Shown here in pieces: positions 1 through 64,000 of a DNA stretch of 64,000 nt; position 1 is the stretch's first letter, and every line of letters begins with the position of its first letter. The DNA is from Thermosediminibacteraceae bacterium (GTDB taxonomy: Bacteria; Bacillota; Thermosediminibacteria; Thermosediminibacterales; Thermosediminibacteraceae). Under the pieces are notes generated by a model. That model had not been told where the DNA came from. It ran no database searches and saw only the letters and a program-made list of their open reading frames with translations. The position numbers and the translations under genes are program-made. Location: positions 3,292-67,291 of the forward strand of contig JAKKUQ010000003.1 of assembly GCA_021890755.1 (NCBI GenBank), written 5' to 3'.

Positions 1-969
1 GGCATGCCTGTAATGGAATGCCTTTCCGTATTGTGTCAGCAAAGTTTACACCCAGGACTTGCAAGAGCTTTACGCAGATTAATAAATGATTTAAATAAAG
101 GTTTTACTTTATCAGAAGCCTTTAAGAACCAGCCAGGTATATTCCCGGAAATACTAATATATGCCATTGAAACAGGAGAAGTTGCAGGAAAGCTAGAAGA
201 TATTTTGAAAAAATTAGCGACACATTTTGAAACTATGGCAAAATATCGCGAACGGCTCAAAACCTCCATGACTTACCCGATAATTTTAAGCTTGATCAGT
301 ATAATCGTTTATTATTTCATAGCAAATACTCTCTTGCCATTATATTCGAATATGTTTAATCAAGCGGGTTTATCTCTTCCGTTGTTAACAAGAATTTTTA
401 TCGCTATTACTATTAATTCAAAGAGATTCGCAATCTTTTTGTTGTTTGTGTTTGTTTTGTTTTTATTGCTTTATTATAAGCTAAAGCAAGACCCAGAAAA
501 AGTTTTTTTAATAGATAAGTTTTTACTTTCTTTTCCAGTCTTAGGACTTTTACAGAAAAACAGCATTGCGGCTCATTTCTGTAGAATTGCTGGTATTCTT
601 GTATCTAGCGGAATATCTGTAGTAAAAACAATTGAAGTAATTGAAAATACCATGAACAATCAAGTTTTCAAAAAAGATTTGCAAAAGGCTCTAGAAAATC
701 TCAAAATGGGAAAGACATTAGCAGATTCTCTTGAAACTTCCAATTTCCCCATTTTTATGTTGAGGATGATGCAGATGGGCGTAGAATCTGGGAAACTTGA
801 AGAAATATTATTTAAAATCGCAGATTTTTATGACAGCGAAACGGAGGTTTTACAAATAAGGCTTTTATCTTTAATAGAGCCCATTGCAATCCTTTTATTG
901 TCATTAATCATAGGTTTCGCAGTGGTTGCAACAATCCTTCCCATGTTCAAAATGTATAGTGTATTTTGA
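1..969 (+). CDS. pilC: Type IV pilus / T2SS inner-membrane platform protein PilC (GspF family), 5'-truncated by the window edge
   Basis: ORF is open to the window start. Duplicated GspF-type motif (ETGEVAGKLEDIL and QMGVESGKLEEIL) separated by hydrophobic helices. Directly followed by prepilin genes. Confidence 0.85.
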   Translation, partial: GMPVMECLSVLCQQSLHPGLARALRRLINDLNKGFTLSEAFKNQPGIFPEILIYAIETGEVAGKLEDILKKLATHFETMAKYRERLKTSMTYPIILSLISIIVYYFIANTLLPLYSNMFNQAGLSLPLLTRIFIAITINSKRFAIFLLFVFVLFLLLYYKLKQDPEKVFLIDKFLLSFPVLGLLQKNSIAAHFCRIAGILVSSGISVVKTIEVIENTMNNQVFKKDLQKALENLKMGKTLADSLETSNFPIFMLRMMQMGVESGKLEEILFKIADFYDSETEVLQIRLLSLIEPIAILLLSLIIGFAVVATILPMFKMYSVF

Positions 970-988
970 GTAAAAGGGGGAGGGGAGG

Positions 989-1339
989 ATGTATATGACA
1001 GTTGAAAAAAATAAGGGTTTTACTTTGTTGGAGTTATTAATTGTCATTGCAATAATTACTTTGGTAGTGGCAATAGCTATTCCTAGTGTATCCGGATTGC
1101 TGAACGTTTCGGAAGAAAAAATAGCCAAAGCCAACGAGGTTATGCTGAAAAACGCCCTTGAAATGTATTTTACTGTGAATGAAAAATATCCCATAGGAGA
1201 CGTTGACAATTTAGAAGATGCTTTAGTTCCCACATACTTGAATCAAGAAAGTTGGGACAAGATGATTAACAAATTCACAATAAGCTACAGTTCTTCAGAT
1301 GGAAGTAGTTTTAGCTTGACTGTCACCCCCAAAAATTAA
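989..1339 (+). CDS. pilA: Type IV pilin (prepilin-type N-terminal cleavage/methylation domain), likely major pilin
   Basis: Class III signal peptide KG|FTLLELLIVIAIITLVVAIAIP. Strong purine-rich SD upstream. Small size. First pilin after pilC. Confidence 0.85.
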   Translation: MYMTVEKNKGFTLLELLIVIAIITLVVAIAIPSVSGLLNVSEEKIAKANEVMLKNALEMYFTVNEKYPIGDVDNLEDALVPTYLNQESWDKMINKFTISYSSSDGSSFSLTVTPKN

Positions 1340-1369
1340 GGTATAGCCCCGTTGCATGAGGTGGGTTTC

Positions 1370-1819
1370 ATGCTGTACAGGGTATACCAGCGAGGCTTTA
1401 CTTTAATCGAGACAATTGCAGTAACTGCAATCTTTGGAATCTTTTGCATGATTGCTGTTCCTAACTTTAAGACTGTTATGGAAGACGTCAAATTACAACT
1501 TGCTGCTCAAAAGCTTGCACAAGATATTCGAACTGTACAACAACAAGCAATGTCAGAAGGTGAAAGTCGCAAAATTCTATTTGACATGTACCGGTGCGAT
1601 AGTTACCAAATACTCCGTGGCCTCAACTCATCCAGAGTGTATTTACCTAAGGGAATTTTGCTTTCCTGGACAAACTTCCCTAATAATACTTTAGTATTTA
1701 CTCCATCAGGAGCTCCGCAACAAGGAGGCACTATTGCACTCAAAGGCGAAAGGAATAAACTTTTCGTGATAGTGAATGTTGCCACGGGAAGAGTGAGAAT
1801 AAGTGAAACGGCACCGTGA
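1370..1819 (+). CDS. Minor (pseudo)pilin, GspH/FimT-like
   Basis: Leader MLYRVYQRG|FTLIETIAVTAIFGIF. SD GAGGTGG 7 nt upstream of ATG 1370; the ORF track starts at 1352. Confidence 0.7.
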   Translation: MLYRVYQRGFTLIETIAVTAIFGIFCMIAVPNFKTVMEDVKLQLAAQKLAQDIRTVQQQAMSEGESRKILFDMYRCDSYQILRGLNSSRVYLPKGILLSWTNFPNNTLVFTPSGAPQQGGTIALKGERNKLFVIVNVATGRVRISETAP

Positions 1820-2177
1820 CCTTAAAAATACTAGAGGTTTTACGTTAGTCGAAGTGGCAGTAGCAATTGCGATTATTGGGATGGTTTTTACTTCTTTAGG
1901 AGCCCTTTTTGCACGAAGCCTTTATACAACTAAGCTGAGTGCTGAAATTACAACAGCTACCATATTGGCTCAGGAAAAAATGGAAGAATTAAAAAATAAG
2001 CCTTTTGAAAGTCTTTATAGAAATGATTTTTGGGAAGAGTCGGTTGAATTGAATGACATGAAATTTACACGATATATATTGATTCAAAAAGTAGACGATA
2101 ACTTGGTGAAAATTGTTGTGGAGGTAAAGTCAAAAAATAATGCGGTTCGTCTTGTTACGCTTCGCGGGGATTTTTAA
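1803..2177 (+). CDS. Minor pilin, prepilin-type (PilV/GspI-like)
   Basis: Leader ...NTRG|FTLVEVAVAIAIIGMVF. Overlaps the preceding pilin gene, suggesting translational coupling. Confidence 0.7.
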   Translation: MKRHRDLKNTRGFTLVEVAVAIAIIGMVFTSLGALFARSLYTTKLSAEITTATILAQEKMEELKNKPFESLYRNDFWEESVELNDMKFTRYILIQKVDDNLVKIVVEVKSKNNAVRLVTLRGDF

Positions 2178-2622
2178 AACAAGACAGGGTATGACCCTAA
2201 TAGAATTGGTATTATCAACAGCCCTTTTGTCTATGTTATTGGCTGCTTCTTTTGGTTTTTGTAGTTCAGGAATAAAAATATATAAGCAATGTTTAGAAGA
2301 ACTATCTAATATGCAGAATGCTCGATACGCTATATACAGGCTTTCTGTTTCAATATCACAGGCAAAAGAAGTGAAAATTATATCTAACAATAAAATCGAA
2401 ATTAGATTGCCCGATGACTCAAAGGTCTACTATTACTTAGAAGCAGGAACTTTGTATCGGGAAAAGAATGGCGGAAAAAATCCGGTGGCTGAACTTTCAT
2501 CTCTTGAATTTTACCGAATACCAGATTCCAATTCTATTAGGATAGTGGTGAAAGCAGGGGAGGAGAGATGCTTTACTTTACAAACAGCAGTTACTGCTTT
2601 TGGTTATTGGATTGGCGATTAA
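2140..2622 (+). CDS. Minor pilin, prepilin-type (PilW/ComGF-like)
   Basis: Motif TRQG|MTLIELVLSTALLSMLL. Sits in the pilin gene run. The exact start is uncertain. Confidence 0.6.
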   Translation: MRFVLLRFAGIFKTRQGMTLIELVLSTALLSMLLAASFGFCSSGIKIYKQCLEELSNMQNARYAIYRLSVSISQAKEVKIISNNKIEIRLPDDSKVYYYLEAGTLYREKNGGKNPVAELSSLEFYRIPDSNSIRIVVKAGEERCFTLQTAVTAFGYWIGD

Positions 2623-2644
2623 TTGTAATGTTGGAGGGATCATA

Positions 2645-2917
2645 GTGAAAAAGAAATTATATCTAAAAAATTATATGGAAGATGTAGTATTTTCTTTTTT
2701 AGATGGATTGATTAGGGAAAAAAAGGGGTGTACATGTGAGCGGTGCAGATATGATATTGCCGCTATAGCATTAAACAATCTGTCTCCAAAATACATAGTT
2801 ACAGAAAGCGGGGAAGTTTTTGCAAAAACACAACTATTGAGCCAGCAGTTCAAGACCGATACTGTAGTGGCAATTTTAAAAGCTATAGAAATAGTTAGTA
2901 AAAATCCGCATCATTGA
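2645..2917 (+). CDS. comFB: ComFB-family protein (late competence development protein ComFB fold)
   Basis: Motif C-T-C-E-R-C-R-Y-D-I-A-A-I-A-L-N-N-L-S-P-K-Y is typical of ComFB. SD GGAGGGA lies before GTG 2645. Confidence 0.7.
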   Translation: MKKKLYLKNYMEDVVFSFLDGLIREKKGCTCERCRYDIAAIALNNLSPKYIVTESGEVFAKTQLLSQQFKTDTVVAILKAIEIVSKNPHH

Positions 2918-2931
2918 TCTAGGGTGAAATT

Positions 2932-3933
2932 ATGCTGAATTTTTCAAGTTTTATAGGGCTAGACGTTGGAAACAAGAATATTAAAGTAGTCAAGATAAGG
3001 AAATATAAAGATAAAGTAAAAGTAAAAAACTTCTGGTCCATACCTTACCCGTCGGCAAAAATAAATTTTTCAAAAGAAGAAAAACGGGAAATCCTTGCTC
3101 GCTCATTTGAGCCCTTAAAAGAGTTTTTAAAAAGTGGGAAGATAATTATTGGCATTCCAAGTGATAAAGTACTTTTCCGGAACTTGAGCTTTCCCAGAAT
3201 GCGATATAGCGAGCTGAAAGAAGCAGCTTTTTGGGAAACAAGAGAACTTGTTGCTCAGTTAGATGGTGATTATGTTTTGGATTTTGAAATAATGAAAGAG
3301 AATAAGAACACTTATGAGGTTTTAGTAGCTGCAGTATTGAAGGATCACGTAATGGATTACTTAGACCCTATGAAAAGGATTGGTTTGTTGCCGGAAGCTG
3401 TCGACATATATCCTCTTGCCATTTCCCGCGTTTTTAAATACTTATTTTCTGAATGCAGCTTTGTTGTGGTTGATATTGGGGCTTTAAAGACAGAAATTAT
3501 TCTCTTTGAACACGGTAAGATTTTTTTGACAAGCACCTTTTCCTTTGGAAGTGAGTATATGACCAGGTTAATAGCAGGAACTTTTTCTGTAGATGAAAGT
3601 GAAGCAGAACTTATAAAAATTAATCCGGGAGCTTGTCGAGAAAAAATTGCGGAATGCCTATATCCGTTAATACGGCAGCTAGTACTGCAAGTGGCAAGAT
3701 GCTTAAAGTATTATCTCCAGAAAAAAGGCCAGGGGGTTAAGGCTATTGTTCTGACAGGCGGTGGAAGTAAACTTTTTTGCTTAAAAGAAGTTTTCAGTCG
3801 TGAGATCAAAGTGGAGGTATTTACTGCTCAAGAACTCGATTTTCCTAAAATTGAAATAGAAGAAAAAATAAGAGGTGAGTTTGATAAAATGGAATTTTTA
3901 AGTGCTTTGGGATTTGCAATGAGGGGAGTATAA
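2932..3933 (+). CDS. pilM: Type IV pilus assembly protein PilM (actin-like ATPase fold)
   Basis: N-terminal GLDVGNKNIKVV and C-terminal LTGGGSKL motifs of the PilM/FtsA-like family. Followed by pilN/pilO-like genes. Confidence 0.85.
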   Translation: MLNFSSFIGLDVGNKNIKVVKIRKYKDKVKVKNFWSIPYPSAKINFSKEEKREILARSFEPLKEFLKSGKIIIGIPSDKVLFRNLSFPRMRYSELKEAAFWETRELVAQLDGDYVLDFEIMKENKNTYEVLVAAVLKDHVMDYLDPMKRIGLLPEAVDIYPLAISRVFKYLFSECSFVVVDIGALKTEIILFEHGKIFLTSTFSFGSEYMTRLIAGTFSVDESEAELIKINPGACREKIAECLYPLIRQLVLQVARCLKYYLQKKGQGVKAIVLTGGGSKLFCLKEVFSREIKVEVFTAQELDFPKIEIEEKIRGEFDKMEFLSALGFAMRGV

Positions 3934-3935
3934 TA

Positions 3936-4502
3936 ATGCACAAATTGAATTTAATACCGGAAGAATTTTTAGATATAAGGAAAAAGAAACGATACAGATT
4001 TTTTTACACTCTTTTGGGTCTGGCATTACTTACCTTCTTTTCACTAAGCCTTGCGCTTTTTCATTCAGCACTAGAAAATTTAAACATGGAGTTACAGGAA
4101 GTAGAAAAGTTGCTGAATATCTATCGTTCACCCTCTGCTTCAGGACAAAACTTAGAAAAGATTTACAGCGATTTACATGAAAGGAGAAGAATAAAAAATG
4201 CCCTTCAAATTCATAGGGTAAAATGGTCTACATATATTCAAAAAATAATGGAGGCTTCACCACCAGATATATTCCTCTATTCTCTTGGTATTGATAGCAA
4301 AGGAAATGGTATAGTAAGGGGAATTTCATCTAGTAATTTATCCATTGGACATATGATAGATAAGTTAAAGCAAATAGATGATTTTTCAGAAGTAAAGCTT
4401 GGGTTTATAAAGAAAGAGAAAGAAAAGAATTATTATACTTTTGAGGTTTACTTCAGGGTGCAGGGAAATGATGCTATTAAACATCAGGCTGAGCCAGCGT
4501 GA
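3936..4502 (+). CDS. pilN: PilN-like fimbrial assembly protein
   Basis: N-terminal LNLIPEEF...RKKKR followed by a single TM helix is the classic PilN start. Position directly after pilM. Confidence 0.65.
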   Translation: MHKLNLIPEEFLDIRKKKRYRFFYTLLGLALLTFFSLSLALFHSALENLNMELQEVEKLLNIYRSPSASGQNLEKIYSDLHERRRIKNALQIHRVKWSTYIQKIMEASPPDIFLYSLGIDSKGNGIVRGISSSNLSIGHMIDKLKQIDDFSEVKLGFIKKEKEKNYYTFEVYFRVQGNDAIKHQAEPA

Positions 4503-4998
4503 AAAGTTTTTATTATTATTATTTTTCATGACTTTAACATTTTACTTGTTTTTCAAGATCGAATACAAGCGAATCGAGGAATATTTCCTAAAAAAAACCG
4601 AGTTAGAACAAAAAAAAGCTTCTCTTTCACTATTGCAGAATATTTACAACGATAAAAGCAGCATTGAAGCTGCCATGAAGTTAGAAATAAAAAAACTTCC
4701 CGCAGATGATAGAATATCAGACTACATAATTGAGGTAGACAGCTGGGCTGCTGCAGAAGAAGTTACGCTTATTAGCATTAAAGCTGGTGAAATTATAGAA
4801 GATGCAAAAAACAAGGTAAAAATCCTGCCTGTCGAGGTTATAGGAGAAGGTAAAAGAGACTCGTTGATAGAATTTTTAAAGCACGTGGAAAATCACGAAA
4901 GACTTAGCCGAATAAATAACATTAAAATGGAGCATTTGGGAGAATCTGAATTGTGGAGAGTTACAGTAACAGTTGATCTCTTTTATCTTACAGGCTAG
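4468..4998 (+). CDS. pilO: PilO-like pilus assembly protein
   Basis: Single N-terminal TM helix, then a coiled-coil and a small globular domain. Position after pilN. Start chosen at MMLLN; the ORF track starts at 4441. Confidence 0.55.
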   Translation: MMLLNIRLSQREKFLLLLFFMTLTFYLFFKIEYKRIEEYFLKKTELEQKKASLSLLQNIYNDKSSIEAAMKLEIKKLPADDRISDYIIEVDSWAAAEEVTLISIKAGEIIEDAKNKVKILPVEVIGEGKRDSLIEFLKHVENHERLSRINNIKMEHLGESELWRVTVTVDLFYLTG

Positions 4999-5108
4999 AT
5001 TAACGTTGAAGCAAGAAAATGAAAGCTTTTAAACAATAAAAAAACCTATTCAAATAATGGGAAATATGGTAATATAATTAGGAGAATTTATTATTCCGGA
5101 GGTTTTTT

Positions 5109-6182
5109 ATGAGTCAAGGAAGAATTAACCGCTTAAAGCAAAAGCTTATAGAAAAAGGCTTGGATGCTGTATTAGTAAACAAACCGGAAAATCAATATTA
5201 TTTAACTGGATTTGATGGGGAAGGCTTTCTTGCGATAACAACACAGCGGAGCATCCTGTTTACTGATTTTCGCTATGTTGAACAGGCAAAAAAAGAAGCT
5301 CCAGAGTTAGAAGTCATTGAATTGGAAACTACGATTCCACCTTACAAAAAATGTGCTGATGAATTAAAATCTATGGGATTAAATAAGATAGCTGTTGAAA
5401 GCCACTATTTGACAGTAAAATCTTATAATGAACTGAAATCATTTTTAGATGGAATTGAGATTGTAAGCACCGAAAACATTATTGAAGAATTAAGGACAAC
5501 CAAGGATGAAACCGAACTTGAGCTGATAAAAAAAGCTCAAGAGATTACTGATAAAGCCTTTTTGCACATTTTGGATTACATTCGCCCTGGTGTTACGGAA
5601 AAGGACTTGGCTTTAGAAATAGAATACTTTGTAAAAAAGAATGGGGCCGATGGGTTAGCATTTGAAACAATAGTAGTGTCAGGGCCAAGAAGTTCACTTC
5701 CTCATGGGAAGCCTACTTTCAGGAAGCTCCAAGCTGGTGATTTTATAACAATTGATTTTGGTGCAAAATTTAATCACTATTGTTCAGATATGACTAGAAC
5801 TGTTTTTTTGGGGAAACCAGATAAAGAAAAAGAGAAGATCTATAACATCGTCCTTGAAGCCCAGAAAAGAGCTCTGGATTATATAAAAGCAGGAGTATCA
5901 GGGAAAGATGTAGATAGGGAGGCAAGAGATTTCATTGAAAAAATGGGATTTGGTGAAAACTTTGGTCATGCGCTAGGTCATGGAGTTGGATTAGAGATAC
6001 ATGAAGCTCCTAGACTCAGCAAAAAAGGAGATAATAATCTGATGCCCGGTATGGTAGTTACTGTTGAGCCCGGAATTTACATAGAAGATTATGGAGGCGT
6101 GAGAATAGAAGATCTGGTAGTAGTCACGGAAGAAGGCCACATAAATTTGACAAAGTCGTCTAAAGATTTAATTTGCCTATAA
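5109..6182 (+). CDS. pepP: Xaa-Pro aminopeptidase/dipeptidase, M24B family
   Basis: M24 metal-ligand motifs (DFGAKFNHYCSDMTRT, GHALGHGVGLEIHE, VTVEPGIY, RIED). Conserved position upstream of efp. Confidence 0.9.
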   Translation: MSQGRINRLKQKLIEKGLDAVLVNKPENQYYLTGFDGEGFLAITTQRSILFTDFRYVEQAKKEAPELEVIELETTIPPYKKCADELKSMGLNKIAVESHYLTVKSYNELKSFLDGIEIVSTENIIEELRTTKDETELELIKKAQEITDKAFLHILDYIRPGVTEKDLALEIEYFVKKNGADGLAFETIVVSGPRSSLPHGKPTFRKLQAGDFITIDFGAKFNHYCSDMTRTVFLGKPDKEKEKIYNIVLEAQKRALDYIKAGVSGKDVDREARDFIEKMGFGENFGHALGHGVGLEIHEAPRLSKKGDNNLMPGMVVTVEPGIYIEDYGGVRIEDLVVVTEEGHINLTKSSKDLICL

Positions 6183-6220
6183 CTACAACTTAAAAAATAT
6201 CAAGGAATGGAGGTATAATC

Positions 6221-6778
6221 ATGATTTCTACTAACGATTTGAGACCTGGAGTAACTGTGGAAATTGATGGAGAAGTATACATGGTTGTAGATTTTCAACA
6301 TGTAAAACCAGGAAAAGGAGCTGCTTTTGTTAGAACAAAAATAAAAAATGTAAAAACGGGTCAAGTTTTTGAGAGAAACTTTAGAGCAGGAGAAAAATTA
6401 AACAGGGCTATTGTAGAAAGAAAAACAATGCAGTATTTATATCAAACCAATGATACATACTATTTTATGGACACCAAAACATTTGAACAAATACCCCTAA
6501 CTAAGGACCAGCTGGGAGATGCGGTGCTATATTTAAAAGAAAATCTTGAAGTGGTAGTAATGTTCTATGAAGGAGTGCCAATAGGTGTAGAGTTGCCAAC
6601 CTTTGTAGAACTTACTGTAGTCGACACTGAACCTGGGTTTAAAGGCGATACTGCGACAGGAGGTTCAAAACCAGCTACTTTGGAGACTGGTGCAGTAATC
6701 CAGGTTCCTCTGTTCATAGAAAAGGGGGATGTGGTAAGGGTTGATACTCGGACCGGTGAATATTTAAGCCGCGTCTAA
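6221..6778 (+). CDS. efp: Translation elongation factor P
   Basis: [10 protein letters not shown]...[16 protein letters not shown] signature. 185 aa. Confidence 0.97.
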
Positions 6779-6800
6779 ATAACTTAAAGGAGGAAATGAA

Positions 6801-7247
6801 ATGGATAGCTTAAAATCGAGAGTCTCATATCTAAAAGGTCTAGCTGATGGACTGGGACTTGATGAATCAAAGGAAAAGCGGTTGCTGGTCGAAATTGTGA
6901 AAGTATTGGATGAAATGGCTGAAGCAATTGACGATGTGAGAGCTTTTTCTGAAGCAACTCAAGAATATGTAGAAAGCATCGATGAAGATTTGGAACAGCT
7001 CGAGCATGATTTTTATGGCTGCGAAGACGATGAAGACGAGTACGACGAAAACTTCGACGAAGAATATGAAGATGATTATGAAGACGATTATGAAGATGAC
7101 TACGACATAGATGATGAAGATTTACGGGAAATAGAGTGCCCTAAATGTCACGAAGTTATTTTCATAGACGAAGATCTTATAGACGATGAAGAAAAGACCG
7201 AGTGCCCTAACTGCAAAGCTGAAATAAAATTGGATGAAACTGATTAG
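6801..7247 (+). CDS. Highly acidic protein with a C-terminal CxxC...CxxC zinc ribbon (CD1247 N-terminal-domain-like)
   Basis: Good SD (AAGGAGG). Long D/E/Y-rich tract (EDDYEDDYEDDYD) followed by CPKCHEVIF...CPNCKAEI. Followed by a strong terminator. Confidence 0.6.
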   Translation: MDSLKSRVSYLKGLADGLGLDESKEKRLLVEIVKVLDEMAEAIDDVRAFSEATQEYVESIDEDLEQLEHDFYGCEDDEDEYDENFDEEYEDDYEDDYEDDYDIDDEDLREIECPKCHEVIFIDEDLIDDEEKTECPNCKAEIKLDETD

Positions 7248-7266
7248 AGATTGAAAGTAATTATAA

Positions 7267-7300
7267 GGGTTTAAACCCCTGCGGTTTAAACCCTTTTTTT
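7267..7300 (+). terminator. Rho-independent terminator after the acidic zinc-ribbon gene
   Basis: Perfect 11-bp stem GGGTTTAAACC/GGTTTAAACCC, 5-nt loop, then T7. Confidence 0.85.
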
Positions 7301-7319
7301 ATTTAATTTAATTTTAGTC

Positions 7320-7346
7320 ATATTAATACCGCCATGAAAATATAAA
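7320..7346 (+). promoter_or_regulatory. Possible sigma-E-type promoter of the spoIIIA operon
   Basis: ATATT, a 14-nt spacer, then AATATAAA. This is a partial match to the B. subtilis sigma-E consensus as I recall it (ATATT-14-CATACA-T). Lies ~25 nt upstream of spoIIIAA. Confidence 0.3.
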
Positions 7347-7369
7347 TTTACCAAGAGGGGGGACAAGAA

Positions 7370-8386
7370 GTGAAGGACCAGGATGAGCATAAAATTCTTG
7401 AAAAATTAGAAAAACATATATCGCCTATACTTCCATCGACTATCAGGAAGGTTTTTTTTAAACTGCCTGTAGATAAGTTGGAAAAAGTAGAAGAGATTAG
7501 GTTGCGCCGTAGAAAACCGCTTATGATTGTTGAGGGAAGGTCAGATTATATGATTACACAAGATGGAGCTATAACCGATAATCCCAACAGCGCTTACATT
7601 GTTACCGACGAAGATGCCGCAAAAACCTTTCAGTTGATTAGCCAAAGTTCAGTTTACGCCTTGGAAGATGAGATTAAAAACGGTTTTATTACATTAAAAG
7701 GTGGCCACAGGGTAGGAATAGTGGGAAAGGTTGTGTTGGAAGACGGTAAGATAAAGACAATAAAACATATATCAGGTTTTAATATAAGAATAGCAAGAGA
7801 AGTCTTAGGTGCTGCCGATGAAGCACTTCCATTCGTTATAGACGAAAGAGGAGAATTTTTAAATACTATGATAATATCGCCGCCAAAAGCTGGAAAAACC
7901 ACTTTGCTTAGAGATTTGATAAGGCAACTTAGCTCAGGGAATTCTCCATTATGCTCCAGAGGATTTAAAATCGGAGTGGTCGATGAAAGGTCAGAAATTG
8001 CCTGTTGCTATGAAGGTGTTCCCCAAAATGATGTGGGCATAAGAACAGATGTCCTTGATAGCTGCCCAAAAGCTCGAGGTATAATGATCCTCTTAAGATC
8101 GATGTCGCCGGATATTATAGCCACCGATGAAATTGGAAGGCCTGAAGATGTGGAGGCTGTCGAAGAGGCTTTGAATGCCGGTGTCAAACTGTTAACTACC
8201 GCTCACGGAAAAGATTTGGAGGACGCCGCTAAAAGACCTACCATACGAAAATTGATAGAAAATAATTGTTTCGAAAGGTTCTTAATACTTGGGTTCAGCA
8301 AGGGAGTAGGTACTTTAGAAAAAGTAGTGGATGGTAAACATTTCCAGATAATCTTTGAACGGAGGGATAAGGGGGGAAGTTTTTAA
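7370..8386 (+). CDS. spoIIIAA: Stage III sporulation protein AA (secretion-type ATPase)
   Basis: Walker A SPPKAGKTTLLRD and Walker B-like IATDEIG. First gene of an eight-gene spoIIIA-like run. Confidence 0.9.
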   Translation: MKDQDEHKILEKLEKHISPILPSTIRKVFFKLPVDKLEKVEEIRLRRRKPLMIVEGRSDYMITQDGAITDNPNSAYIVTDEDAAKTFQLISQSSVYALEDEIKNGFITLKGGHRVGIVGKVVLEDGKIKTIKHISGFNIRIAREVLGAADEALPFVIDERGEFLNTMIISPPKAGKTTLLRDLIRQLSSGNSPLCSRGFKIGVVDERSEIACCYEGVPQNDVGIRTDVLDSCPKARGIMILLRSMSPDIIATDEIGRPEDVEAVEEALNAGVKLLTTAHGKDLEDAAKRPTIRKLIENNCFERFLILGFSKGVGTLEKVVDGKHFQIIFERRDKGGSF

Positions 8387-8907
8387 TGCTTTTTAAGATA
8401 CTAGGAAGTATATTGGTTATTTTTTCCTCGACAATGATAGGCTTTACTATTGCAGGTTTTTACAAGCAGCGACCCAGGGCATTAAGGAATTTTCAGATAG
8501 CTCTGTCGATGCTGGAAACGGAAATCGATTATGGTCAATCCCCCCTCCCGGAAGCTCTAAATAACGTAAGCAAAAGATGCGAGTCATCGATTTCTATGTT
8601 TTTGAAGAGGGTAAGGCAACTATTGCTCTCGCTGGAAGGGTATACCGCTGGAGAAGCCTGGGAAATCGCTTTAAAAGAATTCAAAGCTCAGTTTCCACTT
8701 AATGAATCCGATTTCGAGATATTAGCTGCTTTCGGGAAATATCTTGGCTCGTCTGACAAGGACGACCAGATAAGAAATTTGAAACTAACTTTATCTCAGT
8801 TAAAACAGCAGGAAACTTTGGCGATTGAAGAAAGACAGAAAAATGAAAAACTATGGAAATACCTGGGAGTTTTATCCGGGTTGACGGTAGTTCTTTTGTT
8901 ATATTAA
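8386..8907 (+). CDS. spoIIIAB: Stage III sporulation protein AB
   Basis: N- and C-terminal TM helices, size and position within the operon. Start overlaps the AA stop (ATGA-type coupling). Confidence 0.85.
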   Translation: MLFKILGSILVIFSSTMIGFTIAGFYKQRPRALRNFQIALSMLETEIDYGQSPLPEALNNVSKRCESSISMFLKRVRQLLLSLEGYTAGEAWEIALKEFKAQFPLNESDFEILAAFGKYLGSSDKDDQIRNLKLTLSQLKQQETLAIEERQKNEKLWKYLGVLSGLTVVLLLY

Positions 8908-8932
8908 TCGAGATAAACGAGAGGTGTTATCA

Positions 8933-9130
8933 ATGGATGTGGATGTTTTGTTTAAGATAGCTGGGATAGGCATCGTCATATCCATACTGAGCAAAGTGCT
9001 GGATGAAGCGGGAAGAAAAGAACAGGCTCAGATGACCACCTTGGTAGGAGTAGTTATCGTTCTAATGATGGTTATTCAGCTTATAAGCAGGCTGTTTGAC
9101 AACGTAAAATCGATGTTCCACCTTTATTAA
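8933..9130 (+). CDS. spoIIIAC: Stage III sporulation protein AC
   Basis: Small two-TM protein beginning MDVDVLFKIAGIGI. SD GAGAGG lies 8 nt upstream. Confidence 0.85.
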   Translation: MDVDVLFKIAGIGIVISILSKVLDEAGRKEQAQMTTLVGVVIVLMMVIQLISRLFDNVKSMFHLY

Positions 9131-9142
9131 GGGGATGTGGGC

Positions 9143-9529
9143 ATGGAGATAATTCAGATTGTGGGAATCAGCCTTGTAGCAGCCGTAATGGTGGTTTTGC
9201 TGAGGGATGACCGCCCGGAGATAGCTTTGCAGATTAGTATAATCGCGGGAGCCATAGTTTTTCTTTTAATGCTGAACAAAATAGCCTCAGCTTTAAACGT
9301 TCTACAGGATATGGCCCAAAAAGCAAATATAGACTTTATATATTTGAATACAATACTAAAAATCGTAGGGATAGCTTATGTGGCCGAATTCGGTGCTCAA
9401 ATTTGCAGAGATTCGGGATCTTCCTCTTTAGCAGCAAAAATCGAATTTGCCGCAAAAATCATAATAATGCTGCTTTCTATACCGATACTTATGGCGGTTC
9501 TTGAACTTTTGTTGAAAATACTCCCCTGA
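9143..9529 (+). CDS. spoIIIAD: Stage III sporulation protein AD
   Basis: Polytopic ~128-aa protein. Conserved FGAQICRDSG motif. Operon position. Confidence 0.85.
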   Translation: MEIIQIVGISLVAAVMVVLLRDDRPEIALQISIIAGAIVFLLMLNKIASALNVLQDMAQKANIDFIYLNTILKIVGIAYVAEFGAQICRDSGSSSLAAKIEFAAKIIIMLLSIPILMAVLELLLKILP

Positions 9530-9533
9530 AAAG

Positions 9534-17871: not shown

Positions 17872-18666
17872 TTGCAAAAAGAAAGGCTTGACGTGTTGTT
17901 AGTACAGCGTGGACTTTTTCCAAGCAGAGAGCGAGCAAAATCTGAGATTATGATGGGTAATATTTTTGTCAACAACAAAAGGATAGATAAACCTGGTACC
18001 CTTGTTGATATAAATTCGGAAATAGTAATCAAGGAAAAATCATTACCTTATGTCAGTAGGGGTGGGCTAAAACTCAAGAAGGCTTTAGATACTTTTTCGA
18101 TTGACGTTAGGGGAAAGGTTGCTTTAGATGCTGGCGCTTCAACAGGAGGATTTACCGATTGCCTTTTAAAGGAAGGCGCTGCAAAGGTTTACGCAGTTGA
18201 CGTAGGGTACGGACAGTTAGACCTCTCACTTAGAAACGATCCGAGAGTAATAAATATTGAACGAAAAAATGTAAGGTACCTTGACTTCGACGACATAGGA
18301 GAACTGGTAGATATAATAACGGCAGATCTTTCTTTTATCTCCTTATCCAAGGTCTTTGAACCTCTATATAGACTTTTAAAAGATGATGGGGACTTCATTG
18401 CCCTTATCAAACCGCAGTTTGAAGTCGGCAAAGGAGAAGTAAAAAACGGTATTGTGCGCGACAAAAACTTGCACGAAAAAGCTATAAACCAAGTGATTGC
18501 TGCGGCGGAATCGTCTGGTTTTTTTTGCCGAGATTTAACCTTTTCACCGATAAAAGGGCCTAAGGGAAATATAGAATTCCTAGCTTGGTTTAAAAAAAAT
18601 CCCGAAAGCTTTTCCAAAATCGACATTAAAAAAACTGTAGAGGAAGCTCATAGAACACTTAATTAG
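17872..18666 (+). CDS. tlyA: TlyA-family 23S/16S rRNA (cytidine-2'-O)-methyltransferase
   Basis: N-terminal S4 domain (RLDVLLVQRGLFPSRERAK). SAM motif LDAGASTGGFTDCLL. FtsJ-like fold. Confidence 0.9.
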   Translation: MQKERLDVLLVQRGLFPSRERAKSEIMMGNIFVNNKRIDKPGTLVDINSEIVIKEKSLPYVSRGGLKLKKALDTFSIDVRGKVALDAGASTGGFTDCLLKEGAAKVYAVDVGYGQLDLSLRNDPRVINIERKNVRYLDFDDIGELVDIITADLSFISLSKVFEPLYRLLKDDGDFIALIKPQFEVGKGEVKNGIVRDKNLHEKAINQVIAAAESSGFFCRDLTFSPIKGPKGNIEFLAWFKKNPESFSKIDIKKTVEEAHRTLN

Positions 18667-18685
18667 AAAGAAAGGTTTATTTTTT

Positions 18686-19201
18686 ATGACAGGTTTTAGT
18701 GTAATCTTATTAATCACCCTGGGTATTATTCTAGGAATTCTAGCTTTTAAATTCTTTAAAAGGACAACTTTAAAAAAGCGAATGAAAGAAGCTCGCTTAA
18801 GCGAGCGTAGGGCAGTAAATTTGCTAAAAAAGCATGGTTTTGATATAGTAGATGTACAGAAAAAAGCTTCTTATCTTATTTATATCAATGGCAAGCCTAG
18901 AGAAATTACCGTAAGGGCCGACGCAATAGTAAAAAAAGGCGGCAAATTGTACGTCGCCGAGATAAAATCGGGGAAACTCTCCCCTTCTTTAAATACGTCA
19001 GCCACCCGTAGACAGCTTTTGGAATATTTTTTAGTTTATAAACCCGCAGGTCTTATATTAGTAGATATGGAGCAAGAAAAGATTAAAACGATTGAGTTTT
19101 CAATATTAAAAAGAGATTTTTCTGCGTTGCGATATATTTTATACGCTTTAGGTATTTTTTTTACAGGCTTTGTTATGGGCTTTTTGACTAGAGGTGAATA
19201 A
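18686..19201 (+). CDS. Membrane-anchored PD-(D/E)XK (YraN-like) nuclease-fold protein, hypothetical
   Basis: N- and C-terminal TM helices flank a core with E (SERRAV), D (RADAIV) and E-x-K (VAEIKSGK), spaced as in PD-(D/E)XK enzymes. Confidence 0.5.
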   Translation: MTGFSVILLITLGIILGILAFKFFKRTTLKKRMKEARLSERRAVNLLKKHGFDIVDVQKKASYLIYINGKPREITVRADAIVKKGGKLYVAEIKSGKLSPSLNTSATRRQLLEYFLVYKPAGLILVDMEQEKIKTIEFSILKRDFSALRYILYALGIFFTGFVMGFLTRGE

Positions 19202-19202
19202 A

Positions 19203-20051
19203 TTGCAAAAAATAGGACTCTTTGTAAACCTATCAAAAAATAATGCAATAAACGTTGCTAATATGCTCGTTAAGTGGTTAAGAGAAAATAACTATGAAGT
19301 GTACACAGAAGTAAACATAGGTAATAAGCTTTGTATCCCTTTAGAATTTTATAACTTAGAAGAACTGACGAGAAAAATTGATCTTGCAATAACCCTGGGT
19401 GGCGACGGTACACTGCTAAACGTGGCGCGAAAGATGGCTCCTTATGATATACCCATTCTTGGCATAAATCTCGGACACCTTGGATTTCTAACGGAAATAG
19501 AAGTATTTGATTTGTTCAGCGATTTAAAACAGTTTACAACGGGTAAGTACTATATAGACCAGCGAATGATGATAGAAGCACATGTACTCCGAGAAAATAA
19601 AATTATGGAAAAATTTTTGGCATTGAACGATGTAGTCGTAACTAAAGGACCTTTTGCGAGATTAATAAGATTAAAAACTACAGTTAATGATGATTACGTT
19701 GATACTTTTAATGCCGACGGTCTTATTATTTCTACTCCCACAGGATCAACTGCTTATTCTCTCTCTGCAGGCGGGCCGTTAGTAAATCCTAATGTAGAGC
19801 TTTTACTCTTAACTCCGATTTGCCCACATACTCTTCAAAATCGTTCAATAATAATTTCCCCTAATGATGCCGTTACAGTTCAAGTTGTGGCTGAACATCA
19901 GGAAATAATGTTGACAGTTGACGGACAGCTGGGATATAGGCTTCAGCCATATGATAAAGTGGTTGTAAAAAAATCGGAATATTACACGAAATTGGTGCGC
20001 ATCAAAAACAGAAGCTTTTACGATATTTTGCGAAAGAAGTTAAGAGAGTAG
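19203..20051 (+). CDS. nadK: NAD kinase
   Basis: GGDGTLL, NLGHLGFLTE and STPTGSTAYSLSAGGP motifs. SD GAGGTGA lies before TTG 19203; GTG 19194 is an alternative start. Confidence 0.92.
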   Translation: MQKIGLFVNLSKNNAINVANMLVKWLRENNYEVYTEVNIGNKLCIPLEFYNLEELTRKIDLAITLGGDGTLLNVARKMAPYDIPILGINLGHLGFLTEIEVFDLFSDLKQFTTGKYYIDQRMMIEAHVLRENKIMEKFLALNDVVVTKGPFARLIRLKTTVNDDYVDTFNADGLIISTPTGSTAYSLSAGGPLVNPNVELLLLTPICPHTLQNRSIIISPNDAVTVQVVAEHQEIMLTVDGQLGYRLQPYDKVVVKKSEYYTKLVRIKNRSFYDILRKKLRE

Positions 20052-20070
20052 GGTCAAGGGGGTATATCGC

Positions 20071-20517
20071 TTGAAGGCCAAAAGGCATATGAAGATTAGG
20101 GAAATTATAAGAGAAAAACCTATAGAGACGCAGGAAGAATTGGCTGAAGAGCTTAGAAAATGCGGATTCAATGTTACCCAAGCTACAGTTTCCCGTGATA
20201 TAAAGGAATTGAGGCTGGTGAAAGTTCTCAGAGATAATAAGCATTACTGTTATTCGGAACCTGATATAACTCCAGTTGTTTCTGACAAATTAGTAAGGAT
20301 GTTAAGAGATTCAATAATAAAAATTGATTCTTCTGAAAATCTCATTGTAATAAAAACCCTTTCGGGTACTGCCCAGGCAGCGGCAGCTGCTATAGATGGT
20401 TTGAACTGGAAAGAAATTGTTGGTACCATCGCGGGAGATGATACCATCTTAGTTGTAGCCCGTTCAAAGTCTGCAGTAAAGGAAATTATTGAAAAATTAG
20501 AAAACCTTATTAACTGA
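20071..20517 (+). CDS. argR: Arginine repressor
   Basis: RHMKIREIIREKPIETQEELAEELRKCGFNVTQATVSRDIKEL matches the ArgR/AhrC N-terminus. C-terminal GTIAGDDTILVV motif. Confidence 0.93.
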   Translation: MKAKRHMKIREIIREKPIETQEELAEELRKCGFNVTQATVSRDIKELRLVKVLRDNKHYCYSEPDITPVVSDKLVRMLRDSIIKIDSSENLIVIKTLSGTAQAAAAAIDGLNWKEIVGTIAGDDTILVVARSKSAVKEIIEKLENLIN

Positions 20518-20533
20518 CCCCGGGAGGCATAAT

Positions 20534-22264
20534 ATGCTCCTTAAACTTGTTGTGAAAAATTTTGCTCTGATAGATGATGTAGAAATAGAATTTAAAAAAG
20601 GGTTGAACGTTCTAACAGGAGAAACCGGCGCGGGCAAATCTATCATAATAGACGCTATAGGTTTGATCCTTGGTGAAAGGGCATCCAGTGAATATATAAG
20701 GTCAGGCAAAGAAAGCTCGGTAATAGAGGCTATTTTCCAATACGATAACGAAACTATAAGTGGGATTTTAAGAGAATTGGGAATTGAAGAAGAAGATAAT
20801 CTTTTGATAATATCTCGCAAAATTACTGAGCAAGGGAAGAATTTCTGCAGAATAAATGGCGTGAGTGTTCCTGTCTCAACACTAAAACATATAGGGAAAT
20901 ACCTTGTAGATATACACGGCCAGCACCAGCATCAATCATTGCTGAATTCCGAAAGACATTTAGAGTTGCTAGATCTACTGGGTGGAAGTGAAATTGAGGA
21001 GAGAAAAAATAAAGTAAAAATTCTCTACAAAAATATCGTAGATACCACACATCAGCTGAAAGCTCTTGCGAAAACCCGCGAGGAATTTTTAAAATATAAA
21101 GACCAGCTTCAATTTGAAGTTGATGAGCTTGAAAAAGCTGAGTTAAAACCTGGAGAAGACGTACAATTAGAAGAAGAACTAGAAATTCTGGAACATTCGG
21201 AAAAAATTCTAAGAGCACTGAACTTCAGTCTATTCACATTGTACGAAGGAGACGAGAATAACGCTTCTGTTATTGATAATTTATTTAAAGTAATAAACGC
21301 TCTAGAAGATGTAGCAGATTATTTTAAACCAATAAAACAATTTGTAGATTCCTTAAAAAATATACTATATGAATTGGAAGATGTAGTCTCTGGCATAAGA
21401 GAATCTGCTAAATCCGTAGACTTTGATCCTGTGCGACTAGATGAAATTAATGCAAGACTTGCCTTACTAAACCGCTTGAAAAGTAAATATAATAAAAGCA
21501 TCGAAGAACTCATAAAATATAAAGAGCAAGCTGCTTCAAAGTTGGACGAGGCGTTAAATATTGACGATGAAATCAAAAAACTTGAAAGCTCGTTAACTAA
21601 ACTAAAACAAGACTATGTAAGTCATTCCATAAAATTGCATGAATTGCGAAAGAAGGTAGCCGCTTCTTTTGAAGAAAATATTTCCAAGGAATTAAGTGAC
21701 TTAGGAATGAAAGGTATAAAGTTTTCAGTGGATTTCAAATGGACCAAAGCTGAAGAAGGAGTAGAAATTGACAACAAGATCTTCAAAATGAATGAGAACG
21801 GATTAGATACTGTAGAATTCTTGATTTCGACCAACCCAGGAGAACCATTAAAACCTCTAGCAAAAATAGTATCTGGCGGTGAAGCTTCTCGCATAATGCT
21901 TGCCTTAAAAAGCATATTGGCAAAAATCGATAATATTCCTTGTTTGATTTTTGACGAAATCGATGCAGGTATAGGAGGAAGAATCTCCCAGGTAGTTGGA
22001 GAAAAACTATCAAGAATTGCGCGAGATCATCAAGTACTCTGCGTTACTCATTCTCCACAAATAGCAAGTTTAGGAGATGCACATTTTTGCATAAGCAAAA
22101 TAGTAGATAAAAATAAAACATATACTGTAGTAAGGGAAGTTAAAGGTGAGGAGAGAATAAAAGAGCTTGCAAGGATGCTGGGAGGAGCGGAGATTACACG
22201 CAATACTTTAGCCCATGCTCGTGAAATGCTTGAAATAGCAGAAAAAATAAAGAAAAATAATTAA
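20534..22264 (+). CDS. recN: DNA repair protein RecN
   Basis: Walker A GETGAGKSIIIDA, long coiled-coil, signature SGGEASRIMLALK, Walker B LIFDEIDAGIGG. Confidence 0.95.
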   Translation: MLLKLVVKNFALIDDVEIEFKKGLNVLTGETGAGKSIIIDAIGLILGERASSEYIRSGKESSVIEAIFQYDNETISGILRELGIEEEDNLLIISRKITEQGKNFCRINGVSVPVSTLKHIGKYLVDIHGQHQHQSLLNSERHLELLDLLGGSEIEERKNKVKILYKNIVDTTHQLKALAKTREEFLKYKDQLQFEVDELEKAELKPGEDVQLEEELEILEHSEKILRALNFSLFTLYEGDENNASVIDNLFKVINALEDVADYFKPIKQFVDSLKNILYELEDVVSGIRESAKSVDFDPVRLDEINARLALLNRLKSKYNKSIEELIKYKEQAASKLDEALNIDDEIKKLESSLTKLKQDYVSHSIKLHELRKKVAASFEENISKELSDLGMKGIKFSVDFKWTKAEEGVEIDNKIFKMNENGLDTVEFLISTNPGEPLKPLAKIVSGGEASRIMLALKSILAKIDNIPCLIFDEIDAGIGGRISQVVGEKLSRIARDHQVLCVTHSPQIASLGDAHFCISKIVDKNKTYTVVREVKGEERIKELARMLGGAEITRNTLAHAREMLEIAEKIKKNN

Positions 22265-22290
22265 AGCCCGTTGGGGCTTTTTTTATTTTT
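22263..22290 (+). terminator. Rho-independent terminator after recN
   Basis: Stem AAAGCCC/GGGCTTT, 4-nt loop, then a T run. Confidence 0.8.
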
Positions 22291-22370
22291 CCAGTATTAA
22301 AAAAAAAGAACCGGGTTATCTTAATTTTCAGGTACCGGTTTTTTTCATTTTTAAATTGAAGGAGTGAAGG

Positions 22371-23684
22371 GTGTTGAATCCAAGCAAAAACCGGAAATTT
22401 ATTGGTGTTTTTTTGGCAGTTTTAATACTTATTACATTTTCCCCTCATTTTTCAGGATTATACAGGTTTCCCGACAAAATTAAGATAATAGAAGGAAAAG
22501 AGCACATACTGGACCTCGGAATTCCTTTCAGCTTTCAGCTTTTTACCCAAAACGCCGATTTTTTAACCATTAACGGTAATAACATTAAAGACAGAATTAA
22601 TGTAAATTTGAGAGAACCTCTTTCCATCAGGTCTTCACGCCTAGGAACTTATGATCTTGAGTTTAGGCTATTTGGAATTATACCTGTAAAAAAGATGAAA
22701 TTAGAAGTGTTACCGGAGGTCAAAATTGTGCCAGGGGGGCATTCAATAGGGGTAAAATTGAGGCCTAACGGTGTAATAGTAGTAGGTATTACTTCGGTTG
22801 TTGATGAAAAAGGGAAGACATGGTATCCTGCCAAAGATGCGGGGATCCAAATCGGAGATACTATTGCTTTGGTAAATGGCCGTAAAATTTATACGGCTGA
22901 GGAATTTACGAGAATTATAAATAGCGATGAAGATAAAACGATAAATTTAACTGTAAAAAGGAATAATAAAACGTTTAATACAAAATTATCTGCAGTTAAA
23001 AATAAGGAGGGAATTTATCAAATAGGACTTTGGGTGAGAGATATAGCTGCAGGGGTTGGCACTTTGACCTTTTATGATCCCGAAACAGGTTATTATGGTG
23101 CTTTAGGGCATATTATTTCTGATTCTGATACTGGAAAAGTTTTGGAAGTTGGCGAGGGGGAAATCATAAGAGCCAGTATAACTTCTGTGGTACCTGCGAG
23201 AAAAAATGTACCAGGTGAAAAAAGGGGAGTATTTGTGGAAGAAGAAAAGGTTATGGGAAACATTTTGAGCAACACACCCTTTGGTATATTCGGCAAAATG
23301 TACCAGCCAATCAAGAATCCCTATTATACAGAGATTCCTGTGGCTCTTGCAAGTTTCGCTCACGAAGGTAAGGCCCAAATTATGACTGTGATTGACGGGG
23401 AAAAGATAGAAAAATTTGATATAGAAATACAAAAAATCATTAGACAGGACTACCCGAATACTAAAGGAATGATCATAAAAATAACAGATCCACGGTTGAT
23501 AAAAAAAGCTGGAGGCATTGTTCAGGGAATGAGTGGGAGTCCCATAATTCAAGATGGTTATCTGGTGGGGGCAGTAACCCATGTCTTCGTCAATGATCCG
23601 ACTCGAGGTTACGGAGTTTTTGCCGAATGGATGATAGAAGAAATATCAAAATTGAAAAGTGAGCGACAGGTAATTAATTATTAA
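22371..23684 (+). CDS. spoIVB: SpoIVB peptidase (S55 family, PDZ domain)
   Basis: PDZ segment (GIQIGDTIALVNG). Catalytic-region motifs GTLTFYDPETGYYGALGH and GMSGSPIIQDGYLVGAVTHV. recN-spoIVB-spo0A context. Confidence 0.9.
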   Translation: MLNPSKNRKFIGVFLAVLILITFSPHFSGLYRFPDKIKIIEGKEHILDLGIPFSFQLFTQNADFLTINGNNIKDRINVNLREPLSIRSSRLGTYDLEFRLFGIIPVKKMKLEVLPEVKIVPGGHSIGVKLRPNGVIVVGITSVVDEKGKTWYPAKDAGIQIGDTIALVNGRKIYTAEEFTRIINSDEDKTINLTVKRNNKTFNTKLSAVKNKEGIYQIGLWVRDIAAGVGTLTFYDPETGYYGALGHIISDSDTGKVLEVGEGEIIRASITSVVPARKNVPGEKRGVFVEEEKVMGNILSNTPFGIFGKMYQPIKNPYYTEIPVALASFAHEGKAQIMTVIDGEKIEKFDIEIQKIIRQDYPNTKGMIIKITDPRLIKKAGGIVQGMSGSPIIQDGYLVGAVTHVFVNDPTRGYGVFAEWMIEEISKLKSERQVINY

Positions 23685-23723
23685 AACAATTTATGGTATT
23701 TTTAGGAGGAGAATACCATTAAT

Positions 23724-23730
23724 TGTCGAA
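23724..23730 (+). promoter_or_regulatory. Perfect Spo0A box (TGTCGAA) upstream of spo0A
   Basis: Exact 7-mer match to the 0A-box consensus, 43 nt upstream of the spo0A ATG. An AGGA...GAAT sigma-H-like arrangement surrounds it, but the spacing is imperfect. Confidence 0.4.
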
Positions 23731-23772
23731 TATATCAAAAAAAGTAGTAAGTAAGGGGGGGGTCTAAAGGAT

Positions 23773-24555
23773 ATGGGCGATAAAAAGAGAATACTGTTAG
23801 CGGACGATAACAAAGAATTTTGTGATCTTTTGGAAGAATATTTTTCGGGCGAAGACGACTTACAAGTGGTAGGTAAAGCTCATAATGGATTAGAAGTTTT
23901 GGAAAAAGTTCAAGAATTGAATCCGGATGTATTAGTGCTTGATATAATTATGCCAAATCTTGACGGCCTTGGTGTAATCGAAAAATTAGCAAATTTCGAT
24001 AAAAAACCCAGAATAATAGTACTTTCGGCAGTAGGGCAAGATAAAATCACTCAAAAAGCTATAAATTTAGGAGCAGATTATTACGTAGTAAAACCTTTTG
24101 ATTTAAAGATTCTAGTCGACCGTATCCGCGAATTAACTGGAACGCCGGTCCAGAATACAGAAAAAAGTTTAAACGTCACAACCCCGAAGCGCAAAGATAC
24201 GAACCTCGAAATGGAAATAACAAATATAATCCACGAAATAGGTATTCCCGCTCATATAAAGGGTTACTTTTACTTAAGGGAAGCAATTGCAATGGTTGTA
24301 AACAATGTAGAGTTGCTGGGTGCTGTTACGAAAGTATTGTATCCAACTATAGCCAAGAAATACAATACCACGCCAAGCAGGGTCGAGAGAGCCATACGAC
24401 ATGCCATAGAAGTTGCGTGGAACAGGGGATGTGTAGAGACGCTCAATAATCTTTTTGGTTATACAATTCAAAAAGACAAAGGCAAACCCACAAATTCGGA
24501 GTTTATTGCAATGATTTCGGACAAGCTGAGAATGGAGCAAAAAGCTATATCTTAG
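23773..24555 (+). CDS. spo0A: Sporulation master regulator Spo0A
   Basis: Receiver domain (LLADDN...[11 protein letters not shown]). Spo0A-specific C-terminal motifs [18 protein letters not shown] and [15 protein letters not shown]. Confidence 0.97.
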
Positions 24556-24557
24556 CA

Positions 24558-24589
24558 AACACCCCAACCAAGGGGTGTTATATTTTTTA
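24558..24589 (+). terminator. Rho-independent terminator after spo0A
   Basis: 8-bp stem AACACCCC/GGGGTGTT, 6-nt loop, then a T-rich tail. Confidence 0.8.
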
Positions 24590-24648
24590 TTTATGGAAAT
24601 AATAAGATCAGGTAGGTAATTTTTAATAAAGCAATTGAGAGGAATGCC

Positions 24649-25782
24649 ATGAAGAAGTTTGTGGTTGGAAGAGCTGTTGTTGATAAAAAAACAAAAAAAT
24701 TATTGCAACGTGTAAAACCCGGAGACATAGCGGTTATTTTCCACAAAGATATAGATGAACTGGCTGCCCTTCAGCTAAAAAAGTCAAAAGTAAAAGGAGT
24801 TATAAATTTTCAGCCATCCATCAGCGGGCGATTTTTAAACCATGGTCCCGAAATATTGCTTGATGCCGGAATGCTAGTGGTAGATGTCCTTGAAGAGGGG
24901 CTATTTGATAAGATACGTGAAGGAGATTTAGTGCGAATAAATGAAAACGGCGAAATAACAGTAAACGGTCGATTTTTTTACAAAGGTTTGGTTCTAACCA
25001 AAGAATGGATAAAATCGAAATATGAAGAAGCAAAATCGAATTATGAAAAGGAAATAGAGAGATTTGCCATTAACACCCTTGAGTATATTAAGCGCGAAAA
25101 GACGCTTTTATCATCGGATTATTCGGTACCTCAACTTAAAACTGATATGCGCAAAAAACACGTTATGGTAGTAGTACGAGGAAAAGATTATAAAGAAGAT
25201 ATTTTGGCTTTGAAATCATATATAGAAGAAATCAAACCTGTGCTTATAGGGGTAGATGGTGGAGCGGATGCCCTTTTAGAATTCGGGTTAAAACCAGATA
25301 TTATAGTAGGTGACATGGACAGTATAAGCGATAAAGGACTTAAGTGCGGAGCAGAAATAGTGATACATGCTTATCCTGATGGGAGAGCACCCGGACTAGA
25401 AAGAGTAAAACAACTTGGTCTTGAATACAAAAAAATAGCAATAACAGGAACGAGCGAAGACGCAGCACTGCTGTTGGCTTATCACAGCGGAGCTGATTTG
25501 ATTGTAGCGGTAGGCACTCATACAAATATGATTGATTTTTTAGAGAAAGGCCGCCAGGGGATGGCAAGTACTTTTTTAGTTCGATTAAAAGTTGGGCACA
25601 TATTAATCGATGCAAAAGGAGTTAACAAACTTTACCGCAGTGGGTTAAAAATTAATTATTTAGCGGCACTTTTTGCTGCTGCTTTTTTTCCGATTTTTAT
25701 ATTAAGCACTACATCTCCTGTAGTTAAGCATTTAATAAGGCTTTTACTCATTAAAGTCAGAATTATGATTGGCTTTTTATAG
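24649..25782 (+). CDS. steA: SteA-like protein (thiamine-pyrophosphokinase-like domain, C-terminal TM helix)
   Basis: N-terminus GRAVVDKKTKKLLQRVKPGDIAVIFHKDID...PSISGRF resembles actinobacterial SteA. TPK-like VGDMDSI motif. Hydrophobic C-terminus. Confidence 0.7.
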   Translation: MKKFVVGRAVVDKKTKKLLQRVKPGDIAVIFHKDIDELAALQLKKSKVKGVINFQPSISGRFLNHGPEILLDAGMLVVDVLEEGLFDKIREGDLVRINENGEITVNGRFFYKGLVLTKEWIKSKYEEAKSNYEKEIERFAINTLEYIKREKTLLSSDYSVPQLKTDMRKKHVMVVVRGKDYKEDILALKSYIEEIKPVLIGVDGGADALLEFGLKPDIIVGDMDSISDKGLKCGAEIVIHAYPDGRAPGLERVKQLGLEYKKIAITGTSEDAALLLAYHSGADLIVAVGTHTNMIDFLEKGRQGMASTFLVRLKVGHILIDAKGVNKLYRSGLKINYLAALFAAAFFPIFILSTTSPVVKHLIRLLLIKVRIMIGFL

Positions 25783-25794
25783 AGGTGATTTTCT

Positions 25795-26508
25795 TTGTAC
25801 AATTTCAAGTACATAACAATACTTTTGATTGCGGTATTTATTGCTCTTGGAATAGGCATAGCTATAGGTTTTACAGCAAACAGTGATAAACTATTAGTTA
25901 AGCAGCAAAAAGAAATTATAGATCAGCTGGAGACCAGTTATAACCGTATGAAAGAAAGCAGCAAGATGAAAGAAAAGCAGCTTAAATTGCTCGCTGAAAG
26001 ACAAAAAAAAGATTACGAATTCCTCACTCAAAATTTTGAGATGTTGCTCGCAGGACGCCTTCAGGGAAAGCGAGGATCAGTAATAGAAATTGGAAACTCA
26101 AATAGATTAACCGAAGTCGTAGATTGTCTCAAAAGTGCAGGAGCACAAGTACAGTTTTCTACAGTGATAAATGAAGATTTAATAAATGAGGATCTCAATG
26201 TTTTCATCGAAGCCTTCGCTGGTGGAGATATAAAAAAACTTCAGTATTTAGAAGAAAAAAGTTTCATAGAAAAGAGTGGGGTTTACGACAGTTCAGTAGA
26301 TTTTATTGTAATAATAAGAGGTACTGAAAAATTCAACCCGGCTTCATTAGTTAAAAAATTGGGCAAGTTAAAACCTGTTGCTATCGTTCAAACATCAAAT
26401 TTACCAACACTAGATATAAAAAATAACGACAAATTGTTTTATATAGATAACATCGACACGATAATGGGCAAGTATAGACTTGTAATTTCGTTAATTAACA
26501 ATTTTTGA
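25795..26508 (+). CDS. MctB/SteB-like membrane-anchored protein ('copper transporter' family)
   Basis: N-terminal TM helix (ITILLIAVFIALGIGIAIGF) followed by a coiled-coil and a globular domain. Conserved partner directly after steA. Confidence 0.55.
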   Translation: MYNFKYITILLIAVFIALGIGIAIGFTANSDKLLVKQQKEIIDQLETSYNRMKESSKMKEKQLKLLAERQKKDYEFLTQNFEMLLAGRLQGKRGSVIEIGNSNRLTEVVDCLKSAGAQVQFSTVINEDLINEDLNVFIEAFAGGDIKKLQYLEEKSFIEKSGVYDSSVDFIVIIRGTEKFNPASLVKKLGKLKPVAIVQTSNLPTLDIKNNDKLFYIDNIDTIMGKYRLVISLINNF

Positions 26509-27311
26509 GGTGTCTGGCTTTGGCAGTTACACTGTTATCTTTGTTAATTACCATAGTATTTCTAGAAAACTTCCGCTCATGGGAAAAAGCTATAAAAAAA
26601 GTCAATTATAGAAATAAAGAGGTTATAACGGCAGGAGGCGTTGTTTTTGTAGTAGCAATAATTTTAACTAACATATGCGCCGCTTTTTTGTTTGACGATA
26701 CATATGTTTTAGAACCATTAATGCTAGCTGCGGCGGGCATGGGCTTTTCAGGACTTCTAGACGATGTTTATGGATCTAATACTGTTAAGGGGCTAAAAGG
26801 ACACTTCTCGCAACTAAGGCGCGGAAGAATAACTACTGGAACCGTGAAAGCCATAATGGGCCTTGGTATAGCTTGTTTTATATCTTTGAAAAAAGGTGGT
26901 TCTATATTGGAAATAATGATTAATGCCCTTATAATCGCACTCTCAGCCAATTTGTTAAATCTTATGGACTTAAGACCCGGGCGAGCTTGCAGATTTTTTT
27001 TGGTTTCAACTTTAATACTGTTCGGATATTTTCTATACACAAAAAATATTAGCCTAATATTCTGGTTTATGCCTTTAGTTGCGTCAGTGCTAGTCTTTTT
27101 AGTCTACGATTCTAGAGAAGTATTGATGATGGGTGATGCAGGTGCTAATGTTTTAGGCATGAGCCTTGGCATTATGGTGGTCTGGGGAAGTTCATTTTAT
27201 GCAAGGATAAGCGCGCTGATTTTTTTAGTTGGAATTCATCTATTTGCAGAATATTATTCTCTTAGCAAGATAATAGAAGGACTGACAATAATCAAAAGAA
27301 AATTTTTATGA
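26505..27311 (+). CDS. Divergent glycosyltransferase family 4 (MraY/WecA-like) polytopic membrane protein
   Basis: Polytopic. Motifs LDDVYG, NLLNLMDLRPG (a variant of NxxNxxDGxDG) and MGDAGANVLG. Confidence 0.7.
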   Translation: MRCLALAVTLLSLLITIVFLENFRSWEKAIKKVNYRNKEVITAGGVVFVVAIILTNICAAFLFDDTYVLEPLMLAAAGMGFSGLLDDVYGSNTVKGLKGHFSQLRRGRITTGTVKAIMGLGIACFISLKKGGSILEIMINALIIALSANLLNLMDLRPGRACRFFLVSTLILFGYFLYTKNISLIFWFMPLVASVLVFLVYDSREVLMMGDAGANVLGMSLGIMVVWGSSFYARISALIFLVGIHLFAEYYSLSKIIEGLTIIKRKFL

Positions 27312-27329
27312 TGTGTGAAGGGGAAATAT

Positions 27330-28478
27330 ATGATAAGATTAAGAAAGGGAATAGTACTGGAAGTCTTGAAAGAAAGAGCAGGAATTCAGGAACTTTTGGT
27401 TGAAGTAGAGGGTGAAAAAAGTAAAGCTATAAATTATCCCGCTATCACAGGTAATTGTCGAAAGGGAGATGAAGTTATTTTAAATACCACTGCCATCTTC
27501 CTTAACCTAGGAACTGGTGGCTTTCATTTTGTTATGTACAATTGCTCAATTGAAAAGCTCGACATTAATGGACATGGCCATATAATGAAGCTTAGATACA
27601 CTCCTTTACAAATAAGATGTCTGAGTGCAGAAGAAGAAACAAGTCCTATATCAAAGAAACTTGCAAAAACCGAATCACTTTCAGGTATGCCAGTAGTGAT
27701 AGGATCACTGCACAGCATGCTCGCTCCTGCCTGTGCTGCTATAAAAGCAAAATCTAAAAACCTTAAAATAGCATACGTTATGACCGATGGTGGGGCCCTC
27801 CCCCTCTTTTTCAGCCGCAATGTATGGGAATTAAAGGAAAAAAAGCTTCTTGATCTAACAATTACAACGGGTCATGCTTTTGGTGGAGACTTTGAAACGG
27901 TGAATATATACACAGGCTTGCTCTTAGCAAAAGCTTCGGGTTGTGATATAGCAGTAGTGACGATGGGTCCAGGAATAGTTGGCACCGGAACAAAGTACGG
28001 ACACACAGGATTGGAGCAAGGAGAAATAGTCAACGCAGTTAACATTCTAAAAGGCACCGCTATAGTAATACCGAGAATAAGTTTTTGCGACCAAAGAAAG
28101 CGACATCAAGGAATAAGCCATCATACCATTACATCGCTTTTTGAAATTGCACTGACACGAGCTTTTGTTGTGATTCCAAAAATGAATAAAGAAAAAATGA
28201 AGGTAGTTATGGAACAGATTAGAAATTGCGGTATTGCAAAAAAGCATCGTATAGTAATAGAAGAAGGACTTGAAGGCATTAATTTTTTGCGGTCATTGAG
28301 CGTAGAACTTAACACTATGGGAAGGGGATTCGAGCAGGACCCCGAATTTTTCCTGGCAGCCAGTGCAGCAGGTAACTTTGCTGCGAAAATTATTCTGAAC
28401 AAGGGAGGAGACTGGAGGCAATGGATTTTTTCGAAGCTACAATCAATACAAAAAATATTTTTTCAGGGAAAATATTAA
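27330..28478 (+). CDS. DUF3866-like conserved hypothetical protein
   Basis: SD GAAGGGGA lies before ATG 27330. Soluble ~380-aa protein. The call relies on my recollection of this family's N-terminus and its co-occurrence with steA clusters. Confidence 0.55.
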   Translation: MIRLRKGIVLEVLKERAGIQELLVEVEGEKSKAINYPAITGNCRKGDEVILNTTAIFLNLGTGGFHFVMYNCSIEKLDINGHGHIMKLRYTPLQIRCLSAEEETSPISKKLAKTESLSGMPVVIGSLHSMLAPACAAIKAKSKNLKIAYVMTDGGALPLFFSRNVWELKEKKLLDLTITTGHAFGGDFETVNIYTGLLLAKASGCDIAVVTMGPGIVGTGTKYGHTGLEQGEIVNAVNILKGTAIVIPRISFCDQRKRHQGISHHTITSLFEIALTRAFVVIPKMNKEKMKVVMEQIRNCGIAKKHRIVIEEGLEGINFLRSLSVELNTMGRGFEQDPEFFLAASAAGNFAAKIILNKGGDWRQWIFSKLQSIQKIFFQGKY

Positions 28479-28963
28479 AATTACGGGTGGATGAGGTTAA
28501 ACTTCCTAATGGTAAAGTTTCCACAAGAGAAATCGTGGAGCACCCGGGAGCGGTTGCTATTGTCCCAATAGATGATGACGAAAATGTTATAATGATAAAA
28601 CAGTACCGTAAACCTGTGGAGGAAGTACTTCTTGAAATACCTGCTGGAAAACTAGAAAAAAATGAAGATATAAAGACCTGTGCCCAGCGAGAACTTTTAG
28701 AAGAAACCGGCTTTAAAGCAGAGAAATTGCTGCATATAATTGATTTTTATACCACTCCCGGCTTTTCTAACGAGAAAATGTCCCTTTTTTTGGGGCAGAA
28801 CCTAAAAAAGGCCCAGGGCAAAGCTGATGAAGATGAATTTATCAAAATAGAAAAGATTCCTCTATCAAAAGCACTGAAAATGGTACATAACGGTGAAATA
28901 AAAGATGCAAAAACTATAGTAGGTCTTTTTATTACATATATGTATCTAAAAGGGGAATTTTAA
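28421..28963 (+). CDS. NUDIX hydrolase, ADP-ribose pyrophosphatase-like
   Basis: Nudix box GKLEKNEDIKTCAQRELLEETG. NudF-like N-terminus (IFSGKILKLRVDEVKLPNGK). Overlaps the preceding ORF by 58 nt. Confidence 0.85.
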   Translation: MDFFEATINTKNIFSGKILKLRVDEVKLPNGKVSTREIVEHPGAVAIVPIDDDENVIMIKQYRKPVEEVLLEIPAGKLEKNEDIKTCAQRELLEETGFKAEKLLHIIDFYTTPGFSNEKMSLFLGQNLKKAQGKADEDEFIKIEKIPLSKALKMVHNGEIKDAKTIVGLFITYMYLKGEF

Positions 28964-30136
28964 ATGGAATATTTCGTTGATTTGCATGTCCATATCGGCC
29001 GATCACAAGGTAAACCCGTAAAGGTTACCGCTTCCAGGCAACTTACATTAGATGGCATCATCAAAACTTGTATTGACATTAAAGGTATAAATATAGTTGG
29101 ACTGGTGGATTGTGCATCACCATACGTTCTAAAAGAAATAAAGGATAAAGTAAAATCGGGAGAATTGGTTGAGTTGCCTAAAGGGGGCCTATCTTTTCAA
29201 GGCAAACTGACTTTAATCCTTGGGGCAGAAATAGAAACTCAAGAAAAAAATGGAGCTGCTCATAGTGTTGCGTATTTTTCAAGTATAAAGCAAATGGAGG
29301 AATTTTCAGGAATAATCAGTAAATATATTCGAAATATTGGATTAAGTTCCCAAAAAGCAAGGCTTAATGCACGTCAGCTACTTTCCATAGTAAGCGAATT
29401 AGGAGGAAAACTCATTCCGGCCCATGTCTTTACACCCTTTAAAAGCTTTTACGGAAGTTGCTATGAGAGAATATCAATTGCTTTTGAAGAAAGGTTTAAT
29501 GAAATAAAAACAATAGAATTAGGATTAAGTGCTGATACGAACCTGGCTGATAGGATAAAAGAGCTTTCTGAAAAGCAGTTCGTAACAAATTCCGATGCCC
29601 ATTCTTTAAATAAAATAGGCAGGGAATACAATAAAGTTGAGCTGGACTCCCCAGATTATGAAAATTTGTTTGAAGCAATTGAAGGAAAATCACACCACAA
29701 AAGGGTACTTGCCAATTACGGGCTAGATCCGAGATTAGGGAAATATCACAGGACCCGTTGCCTTTCCTGCAACTATATAGCCGAAACCCCGCCACCGGTT
29801 ATCAAGTGCCCTAAATGTTATAGTAACAAAATTACAATGGGAGTCCTTGATAGAATCACTTTAATTGCCGATTATGATGACGCTGTTCACCCATATGGGA
29901 GGCCGCCGTATTACTATCATATACCGCTAGAATTTGTGCCTGGTATTGGAAAAAAAACAATGGAAAGGTTAATAAAAGCTTTTGGAAGCGAGATTAATAT
30001 AATGCACTATGCAACTTTCGACGATCTTAAAGAAGTAGCAGGCGAATCAGTTGCAGAAAAAATACTTGCAGCAAGAAAAGGGACCTTAAAACTAAAAGTC
30101 GGCGGTGGGGGCATTTACGGAAAGGTATTATTGTAA
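28964..30136 (+). CDS. Endonuclease Q-like protein (PHP domain, zinc ribbon, HhH)
   Basis: N-terminal DLHVHIG PHP motif. CLSC...CPKC zinc ribbon. C-terminal helix-hairpin-helix (VPGIGKKTMERLIKAFG). Confidence 0.7.
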   Translation: MEYFVDLHVHIGRSQGKPVKVTASRQLTLDGIIKTCIDIKGINIVGLVDCASPYVLKEIKDKVKSGELVELPKGGLSFQGKLTLILGAEIETQEKNGAAHSVAYFSSIKQMEEFSGIISKYIRNIGLSSQKARLNARQLLSIVSELGGKLIPAHVFTPFKSFYGSCYERISIAFEERFNEIKTIELGLSADTNLADRIKELSEKQFVTNSDAHSLNKIGREYNKVELDSPDYENLFEAIEGKSHHKRVLANYGLDPRLGKYHRTRCLSCNYIAETPPPVIKCPKCYSNKITMGVLDRITLIADYDDAVHPYGRPPYYYHIPLEFVPGIGKKTMERLIKAFGSEINIMHYATFDDLKEVAGESVAEKILAARKGTLKLKVGGGGIYGKVLL

Positions 30137-30144
30137 GTTAAGTT

Positions 30145-30171
30145 ATATTGAATCTCCTCCAGGCATAATAT
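30145..30171 (+). promoter_or_regulatory. Sigma-E-type promoter for spoIIM
   Basis: ATATT (30145-30149), a 14-nt spacer, then CATAATAT (30164-30171). Close to the sigma-E consensus as I recall it (ATATT-14-CATACA-T). spoIIM is sigma-E-dependent in B. subtilis. Confidence 0.5.
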
Positions 30172-30196
30172 TTTTATAAGTGGACGGGGAGGAGAT
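30152..30196 (+). promoter_or_regulatory. Anti-SD hairpin spanning the spoIIM promoter and RBS
   Basis: ATCTCCTCC (30152-30160) is the exact reverse complement of GGAGGAGAT (30188-30196), which is the SD for TTG 30202. Confidence 0.5.
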
Positions 30197-30201
30197 ACTC
30201 T

Positions 30202-30828
30202 TTGAATTACTTAGTTTTAAAGCTAGCTAATTACGTAAAACAAAATTTGGGGTATTATTTAATAGTATGCTTTATATTAGTTGCAGGAATAATCGCAGGA
30301 AGCTTATCAGTAAGGTTATTGTCAGAACCTCAAAAACAGGAACTTTTGAATTACATTGAACTGTTTTTTGCTAACGTACAGAATGTAAATATCGACTCCT
30401 CAACGATATTTTACACCTCGGTTCTCAATAACCTAAAAACAGCATTGTTGATTTGCCTTGCGGGCTTTTTTATCATTAGTTTCCCTTTAATTTTGCTTGT
30501 GATCTTTTTCAGGGGATATATTTTAGGATTCACCGTTGGATTTCTAGTAGTCGAATTTGGTATAAAGGGATGCATTTTTGCTATTTTTTCCATACTCCCT
30601 CAAAATATCATTATTCTCCCGACCATCCTTTCGATTGGAGTAATCGGAATTTGCTTTGCAGCCACGGTGATTAAGAACAGAAAAAGAATGCATCGGCAAG
30701 AATATTTTAGCATGGTAGCAAGTTATATGCTTTTAAATTTGACTTTCTGTTCTTTTTTAATAGTAGCTGGTTTGGTAGAAGGTTATATTTCACCCGTGTT
30801 TATTAAACTAGTGACATCATACATATAA
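30202..30828 (+). CDS. spoIIM: Stage II sporulation protein M
   Basis: Polytopic ~208-aa protein of the SpoIIM/DUF95 type. Located next to xerD, as in Bacilli and Clostridia. Confidence 0.85.
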   Translation: MNYLVLKLANYVKQNLGYYLIVCFILVAGIIAGSLSVRLLSEPQKQELLNYIELFFANVQNVNIDSSTIFYTSVLNNLKTALLICLAGFFIISFPLILLVIFFRGYILGFTVGFLVVEFGIKGCIFAIFSILPQNIIILPTILSIGVIGICFAATVIKNRKRMHRQEYFSMVASYMLLNLTFCSFLIVAGLVEGYISPVFIKLVTSYI

Positions 30829-30879
30829 ACCTAAAAGGGAAAATCCTTTTATTGTTGAATAATTATATTGGTGAGATAT

Positions 30880-31767
30880 ATGGAGGAATTATTGAAACGA
30901 TTTTTAGACTTTATAAGTGTAGAAAAAGGCCTTGCAGTCAATACGATTGAATCTTATAAAAGAGATTTAAAAAGTTACATATGTTATTTAAAAGCACAGA
31001 ATATAGCAGATATCAAATCTACTTCGAAAACCACCATAATATCGTATCTTTTGCTTATGCAAAAAAGCGGTAAAGCCAGTAGTAGTATTTCTAGAGCATG
31101 TGCCGCGATTAAATCTTTCTACCATTTTCTAGCGCGTGAACGTTATATCGACGAAGACCCTACTATTAACTTGGGCACTCCCAAGCTAGAAAAAAAGCTT
31201 CCTAGAGTTTTAACCGTCCAGGAGGTTGAAAGACTCCTGGAACAGCCTGACACTACCGATCCATTGGGATTTCGAGATAAAACGATGTTAGAGCTGTTGT
31301 ATTCGACAGGAATAAGGGTATCTGAATTAATTTCCTTAACGGTTGATGACGTAAATTTAGATATGGGCTTTTTACGTTGCTTTGGTAAGGGGTCAAAAGA
31401 AAGAATTGTACCTATAGGATCTTTTGCTATAAGTTACCTGAGGCAGTACATAATTCATATTAGAAATCAGTTAATAAAGGATAAAGCTACTAATATTCTT
31501 TTTGTAAACCATAAAGGTAAGGCATTAACTAGACAAGGATTTTGGAAAATAATAAAAAAATACGCCCGCAAAGCTGGAATCAATAAAGAAATAACTCCCC
31601 ATACGCTTCGTCATTCTTTCGCAACTCACCTCATTGAAAACGGTGCAGATTTAAGGGCAGTCCAAGAAATGCTGGGCCATGCCGATATATCCACCACCCA
31701 AATATACACACACTTAACGAAGACGAGGATAAAGGAAGTATACGACAAAACACACCCAAGAGCGTAG
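30880..31767 (+). CDS. xerD: Site-specific tyrosine recombinase XerD
   Basis: Catalytic R...HxxR...Y residues (TGIRVSEL, HTLRHSFATHL, LGHADISTTQIYTH). Xer-type N-terminus (FLDFISVEKGLAVNTIESYKRDL). Confidence 0.9.
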   Translation: MEELLKRFLDFISVEKGLAVNTIESYKRDLKSYICYLKAQNIADIKSTSKTTIISYLLLMQKSGKASSSISRACAAIKSFYHFLARERYIDEDPTINLGTPKLEKKLPRVLTVQEVERLLEQPDTTDPLGFRDKTMLELLYSTGIRVSELISLTVDDVNLDMGFLRCFGKGSKERIVPIGSFAISYLRQYIIHIRNQLIKDKATNILFVNHKGKALTRQGFWKIIKKYARKAGINKEITPHTLRHSFATHLIENGADLRAVQEMLGHADISTTQIYTHLTKTRIKEVYDKTHPRA

Positions 31768-31776
31768 CTGAATAAC

Positions 31777-31816
31777 ATTCCTCCCTAAGGGAAAACATAT
31801 AACCGAAGGGAGGAAT
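31777..31816 (+). promoter_or_regulatory. Perfect 10-bp anti-SD hairpin in front of dacF
   Basis: ATTCCTCCCT (31777-31786) pairs with AGGGAGGAAT (31807-31816), leaving a 20-nt loop. The 3' arm contains the SD for ATG 31824. Confidence 0.5.
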
Positions 31817-31823
31817 AGCTTTT

Positions 31824-32984
31824 ATGATATCGAGCAAATTAATGAGAATAATCTCGTTGAGTTTAGTTTTTTTAATATGTAGCAACTTTACAGTATATGC
31901 CCAGCCTTATCCTGAAATAAAATCTCCGTCTGCAATATTAATAGATGCAGGAACCGGAACAGTGTTATATGAAAAGAATCCCCATCAAAGGATGGAACCA
32001 GCAAGTATTACAAAAATAATGACGCTGCTTATAGCTCTTGAAGCTATAGAGCAAGGAAAGGTAACGTTAACCGATAAGGTAAAAATCAGCGAGAGGGCAT
32101 GGAAAACTGGCGGGAGCCAGGTCTTTTTAGGCCCTGGAGAAGAGCAGACCCTTGAAACCTTATTGAAAAGTATTACAATAGCATCGGCTAATGATGCCTC
32201 AGTTGCGGTTGCTGAATATATAGGCGGTAGCGTTGAAGGCTTTGTGAAGTTAATGAATGAAAAAGCAAAATCTTTAGGGATGAAAAATACCAATTTTACA
32301 AATCCGCATGGGTTACCTGATCCCAATAATTATACTACTGCCTACGATATTGCCCTAATGAGTAGAGAACTTGTGAAGTACCCTAAATTCTTTGAATGGT
32401 CAACAGTATGGGTTGACTATTTAGAACACACCGATAAGAAACGCGAACCAACAATGCTGGCCAATACCAATAAACTTTTAGGTAAGTACGAGGGGTTAGA
32501 TGGCATAAAGACTGGATTTCACGCGAGAGCAGGTTATTGCTTTGTTGGTACCGCTAAACGAGGTAATTTGCGGCTGATATCAGTAGTGCTAAATTCCCCC
32601 TCTTCAAACGACCGTTTTGAAGATACAAAAAAACTTCTGGACTATGGGTTCGGAAAATATGATTCCATACAAGTGGTCACGAAGAATTCGGTTTTGGCCA
32701 AACTTCCTGTAGAGAAAGGGCTAAAAAAACAAGCAGATGTGATAGCATCAGATGACCTAAACATTTTAGTCGAGAAAGGAAAAGAGAAAACTATTAATAC
32801 TAAATTAGAATTACCCGAAAAAATTACAGCACCCGTTCCAGCAGGGCAAAAAGTAGGTAAATTAATTGCGGAGCAGGACGGTAAAGTTGTAGGAGAGGTA
32901 GAACTTATTATTTCAGAGGGGATTGATAAAGCTGGGTTATTTTATATTTTCAGACGATTGTTAGGAGAATGGCTGAATTTTTAA
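31824..32984 (+). CDS. dacF: D-alanyl-D-alanine carboxypeptidase (S11 PBP5-type), sporulation-associated by context
   Basis: Signal peptide. SxxK (ASITKIMT), SxN (SANDAS) and KTG (KTGFH) motifs. Directly upstream of spoIIAA-spoIIAB-sigF, as in B. subtilis. Confidence 0.85.
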   Translation: MISSKLMRIISLSLVFLICSNFTVYAQPYPEIKSPSAILIDAGTGTVLYEKNPHQRMEPASITKIMTLLIALEAIEQGKVTLTDKVKISERAWKTGGSQVFLGPGEEQTLETLLKSITIASANDASVAVAEYIGGSVEGFVKLMNEKAKSLGMKNTNFTNPHGLPDPNNYTTAYDIALMSRELVKYPKFFEWSTVWVDYLEHTDKKREPTMLANTNKLLGKYEGLDGIKTGFHARAGYCFVGTAKRGNLRLISVVLNSPSSNDRFEDTKKLLDYGFGKYDSIQVVTKNSVLAKLPVEKGLKKQADVIASDDLNILVEKGKEKTINTKLELPEKITAPVPAGQKVGKLIAEQDGKVVGEVELIISEGIDKAGLFYIFRRLLGEWLNF

Positions 32985-33012
32985 AAACGCACTCTGTGCG
33001 TTTTTTTATTTT
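32984..33012 (+). terminator. Rho-independent terminator after dacF
   Basis: Stem AAACGCAC/GTGCGTTT, 3-nt loop, then a T run. Confidence 0.75.
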
Positions 33013-33094
33013 TAGCAGGAATTTCCTAATTGTTTGTAGAAAAGTTTATTTATCCCAAAAAAATGATGTTTTTGATGCGGGGGTATGGAACTAA

Positions 33095-33430
33095 ATGGGG
33101 GTAACTTTTAAAGCTTATAATGATATTTTAATCGTCAATTTAAAAGGAGAATTAGATCACCACATGGCACGAATTGTAAAAGAAAAATTAGATGAATATC
33201 TTGCAAGGCAAACTTTCAAAAAGATATTATTTAATTTTAAATATGTAAATTTTATGGATAGTTCCGGGGTAGGAATGTTAATTGGACGCTATAAACACCT
33301 TCAAAAAATAGGAGGGAAAATGGGAGCAGTAAATATTGGAAAACAAGTGAAGAGGATCTTTGAAATATCAGGTCTTTTTAATATAATCCCATGCTATAAA
33401 GATGAAATTGAAGCTAGCGAAAAAATGTAG
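33095..33430 (+). CDS. spoIIAA: Anti-sigma-F factor antagonist SpoIIAA (STAS domain)
   Basis: STAS fold with the phosphorylatable Ser motif ([14 protein letters not shown]). Operon context. Confidence 0.93.
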
Positions 33431-33441
33431 GGAGTGATTTT

Positions 33442-33873
33442 ATGGATATATTAAATGAAATGACTATTGATTTTTTAAGTAAATCCCAGAATGAAGCTTT
33501 TGCAAGGGTAGTGGTAGCAGCCTTTGCCTCGCAGTTAAATCCTACCCTGGATGAATTAGCTGATATAAAGACAGCCGTATCTGAAGCGGTAACCAATTGT
33601 ATAATACACGGCTATGAAAATACCGTTGGAATAATAAGGATAAAAGCAATTCTTCGTGAGAATGAAATAGAAATATGGGTCCAAGATTGGGGAAAGGGCA
33701 TTGAGGATATAGAAAAGGCCCGGCAGCCTTTATGGACATCAAAGCCAGAACTAGATAGATCCGGCATGGGATTTACAATAATGGAAAACTTTATGGATAA
33801 ACTTGAAGTTGAATCTACTCCGGGTAAAGGGACTATAGTTAAGATGTATAAAACGATAAAAAGTAAAAATTAG
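33442..33873 (+). CDS. spoIIAB: Anti-sigma-F factor SpoIIAB (serine kinase)
   Basis: GHKL ATPase motifs ([33 protein letters not shown]). Confidence 0.93.
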
Positions 33874-33896
33874 CAAAAGTATCTGGGGTAAAAGTT

Positions 33897-34622
33897 ATGA
33901 ATTCCGAAAGAACTTTAGAATTGTTAAAAAAAGCAAAAGAAGGAGATCAAGAAGCCAAAAATGAACTAGTTACGTTAAATTTAGGACTTGTCTGGAGTAT
34001 AGTAAAAAGATTTGCAAATAGAGGTTACGAGCTTGAGGATTTATTTCAGATTGGGAGCATAGGATTATTAAAAGCAATAGATAAATTTGATTTTGCATAC
34101 AACGTGAAATTTTCGACGTATGCAGTCCCAATGATATTGGGTGAAATAAAAAGATTTTTAAGGGACAATGCACCCGTGAAAATGGCTCGGTCCATGAGGG
34201 ATTTAACTGTTAAAATACAAAATGCAAAAGAAAAATTGACTCAAGAACTAAGCAGGGAACCTACCATAGAAGAACTTGCCGAAGAAGTTGGTGTAACGAA
34301 AGAAGAATTGGTAATAGGACTCGAAGCTTCGCAACCTTTAGTTTCTTTAAATGACGTAGTATTTCAAGACGATGGAGCTCCTATTTATTATATTGACCAG
34401 ATAAACGATGATGATCATCTACAAAGTCAATGGCTCGACAAAATTGCTTTGAAAGAGGCTCTGTCAAGATTAGACAAATTAGAAAGACAAATCATAATAC
34501 TCAGGTACTTTAAAGAAAAAACTCAAACTGAAATTGCGAACATTTTAGGAATCACTCAGGTACAGGTATCACGACTAGAGAAAAAGATCCTCACAAAAAT
34601 AAAAAATTTACTCATATCATAA
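33897..34622 (+). CDS. sigF: RNA polymerase sporulation sigma factor F
   Basis: Sigma-70 regions 2-4 (DLFQIGSIGLLKAIDKFD, STYAVPMILGEIKRFLRD, TQTEIANILGITQVQVSRLEKK). Operon context. Confidence 0.93.
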   Translation: MNSERTLELLKKAKEGDQEAKNELVTLNLGLVWSIVKRFANRGYELEDLFQIGSIGLLKAIDKFDFAYNVKFSTYAVPMILGEIKRFLRDNAPVKMARSMRDLTVKIQNAKEKLTQELSREPTIEELAEEVGVTKEELVIGLEASQPLVSLNDVVFQDDGAPIYYIDQINDDDHLQSQWLDKIALKEALSRLDKLERQIIILRYFKEKTQTEIANILGITQVQVSRLEKKILTKIKNLLIS

Positions 34623-34623
34623 A

Positions 34624-34652
34624 AAGCCTTAACGAAAAGGCTTATTTTTTTT
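34624..34652 (+). terminator. Rho-independent terminator after sigF
   Basis: Stem AAGCCTT/AAGGCTT, 6-nt loop, then a T8 run. Confidence 0.8.
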
Positions 34653-34654
34653 AT

Positions 34655-34685
34655 GAATAAGTAATTCAAAACAAGGTAAATACTA
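34655..34685 (+). promoter_or_regulatory. Possible sigma-G-type (forespore) promoter for the dodecin-spoVA transcription unit
   Basis: GAATA, a 19-nt spacer, then AATACTA. Resembles the sigma-G consensus as I recall it (GHATR-17/18-CATxxTA). The spacer is one nt too long and the first -10 base mismatches. Confidence 0.3.
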
Positions 34686-34702
34686 GTTTTGAGGTGGTTA
34701 AG

Positions 34703-34870
34703 TTGAAAAAAAAGTTGTTTTATATAGCTTTAATATTAATTTTAGCTTTTGTAAGTATCGTATATATGACAAACATAAAGACTAGGACGCCTCCTAAAAG
34801 CGCCAAACTGGTAATTGAAAAGATACAGAATAAAGATTCAGGGATAGGAAAAACTAAAATTGAGATTTAA
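34703..34870 (+). CDS. Small (55 aa) single-TM hypothetical protein, absent from the ORF track
   Basis: SD GAGGTGG lies 5 nt upstream of TTG 34703. The product has a Lys-rich N-terminus and one hydrophobic helix (LFYIALILILAFVSIVYM). Confidence 0.35.
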   Translation: MKKKLFYIALILILAFVSIVYMTNIKTRTPPKSAKLVIEKIQNKDSGIGKTKIEI

Positions 34871-34890
34871 AAAATAAGGGGGCAAAGGTT

Positions 34891-35103
34891 ATGACAGTAA
34901 AAATTATCGAAGTGGTTGGAGAGTCAAAAAATAGTTGGCAGGAAGCGGTTGAAAATGCTGTTAGAGATGCAAGCAAAACTATAAGGAACATTACTGGTGT
35001 AGAAGTAAGAAATCAAACAGCAAATGTCCGGGATGGAAAAATAGTAGAATACAAAGCCGATGTGGCCATCGCTTTTAAAGTAGATGGCACAACAGAAGTA
35101 TAG
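34891..35103 (+). CDS. Dodecin-family (flavin-binding dodecamer) protein
   Basis: 70 aa. The pattern VKIIEVVGESKNSWQEAVENAV...GVEV...G.IVEYKADVAIAFKV is typical of dodecin. SD AAGGGGG. Confidence 0.75.
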   Translation: MTVKIIEVVGESKNSWQEAVENAVRDASKTIRNITGVEVRNQTANVRDGKIVEYKADVAIAFKVDGTTEV

Positions 35104-35116
35104 GGAGAAGTTACAA

Positions 35117-35569
35117 ATGTCAAAAATAACACAAGAACAACAAGATTACCAGCAATTTGTAAATAGAATCAAACCCAAACCTCCATATCTAAGAAATATA
35201 ATAATGGCTTTCCTAGTGGGAGGAATAATTTGCACTATTGGACAGGCAATTTTGAATTTTTATGTTTCATTAGGTCTTGAAAAAACCAAAGAAGCTTCTG
35301 CTGCCACGGCAGTAACTTTGGTATTTTTAGGTTCTCTTTTGACAGGCCTTGGTATATACGACCAAATAGGAAAAAGAGCTGGCGCAGGCTCAATTATACC
35401 CATTACAGGATTTGCAAACTCTATTGTAGCTCCAGCTATGGAATATAAAAGTGAAGGGTATGTATTTGGAGTAGGAGCTAAGATGTTTGTAGTTGCCGGG
35501 CCTGTATTAGTATATGGAATAACCACCTCGGCTTTAGTTGGATTGATTTATTATCTGTTAAAGTTTTAG
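35117..35569 (+). CDS. spoVAC: Stage V sporulation protein AC
   Basis: Polytopic ~150-aa protein with conserved PITGFANSIVAPAMEYKSEG and GPVLVYG motifs. Start chosen at ATG 35117. Confidence 0.9.
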   Translation: MSKITQEQQDYQQFVNRIKPKPPYLRNIIMAFLVGGIICTIGQAILNFYVSLGLEKTKEASAATAVTLVFLGSLLTGLGIYDQIGKRAGAGSIIPITGFANSIVAPAMEYKSEGYVFGVGAKMFVVAGPVLVYGITTSALVGLIYYLLKF

Positions 35570-35578
35570 GAGGACAAA

Positions 35579-36589
35579 ATGGCTCTAAAAAAAATTGGTT
35601 CTCAAACTGTTAAATTTGAAAATCCACCCTCGATTATTTCTACAGCATCAATCGTTGGGCCTGTAGAAGGAAAAGGACCTTTAAAAGATTATTTTGACCT
35701 AATATTAAATGATTTTCACTTTCAGGAAAAGACTTGGGAAAAAGCCGAAAAGAAGATGCTTAAAGAAGCAGTCGAAATGGCCATTAAAAAAAGTGGTATT
35801 CCAAGCGAAGAGATAGAATATTTTATCGCGGGCGACTTACTTAATCAGATAATTGCTGCAAGTTATGCTGCGCGAGAGTTAGGAATACCTTTTTATGGTA
35901 TTTACGGTGCTTGTTCTACCATAGCTGAAGGCCTGGGTTTGGGAGCGATGCTGGTAGATGGTGGATATGCAGATAATCTAGTAGTAGGTAGTTCAAGTCA
36001 CTTTTGCTCTGCTGAAAGACAGTATAGATTTCCTCTCGAACTTGGCAATCAAAGACCTCCGACAGCTCAGCGCACGGTAACCGGCGCAGGGGCTGCGGTG
36101 ATTTCAACAAAAAATCGAAACCCCAGGATTACTTATGTGACCACGGGCAAAGTAATTGATATGGGTGCAGCCGACCCCTATGACATGGGGAGCGCAATGG
36201 CGCCAGCGGCGGTTGACACCATCATAAAGCATCTTGAAGATTCCAAACGTTCCCCGGAAGATTATGATTTAATACTAACTGGGGACCTTGCCAGTTTGGG
36301 CAAAGATATAGCGGAAAAATTGTTAAAACAAAACGGCTTCGATGTTTCAAACAGGTATACCGATTGTGGATTATTAATATACAGTCCGCAGCAAGATGTG
36401 CATGCTGGTGGAAGCGGATGCGCATGCGCTGCAGTAGTTACTTTCGGATATATTTTCAAAGAAATGCAAAAAGGTAGATACAATAGAATTCTTCTTGTTG
36501 CTACAGGAGCGCTATTAAGTTCGACCAGTGTCCAACAAGGTGAAACAATTCCATGTATTGCTCATGCGGTAGCTATAGAAAACTTATAA
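35579..36589 (+). CDS. spoVAD: Stage V sporulation protein AD (thiolase-like fold)
   Basis: Typical SpoVAD N-terminus (PSIISTASIVGPVEGKGPL). GACSTIAEGL motif. ~336 aa. Confidence 0.93.
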   Translation: MALKKIGSQTVKFENPPSIISTASIVGPVEGKGPLKDYFDLILNDFHFQEKTWEKAEKKMLKEAVEMAIKKSGIPSEEIEYFIAGDLLNQIIAASYAARELGIPFYGIYGACSTIAEGLGLGAMLVDGGYADNLVVGSSSHFCSAERQYRFPLELGNQRPPTAQRTVTGAGAAVISTKNRNPRITYVTTGKVIDMGAADPYDMGSAMAPAAVDTIIKHLEDSKRSPEDYDLILTGDLASLGKDIAEKLLKQNGFDVSNRYTDCGLLIYSPQQDVHAGGSGCACAAVVTFGYIFKEMQKGRYNRILLVATGALLSSTSVQQGETIPCIAHAVAIENL

Positions 36590-36610
36590 ATTTTAGTGAG
36601 GGAATTTTAT

Positions 36611-36964
36611 ATGGATTATTTAATGGCATTTTTAATAGGCGGTTTAATATGCGCTATAGGACAAGTATTGATGGACTTTACGCCGTTAGCACCAGCCCAC
36701 GTACTTGTCCTTTTTGTAACTTTAGGTGTAATTTTGAGTGCACTTGGACTTTATCAGCCTTTAGTAGACCTTGCTGGAGCTGGAGCAACTGTACCATTGC
36801 CAGGTTTTGGACATACACTCGCAAGAGGAGTAATTGAAGAAGTAAATAAGTATGGCCTTTTAGGAATTCTAACTGGTGGCTTGAGATCTGCTGCCGCAGG
36901 AATTACGGCGGCGATAGTTTTTGGATATGCTATGGCTCTTATTTTTAATCCAAAACCAAAATAA
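36611..36964 (+). CDS. spoVAEb: Stage V sporulation protein AEb
   Basis: Polytopic ~117-aa paralog of SpoVAC (GAGATVPLPGFGHTLARG). Start chosen at ATG 36611. Confidence 0.88.
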   Translation: MDYLMAFLIGGLICAIGQVLMDFTPLAPAHVLVLFVTLGVILSALGLYQPLVDLAGAGATVPLPGFGHTLARGVIEEVNKYGLLGILTGGLRSAAAGITAAIVFGYAMALIFNPKPK

Positions 36965-36978
36965 AGACGAGGTTTAAA

Positions 36979-37350
36979 ATGTTTCTGGATATTATTGGTA
37001 TTCTACTGACCATTTTAATAGTGAGTCCTAAATATAGTGGCCAGGTATTTTCGATATGTATTATTGCTAACCTACTCGATATATTTGCGGCCATGGTGTT
37101 TAATTCCCAGATAACAGAAGTTATTTCAGGAGGGATTTTCAGCTCTATAAATTATTACGGTGGCAATATCGTAGTACCATACTTTTCTCCGCTGGTTTTG
37201 ATTTTAATCGGCCTAGGCCTAAAAAGCAAAGATACGGTAACATTTTGGGATTTCATAAATCCAATAGCCACCTATAAAAGACCTTGGCCTTATCTTTTTT
37301 GCAAAGTTGGCATTGCTCGAATTTTGATACTCTATTTTCTTGGAAAATGA
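36979..37350 (+). CDS. Hypothetical polytopic membrane protein
   Basis: SD GAGG upstream. Three or four hydrophobic segments. No family recognised. Confidence 0.45.
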   Translation: MFLDIIGILLTILIVSPKYSGQVFSICIIANLLDIFAAMVFNSQITEVISGGIFSSINYYGGNIVVPYFSPLVLILIGLGLKSKDTVTFWDFINPIATYKRPWPYLFCKVGIARILILYFLGK

Positions 37351-37460
37351 GTTATTTTTTTTGCTAAAAAAACATCCTGAGTTTTGTATTGCAGTAAATA
37401 ATAAACGTTTAAATGGAAATAATAGTAAATTGGAAAGTATATACAAAAGAGGGGGTTTTA

Positions 37461-38441
37461 ATGCGTATAGGTATCCCACGAGCCCTGCTTTATTACATTT
37501 ATTATCCATTCTGGAAAACATTCTTCGAATCCCTGGGTTATGAAGTTATTTTATCAAAACCAACAAACAAAAAAATATTAAAAGACGGGCTGGAATCGAC
37601 TGTCGATGACGCCTGTTTACCTATAAAAGTTTTTCACGGTCATGTTATTGATCTAATCGACAAAGTGGATGCAGTTTTTATTCCAAGAGTTATAAGTGTT
37701 GAGCCCAAAGAGTTTATTTGTCCTAAATTTTTAGGACTACCTGATATGATAAAAAATAGCATACCTAACCTGCCACCAATAATAGATTGCGAGCTTTCGG
37801 CTTATAAGAATAAAAAAGGTTTTTGGGAACACGCTCTAGCAATAGGACGTTATTTGGGACATTCGAAACCCAAAATTATGAAAGCCTATATGAGGGCCTC
37901 AATTGAGTTTAATTATTATAAAAAATTAAGAATAAATTATGGAATTCTTCCACTAGACTGCGGGGAAAAAAGTTTTTACGAGCTTGCATCCGCAAAATCC
38001 CTACATAATGAAGATCATTCTTGCAAGTTTACGGTACTTATCGTAGGACATCCTTATAACATTTACGATAACTACGTAAGTATGAATCTGATAAAAAAAT
38101 TACAGAATCTTGGTGTAAAGGTAATTACACCCGAAATAATCCCTGAAAAAAATATTTTGGATGGAGCAAAGCAACTGAATAAGAGACTATTCTGGACTTT
38201 AAGCAAAAACGTTTTAGGAAGTACTTACTACTTTCTAAAAAATGGTAACATTGATGGAATCGTTCATGTGGCCTCATTTGGATGTGGGCCTGATTCAATA
38301 GTGGGAGAACTATTGGAGCGTAAGCTTTCACGCGATTATACACTGCCATTTTTGCGTATAAATATCGATGAACATTCCGGAGAAGAAGGCTTTAATACGA
38401 GGTTAGAAGCTTTCGTGGATGTGATAGAAGGGAGAAGGTAA
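37461..38441 (+). CDS. Acyl-CoA dehydratase activase-related protein (DUF2229-like), subunit 1
   Basis: Strong SD AGAGGGGG before ATG 37461. MRIGIPRALLYY...DDACLPIKVFHGH...FGCGPDS...INIDEHSGEEGFNTRLEAF is characteristic of the family. Confidence 0.7.
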   Translation: MRIGIPRALLYYIYYPFWKTFFESLGYEVILSKPTNKKILKDGLESTVDDACLPIKVFHGHVIDLIDKVDAVFIPRVISVEPKEFICPKFLGLPDMIKNSIPNLPPIIDCELSAYKNKKGFWEHALAIGRYLGHSKPKIMKAYMRASIEFNYYKKLRINYGILPLDCGEKSFYELASAKSLHNEDHSCKFTVLIVGHPYNIYDNYVSMNLIKKLQNLGVKVITPEIIPEKNILDGAKQLNKRLFWTLSKNVLGSTYYFLKNGNIDGIVHVASFGCGPDSIVGELLERKLSRDYTLPFLRINIDEHSGEEGFNTRLEAFVDVIEGRR

Positions 38442-38443
38442 AA

Positions 38444-39553
38444 GTGAAAGTTACTTTTCCTCACATGGGAAATCTATATATACCACTTAAGACTTTTTTT
38501 GAAACCCTGGAAGTCGAAGTAATTGTTCCCCCTCCTTGCAGTAAAAAAACTTTAGAGCTTGGTTGTAAGTACTCGCCCGAGTTCGCTTGCCTTCCTCTTA
38601 AAATCACCCTAGGCAACTTCATAGAAGCGCTAAATATGGGAGCGGACACAATAATAATGGCTGGGGGAATTGGTCCTTGCCGATTCGGTTATTACGCTGA
38701 AGTGCAAAGAGAAATCTTAAAAGACCTAGGTTACAAATTTAACATGATAGTATTGGAACCACCTAAGGGGCATCTTTTAGATATAATGAAAAAAGTTTTT
38801 CATATAACCAATAAGAAAAACATTAAAGAAATTTATTCGGCGGCTAAACTGGCATGGGAAAAAGCATTATTGCTCGATAGGCTTGACAAAATGGTAAATA
38901 GTATAAGACCAGTGGAACTTATGAAAGGTGAAACCGATAGAGTTTATAAACAAGCCAAACAACAAATTTCAATGGCAAAAACAGAACAAGAATTAACTTC
39001 TGTGCAACAACAAATTTTTAAAAGAATGTCAAAGATAAAAAAGGCAAAAGATAAGGTTCCAATTAAAATAGGTCTAGTCGGCGAAATTTACACTATCCTT
39101 GAGCCATTTGTTAATTTAAACATAGAAAGGCAATTAGGAGAATTAGGCGTTATTGTAGAAAGAGGTATTTACATTAGTGAATGGATCAGAGATAACCTTT
39201 TCCCTTCTTTTTTAAACCCCAAAGAACATATAGAACTTTTGAATTTAGCCGAACCTTATATACGGTGCTTTGTCGGAGGTCATGGGCGAGAGTCAATAGC
39301 CCAAATCGTCAAATACTCTAAAGAAGGTTTCGATGGGGTTATTCACCTTCTTCCACTAACTTGCATGCCTGAAATAGTTGCAAAAAGTGCTGTACCCCTC
39401 GTGAGCAAAGATCATAACATACCAGTAATGACACTAGTTTTAGACGAACATTCAGCAGAAACCGGAGTGAGAACCCGCCTTGAAGCTTTTGTTGATTTGA
39501 TTCGCCATAGAAAGGAGGAAACCGGTAATTATGCGCTGTTACCTAGGAATTGA
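38444..39553 (+). CDS. Acyl-CoA dehydratase activase-related protein (DUF2229-like), subunit 2
   Basis: Paralogous architecture to subunit 1 (FPHMGNLYIP...EFACLPLKITLGN...GPCRFGYY...LTCMPE...LDEHSAETGVRTRLEAF). Confidence 0.7.
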   Translation: MKVTFPHMGNLYIPLKTFFETLEVEVIVPPPCSKKTLELGCKYSPEFACLPLKITLGNFIEALNMGADTIIMAGGIGPCRFGYYAEVQREILKDLGYKFNMIVLEPPKGHLLDIMKKVFHITNKKNIKEIYSAAKLAWEKALLLDRLDKMVNSIRPVELMKGETDRVYKQAKQQISMAKTEQELTSVQQQIFKRMSKIKKAKDKVPIKIGLVGEIYTILEPFVNLNIERQLGELGVIVERGIYISEWIRDNLFPSFLNPKEHIELLNLAEPYIRCFVGGHGRESIAQIVKYSKEGFDGVIHLLPLTCMPEIVAKSAVPLVSKDHNIPVMTLVLDEHSAETGVRTRLEAFVDLIRHRKEETGNYALLPRN

Positions 39554-40499
39554 TGTTGGTTCAGTTAGCACTAACTTTGCTTTGATTGATGAAGATGGAC
39601 AAATGTTAAAAAAGCTTTACATAAGAACCGCCGGAAAGCCGATTGAGGCTATAACAAATGGGTTGAAAATGATCCAAGAAAACTTTAAAGATAATATAGA
39701 AATAATGGGAGTTGGTACCACCGGAAGTGGGCGAAAGTTGGCTGCCGTGATTGTAGGAGCTGACGTAGTTAAAAATGAAATCACCGCCCACGCTGCAGCC
39801 TGCATAGCCGAATACCCCAATGTCCAAACTATTCTTGAAATAGGTGGGCAGGACTCAAAAATTATAATTCTTAGAAATGGAGTAGTTGTGGATTTTGCTA
39901 TGAATACAGTTTGCGCCGCAGGTACAGGGTCTTTTCTCGACAGGCAGGCTCAAAGGCTCGGAATTCCAATAGAGCAATTCGGAGATATTGCCCTGAGATC
40001 CAAAAACCCCACTAGAATTGCGGGTCGATGCGCTGTATTTGCTGAATCGGATATGATCCATAAACAGCAGATGGGATATAAAGTTGAGGATATTTTAAAG
40101 GGACTTTGTCAGGCGTTAGTAAGAAATTATTTGGCCAATGTGGCAAAAGGTAAGGAAATAAAACCACCGGTTGTTTTCCAAGGAGGAGTTGCTGCAAATT
40201 CTGGAATAAAAAAGGCTTTTGAGGAAGAGCTCGGTGTGGATATTATAGTGCCAAAGTATTTTGATGTAATGGGAGCATTGGGAGCTGCTATTCTTGCAAA
40301 AAAATTTATGTCACAAAACAAGTACATAAAGACCAAATTTTTGGGTTTTGAAGCCGCTTTAAGAGAGCATACAGCAGAAAGTTTCGAATGCCAGGGTTGT
40401 CCGAATTTGTGCGAAATAATACAAATATATGAAGACAAAAAACTTATTGCCCGCTGGGGTGATAGATGTGGAAGGTGGTCTGAAAGCATAGCGGTATAG
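39531..40499 (+). CDS. HgdC/BcrAD-type CoA-substrate-specific enzyme activase (ASKHA ATPase bridging a [4Fe-4S] cluster)
   Basis: GIDVGSVSTN phosphate-1 motif, GGQDSKII, conserved Cys contexts (NTVCAAGTGSFLD, AGRCAVFAESD), GGVAANSG. An extra C-terminal CxxCxxxC segment (ECQGCPNLCE). Confidence 0.85.
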   Translation: MRCYLGIDVGSVSTNFALIDEDGQMLKKLYIRTAGKPIEAITNGLKMIQENFKDNIEIMGVGTTGSGRKLAAVIVGADVVKNEITAHAAACIAEYPNVQTILEIGGQDSKIIILRNGVVVDFAMNTVCAAGTGSFLDRQAQRLGIPIEQFGDIALRSKNPTRIAGRCAVFAESDMIHKQQMGYKVEDILKGLCQALVRNYLANVAKGKEIKPPVVFQGGVAANSGIKKAFEEELGVDIIVPKYFDVMGALGAAILAKKFMSQNKYIKTKFLGFEAALREHTAESFECQGCPNLCEIIQIYEDKKLIARWGDRCGRWSESIAV

Positions 40500-40511
40500 T
40501 TTAAAATCATA

Positions 40512-40540
40512 TTGCATAAGCCTTTTTTTTGTGGTATACT
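40512..40540 (+). promoter_or_regulatory. Sigma-A-type promoter of rpsB-tsf
   Basis: TTGCAT, a 17-nt spacer, then TATACT with an upstream TGG (extended -10). Confidence 0.55.
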
Positions 40541-40639
40541 ATCACCGGTAATTCACACGCTGGAAAATTTCAGCGAGGGTGCCGCAAGGTCTTGCTGGAA
40601 GATGATTCCAGCGGAGGAAAAACCAAAGGGGGTAAAAAG

Positions 40640-41344
40640 ATGTCAGTTGTTTCAATGAAGCAATTGCTAGAAGCCGGTGTTCATTTCGGCCACCAGACCA
40701 GAAGATGGAACCCTAAGATGAAAGAGTATATCTTTACCGAGAGAAACGGCATTTACATCATTGATTTGCAAAAGACCGTGAAAAAATTGGACGAAGCTTA
40801 TGAATATGTCAAGAATTTAGCGGCCGAAGGCGGCAAGATACTATTTGTAGGTACCAAAAAACAGGCTCAGGAATCCATCCAGGAAGAAGCCAAAAGATGC
40901 GAGATGTTTTACGTCAATCAACGCTGGCTGGGTGGAATGCTAACCAATTTTAAGACAATAAAAAAGAGGATAGAACGTTTGAAAGAATTAGAGCGTATGG
41001 AAGAAGAAGGGGTCTTTGAAGTTCTTCCAAAAAAAGAAGTATTAAATCTTAAGAGGGAAAAAGAGCGCTTGGAAAAATACTTAGGTGGTATAAAAAACAT
41101 GACATCACTTCCAGACGCACTTTTCATAGTAGATCCAAGAAAAGAAAAGATAGCTGTTTCTGAAGCTAGAAAATTAAAGATTCCCATAATCGCTATAGTC
41201 GACACCAACTGCGATCCTGATGAAATAGATTACGTAATTCCGGGTAATGACGATGCTATTAGAGCTGTCAAGCTCATTACTGAAAAAATTGCTGATGCAG
41301 TCCTAGAAGGGAAACAGGGAGTTCAAATGGGTGCAGAACAATAA
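40640..41344 (+). CDS. rpsB: 30S ribosomal protein S2
   Basis: [27 protein letters not shown] signature. SD AAAGGGGG. The upstream in-frame extension in the ORF track is rejected. Confidence 0.97.
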
Positions 41345-41412
41345 CTCTTATGAGGTAAGGGGGATTTAATTTCCTATCCTTACCTTTTAATAATCTTTCG
41401 GGAGGTTTTAAA

Positions 41413-42024
41413 ATGATAAGCTCAGAACAAGTGAAAGAATTAAGGGAACGCACTGGTGCAGGAGTAATGGATTGCAAAAAGGCCTTGGCAGAAGCCGGGG
41501 GAGATATGGAAAAAGCAATCATTATTTTGAGGGAAAGAGGTCTTGCTAAAGCCGCGAAGAAAGTTGGACGTACTGCGGCTGAAGGAATCATTGATGCTTA
41601 CATACATGGCGGTAGAATAGGCGTGTTAGTGGAAGTTAACTGCGAAACAGATTTTGTAGCAAGAAACGAAGAATTTAAAAATCTGGTAAAAGACTTAGCG
41701 ATGCAAATTGCCGCAGCAAACCCCAAATACATTTCGCGCAACGATGTTCCCCAAGAAGTTATAGAAAAAGAAAGGGAAATATTGAAAGCACAGGCATTGA
41801 ATGAAGGTAAACCACCTCATGTCGTAGATAAAATCGTAGATGGAAGGATAGAAAAATTCTTCGAGGAAAACTGTCTGCTAGAACAACCATTCATAAAAGA
41901 TCCCAACAAAAAAGTATCAGAGTTGATAATGGAGAAAATTGCTTTATTAGGAGAAAATATAACTGTTAGCCGCTTTGTCCGTTTTGAAAGAGGAGAAGTA
42001 GCACCCAAAAGTGAGCAAGAGTAA
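41413..42024 (+). CDS. tsf: Translation elongation factor Ts (short form)
   Basis: [19 protein letters not shown]...AAEG signature. Follows rpsB. Confidence 0.95.
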
Positions 42025-42029
42025 TTTAA

Positions 42030-42058
42030 AAAAGAGACACTTTTTGTGTCTCTTTTTT
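42030..42058 (+). terminator. Rho-independent terminator after tsf
   Basis: 9-bp stem AAGAGACAC/GTGTCTCTT, loop TTTTT, then a T run. Confidence 0.85.
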
Positions 42059-42128
42059 AAGAGAAATTAACAAAAACTTTTAAAAACTTAAATAAAAATT
42101 ACTCTGCTGAAAAGAGAGGGTAAAATAG

Positions 42129-42842
42129 ATGCAAAAGCCTAAGTATAAACGTGTTGTTTTAAAAATAAGTGGTGAAGCATTGGCTGGAGATAAGGAATTT
42201 GGAATAGATCAGGAAGTAATTAACTCCATAGCAGACCAAATAAAGGAAGTAAAGAGACACGGTATTGATGTAGCTATTGTTGTAGGCGGAGGTAACATTT
42301 GGCGTGGAAGAAATTCACCTCAGATGGATCGGGCAACAGCCGATTACATGGGAATGCTCGCAACTGTTATCAACGCCCTTGCTCTACAGGATGCCTTAGA
42401 AAAAAGAAATATCGAAACTCGCGTTCAAACCGCTATAGAAATGAGAGAAATTGCCGAACCTTATATACGTCGCCGGGCAATAAGACATTTAGAAAAAGGC
42501 CGAGTGGTTATTTTCGCAGCTGGTACAGGAAATCCGTATTTTTCTACGGATACAGCAGCTGCTTTAAGAGCAGCTGAAATAGAAGCAGACGTAATTTTAC
42601 TTGCCAAAAAAGTTGATGGCGTTTACGACTCCGATCCTATGAAAAATCCCAACGCCCAAAAATTTGAAAGCCTAGATTACATAGATATACTGAATAAGGG
42701 CCTTGGCGTAATGGACTCTACTGCTACTTCACTTTGTATGGATAACAAGATTCCCATAATTGTGTTCGGCATTAACAAAAAGGGTAATATCTTACGGGCT
42801 GCTCTTGGGGAAAACATAGGTACCTATGTAAAAGGGGGTTAA
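42129..42842 (+). CDS. pyrH: UMP kinase
   Basis: [12 protein letters not shown]...[10 protein letters not shown]...[13 protein letters not shown]...[17 protein letters not shown] motifs. Confidence 0.97.
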
Positions 42843-42846
42843 TTTA

Positions 42847-43404
42847 ATGGATAAAAAAATTTATAAAGAGACTGAAGAGCGGATGAAGAAAGTACTTGAA
42901 AATTTAAAATCCGAGCTAGCAGCGATAAGAGCGGGCAGGGCATCTACAGCGTTACTTGATAAAGTTCTAGTAGATTATTACGGAGTTCCTACACCTGTAA
43001 ACCAATTGGCTACTATAAGTATACCTGAACCGAGGATGATTCTCATTCAACCTTGGGATACAAAAATGCTAAGTAATATTGAAAAGGCAATATTGAAATC
43101 TGAACTAGGGCTTAATCCTATCAATGACGGCAAGGTTATAAGACTGGTTCTCCCGGAACTGACTATGGAAAGACGCCAAGAACTCGTAAAAATGGCTAAA
43201 AAGAAAGCTGAAGAAGCAAAAGTTTTTGTAAGAAATATACGCAGGGATTCCAATGAAACAATAAAAAAGATGGAAAAGGATGGAGAAATCTCTCAAGACG
43301 ACAGCAGAAGATATCAAGAAGAAATACAAAAGCTCACAGACAACTATATTGAACAAATAGAAAAAATTTTATCAAACAAAGAAAAAGAGATAATGGAGGT
43401 ATAA
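42847..43404 (+). CDS. frr: Ribosome recycling factor
   Basis: [16 protein letters not shown]...VDYYG.PTP..QLA and VRNIRRD motifs. Confidence 0.97.
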
Positions 43405-43613
43405 TGAAAATTACGGAAAAAAATTTTGATCTGACGGGTTTTTCTTTAGAAGAAGCTTTGGCATACCTAGAAGAGAAAGGCATCAGTGTTAAGGAGGTTA
43501 AATTTACTTTTCCTGTTGTTCGAAAAGAAGATTATAAAAGGGCAATAGTATTAAGAGTAGAAAAAGAAATCAATAGTGACGGCGTAATTTTGCTGGTATC
43601 CTACTTTCGGTAG
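43404..43613 (+). CDS. Small (69 aa) hypothetical protein translationally coupled to frr
   Basis: The ATG overlaps the frr stop (TAATG). Followed by a strong terminator. No family recognised. Confidence 0.5.
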   Translation: MKITEKNFDLTGFSLEEALAYLEEKGISVKEVKFTFPVVRKEDYKRAIVLRVEKEINSDGVILLVSYFR

Positions 43614-43621
43614 ACTGATAT

Positions 43622-43646
43622 CCCCCTCCGAAGGGAGGGGGCTTTT
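43622..43646 (+). terminator. Rho-independent terminator after the frr-coupled ORF
   Basis: 8-bp GC-rich stem CCCCCTCC/GGAGGGGG, 4-nt loop, then CTTTT. Confidence 0.7.
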
Positions 43647-43671
43647 CGACAAAATTAGGAGGCTAAGAAAG

Positions 43672-44409
43672 GTGGAAATTAAGGGGCTAGAAGCGATTGA
43701 TAGAAATAAACTTCCCACTCACATAGCAATAATAATGGACGGCAATGGTCGTTGGGCTCAGAAGCGAGGACTCCCCCGGATAGCGGGTCATTGGGCTGGG
43801 GCAGAAACCCTTCGCAGTATAGTGGAATTTTGCGCAGAATTAAATATAAAAGTATTAACTGTTTTTGCTTTTTCTACCGAAAATTGGAAAAGACCTCAAG
43901 ACGAGGTGAAATCCATCCTCAATCTTCTTATATACTACTTAAAGAAAGAAGTGGACATTTTAAACAAGAATAATATAAAATTAATGATGACAGGTGATTG
44001 GCAGGAACTGCCACCTAGGATTCGAGAAGAAATAAAAAAGTCTATAGAATTAACTTCAAATAACACCGGTATGATTCTGAATGTGGCGTTAAATTATGGT
44101 TCCCGGCGCGAAATATTGCGGGCATGTAAAAGCATATCTTATATGGTAGCAAACGGAAAATTAAATCCCGAAGATATAGATGAAAAACTATTCAAAAAGC
44201 ACCTGTTCACTGCCGATCTTCCGGATCCAGACCTTTTGATTAGACCTAGCGGAGAGTTGAGACTCAGCAATTTTCTTTTATGGCAAATAGCTTATTCTGA
44301 ATTATGGTTTTGCGATGCCTACTGGCCTGATTTTAAGAAAGAAGACTTAATTAGGGCCATACTTGATTATCAGCGTAGGGAACGGAGATTTGGAGGTTTA
44401 ACAAAATAA
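43672..44409 (+). CDS. uppS: Undecaprenyl diphosphate synthase (isoprenyl transferase)
   Basis: HIAIIMDGNGRWA, FAFSTENWKRP and RPSGELRLSNFLLWQIAYSE motifs. Confidence 0.95.
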   Translation: MEIKGLEAIDRNKLPTHIAIIMDGNGRWAQKRGLPRIAGHWAGAETLRSIVEFCAELNIKVLTVFAFSTENWKRPQDEVKSILNLLIYYLKKEVDILNKNNIKLMMTGDWQELPPRIREEIKKSIELTSNNTGMILNVALNYGSRREILRACKSISYMVANGKLNPEDIDEKLFKKHLFTADLPDPDLLIRPSGELRLSNFLLWQIAYSELWFCDAYWPDFKKEDLIRAILDYQRRERRFGGLTK

Positions 44410-44410
44410 G

Positions 44411-45229
44411 ATGGTTAAAAGCTTTACAGTAAGAACTTTAAGTGCCGCAATTGGAATTTTATTTCTTTATTTTGTAATTAGCAAAGGAGCAATCACTTTT
44501 TTAGGGTTTATTGTATTGATGAATATAATTGCCAATTGGGAACTTTTCAAAGCTTTTAAAGAAGCCGGTATAGAAATAAATTTGATCTCTAGTGCGCTGC
44601 TAGGTACATTTTTGCTTACCACAGTACATTTTTTTACAGATACTAAAATATTTTTTCTACCCTTTTTCGTTATAATAGTTATAGAATTTCTTTCTTCTAT
44701 GATGAATTATAAACGAAACAAATTGGAGAATATAGTTTTCACGATATTTTCTTTCATATATACTTCTATTCCCCTTACCTACATAATACTGCTCAGAAAG
44801 CTTCCCTTTGGGATAGCTTTTTTGTGGTGGGTATTTATAACTACTTGGAGCTGCGATACGTTTGCTTACATAACTGGAATGCTCGCTGGAAACCACAAAC
44901 TTGCTCCCATCATAAGTCCAAATAAGAGCATCGAAGGCAGTATTGGTGGAATATTGGGGAGCGTCGTAGCTAGTTCTTTATTTGCTATGCTAACATTACC
45001 GCAGGTGCTATTTTGGGATTCAGTGATGGTAGGACTGTTAATAGGGGTTTTTTCTCAAATAGGAGATTTATCTGCATCTCTGATAAAAAGGTTCTGTGGT
45101 ATAAAAGATTTTTCAAATTTAATTCCAGGTCACGGCGGAGTTTTAGATAGATTCGACAGCACTCTGTTTTCCTTCCCCATTGCATATTATTATATTGTAA
45201 CAGCCATTCAGAAGGGTGGTCTTCTTTGA
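44411..45229 (+). CDS. cdsA: Phosphatidate cytidylyltransferase
   Basis: Polytopic. CdsA signature SLIKRFCGIKDFSNLIPGHGGVLDRFDS. Confidence 0.9.
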   Translation: MVKSFTVRTLSAAIGILFLYFVISKGAITFLGFIVLMNIIANWELFKAFKEAGIEINLISSALLGTFLLTTVHFFTDTKIFFLPFFVIIVIEFLSSMMNYKRNKLENIVFTIFSFIYTSIPLTYIILLRKLPFGIAFLWWVFITTWSCDTFAYITGMLAGNHKLAPIISPNKSIEGSIGGILGSVVASSLFAMLTLPQVLFWDSVMVGLLIGVFSQIGDLSASLIKRFCGIKDFSNLIPGHGGVLDRFDSTLFSFPIAYYYIVTAIQKGGLL

Positions 45230-46269
45230 AATTGAAGGCAGAATATAGACCTATAGTTACTTTAGGACTTACCATAGCTATAGTGTCTTTAGCATTACTC
45301 GTTGTGATGAAGTACTTCTTACCCTTTGCAGTAGGTATGGTTATAGCACTAATAATAGACCCAATTGTAAACTTCGTCGAGTCGAAATTCAAGGTCAACC
45401 GTGGGATCACAGTCATTTTAGTGCTTTCTGCCATTTTCCTAGCTTTCGGATATCTAACGGTCCTTGCACTTTCTAGACTAACCCTTGAACTAGGTGAGCT
45501 GATAAACATTTTGCCTAATTACACCGATTATCTGAATGCAGTTTTTAGCAATATTAGTACATTTATGTTTTCAGTTTACGACATAATTCCTAAAGAAGTG
45601 ATAGATTATCTTACGAAGAACTGGGGACAGGTTATAAGCTATCTGACAGGGTTTTTATCGAAATTTTATACCTTTCTTGTAGAAAAGCTCGTTTTAATAC
45701 CAACTTCACTGGTATTTCTTATCTTTGCCTTTTTATCCAGCTTCTTTTTCGCTAAAGATAAAGATAAGATTATAAAATCAGTAAAAAGTATTTTACCGCA
45801 GTGCTGGTATAAAAAGCTGGAAAACATACAATCGGAACTTTTCATATCCATCATAGGTCTTATTAAAGCTCAAATAATCCTGGTACTAATCTCGACAATT
45901 GTCACTATAGCCGGGTTTTATATTCTCAATGTCAATTATGCTTTAACTTTAGGTATAATTTGTGGGATTCTCGATATACTTCCTATTATCGGACCGAGTT
46001 TAATATTCATCCCTTGGGCTATCGTATCATTCCTCCTTGGAAATTTAAAATTTTCTCTATCGCTTTTAACTTTACATCTTGCTGTTTCTGGAGTGCGGCA
46101 AATTTTACAAGCGAAGGTCATAGGAACCCATTTGGGGTTAGATCCATTGGTAGCGCTTATATCAATTTATGTAGGAATAAAAATATTTGGTTTCCTCGGA
46201 TTATTTATAGGACCTATGGTAGCTGTCATTGTAAAAGCAATGCTTCAATCAGGCTTTATTCGTTCTTAA
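45226..46269 (+). CDS. AI-2E family permease / sporulation integral membrane protein YtvI-like
   Basis: Polytopic ~347-aa protein with an AI-2E-like C-terminal region (GILDILPIIGPSLIFIPWAI...GLDPLVALISIYVG). Confidence 0.7.
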   Translation: MKLKAEYRPIVTLGLTIAIVSLALLVVMKYFLPFAVGMVIALIIDPIVNFVESKFKVNRGITVILVLSAIFLAFGYLTVLALSRLTLELGELINILPNYTDYLNAVFSNISTFMFSVYDIIPKEVIDYLTKNWGQVISYLTGFLSKFYTFLVEKLVLIPTSLVFLIFAFLSSFFFAKDKDKIIKSVKSILPQCWYKKLENIQSELFISIIGLIKAQIILVLISTIVTIAGFYILNVNYALTLGIICGILDILPIIGPSLIFIPWAIVSFLLGNLKFSLSLLTLHLAVSGVRQILQAKVIGTHLGLDPLVALISIYVGIKIFGFLGLFIGPMVAVIVKAMLQSGFIRS

Positions 46270-46298
46270 TAAATAAAGAGCTCGGAAGGTGAAAAAAG

Positions 46299-47300
46299 TT
46301 GTCAACATTAATAACTTCCATTATTGTCTTCGGTGCACTTTTATTTTTTCACGAATTAGGTCATTTCACAGTAGCAAAACTATGTGGTATAAAAGTGAAT
46401 GAATTCAGTTTAGGTTTTGGACCAGGTTTATTCTCATTTAAAAAAGATGAAACCCAATATTCTATCCGCATTCTACCTTTTGGCGGGTACGTGAAAATGG
46501 AAGGTGAAGATGAAAAGACGCAAGATCCAAGAGCCTTCAGTAATAAGCCAGTTGGCTCTCGAATGGCAGTAATAATAGCTGGCCCATTGATGAATCTCTC
46601 GATGGCTGTAATTCTTATAGCATGGATAGGATTTTTTGCTGGTGTAGCAACTACGAAGGTTACAGTAATACCAGGTTCACCCGCAGAGCACGCTGGAATT
46701 AAAAATGGTGACATAATTACTGCTATTAATGATCAAAGAATTTCGTCTTGGGATCAAACAGTAAGCATAATCAGTCAGAAACCTAATCAAACGCTGAAGG
46801 TCGAAGTGCTGAGAGATGGGGAGAAAAAGGCATTTTACGTAAAGACAATGGTAGATCAGGATACTGGAAGAGGTATAATCGGTATAAAATCCACAGTAGT
46901 TCGATATTCTCTTTTACAAAGCCTGAAATCCGGGATCCAGAGGACAATGTGGGCGTCTAGCATGATCTTAACCTCAATCCCACAATTGTTCTCCGGAAAG
47001 GGTGTTTCAGATTTGGTTGGGCCTTTAGGTATAGCCCATATGGTAAGTGAAGCTGCAAGAGTTGGAATCTATAACGTTTTATCCCTTACAGCATTTATAA
47101 GCATAAACTTAGGTCTGATAAACCTTTTACCATTTCCAGCGTTAGATGGAAGTCGTTTGGTATTCCTTTTAGTAGAGTTCCTAAGGGGAAAACCGATAGA
47201 TCCCGAAAAGGAAGGCATGATTCATTTTCTTGGTTTCGCTTTACTGATGTTATTGATGGTATTTGTACTTTATCGAGACTTAATAAGATTTTATATGTAA
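46299..47300 (+). CDS. rseP: RIP zinc metalloprotease RseP/RasP (site-2 protease with PDZ domain)
   Basis: HELGHF zinc motif in TM1. PDZ segment ([18 protein letters not shown]). C-terminal [10 protein letters not shown] motif. Confidence 0.9.
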
Positions 47301-47316
47301 CAAGGGGAGTATAAAA

Positions 47317-48408
47317 GTGAAAGACAAAATTTTAATAAAAAGGAGACCTACTAAAAAGGTATACGTGGGCGATATTTATATAGGTGGAGATTCTCCGGTA
47401 ACAGTTCAATCTATGACAAATACAAAGACCCATGATGTAAAGGCAACTGTGAACCAAATCCTAGCCCTTGAAGAGGCAGGTTGCGATATTGTACGCGTTG
47501 CTGTTCCCGATATGGAAGCCGCCAAAGCTATTGCTGAAATTAAAAAGAACATCCATATTCCTCTAGTTGCCGACATCCATTTCGATTACCGGCTTGCCCT
47601 TGAAGCAATAAAAAACGGTGCAGACAAAGTGAGGATAAATCCGGGCAACATTGGAGGATTAGAAAGAATAAAAAAGGTTGTCAAAGCAGCCCGAGAAAGA
47701 AATATTCCCATAAGAATTGGCGTGAATTCCGGATCGTTGGAAAAGGATATACTTGAAAAATACGGATCACCTTCTGCTGAAGCTTTGGTAGAAAGTGCCT
47801 TAAGGCATGTGAACATCCTTGAAGGACTGGATTTTAACGATATAATAATTTCAATAAAATCTTCCGATGTGTTAACTACAGTAAAAGCGTATGAAATGCT
47901 GGCGAAAAAGGTGGATTATCCTTTTCATCTTGGAGTAACCGAAGCAGGAACCATCTTTTCCGGCACAATAAAATCCGCAATCGGATTAGGTATACTACTT
48001 TACGAGGGAATAGGAGATACTATTAGGGTATCGCTGACAGGGGACCCCGTCGAAGAAGTACGGGTAGGTAAGGAAATATTAAAGAGTCTCAATTTGATTG
48101 AGAGCGGAGTTAACCTAATATCTTGTCCGACTTGTGGCCGTTGCCAAATAAATCTCATAGGCATAGCGCGTGAAGTCGAGAAAAAGTTAACTGGTATAAA
48201 AGAGCCCATCACAGTGGCTGTAATGGGATGCATAGTCAACGGTCCCGGTGAAGCAAGAGAAGCTGATATAGGAATCGCCGGCGGAAATGGAAAAGTTGCA
48301 GTGTTTAAAAAAGGCCGTATATTCAAAACGGTACCCGAAAGTGAAGCAGTTGATGTATTGATATCGGAAATACTGAGTATGTTGGATGAGAAAAAATATA
48401 AAGGCTAA
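47317..48408 (+). CDS. ispG: 4-hydroxy-3-methylbut-2-en-1-yl diphosphate synthase (flavodoxin)
   Basis: [22 protein letters not shown] and GC.VNGPGE motifs. Confidence 0.95.
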
Positions 48409-48490
48409 TGTTTTATTGAGTGTAGTCTAATTCGAAATAAATTTATTGTAAATAATTTCGGATTCTTCAGTTTCAGATAGAAGGGGTAAA

Positions 48491-48898
48491 ATGAAAAGAA
48501 AAATTCCGTTTTTTACAAAACTACTATTCATATTGCTTATTTTTAATGTTTTTTTATTAGTATTTACAATCGTTTCAGTAAATTCGACTCCGGATAAATA
48601 TTTAAACAGGATATTGCAGGATATAGAAAACGGTAATGTTATGCAGTACAAACATAAAGAGAAACTTTTAGAAATAAAACAAATTTTTGACGAGCTAAGG
48701 AAAGCTGGATTTGAGAGGATTAATTATCATATTTCATACACCGGTAATAGCTATAGTGTAGATGCATCCTTCATAAATGTCAACAGCGGCTTTATTAGAA
48801 CTTTACTTCTTGATTTTAAATTCCGAAAAAAATATGCACTTTGTTATGAATTGGAAGATGTTAAACTAGAAAAATTAGGTGATAAAAATGCAAACTAA
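48491..48898 (+). CDS. Hypothetical membrane-anchored protein
   Basis: SD AAGGGG upstream. N-terminal TM helix plus a ~100-aa soluble domain. No family recognised. Confidence 0.5.
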   Translation: MKRKIPFFTKLLFILLIFNVFLLVFTIVSVNSTPDKYLNRILQDIENGNVMQYKHKEKLLEIKQIFDELRKAGFERINYHISYTGNSYSVDASFINVNSGFIRTLLLDFKFRKKYALCYELEDVKLEKLGDKNAN

Positions 48899-49223
48899 CA
48901 ATAAAAATATTATGCTTTGTGAACATTGTGGAAGGATAATAGAAACAAAAGAAGATTTAGTGGTGGCATTTTATTTTTTCACTCTGTCGGTATTCCATAA
49001 TGAATGCTATGGAAAAGGGCTGAAAAATAACGTTTTCCTAAGCTCACTTCCATTGAATGGAAATATATCTATTATTGCGACAATTATATTGTCTGTATTC
49101 AGTATATTGGTTTTTTTCTTCAGTCCAGAATATTATCCAAAGGTAATATCAGGGATAATAGCAATAATATGCCTTTTGCTACGGATTTACATATGGTTTA
49201 ATTACGAAAGCAAGTTCGATTAG
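48888..49223 (+). CDS. Hypothetical protein with an N-terminal CxxC...H..C segment and two or three TM helices
   Basis: SD AGGTGA lies before ATG 48888. LCEHCGR...FHNECYG is followed by hydrophobic helices. Overlaps the previous ORF. Confidence 0.45.
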   Translation: MQTNNKNIMLCEHCGRIIETKEDLVVAFYFFTLSVFHNECYGKGLKNNVFLSSLPLNGNISIIATIILSVFSILVFFFSPEYYPKVISGIIAIICLLLRIYIWFNYESKFD

Positions 49224-49228
49224 CTAGT

Positions 49229-49257
49229 TTGACAAAAAAATTTAACTCTGATAAAAT
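49229..49257 (+). promoter_or_regulatory. Sigma-A-type promoter of the proS T-box leader
   Basis: TTGACA, a 17-nt spacer, then TAAAAT. Confidence 0.6.
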
Positions 49258-49263
49258 AACTAA

Positions 49264-49503
49264 AAAAAATGAAAACCGTGCTAAATGGCGTTGATGGAGG
49301 CCAGTAAGAAGTAAACCCGATGAAAAGAGAGCGGTCCCATAGGCTGAAAGGCCCGCCATCGGGAGCTTCTGAAACCCACCTCCGGAGTCTGCCTGAAACG
49401 GCCGGCTTTTGCCGTTATCCAAATGAGTAACCCTTGAACTTTATTTTAAATTAGGGTGGTACCGCGAAAAAACCTTCGCCCCTTTGGTGCGAAGGTTTTT
49501 TTA
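49264..49503 (+). promoter_or_regulatory. T-box leader (tRNA-sensing riboswitch) with a proline specifier
   Basis: Conserved T-box sequence AAATTAGGGTGGTACCGCG (49448-49466). Stem I has an AGAGA element. The specifier loop GAAA-CCC-A (CCC at 49375-49377) is closed by GGAGG/CCTCC. Terminator AACCTTCGC/GCGAAGGTT plus a T run (49471-49503). Confidence 0.88.
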
Positions 49504-49547
49504 ATAATTCAATAATATTAATAAATTTTTCGGGAGGAGAAGGGGCT

Positions 49548-50984
49548 ATGGAAGAAAAATACGTCAAGGAAATTACCGCCAAATCAGAAGATTTTTCTCA
49601 ATGGTACGTAGACGTTATTATAAAAGGCGAACTTGCCGATTACTCTCCGGTTAGAGGATGTATGGTCATAAGACCTTATGGCTATGCTATCTGGGAAAAT
49701 ATGCAAAAACTCCTAGATCGCCGTTTCAAAGAAACAGGCCACAAGAACGCTTATTTTCCTTTATTCATACCCGAATCTTTGCTTCGAAAGGAAGCTGAGC
49801 ATATTGAGGGATTTGCCCCAGAAGTAGCATGGGTAACTCATGGGGGACAGGAGGAGCTTGCAGAACGCTTAGCCATTCGGCCGACCTCAGAGACAATTAT
49901 ATGTAGTATGTACTCAAAATGGATAAAATCTTGGAGGGATTTACCCGTTCTTATCAATCAATGGTGCAGCGTCGTTAGATGGGAAAAGAGCACCAAACCT
50001 TTCCTCAGAACAGCTGAATTCCTATGGCAGGAGGGCCATACTGCTCACAGGACAGAAGAGGAAGCTGAAGAAGAGACATTACTCATGCTTGAAGTATATC
50101 GAGATTTTGTTGAAACGGAACTGGCATTGCCAGTTATTAAGGGAAGAAAATCTGAAAACGAAAAATTTGCTGGTGCCTTAAGAACTTATACCATAGAAGC
50201 TATGATGAGCGATGGCAAAGCATTACAGGCCGGAACATCGCATAATTTAGGCCAGCACTTCTCAAAAGTGTTTGACATTCAGTTCTTAGACCAAGACGGC
50301 AAACTAAAGTATGTATGGCAGACTTCTTGGGGGGTTTCAACCCGCCTGATAGGCGCTGTTATAATGACTCATGGAGATGATAGGGGTCTCAAATTACCTC
50401 CTAGAATCGCACCAATCCAAGTAATTATCGTTCCTATTTTTGGCCAGCAAAAAGAAGCAGTCCTTGAGAAATCAAGGGAGCTATATCAGCTTCTTAAAAA
50501 CCACTTTAGAGTAGAGTTGGATGACCGCGATGAGCATACACCTGGGTGGAAATTTAACGAATGGGAAATGAAGGGAGTCCCAGTAAGGCTTGAAATAGGC
50601 CCGAGAGATATGGCACAAAACCAGGTTTTGCTGGTAAGAAGAGATACAGGCGAAAAAATATCAGTAAAGGAAGCAGATTTGATCAACTATTTATCTACTT
50701 TACTTGATGATATTCAGGCAAATATGTTCAAAGAAGCTAAAAAATTTATGGATGATAATACTACAACTACCACTAGTTTTGAAGAATTAAAAGACGTTGT
50801 AGCTAATAAAAAGGGATTTGTGAAAGCAATGTGGTGTGGCGATGGAGAATGCGAAAAGAGGGTAAAAGAAGAAACCGGCGCAACTCTCCGATGCATTCCT
50901 TTCGACCAGGAAGAGATTTCTGATAAATGTGTCGTATGCGGAAGAAAAGCACAAAAAATGGTCTACTTCGCAAAATCTTATTAA
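49548..50984 (+). CDS. proS: Prolyl-tRNA synthetase, archaeal/eukaryote-like type (no INS editing domain)
   Basis: 478 aa. Class II motifs (RPTSETII, RTAEFLWQEGHTAH, GVSTR). C-terminal zinc-binding domain ending ...YFAKSY. Preceded by the Pro T-box. Confidence 0.95.
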   Translation: MEEKYVKEITAKSEDFSQWYVDVIIKGELADYSPVRGCMVIRPYGYAIWENMQKLLDRRFKETGHKNAYFPLFIPESLLRKEAEHIEGFAPEVAWVTHGGQEELAERLAIRPTSETIICSMYSKWIKSWRDLPVLINQWCSVVRWEKSTKPFLRTAEFLWQEGHTAHRTEEEAEEETLLMLEVYRDFVETELALPVIKGRKSENEKFAGALRTYTIEAMMSDGKALQAGTSHNLGQHFSKVFDIQFLDQDGKLKYVWQTSWGVSTRLIGAVIMTHGDDRGLKLPPRIAPIQVIIVPIFGQQKEAVLEKSRELYQLLKNHFRVELDDRDEHTPGWKFNEWEMKGVPVRLEIGPRDMAQNQVLLVRRDTGEKISVKEADLINYLSTLLDDIQANMFKEAKKFMDDNTTTTTSFEELKDVVANKKGFVKAMWCGDGECEKRVKEETGATLRCIPFDQEEISDKCVVCGRKAQKMVYFAKSY

Positions 50985-51000
50985 AGGAAGGTATCTCAAA

Positions 51001-52482
51001 ATGAAGATAAGCGAAATATTTCCATCTACACTCTTTAACCTCCCGGCCGGTTTAAACAGCCGGGGGGAAAAATTTCTTTATCAAAGCGGGATATTGCGCA
51101 CAGGAGAAACGCTAACCCTTTTTGACCTAGGAGTTAAATTGTTTCAAAATTTAACGGAGTTTATAGAAGACTATTTAATTCTAACAGGCTTTAAAAAGAT
51201 AATGCAAAAGTACCCCACTTTTACAGACGTAGTAAAAGAGGTAACTTCCCCTAAGCAACTCCCTCTCTTTTTTTATAGCTTCTCTTCTGGTGGATTTCAC
51301 CTTCACATGTACGCCATAGGTGAAAAAAAATCATATATAATTAACAACGCGATTAATTACATGCTGGAAAGGTACCTACGGGATATGGTGGACGTAGGAA
51401 GGGGAAATGAGAAACTATCAAAAGCGGTGATGATCCCGAATGCTCCATTTAAATTCTTTTACTGTTCTTCCTGCGGGTACTCGACTACTGCTGACTATCC
51501 CCTAACCTATTCCGTAAATACCCTTTTACCCGGCGAAGAAAAACCTATGGAAAGAGTCTACACGCCCGCTAAAAGAACAATAAAGGATTTATGCGAATTT
51601 TTAGGAATAAAGCCTGAAGAAGCTGTAAAAACGATGATATATAAAGCTGTAACGGAGAAAGAAGAAGAAGAATATGTTGCTGTTCTAGTGCCGGGTTCGC
51701 GAAATATAGATGAAAAAAAATTAAAGGTAGCATTAGGAGTGCAAAAGGTGGAACTTGCTGATTTAGAAACTGTTGAACGACTAACAGGGGCACCCCATGG
51801 CTTTGCAGGTCCATGCGGACTAAAAGGTATAAAGATCGTCGCTGATACAGAAATTTCTCGCATGAAAAATTTCGTAGCCGGAGCTAATGTAAAAGATTAT
51901 CATTTAATTAACGTAAACCCTGGGCGGGATTTTGAAATAGACTTATTGGCCGATATCAAGGAGACGGTTGAAGGAGATTGCTGTCCTGTTTGCGGAAATA
52001 GGATAACCCAAAGTGAAGGTATAATAATAGCCGACTGGGAAAGAGTAATTTACCAGAGCAATGAAATAGAAATAGGAGTTCTTTATCTTGATAACTTGAT
52101 ATTAGCTATGGCTGAACAACATTGTGATGAACAGGGATTAATTTGGCCCGAAGATATAGCTCCATATAAAGCGATTGTAATACCAATTAACGCAAAAGAC
52201 GAAAATCAAATAAATTATGCCATGAAAATATATGAAGAACTTAATAAAATAATGCCAACCGCTCTAGACGACAGAACTCAAAGTCCTGGAGTGAAATTTA
52301 AAGATGCTGAACTTCTGGGGTTTCCCATTAGGATAATTATAGGCCCAAAATCACTGGAAAAAGGCGTTGCAGAAATAAAACTCAGGAAGACCGAAGAGAA
52401 GGTAGATGTTGAACTTGATAAAGTAACAGAAAAAGTGTGTGAAATTTTAGGCTTACCACCAAAGAGCGACGTTGAATTTTAA
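51001..52482 (+). CDS. Bacterial-type ProRS paralog with intact INS editing and anticodon-binding domains but an apparently degenerate catalytic core
   Basis: SD AAGGAAGG lies before ATG 51001. Retains the ProRS-like N-terminus, SPKQLPLFFY, INS motifs (AVKTMIYKAV, GAPHGFAGPCG, FVAGAN) and the anticodon-binding domain (IAPYKAIVIPIN...GVKFKDAELLGFPIRIIIG). I cannot find GPTHEE, motif 2 (FRDE.RPR) or motif 3. Confidence 0.8.
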   Translation: MKISEIFPSTLFNLPAGLNSRGEKFLYQSGILRTGETLTLFDLGVKLFQNLTEFIEDYLILTGFKKIMQKYPTFTDVVKEVTSPKQLPLFFYSFSSGGFHLHMYAIGEKKSYIINNAINYMLERYLRDMVDVGRGNEKLSKAVMIPNAPFKFFYCSSCGYSTTADYPLTYSVNTLLPGEEKPMERVYTPAKRTIKDLCEFLGIKPEEAVKTMIYKAVTEKEEEEYVAVLVPGSRNIDEKKLKVALGVQKVELADLETVERLTGAPHGFAGPCGLKGIKIVADTEISRMKNFVAGANVKDYHLINVNPGRDFEIDLLADIKETVEGDCCPVCGNRITQSEGIIIADWERVIYQSNEIEIGVLYLDNLILAMAEQHCDEQGLIWPEDIAPYKAIVIPINAKDENQINYAMKIYEELNKIMPTALDDRTQSPGVKFKDAELLGFPIRIIIGPKSLEKGVAEIKLRKTEEKVDVELDKVTEKVCEILGLPPKSDVEF

Positions 52483-52536
52483 TGCTAACTGTGATACATT
52501 TTTCTTGCTAAAACATTTAGGAAAGGAAGATTTTTA

Positions 52537-53181
52537 ATGCCGGTGGCAGCAATTATCCCAGCCTACAACGAGGAAAAAACTGTAGGAAATATCCTAAAAC
52601 TTTTAAAATCGATTGAGAGCATTGACGAGATAATCCTGGTGAGCGACGGATCGACAGATAATACTGCTAACATCGGCAGAAGCTATGGTGTAAAAGTCAT
52701 AGAACTTCCTCAAAATCGTGGAAAAGTCGGGGCTGTTATGTGCGGCGTAAAAAGTACCGACGCGGATGTTATACTCCTTTTGGATGCAGATTTAGTGGGC
52801 CTTAAAAGAGAGCATGTTTGCGAGCTTTTAAAGCCAGTTCTTGAAGAAGGAGCAGAAATGACTGTGGGAGTTTTCAAAAACGGCAGAGGAGCTACTGACC
52901 TTGCCCAAAAAATAGCTCCCTTCTTATCAGGTCAGCGTGCAATTCGTCGGTGGGTATTTGAGAAATTAGAAAGTTATAATATTAAAGATTACGGTCTCGA
53001 GATAGCCCTTACAATTTTAGCTAATAAAGAAAATTTAAAGATAAAAACTGTCATACTAAATGAGCTTACACATGTTATGAAAGAAGAAAAGCGTGGTTTT
53101 ATAATTGGCGCTATTTCGCGTTTGAAAATGTACTGGGATATACTAGCCTGTATATTGAGATTGAAACTAGAGGTGTTCTAA
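52537..53181 (+). CDS. Family 2 glycosyltransferase (short, soluble)
   Basis: IIPAYNEEKTVG...VSDGSTDNT...LLDADL DxD-type GT-A motifs. Confidence 0.75.
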   Translation: MPVAAIIPAYNEEKTVGNILKLLKSIESIDEIILVSDGSTDNTANIGRSYGVKVIELPQNRGKVGAVMCGVKSTDADVILLLDADLVGLKREHVCELLKPVLEEGAEMTVGVFKNGRGATDLAQKIAPFLSGQRAIRRWVFEKLESYNIKDYGLEIALTILANKENLKIKTVILNELTHVMKEEKRGFIIGAISRLKMYWDILACILRLKLEVF

Positions 53182-53847
53182 GTGGAACTTTCTCAGATGG
53201 ATATATTCTTGAGACTTTTCCTCTCGGTATTGCTGGGGGGCATTATAGGTATAGAAAGAGAAAGCGTAAATAGACCAGCGGGTTTTAGGACCCATGTACT
53301 GGTTTGCACCGGTTCAACCCTGACAATGCTGGTTTCTATATACATGTTTGAAAAATACCGCTTGCTTACTACTATGGACCCAGCACGAATTGCAGCACAG
53401 GTGGTTAGCGGCATTGGATTTTTAGGGGCGGGCACCATTTTGAGGGTAGGACCAACAGTAAAAGGATTAACTACCGCTGCTAGCCTCTGGACAGTAGGTT
53501 CTATTGGGCTTGCCATAGGTTGCGGATTTTATCTTGCTGCAGTAGTCGCCACTCTTCTTACTTTCATAACCCTGATGTCCCTTTCGCGAATCGAAAATTT
53601 AATAATCGGAAGAAAATTGTTACATTCTATGTGTTTAATCGTCGATGATAAGCCTGGTCAAATAGGCAAGATTGGCACGATTCTTGGCGAAATGGGTGTA
53701 AGTATTAAAAAAATACGAATTGAAAGTGAGAAAGACGATTCAAAGGTTATTATAAGGCTTTCAATACGCCTACCATCTAATGTGAAGCTAGATGAAGTAA
53801 TTTCGCGGTTTTCTCAAGTTGAAGGAATTTATAGTATCGAAACATAA
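53182..53847 (+). CDS. mgtC: MgtC/SapB family membrane protein with a C-terminal ACT-like domain
   Basis: RLFLSVLLGGIIGIERE...AGFRTH...GIGFLGAGTI signature. Soluble C-terminal regulatory domain. Confidence 0.85.
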   Translation: MELSQMDIFLRLFLSVLLGGIIGIERESVNRPAGFRTHVLVCTGSTLTMLVSIYMFEKYRLLTTMDPARIAAQVVSGIGFLGAGTILRVGPTVKGLTTAASLWTVGSIGLAIGCGFYLAAVVATLLTFITLMSLSRIENLIIGRKLLHSMCLIVDDKPGQIGKIGTILGEMGVSIKKIRIESEKDDSKVIIRLSIRLPSNVKLDEVISRFSQVEGIYSIET

Positions 53848-53860
53848 CTGGGGGATATCT

Positions 53861-56800
53861 ATGACCGGACTGAAAATGTTGCTGGACAGTTCCAAATTTA
53901 ACGATATAGAAAAACAATTACTCGAAAAGGCTCTTATAAAAAAAGTAATAGTGAATACCAAAAAAAGAGTAATAAAAATAAAACTTTCTTCCGAAGAACA
54001 ACTAGTCGAAGAATTAGTTTCTAAAGTCCGGGAGGAACTAAAGAAAAAACTAAGAGGCTGCTTAGAAGTATATCTTGACTTTAATGAAGAAAATCAGAAT
54101 TCACCGAAAAAAAAGGCAAGTGAACTAATAAAAGAAAAATGGGAAGAATGCCTTAAAAACCTTTTTAAAAGAATTCCTTCTGCACGAATTTGGTTACTTA
54201 ACAGCACATACGAGTACGAAAAGGGTACTCTATTTGTTTATATAGAAAAAAACGGAATTGAATACCTACATAAAAAGAAATGCGGCAGAATAATCGAAGA
54301 ATTCTTTAAAAAACAAAATATTAACCTAAACGTCGTTTTCAAAGAAAAAGAGCAGATTGAGTATTATGATATATCTGAAGAAGATAAAAAGCTGGTCGAA
54401 TCACTGCTAGAAAAGTACAATGAAAAATCCGTCGATTCTTCTGATAAGGATGTTCTGGATGAGATCATTTTAGGAAAAGATGTAGACGGCGAGCCCGTTC
54501 CATTAAATGAAATAGCTAATGAGGCTAAAGAAATCATAGCATGCGGGCAGATATTTGAAGTAGAGTGCCGAGAAATTAAAAATGGTACCAAATTAGTTAC
54601 ATGTGGGCTTACTGATGGTTCCAATTCCTTAGCTGTAAAAATCTTTGTTACAGATGAAAAAAAATGCAAAGTTGAAAAAATAAAAGAGGGAATTTGGGTA
54701 AAAATAAGAGGTAAAGTTGAAAATAATGCACATTCCGGAGAGTTGGAGCTTATTCCTAAGGACATTAAGATTGTCCCAAAACCTGTGAGGTTAGACAACA
54801 GCGATAAAAAAAGGGTTGAACTACATCTTCATACTAAATACAGTGCTATGGATGCGGTTTGCTCGCCAAAAGAAGTAATAGAATTGTGTAAGCAATGGGG
54901 GCATAAAGCAGTAGCCTTTACAGATCACGGAGTAGTCCAATCTTTCCCTGAAGTTTATGAAGCCGCAAAGGAAGCAGGAATTAAACCAATTTACGGCGTT
55001 GAAGCCTACATATTCGATGATGAGTTTCCAGTAATATCTGAACCTCCTAAAGGAAATATTGATGACTTCGTATACGTGGTCACAGATATTGAAACAACAG
55101 GTCTATCTTTAGATTTTGATGAAATAATTGAAATAGGTGCGGTAAAAATTTACCGAGGAGAAATCATAGATAGATTTCATTCCTTTGTCAAACCCCGCAA
55201 ACCCATTTCGCTACATGTAACTAACTTGACGGGTATTAGAAACGATATGGTTGAAAAAGCACCATATGTTGAAGATGTGATATCAGACTTTTTAAAGTTT
55301 ATAGGAGATGATATTTTCGTTGCTCACAATGCTGAATTTGATGCTGGATTCATAAGAAGAGACTCAGAAAGATGCGGTATGAAGTTCAACAATAAAGTAT
55401 TGGATACGTTAAATCTTTCCGCTCTTATCTTCCCCGAGCTTAAAAACCACCGCCTAGAGACCATAGCAAAAAAATTTAATATAAATATGGGTAAGCACCA
55501 CAGAGCTGATGATGATGCCAACACTGCTGCATTGATACTTATCGAGCTAATTAAAAAACTGAAAGAACAAGGGATCGATGACCTTTCTAAAATAAATCAT
55601 GTAAATAAAACAGCCACTCAACACTTAGATTCATATCATGCCACTATATTGGTAAAAAACGCTGAAGGCCTAAAGAATCTTTATAAACTAGTTTCAATCT
55701 CTCACTTAGAATATTTTTACAGGCATCCCCGTATCCCCAAAAGCCTTCTAAAAAAATACAGAAATGGACTTATTATAGGTTCAGGTTGCGAAGCGGGAGA
55801 ACTATTCCAGAGTTTAATCTACCACCATTCCGAAGAAGACATAAAGCGAATAGTCGATTTTTATGACTTCCTAGAAATTCAGCCTTTGCAAAATAATAAA
55901 TTCTTGATAGAAAAGGGTATTCTGACCAATGAAACAAGCCTTCAGGAGATAAATAAAAAAATTTATTGGTTGGGAAAAAAATATAATAAACCCGTTGTAA
56001 TTACCGGCGATGTGCATTTTTTGAACCCAGAAGATGAAATATTTAGGAGAATTTTGCTAACTATCCAAGGATATAAGGATAGTGATGTAAGTTCCGGGCT
56101 TTATCTAAAAACAACCGAAGAAATGCTAAAAGAATGTCAATATCTTGGCGAAGAAGCTGCAAAAGAAGTAGTTATAGAAAATCCAAACAGAATCGCCGAC
56201 GAAATAGAAGACAAGATAAAACCCGTTCCTGATGAGCTTTACACTCCTAAAATTGAAGGAGCCGATGAAGAAATTATTAACATGACCTATAAAAGGGCCA
56301 AAGAAATATACGGAGAAGAGCTTCCAGAGATCGTGAAAAAAAGAATAGAGCGAGAGTTGAATTCTATAGTAAATAACGGATATTCGGTAATATACCTTAT
56401 TGCCCATAAACTTGTAAAAAAATCGCTGGACGACGGTTATCTTGTGGGTTCTCGAGGCTCTGTAGGTTCATCGCTGGTGGCAACAATGTGCGGAATAACA
56501 GAAGTAAATCCACTCCCGCCTCATTATTTATGTCCAAACTGTAAAAAATCTATCTTCCCAGAAAACGTAGAAGGGATAGTAGGGCCAGACCTTCCTGATA
56601 AAAACTGTCCGAACTGTGGATGTCCTATGAAAAAGGACGGATATAATATACCCTTTGAAGTTTTTATGGGATTTGAAGGGGATAAAGTTCCAGATATAGA
56701 CCTTAATTTCTCGGGCGAATATCAGCCTATTGCTCATAAATATACAGAGGAATTATTCGGAAAAGACAATGTATTTCGTGCCGGCACCATATCAACTATA

Positions 56801-58111
56801 GCAGAAAAAACTGCTTATGGCTTCGTAAAAGCATACTTAGAAGAGAAGAACTTGAATGTATCAGAATATGAGGTAAAACGTTTGGCTGCAGGTATAACGG
56901 GAGTTAAACGTACAACAGGGCAGCACCCAGGTGGATTAATGATCCTTCCTAAGGACAAAGAAATATATGAATTTACTCCCATACAGTACCCTGCTGACGA
57001 CAAAGAATCTGGAGTAATCACTACACATTTTGATTATCATTCAATTAGCGAAAGGCTGTTAAAACTTGATCTCCTTGGCCACGACGATCCTACAGTTATA
57101 AAAATGCTGGAAGAAGAAACAGGGGTTGATGCAAAAAAAATCCCTCTAGATGACAGTGCAACTATGAAAATATTTTCCTCAGTTGATCCTCTTGGAGTAA
57201 GACCGGAAGATATAGGCACCACTGTAGGAACATTGGGAGTCCCAGAATTTGGAACCAAATTTGTAAGGCAGATGCTAGAAGAAACTCGTCCTACTACTTT
57301 TTCAGAGTTAATCAGGATAAGCGGTCTTTCCCACGGTACCGACGTATGGCTTAACAATGCCCAGGACCTCATAAAGAATAAGGTGGCAACTCTTAAAGAA
57401 GTTATTGCAACCCGTGACGACATAATGATACACTTATTAGAAAAAGGCGTTGAACCCAAAATAGCTTTCAACATAATGGAGAAAGTAAGAAAGGGCAAAG
57501 GATTAAAGCCGGAAGAGGAAGAGATTTTAAAGGAAAACGGCGTAGAACAGTGGTTCATAGAATCCTGTAAGAAGATAAAATACATGTTTCCAAAAGCTCA
57601 CGCAGTAGCTTATGTAATAATGGCTTTCAGAATTGCTTATTTCAAAGTTCACTATCCCGAAGCCTTTTACGCCACTTATTTTACGGTAAGAGCTGATGAC
57701 TTCGACGCAGAGCTAATCCTCCAAGGTCCTAAAAAAATAAGAGAAGTAATTGATGAAATAAACAAAAAAGAAAAAAGTGCAACACCGAAAGAAAAGAATT
57801 TACTCACGATTTTAGAAGTAGCGAATGAAATGTATATGAGAGGTATTCAGTTTGTACCAATCGACCTTTATAGATCTCATTATAAGAAATTTATCATTAC
57901 AAAGGATGGTATACTCCCCCCGCTCAACGCCTTGCCGGGGCTTGGACTTGCTGCAGCTCAAAATATTTATAATGAAAGGCAAAAGGGGAAGTTTACCTCT
58001 ATCGAAGATCTTCGCATGCGGGCAAAAGTAACTAAAAATGTAATAGAAATCCTCCGACAAAATGGTGTATTAAACGGACTCCAAGAAACAAATCAGATTA
58101 GCCTCTTTTAA
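53861..58111 (+). CDS. polC: DNA polymerase III alpha subunit, PolC type (PHP domain, 3'-5' exonuclease, polymerase)
   Basis: ~1416 aa. Exonuclease motifs (VVTDIETTGLS, VAHNAEFD, HRADDDA), zinc-finger CPNC...CPNC, PHP and polymerase core. Start chosen at ATG 53861 after SD GGGGGA. Confidence 0.97.
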   Translation: MTGLKMLLDSSKFNDIEKQLLEKALIKKVIVNTKKRVIKIKLSSEEQLVEELVSKVREELKKKLRGCLEVYLDFNEENQNSPKKKASELIKEKWEECLKNLFKRIPSARIWLLNSTYEYEKGTLFVYIEKNGIEYLHKKKCGRIIEEFFKKQNINLNVVFKEKEQIEYYDISEEDKKLVESLLEKYNEKSVDSSDKDVLDEIILGKDVDGEPVPLNEIANEAKEIIACGQIFEVECREIKNGTKLVTCGLTDGSNSLAVKIFVTDEKKCKVEKIKEGIWVKIRGKVENNAHSGELELIPKDIKIVPKPVRLDNSDKKRVELHLHTKYSAMDAVCSPKEVIELCKQWGHKAVAFTDHGVVQSFPEVYEAAKEAGIKPIYGVEAYIFDDEFPVISEPPKGNIDDFVYVVTDIETTGLSLDFDEIIEIGAVKIYRGEIIDRFHSFVKPRKPISLHVTNLTGIRNDMVEKAPYVEDVISDFLKFIGDDIFVAHNAEFDAGFIRRDSERCGMKFNNKVLDTLNLSALIFPELKNHRLETIAKKFNINMGKHHRADDDANTAALILIELIKKLKEQGIDDLSKINHVNKTATQHLDSYHATILVKNAEGLKNLYKLVSISHLEYFYRHPRIPKSLLKKYRNGLIIGSGCEAGELFQSLIYHHSEEDIKRIVDFYDFLEIQPLQNNKFLIEKGILTNETSLQEINKKIYWLGKKYNKPVVITGDVHFLNPEDEIFRRILLTIQGYKDSDVSSGLYLKTTEEMLKECQYLGEEAAKEVVIENPNRIADEIEDKIKPVPDELYTPKIEGADEEIINMTYKRAKEIYGEELPEIVKKRIERELNSIVNNGYSVIYLIAHKLVKKSLDDGYLVGSRGSVGSSLVATMCGITEVNPLPPHYLCPNCKKSIFPENVEGIVGPDLPDKNCPNCGCPMKKDGYNIPFEVFMGFEGDKVPDIDLNFSGEYQPIAHKYTEELFGKDNVFRAGTISTIAEKTAYGFVKAYLEEKNLNVSEYEVKRLAAGITGVKRTTGQHPGGLMILPKDKEIYEFTPIQYPADDKESGVITTHFDYHSISERLLKLDLLGHDDPTVIKMLEEETGVDAKKIPLDDSATMKIFSSVDPLGVRPEDIGTTVGTLGVPEFGTKFVRQMLEETRPTTFSELIRISGLSHGTDVWLNNAQDLIKNKVATLKEVIATRDDIMIHLLEKGVEPKIAFNIMEKVRKGKGLKPEEEEILKENGVEQWFIESCKKIKYMFPKAHAVAYVIMAFRIAYFKVHYPEAFYATYFTVRADDFDAELILQGPKKIREVIDEINKKEKSATPKEKNLLTILEVANEMYMRGIQFVPIDLYRSHYKKFIITKDGILPPLNALPGLGLAAAQNIYNERQKGKFTSIEDLRMRAKVTKNVIEILRQNGVLNGLQETNQISLF

Positions 58112-58147
58112 AATTAATCTATTACGCATCCTATATAGTCTTAAATA

Positions 58148-58176
58148 TTGTAATAATAACTAACATGTGTTATAAT
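58148..58176 (+). promoter_or_regulatory. Sigma-A-type promoter of the rimP-nusA-infB operon
   Basis: TTGTAA, a 17-nt spacer, then TATAAT with an upstream TGT (extended -10). Confidence 0.5.
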
Positions 58177-58207
58177 AATTTAAGTAAACTTGCGAGATTC
58201 ATTGATT

Positions 58208-58238
58208 GAGAGTGGGTTAAATCCCACTCTTTCATATT
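58208..58238 (+). terminator. Leader terminator-like hairpin with an interrupted U tract upstream of rimP
   Basis: 8-bp stem AGAGTGGG/CCCACTCT (58209-58216/58223-58230), loop TTAAAT, then TTCATATT. Lies between the putative promoter and the rimP start. Confidence 0.4.
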
Positions 58239-58267
58239 AATAATTACTTTACAAAGGGTGAAAGGTA

Positions 58268-58756
58268 ATGCAAAAAAGTCGAATATTGAAAAAGGTTTCT
58301 GAAATAGGTGAGCGGATAATAGGTAGTAAAGGTTTTGAAATGGTTGACGTAGAATTCGTGCAAGAGAATGGTTCTTGGTACCTTAGATATTATATTGACA
58401 AACCAGGCGGAATCACTCTTGATGATTGTCAGGAAGTGAGTGAAGAAATAAGCCGGCAATTGGACATAGAAGACCCAATCCCTCACAGTTATATATTGGA
58501 GGTTTCGTCGCCCGGAATCGAGAGGAAACTTAAGAAAGAGGAAGACTTTTTAAAGTATATTGGTTCCGATGTAGAAATAAAAACTTTTGAACCCTTCGAT
58601 GGTAAAAAAATTTTAACCGGTACCTTAGTTGATTACAACGATGGGACAGTGGTGCTCAAAGTAGATTCTCGTACTATTAATATTCCATTAGAAAAAATAT
58701 CCTCTGCTAAACTCAAATTTAAATTTAATTTTGACGAACAGGAGAGGACGAAATGA
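58268..58756 (+). CDS. rimP: Ribosome maturation factor RimP
   Basis: Motifs G.E.VDVEF..E....LR..ID and LEVSSPGIER.L. Position before nusA. Confidence 0.9.
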   Translation: MQKSRILKKVSEIGERIIGSKGFEMVDVEFVQENGSWYLRYYIDKPGGITLDDCQEVSEEISRQLDIEDPIPHSYILEVSSPGIERKLKKEEDFLKYIGSDVEIKTFEPFDGKKILTGTLVDYNDGTVVLKVDSRTINIPLEKISSAKLKFKFNFDEQERTK

Positions 58757-59808
58757 ATATTGAGTTTATTGAAGCTCTTGATCAAATTGAAAAAGAAAAA
58801 GGTATTTCCAAGGAGATACTATTAGAAGCCATTGAAGCCGCTTTGGTTTCTGCCTACAAGAAGAATTACGGCACGGCACAAAACGTAAAAATTAACATAG
58901 ACCGTGCAACTGGAGAAGTTAAGGTTTTTTCTCAAAAAACTGTAAAAGAAGATGTAAAAGATCCACTTTTGGAAATTAGTCTCGTTGAAGCTAAAAAAAT
59001 TAATCCGCTAGCTAAATTAGGTGATATAATTTCGATAGAAGTTACGCCCCAAAAATTTGGACGAATTGCAGCCCAAACTGCAAAACAAGTTGTAATGCAG
59101 CGGATTAAAGAAGCGGAAAGAAATATCATTTACGAAGAATTTGCGGGAAGAGAAACTGATCTTGTTACCGGTACTGTTCAGCGATTTGATAAGAAAAATG
59201 TAATTATAGATTTAGGAAAAACTGAAGCTATTTTACCGCCTAACGAGCAGATACCAAATGAAACGTATACCCAAGGTGAAAGAATAAAGGTATACATTCT
59301 TGAAGTTAAAAAAACCACTAAAGGACCTGTCATTACAGTGTCTAGATCCCATCCTGGACTAGTCAAAAGATTGTTTGAACTAGAAGTACCTGAGATTTAC
59401 GAAGGAATAGTAGAAATTAAAGGCATTGCAAGAGAAGCGGGTTCAAGGACAAAGATAGCAGTTTATTCAAAGGACGAAAACGTAGATCCCGTAGGAGCCT
59501 GCGTTGGGCCGAAAGGTGCCAGGGTTCAAGCCGTGGTAGAGGAATTAAAGGGAGAAAAGATCGATATCATAAAATGGAGCAAAAATATAGCTGAATATAT
59601 CTCAAATGCGCTCAGTCCAGCAAAAGTGCTTAGTGTCGATGTTGACGAAGAAAACAAAATAGCCCGTGTACTGGTGCCAGAACACCAACTTTCTCTGGCT
59701 ATAGGAAAAGAGGGGCAGAACGCAAGACTCGCAGCAAAGCTTACTGGCTGGAAAATAGATATAAAGAGTCCAAAAAATGATTCAAGAGGGGATGAAAATG
59801 AGTCCTAA
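58753..59808 (+). CDS. nusA: Transcription termination/antitermination factor NusA
   Basis: N-terminal domain, S1 domain ([18 protein letters not shown]) and two KH domains ([35 protein letters not shown]). Confidence 0.97.
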
Positions 59809-60073
59809 AAAAATACCTTTAAGAATGTGTCTCGGCTGCAAGCAGATGAAACCCAAAAAAGAACTTATTCGCATTGTGAGGACGCCAGAAGGTTCTATTG
59901 AGCTGGATTTAACCGGGAAACGTTCCGGCAGGGGAGCTTACTTTTGTAAAGATCCTAAATGCCTAGAAAAAGCTTTAAAAGAGGATCGCCTCTCAAAAGC
60001 ATTAGAACATGAAGTATCTAGCGAAACCATAGATAAGCTGAAGGAGGACTTAATAAAAAGTGAAGCCCTCTGA
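59798..60073 (+). CDS. ylxR: YlxR/RnpM family RNA-binding protein (DUF448)
   Basis: [21 protein letters not shown]...GRGAY.C signature. Position after nusA. Start uncertain (59777, 59792 or 59798). Confidence 0.85.
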
Positions 60074-60401
60074 TATCCCACCCTTGCTCGGTATTGCCCG
60101 CAAAGCTGGCAAAATAGTAGCCGGTCAAGAAACGGTGGAAAGGGCTATATTTTCAAGAAAAGTTCACTTGGTTATAATATCAGAGGATGCTTCCTTCAAT
60201 ACAAAAGACCGTTTTTTAAGTATATGTAAATCTCGAGGAATCCATTGTATATTTTTTGGCAACTCAGAAATTCTAGGAAAATCCATTGGTAAAGAAGGTA
60301 GAAAGGTTATTGGAGTCACAGATAAGAGTTTTTCGAAAGAGATACTAAAGCGTTTCGGTGCGATAAAATCGACGGAGGTGGGGAATATTGTCAAAAATTA
60401 G
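60060..60401 (+). CDS. ylxQ: L7Ae-family k-turn-binding protein, YlxQ-like
   Basis: [21 protein letters not shown]......LVIISEDAS pattern of the L7Ae/YlxQ family. Lies between ylxR and infB. Confidence 0.8.
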
Positions 60402-62373
60402 AGTGTACGAACTTGCTAAGAAACTAGGAATATCAAGTAAAAAATTAATTTCGATACTCGAAGACCTAGATGTAGACATAAAAAATCACATGAGCAGCCT
60501 TGAAGACGATATGGCTCAACTTATAATGGACCTAATTTCAGAAGAAAAAAGCAGCAAAAAAACAAAAAGCGAAGTCCAGAAAAGCCCAGGAACGCCTAGA
60601 AAAACTGATGAAGTAAGCGGCAAACCTAAAACTCAGAAAGTAGTTCTACCCTCAAAAATTAGTATAAAAGAATTAGGAGATCGCATAAACATCGAACCGG
60701 TAAAGCTAATTAAAAAATTAATGGACTTTGGTCTCATGGCAAATATAAATGCAGAAATAGATTTTGAATCAGCCAAGAAGCTAATTAAAGAGTTCGGCTA
60801 CGAAGCCGAAGAAGAAAGCCAGCCTCAACTTTCAGAACTAGAAAGAGAAGAACAAGATAAACCAGAAAATTTAAAGCCAAGGCCTCCTGTAGTAACCGTA
60901 ATGGGACATGTAGACCACGGTAAAACAACACTCCTAGACGCTATAAGGAAAACAAACGTTGCGGCATCTGAAGCAGGCGGAATTACACAACATATCGGCG
61001 CATCTCAGATAGAAAAAGATGGCAAGACAATAGTATTTTTGGACACCCCCGGCCATGAGGCTTTTACTACTTTAAGGGCCCGCGGAGCCAAAGTGACAGA
61101 TATAGTCGTATTGGTAGTTGCTGCTGACGATGGAGTAATGCCACAAACCGTAGAAGCTATTAATCACGCTAAAGCCGCAGGTGTTCCGATAATAGTAGCC
61201 GTAAACAAAATTGACAAACCAACCGCCAACCCTGAAAAAGTAAAGCAGCAATTATCAGAGTATGGTCTTATCCCAGAGGAGTGGGGTGGCGATACTATCT
61301 TTGTCAACGTTTCTGCCAAAAATCGCACCGGGATAGATACTTTGTTGGAAATGATACTTTTGGTAGCTGAAATGGCGGAACTCAAGGCTAATTACGACAG
61401 GAGGGCAGTTGGAGTAATAATCGAAGCTAAATTAGACAAAAGAAGAGGTCCCGTAGCCACAGTATTGGTACAAAAAGGTACGCTGCGGGTTGGAGATGCA
61501 ATAGTAGCCGGTCCAGCTTATGGAAAAGTAAGAGCAATGCTAGATTCTCGTGGTAATATGGTAAAATCAGCAACCCCATCTATACCAGTAGAGATTATGG
61601 GATTTTCTGAGGTACCTAATGCAGGTGATGTTCTAAAAGTAGTATCAAATGAAAAGGAAGCGAGAGAAATAGCAGAAAAATACAAGGAAACTAAGAAAGA
61701 GAAAGAGTTTTCTTCTCCCAAAGTTTCGTTGGATAAGATTCTAGATCAGATAAAACAAGGGGAAATAAAGGAACTCAATGTCATATTAAAAGCAGATGTT
61801 CAGGGATCGTTAGAAGCATTAAAGGTAGCTTTAGAAAAATGTTCCACAGATCAGGTTCAAGTGAAAATAATTCACGGAGCAGTGGGTGCTATAAACGAAA
61901 GCGACATATTGCTTGCTTCTGCTTCTAATGCTATAGTGATAGGTTTTAACGTAAGACCCGATTCAAATGCGAAAAAGCTAGCGGAGCAGGAGAATATAGA
62001 TATTAGAACTTACAGAGTAATATACGAGGCAGTAGATGATATTAAGGCAGCGATGAAAGGATTGCTTGAGCCAGAATTTAAAGAAGTAGTACTCGGCAGG
62101 GCTGAAGTAAGAGCATTGTTTAAAGTTCCAAATGTTGGCATTGTTGCAGGATGCTACGTAACGGAAGGAAAGATAACTAGAAATGCTTCCATCAGGGTTA
62201 TCAGAAATGGAGTAGTAGTTTACGAGGGCAAAATTCTTTCATTAAAAAGATTTAAGGATGATGTGCGTGAAGTAATGAGCGGCTTTGAATGCGGTATAGC
62301 AATAGAAAAATTTAACGATTTGAAGGAAGGAGATATCCTGGAGGCATTTATAAATCAACGCGTGGACAAATAA
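60388..62373 (+). CDS. infB: Translation initiation factor IF-2
   Basis: G domain ([21 protein letters not shown]). IF-2 C-terminal domains. Confidence 0.97.
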
Positions 62374-62394
62374 AAAGAGTGAGGAGGCAGTAAC

Positions 62395-62754
62395 GTGGAT
62401 TTTTCCAGAACTGATAGAGTCTCGGTAGAAATACAAAAAGCAGTCAGCGAGATTATTAATAACGAACTGAAAGACCCCCGCATTCAAGGTCTAATATCAA
62501 TTACAAAAGTAGAGGTCTCTAAAGATCTAAGGCACGCCAAAATTTTTCTCAGCATATATGGAGATGAGACAACAAAACAAAATGTTTTAGAAGCTCTACA
62601 CCATGCTGAAGGTTTTATTAGAAAAGAATTGGCAAATCGAGTAAGACTAAAATTTGTACCAGTATTGAACTTCAAACTTGACGAATCCATCGAGTATAGC
62701 ATACACATTTCAAAATTGTTAAAAGATATAAATAATAGCAGAAATGAGGATTAA
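62395..62754 (+). CDS. rbfA: Ribosome-binding factor A
   Basis: R..RV..EIQK.....I..ELKDPR......IT.VEVS.DL..AK.F pattern. Confidence 0.93.
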   Translation: MDFSRTDRVSVEIQKAVSEIINNELKDPRIQGLISITKVEVSKDLRHAKIFLSIYGDETTKQNVLEALHHAEGFIRKELANRVRLKFVPVLNFKLDESIEYSIHISKLLKDINNSRNED

Positions 62755-62757
62755 AGG

Positions 62758-63714
62758 ATGGATTTTTATATATTAAATAACCTAATTTCAAAATACAATT
62801 CCTTTATAGTTACTTCACACATCGCACCAGACGGAGATGCTTTAGGATCGGTTTTAGCGCTCACTATAGCACTAGAAAAATTAGGTAAAAAAGTGTTGCC
62901 AATTATAAACGATACGATTCCTCAAAAATTTAGGTTCTTACCTTGTTCGGAAAAAGTTCGAGCCTTTGCTTCGGAAAAAGATAAGGCTGAGGTTATGATT
63001 TGCCTGGATTCAGGCGATCCTGGGAGATTAGAATTCAAAAAAGATCTACGGGATATTTGCAACTTTATTGTAAATATCGATCACCACAAAAGCAATACTA
63101 TGTATGGCGATATAAATTTAGTTAATGATAGCTATTCTTCAGTTGGAGAAATGGTTTATTTTCTGCTAAAAGGTCTAAATATACCCATCGACATTGATAT
63201 TGCCACATGTATCTACACATCAATTATTACAGATACTGGTTCACTAAAATACTCTAATACAACCCCTTCTTGCCTTAAAGTATTAGCCGAACTAGTGGAA
63301 ATTGGCGTTAAACCAGACTTCATAAGTAGAGAAGTGTTTGAAAAGAAAAGTTTGGCATCTGTTATGCTTTTAAAAGAGATATTAGGATCTTTGAAGATTT
63401 CAGAAGACGGTAAAATAGCATACATGAGATTAACAAAAGATATGATGCTCAAAACAGGGGCAAAGGAAGAAGATACCGATGGGCTTATCAATTATGCCAG
63501 AGAAATAGATGGTGTTGAAGTGGCTGTACTTTTTAAAGAGCAAGATAATTTTAAAATAAAAGTAGGATTAAGGTCTAACCAGTGGGTAGATGTAAGCAAA
63601 ATAGCAGAGCAATTCGGAGGCGGCGGACACGCGCGGGCCGCCGGTTGCACAATAGAAGGTTCTTTAGAGGAAGTGGAGCACTCTATACTATCTACAGTAA
63701 GAAAATATTTGTAA
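62758..63714 (+). CDS. nrnA: DHH/DHHA1 family phosphoesterase (NrnA-like bifunctional oligoribonuclease/pAp phosphatase)
   Basis: HIAPDGDALGS, NIDHH, DTGSLKYSNT and GGGGHARAAG motifs. Confidence 0.85.
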   Translation: MDFYILNNLISKYNSFIVTSHIAPDGDALGSVLALTIALEKLGKKVLPIINDTIPQKFRFLPCSEKVRAFASEKDKAEVMICLDSGDPGRLEFKKDLRDICNFIVNIDHHKSNTMYGDINLVNDSYSSVGEMVYFLLKGLNIPIDIDIATCIYTSIITDTGSLKYSNTTPSCLKVLAELVEIGVKPDFISREVFEKKSLASVMLLKEILGSLKISEDGKIAYMRLTKDMMLKTGAKEEDTDGLINYAREIDGVEVAVLFKEQDNFKIKVGLRSNQWVDVSKIAEQFGGGGHARAAGCTIEGSLEEVEHSILSTVRKYL

Positions 63715-63735
63715 GCGTTCAAAAGAGGGGTTACG

Positions 63736-64000
63736 GTGAATGGAATAGTTAATTGTTTAAAACCACCAGGAATGACTTCTCACGATGTCGTAGAATTTTT
63801 AAGAAATCAATTGGGTATCAAAAAAATTGGTCATGGGGGCACGCTAGACCCTGGTGCAGCTGGAGTTTTACCGCTTTTTGTAGGAAAAGCCACAAAAGCA
63901 GTGGAATTATTCGAAAAGAGCACAAAAGAGTACGTTGCAGAAATGACTTTGGGAATAACAACGGATACAGGCGATAACCTGGGTCGAATTTTAGAAACTA
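63736..64000 (+). CDS. truB: tRNA pseudouridine(55) synthase TruB, 3'-truncated by the window edge
   Basis: My own translation from GTG 63736 gives VNGIVNCLKPPGMTSHDVV...GHGGTLDPGAAGVLPLFVGKATK. The frame stays open to the window end, and this ORF is not in the ORF track. Confidence 0.9.
   Translation, partial: MNGIVNCLKPPGMTSHDVVEFLRNQLGIKKIGHGGTLDPGAAGVLPLFVGKATKAVELFEKSTKEYVAEMTLGITTDTGDNLGRILET

Follow-up and report, generated by a model that had tools for sequence, protein, structure and literature searches.

A decayed P-type prolyl-tRNA synthetase behind a proline T-box: a candidate anticodon-guided trans-editing factor in Thermosediminibacterales

What is the function of a protein that resembles a prolyl-tRNA synthetase (ProRS), lies directly behind another proS gene and appears to have lost the means of charging tRNAPro? 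This question is raised by the ORF at 51001-52482 of a 64-kb window (i.e. the whole 64,000-nucleotide stretch of DNA that was analysed) from a Thermosediminibacteraceae bacterium. The original prediction took this ORF for a ProRS paralog with intact editing and anticodon-binding domains that may deacylate Ala-tRNAPro in trans.

Lost and retained parts of the synthetase

The ORF starts with an ATG that is backed by an upstream ribosome-binding site and by the N-termini of orthologues, and family scores, alignments and an AF2 model divide its product as follows.

51001..52482, + strand: degenerate P-type ProRS gene (pseudo-synthetase), 493 aa
51001..51561, + strand: class II core remnant, residues 1-187, with the N-terminal helices and a motif 1-like helix-strand as well as SPKQLPLFFYSFS and the first CxxC (alignments)
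51562..51930, + strand: INS editing domain, residues 188-310; Pfam tRNA_edit (PF04073), 96.9 bits against a threshold of 25.5
51931..52155, + strand: second CxxC, beta-hairpin and helix leading into the anticodon-binding domain, residues 311-385 (17-residue deletion in the alignment; AF2)
52156..52440, + strand: class IIa anticodon-binding domain, residues 386-480; Pfam HGTP_anticodon, 72.4 bits

Pfam recognises only tRNA_edit (residues 188-307) and HGTP_anticodon (residues 390-479) in the 493-aa protein, and tRNA-synt_2b, the Pfam class II core, has no match in it. Both NCBIfam models for bacterial proS score below their cut-offs (NF006625, 251.8 bits versus 558; TIGR00409, 179.2 bits versus 306.7), with matches confined to the INS and anticodon-binding domains. 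The AF2 model (pLDDT 91.7, pTM 0.85) and its comparison by Foldseek give the domain order of a P-type ProRS, i.e. core, INS insertion, core and anticodon-binding domain. Because the model superposes over its full length on the E. faecalis ProRS (PDB 2j3l) with a TM of 0.84, the geometry that relates INS to the anticodon-binding domain is preserved.

In alignments with canonical P-type ProRS and with E. coli ProRS, the numbering of which is used here for the lost elements, 0/14 key aminoacylation residues are kept. In the stretch of residues 1-187, deletions have taken out the TxE block together with the motif 2 loop and with GAIGG..HEF. The substrate-binding (TxE) block is the element lost from the interval between motifs 1 and 2; the segment from E. 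coli 76 to ~114 (PADLW...GPTHEE) is deleted, the motif 2 loop is reduced from FRDEVRPRFGVMRSREF to SSGG with the loss of R140, E142, R146, R153 and F155, and GSIGGS.SHEF is deleted. At motif 3 (GCYGIGVTR), a deletion of ~17 residues leaves no GxGxGxxR and removes G442, G445, G447 and R450, and a beta-hairpin (AF2 strands at 336-351 and 354-362) stands in for the region of GIEVGH..KYS and motif 3. The proline/adenylate-binding elements (GPTHEE, HEF, EVGH) are likewise gone, with H208, E410 and H413 unconserved. The motif 1 helix-strand survives in a degenerate form. With none of the 14 catalytic residues left and with the motif 2 loop and motif 3 deleted, the protein cannot plausibly aminoacylate tRNA, as judged from its sequence.

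The editing residues are all kept: T188, I194, L197, K210 and H301 of the window protein equal T257, I263, L266, K279 and H369 of the E. coli enzyme, and the loop G267...P271 equals G336-P340 (codons of K210 at 51628-51630, of G267-P271 at 51799-51813 and of H301 at 51901-51903). K210, G267-P271 and H301 constitute the INS/YbaK superfamily signature of Lys, GxxxP and gatekeeper His defined in bioRxiv 10.1101/2020.09.11.293571, and the pocket residues (T257, I263 and L266) are identical to those of E. coli, the signature of an Ala-sized pocket. According to the same study, K279A abolishes editing, and L266 and H369 set the specificity for Ala versus Pro. In the anticodon-binding domain, a DDR...GVKFKDAELLGFP motif is present and D423, D424, R425 and G430-A436 show no variation relative to canonical ProRS. 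SPKQLP, the CxxC pairs C155/C158 and C328/C331 and the N-terminal helices are kept as well. INS has no intrinsic tRNA recognition; it needs the anticodon-binding domain, which grips G35/G36 ~70 Å away, and the identity of the acceptor stem is irrelevant to INS editing (PMC3973320).

Every sequence claim that the original prediction made for this ORF is borne out, with one correction. Alignment and Pfam agree with it on the retained N-terminal helices, SPKQLP and both CxxC, on the INS hallmarks and on the class IIa anticodon-binding domain with its DDR motif, as well as on the absence of GPTHEE and motif 2 and on the shortened motif 3 region. The profile and structure comparison that it proposed (family models, alignment, AF2) finds motifs 2 and 3 deleted rather than divergent and the INS residues in place, and its claim that the protein cannot aminoacylate is upheld. 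Its view that the catalytic motifs are absent holds for motif 2, motif 3 and the TxE block, but not for motif 1, the helix-strand of which persists.

The operon and the history of the locus

Upstream of the degenerate gene lie a second proS gene and its putative control elements, and the whole is flanked by genes that serve as syntenic anchors.

47317..48408, + strand: ispG, upstream anchor; GcpE (ispG) has the same position in related genomes
49229..49257, + strand: promoter-like site ahead of the T-box leader; TTGACA, 17-nt spacer, TG-TAAAAT
49282..49502, + strand: T-box leader (RF00230) with specifier CCC (Pro), antiterminator sequence and terminator-like hairpin
49548..50984, + strand: E-type (archaeal/eukaryote-type) proS without INS; TIGR00408, 642.7 bits against a cut-off of 437
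50985..50991, + strand: the degenerate gene's ribosome-binding site, AGGAAGG, with 9 nt between it and the ATG
52537-53181, + strand: GT2 glycosyltransferase, downstream anchor (Pfam match)
53182-53847, + strand: MgtC/ACT protein, downstream anchor (Pfam match)
53819-58111, + strand: polC, downstream anchor (Pfam match)

The promoter-like site is a consensus match only, with 11/12 matching positions and the extended -10 TG. RF00230 matches 49282-49486 with 93.9 bits, less than 1 bit above the gathering score of 93; the CCC specifier is at 49375-49377, and a terminator-like hairpin followed by a T-run spans ~49468-49502. Direct alignment shows that T. oceani, T. litoriperuensis and Thermovenabulum share the leader together with its GAA-CCC-A specifier context, whereas an Rfam scan of the relatives' loci at the gathering score missed their proS T-boxes. 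The window thus has the features of a T-box-regulated aaRS operon, i.e. a leader above the gathering score and a Pro specifier that matches the regulated synthetase. The E-type proS carries tRNA-synt_2b, HGTP_anticodon and ProRS-C_1 in Pfam, shares 74-91% identity with its counterparts in other Thermosediminibacterales and is predicted to be an active synthetase. A gap of 16 nt separates it from the degenerate gene, a search for terminator-like sites in between gave none, and the degenerate gene is predicted to be co-transcribed with this INS-less proS behind the Pro T-box. The original prediction had the upstream gene as an archaeal-like proS without INS and both genes behind one Pro T-box, and the analysis agrees on both counts.

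The gene order ispG-[proS]-GT2-MgtC-polC is common to the window and to the neighbourhoods in related genomes, and what differs is the content of the proS slot. In Phosphitispora and Syntrophomonas, a full-length P-type proS fills it; the window, Thermosediminibacter and Thermovenabulum have the E-type proS and the degenerate gene there; and Biomaibacter and Tepidanaerobacter have the E-type proS alone. In Fervidicola ferrireducens, the degenerate gene is cut by a TnpB-type IS and ~85 codons are missing. Because the degenerate gene sits in the slot that the canonical full-length P-type proS occupies in other Bacillota, it is the resident gene and not a duplicate. In other words, the synteny identifies it as the resident P-type proS, which eroded at its original site once an E-type proS had been inserted upstream, and the term paralog in the original prediction is misleading. 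The gene is dispensable in some relatives (Tepidanaerobacter, Biomaibacter and Fervidicola). A plausible ancestral state before the decay is seen in Bacillus thuringiensis, where a P-type and an E-type proS are present in one Bacillota genome; unlike in the window, neither enzyme has lost its catalytic activity there, and their genes lie at separate loci (PMC11229370).

A scan of a genome collection, to which the genome of the window does not belong, with an alignment of four sequences yielded T. litoriperuensis and the split gene of Fervidicola and nothing else. The same collection gave no matches in a scan with the single protein, its back-translated peptides not being conserved.

Constraint on the gene and the class to which it belongs

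The degenerate gene is under purifying selection, which is strongest on the INS and anticodon-binding domains. Its dN/dS is 0.11-0.14 overall (about 0.13), with 0.04-0.14 for INS, 0.06-0.09 for the anticodon-binding domain and ~0.2 for the core remnant, versus 0.05 for the neighbouring E-type proS. The gene evolves 4-5x faster than this neighbour (dN 0.25 versus 0.055; identity 63% versus 90%). The core remnant (residues 1-187) is the least constrained part; its identity is 54% with T. oceani and 31% with Thermovenabulum. At least five genomes, at 38-65% identity, have kept the reading frame intact, and the Thermovenabulum orthologue, with 38-39% overall identity, still has intact editing residues.

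By its sequence, ORF 51001-52482 is a member of a large, diverse and unnamed class rather than a one-off. Among the full-length cluster representatives retrieved, 85/119 have a decayed catalytic site, and the editing K/G/P/H are 100% conserved in these, a figure that is partly an effect of ranking by an INS-containing profile. Lys, GxxxP and the gatekeeper His are kept in 88/88 degenerate relatives. A Pfam scan of 86 sequences found tRNA_edit and HGTP_anticodon in all 86 and tRNA-synt_2b in only 35, and a spectrum of erosion is seen among the related proteins. Across the class, the position of L266 is L or V and that of I263 is I or V. In most of the other lineages, the degenerate gene adjoins neither a proS nor a T-box. 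When a profile of 23 degenerate proteins was run against a set of 5.8 billion, canonical ProRS came out on top and no other degenerate proteins were returned. In a neighbour-joining tree with 100 bootstraps, only the clade of the window protein and Thermovenabulum is supported (100%), and the other groupings of degenerate proteins, which are prone to long-branch attraction, have support of at most 27%.

Proposed function and alternative explanations

We suggest that the ancestral resident P-type proS, displaced by the E-type proS, now encodes an anticodon-guided Ala-tRNAPro trans-editing deacylase, and we regard this joint reading as probable, if by no means assured. The deacylase activity, the Ala specificity and the anticodon dependence of the 493-aa protein are what we infer; the purifying selection, together with the dependence of INS on the anticodon-binding domain (PMC3973320), fits a tRNAPro-specific role of this kind. 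In this model, the E-type proS and the Pro T-box leader would have been inserted directly upstream of the resident proS in an ancestor of the Thermosediminibacterales, and the incoming enzyme would have taken over the charging of tRNAPro. The resident gene, freed from charging, would have shed its ATP-, proline- and acceptor-stem-binding elements and kept the INS hydrolytic domain, the anticodon-binding domain and enough of the class II core for the ProRS geometry. Because a protein cannot edit in cis what it cannot make, the degenerate protein would have to work in trans, on what another enzyme has made: its anticodon-binding domain would bind G35/G36 of tRNAPro, the aminoacylated 3' end would enter the INS pocket, and Ala-tRNAPro that the editing-less E-type enzyme has made in error would be hydrolysed, while the conserved His gatekeeper would shut out Pro-tRNAPro. 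The shared T-box-controlled operon would link the levels of editor and synthetase. A six-frame phmmer search of the 64-kb window found no second INS-like gene. As a counterpoint to trans-editing, a protein that binds the anticodon of tRNAPro would also compete with the synthetase for tRNA. The absence or disruption of the gene in close relatives and its faster evolution than the neighbouring proS likewise speak against this role, and a ProXp-ala or YbaK elsewhere in these genomes would render the protein redundant.

Compared with the P-type ProRS of E. coli and E. faecalis, the window protein is homologous over its full length and shares both the active-site residues of INS and the class IIa anticodon-binding domain, and by analogy the same editing mechanism is expected, with the tRNA chosen by the anticodon-binding domain and hydrolysis in INS. 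However, the aminoacylation site is gone, four blocks being deleted, and the protein falls below all family cut-offs. The division of labour proposed here resembles that of crenarchaeal ThrRS-cat and ThrRS-ed (Korencic et al. 2004), in which, following the accounts in PMC3592468, PMC7373986 and PMC11295145, a charging gene without editing is accompanied by a separate trans-proofreader. In these accounts, ThrRS-ed is a synthetase-derived protein with editing and anticodon-binding domains that proofreads in trans, the role predicted for the window protein; it differs in that it concerns Thr and not Pro, is archaeal and has an unrelated editing fold (DTD-like versus INS/YbaK), and the charging enzyme of the window is a xenologue of another structural type, whereas ThrRS-cat appears there as a split copy. 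The likeness is a functional analogy and not membership, NF011500 (ThrRS-ed) reaching only 16.1 bits versus a cut-off of 362, in the anticodon-binding domain only.

ProXp-ala (PrdX), a free-standing Ala-tRNAPro deacylase where ProRS lacks INS, has the same proposed substrate and cellular role, belongs to the same superfamily and carries the same K / H / GxxxP signature. It is a single domain that reads the acceptor stem (G72/A73), whereas the window protein also contains a core scaffold and an anticodon-binding domain, and dependence on the anticodon is predicted for it. YbaK, a Cys-tRNAPro deacylase, shares the INS-like fold, but its pocket residues differ, and it is without a tRNA-binding domain and acts in complex with ProRS; the window protein stays below the YbaK family cut-offs (TIGR00011, 38.6 bits versus 153.25; NF007951, 22.1 versus 243). 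The YbaK/ProXp families are single-domain in a 2024 review (PMC11295145), in agreement with the contrast drawn in the original prediction, whereas the protein described here, at 493 aa, also comprises a remnant of the core and an anticodon-binding domain. A further candidate, the ProRSx of Streptomyces and Kitasatospora (PMC10404621), is a divergent extra bacterial-type ProRS, truncated forms of which keep the anticodon-binding domain, and it pairs with an anticodon-mutant tRNAProX such that Ala, Thr or Asn codons are misread as Pro. We rejected it: ProRSx is an active enzyme of Actinomycetes with an adjacent tRNAProX. In the window protein the catalytic site is dead, and ARAGORN found no tRNA gene in the 64-kb window.

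Several alternatives have to be weighed. The protein might be a hydrolase with an INS pocket retuned for another substrate (Cys-, Ser-, Abu- or azetidine-carboxylate-tRNAPro), and E-type ProRS mischarges Cys as well. Aminoacyl specificity varies widely among members of the INS superfamily (PMC11295145), and it is tuned by the size of the pocket (bioRxiv 10.1101/2020.09.11.293571), in which L266 is L/V and I263 is I/V across the class. However, T257, I263, L266 and H369 of the window pocket are those of the Ala-specific E. coli INS, and the domain is far nearer to the INS of ProRS than to YbaK, as the low TIGR00011 score attests, which makes a different substrate unlikely.

A functionless relic, i.e. 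a redundant resident proS decaying slowly towards deletion as in the sister lineages, would account for the complete loss of the gene in Biomaibacter and Tepidanaerobacter, its disruption by an IS in Fervidicola, its faster evolution relative to its neighbours and the graded erosion among related proteins. By contrast, a dN/dS far below 1 that is lowest on the INS and anticodon-binding domains, a frame that is intact in at least five genomes at 38-65% identity and a retained ribosome-binding site argue for a function. In addition, all catalytic residues are gone while all editing residues are kept, and this selective loss counts against a relic because neutral decay would not spare the editing residues. 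We therefore consider a relic a shade less likely than a change of substrate.

To a similar degree, we doubt that the protein only binds tRNAPro, whether to buffer or sequester it, to modulate the T-box or to serve the E-type ProRS as a partner subunit (cf. HisZ/HisG). The conserved anticodon-binding domain, co-regulation by a tRNAPro-sensing T-box, the retention of SPKQLP and of the motif 1-like helix-strand (the class II dimer-interface element) and the existence of regulatory synthetase paralogues such as HisZ (PMC7373986) would suit such a role, but it leaves unexplained the strict conservation of the INS Lys, GxxxP and His over 88 divergent sequences, and most of the other lineages have no adjoining proS or T-box. 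Finally, a prolyl-tRNA synthetase that is still active with highly divergent motifs, to which the overall ProRS fold and the NCBI name of the orthologues might point, is very improbable: deletions have physically removed the motif 2 loop and motif 3 along with the TxE block and the HEF segment, all 14 key residues are lost, the scores are below every NCBIfam proS cut-off, Pfam finds no class II core, and a bona fide proS lies next door.

If the displaced synthetase is indeed an anticodon-guided trans-editing deacylase, it would represent a new architecture of proline-codon quality control, in which the tRNA is picked by its anticodon as in a cis-editing ProRS, unlike in ProXp-ala, which uses the acceptor stem, and in YbaK, which uses a synthetase complex. 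It would also be a natural separation-of-function variant of ProRS in which to study how anticodon binding gates INS hydrolysis ~70 Å away, a question that is left open in PMC3973320. Likewise, the locus would provide a stepwise record of the xenologous displacement of an essential gene, from the resident alone, to an editing-only remnant beside the incomer, to its disappearance, and would show that one sub-function of a displaced synthetase can be put to further use.

More tentatively, and with somewhat less than even confidence, we speculate that dead P-type ProRS with a live INS and anticodon-binding domain are anticodon-guided trans-editing factors that make up a widespread family, for which we found no description in the literature. 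At least 85 clusters at 50% identity were retrieved, in Bacillota, Chloroflexota and other lineages. The family would arise, possibly repeatedly, on displacement by an E-type ProRS, and would add to the INS superfamily a ninth branch, multidomain in architecture, and a bacterial counterpart of ThrRS-ed, with all three stages of displacement seen at a single site in Thermosediminibacterales. If the trans-editing role of the window protein holds, many entries under the names 'proline--tRNA ligase' and 'YbaK/EbsC family protein' would be mis-annotated, and a proper family model would be possible. NCBI uses the former name for orthologues of the window protein and the latter for several members of the class.

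Domains and residues of a degenerate ProRS

The gene under study, which encodes a degenerate prolyl-tRNA synthetase (ProRS) of the bacterial type (P-type), lies behind a synthetase gene of the archaeal/eukaryote type (E-type) and a T-box leader:

49282-49486: T-box leader (RF00230, 93.9 bits) with a good promoter-like site ahead
49548-50984: E-type proS (TIGR00408, 642.7 bits, cut-off 437; ProRS-C_1 present)
51001-52482, + strand: degenerate P-type ProRS gene, ORF of 493 aa

The E-type product is without the editing domain (INS), and the upstream proS is thus archaeal-like and INS-less as originally predicted. The degenerate gene starts 16 nt after the proS stop codon, with AGGAAGG 9 nt ahead of its ATG. 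The T-box specifier is CCC (49375-49377), in a GAA-CCC-A context conserved in three related genomes, and no terminator-like site was found between the two genes, in agreement with one Pro T-box ahead of both. In the window, the specifier region (49371-49378) reads GAAACCCA, one A more than the GAACCCA of the three relatives. The window leader clears the Rfam gathering threshold by under 1 bit (93.9 versus 93); the relatives' leaders fall short of it in a whole-locus scan, yet are clearly homologous.

In Pfam, tRNA_edit (residues 188-307, 96.9 bits) and HGTP_anticodon (residues 390-479, 72.4 bits) are the sole domains of the degenerate ProRS, and the class II core domain has no match. Bacterial proS NCBIfam models score far under their cut-offs (251.8 against 558 and 179.2 against 306.7). 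Among PDB sequences, the bacterial ProRS 5znj (1.7e-50) and 2j3l (6.2e-44) are matched, with alignments confined to the INS and anticodon-binding parts.

Alignment to canonical P-type ProRS and E. coli ProRS (sequence from NC_000913) revealed four deleted blocks: E. coli 76-~114 (PADLW...GPTHEE); the motif 2 loop, where FRDEVRPRFGVMRSREF is replaced by SSGG; GSIGGS.SHEF; and 17 residues including motif 3 (GCYGIGVTR). Of 14 residues key to aminoacylation (T109, E111, R140, E142, R146, R153, F155, H208, E410, H413, G442, G445, G447 and R450), none is present in the degenerate ProRS, compared with 13-14 in canonical relatives. By contrast with these losses, the editing residues T257, I263, L266, K279, G336...P340 and H369 (E. 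coli numbering) are kept as T188, I194, L197, K210, G267...P271 and H301, as are the helices at the N-terminus, a helix-strand resembling motif 1, SPKQLP, the two CxxC pairs and, in the anticodon-binding domain, the DDR...GVKFKDA motif. AlphaFold2, run on an alignment of 79 sequences, gave a high-confidence model (pLDDT 91.7, pTM 0.85) that superposes full-length on E. faecalis ProRS (TM 0.84). In this model, therefore, the remnant core is predicted to keep INS and the anticodon-binding domain arranged as in ProRS. Profile scores, residue mapping and the model all uphold the original prediction of lost catalytic motifs with retained N-terminal, INS and anticodon-binding parts.

The CxxC pairs, C155/C158 (51463-51474) and C328/C331 (51982-51993), bracket the INS insertion; their conservation extends over degenerate proteins and most canonical Bacillota ProRS, and E. 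coli ProRS lacks them. This pattern suggests a putative zinc site of structural role at the INS hinge, which may have outlived catalysis.

A resident gene under relaxed purifying selection

A canonical P-type proS of 567-577 aa fills the same slot, from ispG to GT2/MgtC/polC, in two organisms that are among the sources of the closest full-length homologues, Phosphitispora sp. TUW77 and Syntrophomonas erecta; just 15-78 nt lie between ispG and proS. The original prediction was correct that the catalytic motifs are lost with editing and anticodon parts intact, but the term paralog does not hold: slot synteny identifies the degenerate gene as the resident P-type proS, not a duplicate. T. oceani, T. 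litoriperuensis (both Thermosediminibacter), Thermovenabulum and the window share the order rseP, ispG, T-box, E-type proS, degenerate ProRS gene, GT2, MgtC/ACT, polC, rimP, nusA. E-type proS alone occupies the slot in Biomaibacter acetigenes and Tepidanaerobacter syntrophicus, with GT2 directly next. Across Thermosediminibacterales genera, E-type proS identity to the window is 91% for Fervidicola, 90% for Thermovorax, 82% for Thermovenabulum, 80% for Biomaibacter and 74% for Tepidanaerobacter; Thermosediminibacter is within the 90-91% range of the first two, and these values place the window in the Thermosediminibacteraceae.

An insertion of TnpB type (Pfam Cas12f1-like_TNB) has broken the degenerate gene of Fervidicola ferrireducens Y170 into parts on two contig ends (NZ_LOED01000004 and NZ_LOED01000015; loci L005 8657-9133 and L004 1-1170), with ~85 codons missing (residues ~104-187). 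Of the TnpB-like ORF, one contig end carries the N-terminus and the other the C-terminal Cas12f1-like TNB zinc ribbon; the INS and anticodon-binding part is still an intact ORF (L004 352-1170).

In the simplest history, E-type proS and the T-box would have been inserted ahead of the resident P-type gene, aminoacylation would then have been lost from the latter, and the editing-only protein would have been retained in some lineages and deleted or disrupted in others. Loss in sister lineages implies that its function is not indispensable.

Among 5.8 billion proteins, the only close relatives found are those of T. litoriperuensis, T. oceani and Caldanaerovirga acetigignens (63-65% identity), followed by full-length ProRS at 30-33%; an exhaustive HMMER search added an orthologue in Thermovenabulum sp. 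(38-39%). T. oceani and T. litoriperuensis, the pair with least saturation, give a dN/dS (Nei-Gojobori) of 0.138. Over three pairs, it is about 0.2 for the core remnant, 0.04-0.14 for INS and 0.06-0.09 for the anticodon-binding domain, with 0.05 for the neighbouring proS as comparison. Between the window and T. oceani, identity is 63% for the degenerate ProRS and 90% for the neighbouring proS, and the former evolves 4-5x faster. Purifying selection is thus relaxed but clear, and focused on INS and the anticodon-binding domain, both of which editing would require.

Between ispG and the T-box promoter, two overlapping small ORFs (48491-48898 and 48879-49223, +) encode hydrophobic proteins of 135 and 114 aa without a Pfam family. 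Counterparts (156 and 109-110 aa) are present in T. oceani and T. litoriperuensis and were not found in Thermovenabulum, Biomaibacter or Tepidanaerobacter, which argues for a later addition to the locus, outside the original proS insertion.

A wider class of decayed P-type ProRS

When 1.84 billion cluster representatives were searched by profile, 148 more proteins emerged; these were aligned to E. coli ProRS. Among 119 full-length representatives, 85 have at most seven of the 14 catalytic residues, and 56 of those 85 at most three. Their lengths (472-619 aa) indicate that erosion spans substitutions only up to multi-block deletions like those of the window protein. K279, G336, P340 and H369 are conserved in 88/88 degenerate sequences and T257 in 87, with I or V at position 263 and L or V at 266; tRNA_edit and HGTP_anticodon matched in all 86 scanned sequences and tRNA-synt_2b in only 35 (Pfam), figures to be read with the bias toward intact INS of a ranking profile that included this domain. 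A neighbour-joining tree did not separate a single from a multiple origin.

Members include Inediibacterium massiliense and Clostridiales, Anaerolineae and Thermoflexales MAGs, annotated as 'YbaK/EbsC family protein', 'hypothetical protein' or 'prolyl-tRNA synthetase'. Whereas E-type proS directly precedes the degenerate gene in both Thermosediminibacter species and Thermovenabulum, no proS lies beside it in these other lineages. In I. massiliense, a Clostridia genome, the same kind of protein has another genomic context: a 499-aa gene heads a run of translation genes (LN876586.1; locus L007, 8001-15422), followed by a gltX-like gene, a T-box leader (RF00230, 108.8 bits, 11070-11283), cysE, cysS and another synthetase gene of class Ic (GlnRS- or GluRS-like).

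Proposed function and known systems

The INS of ProRS is without tRNA recognition of its own and needs the anticodon-binding domain, which contacts G35/G36 ~70 Å off, while acceptor-stem identity is irrelevant to editing (PMC3973320; PMC11295145). Thus, the parts kept here are those that an editing-only ProRS would need (INS, the anticodon-binding domain and a scaffold as spacer), and the parts lost, which serve ATP, proline and the acceptor stem and include the motif 2 loop, are those it could do without. K279A ProRS is editing-deficient, and the preference for Ala over Pro is set by L266 and H369 (bioRxiv 10.1101/2020.09.11.293571). Organisms with INS-less ProRS rely on trans factors, e.g. 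ProXp-ala (PMC3973320). The degenerate ProRS is most likely an anticodon-guided hydrolase that would act on Ala-tRNAPro in trans, co-expressed with the E-type synthetase whose errors it would correct.

The protein is homologous to P-type ProRS but fails the catalytic features and score cut-offs that define this family. Domain score and signature residues place it in the INS superfamily, but outside the eight free-standing families described so far, each of them single-domain (PMC11295145). In function it would mirror the split of crenarchaeal ThrRS-cat and ThrRS-ed (PMC3592468, PMC7373986), with an unrelated editing fold. The degenerate ProRS may represent a multidomain, anticodon-guided member of the INS world and a bacterial counterpart of ThrRS-ed. 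Identity with ProRSx was rejected: ProRSx is an active enzyme whose partner is an anticodon-mutant tRNAPro-like gene, with other codons mistranslated as Pro (PMC10404621). In the openly accessible full-text literature, we found no account of a catalytically dead ProRS with INS and anticodon-binding domain, though an earlier one may exist in subscription-only papers. The system is of interest for how large this unrecognised class is, for a displacement series clean in its three stages and for predictions open to direct test.

Elsewhere in the window, a full-length OLE (ornate large extremophilic) RNA is present at 16617-17233 (+; RF01071, 525.5 bits, model 1-616 of 616), which fits an anaerobic, extremophilic Bacillota host.
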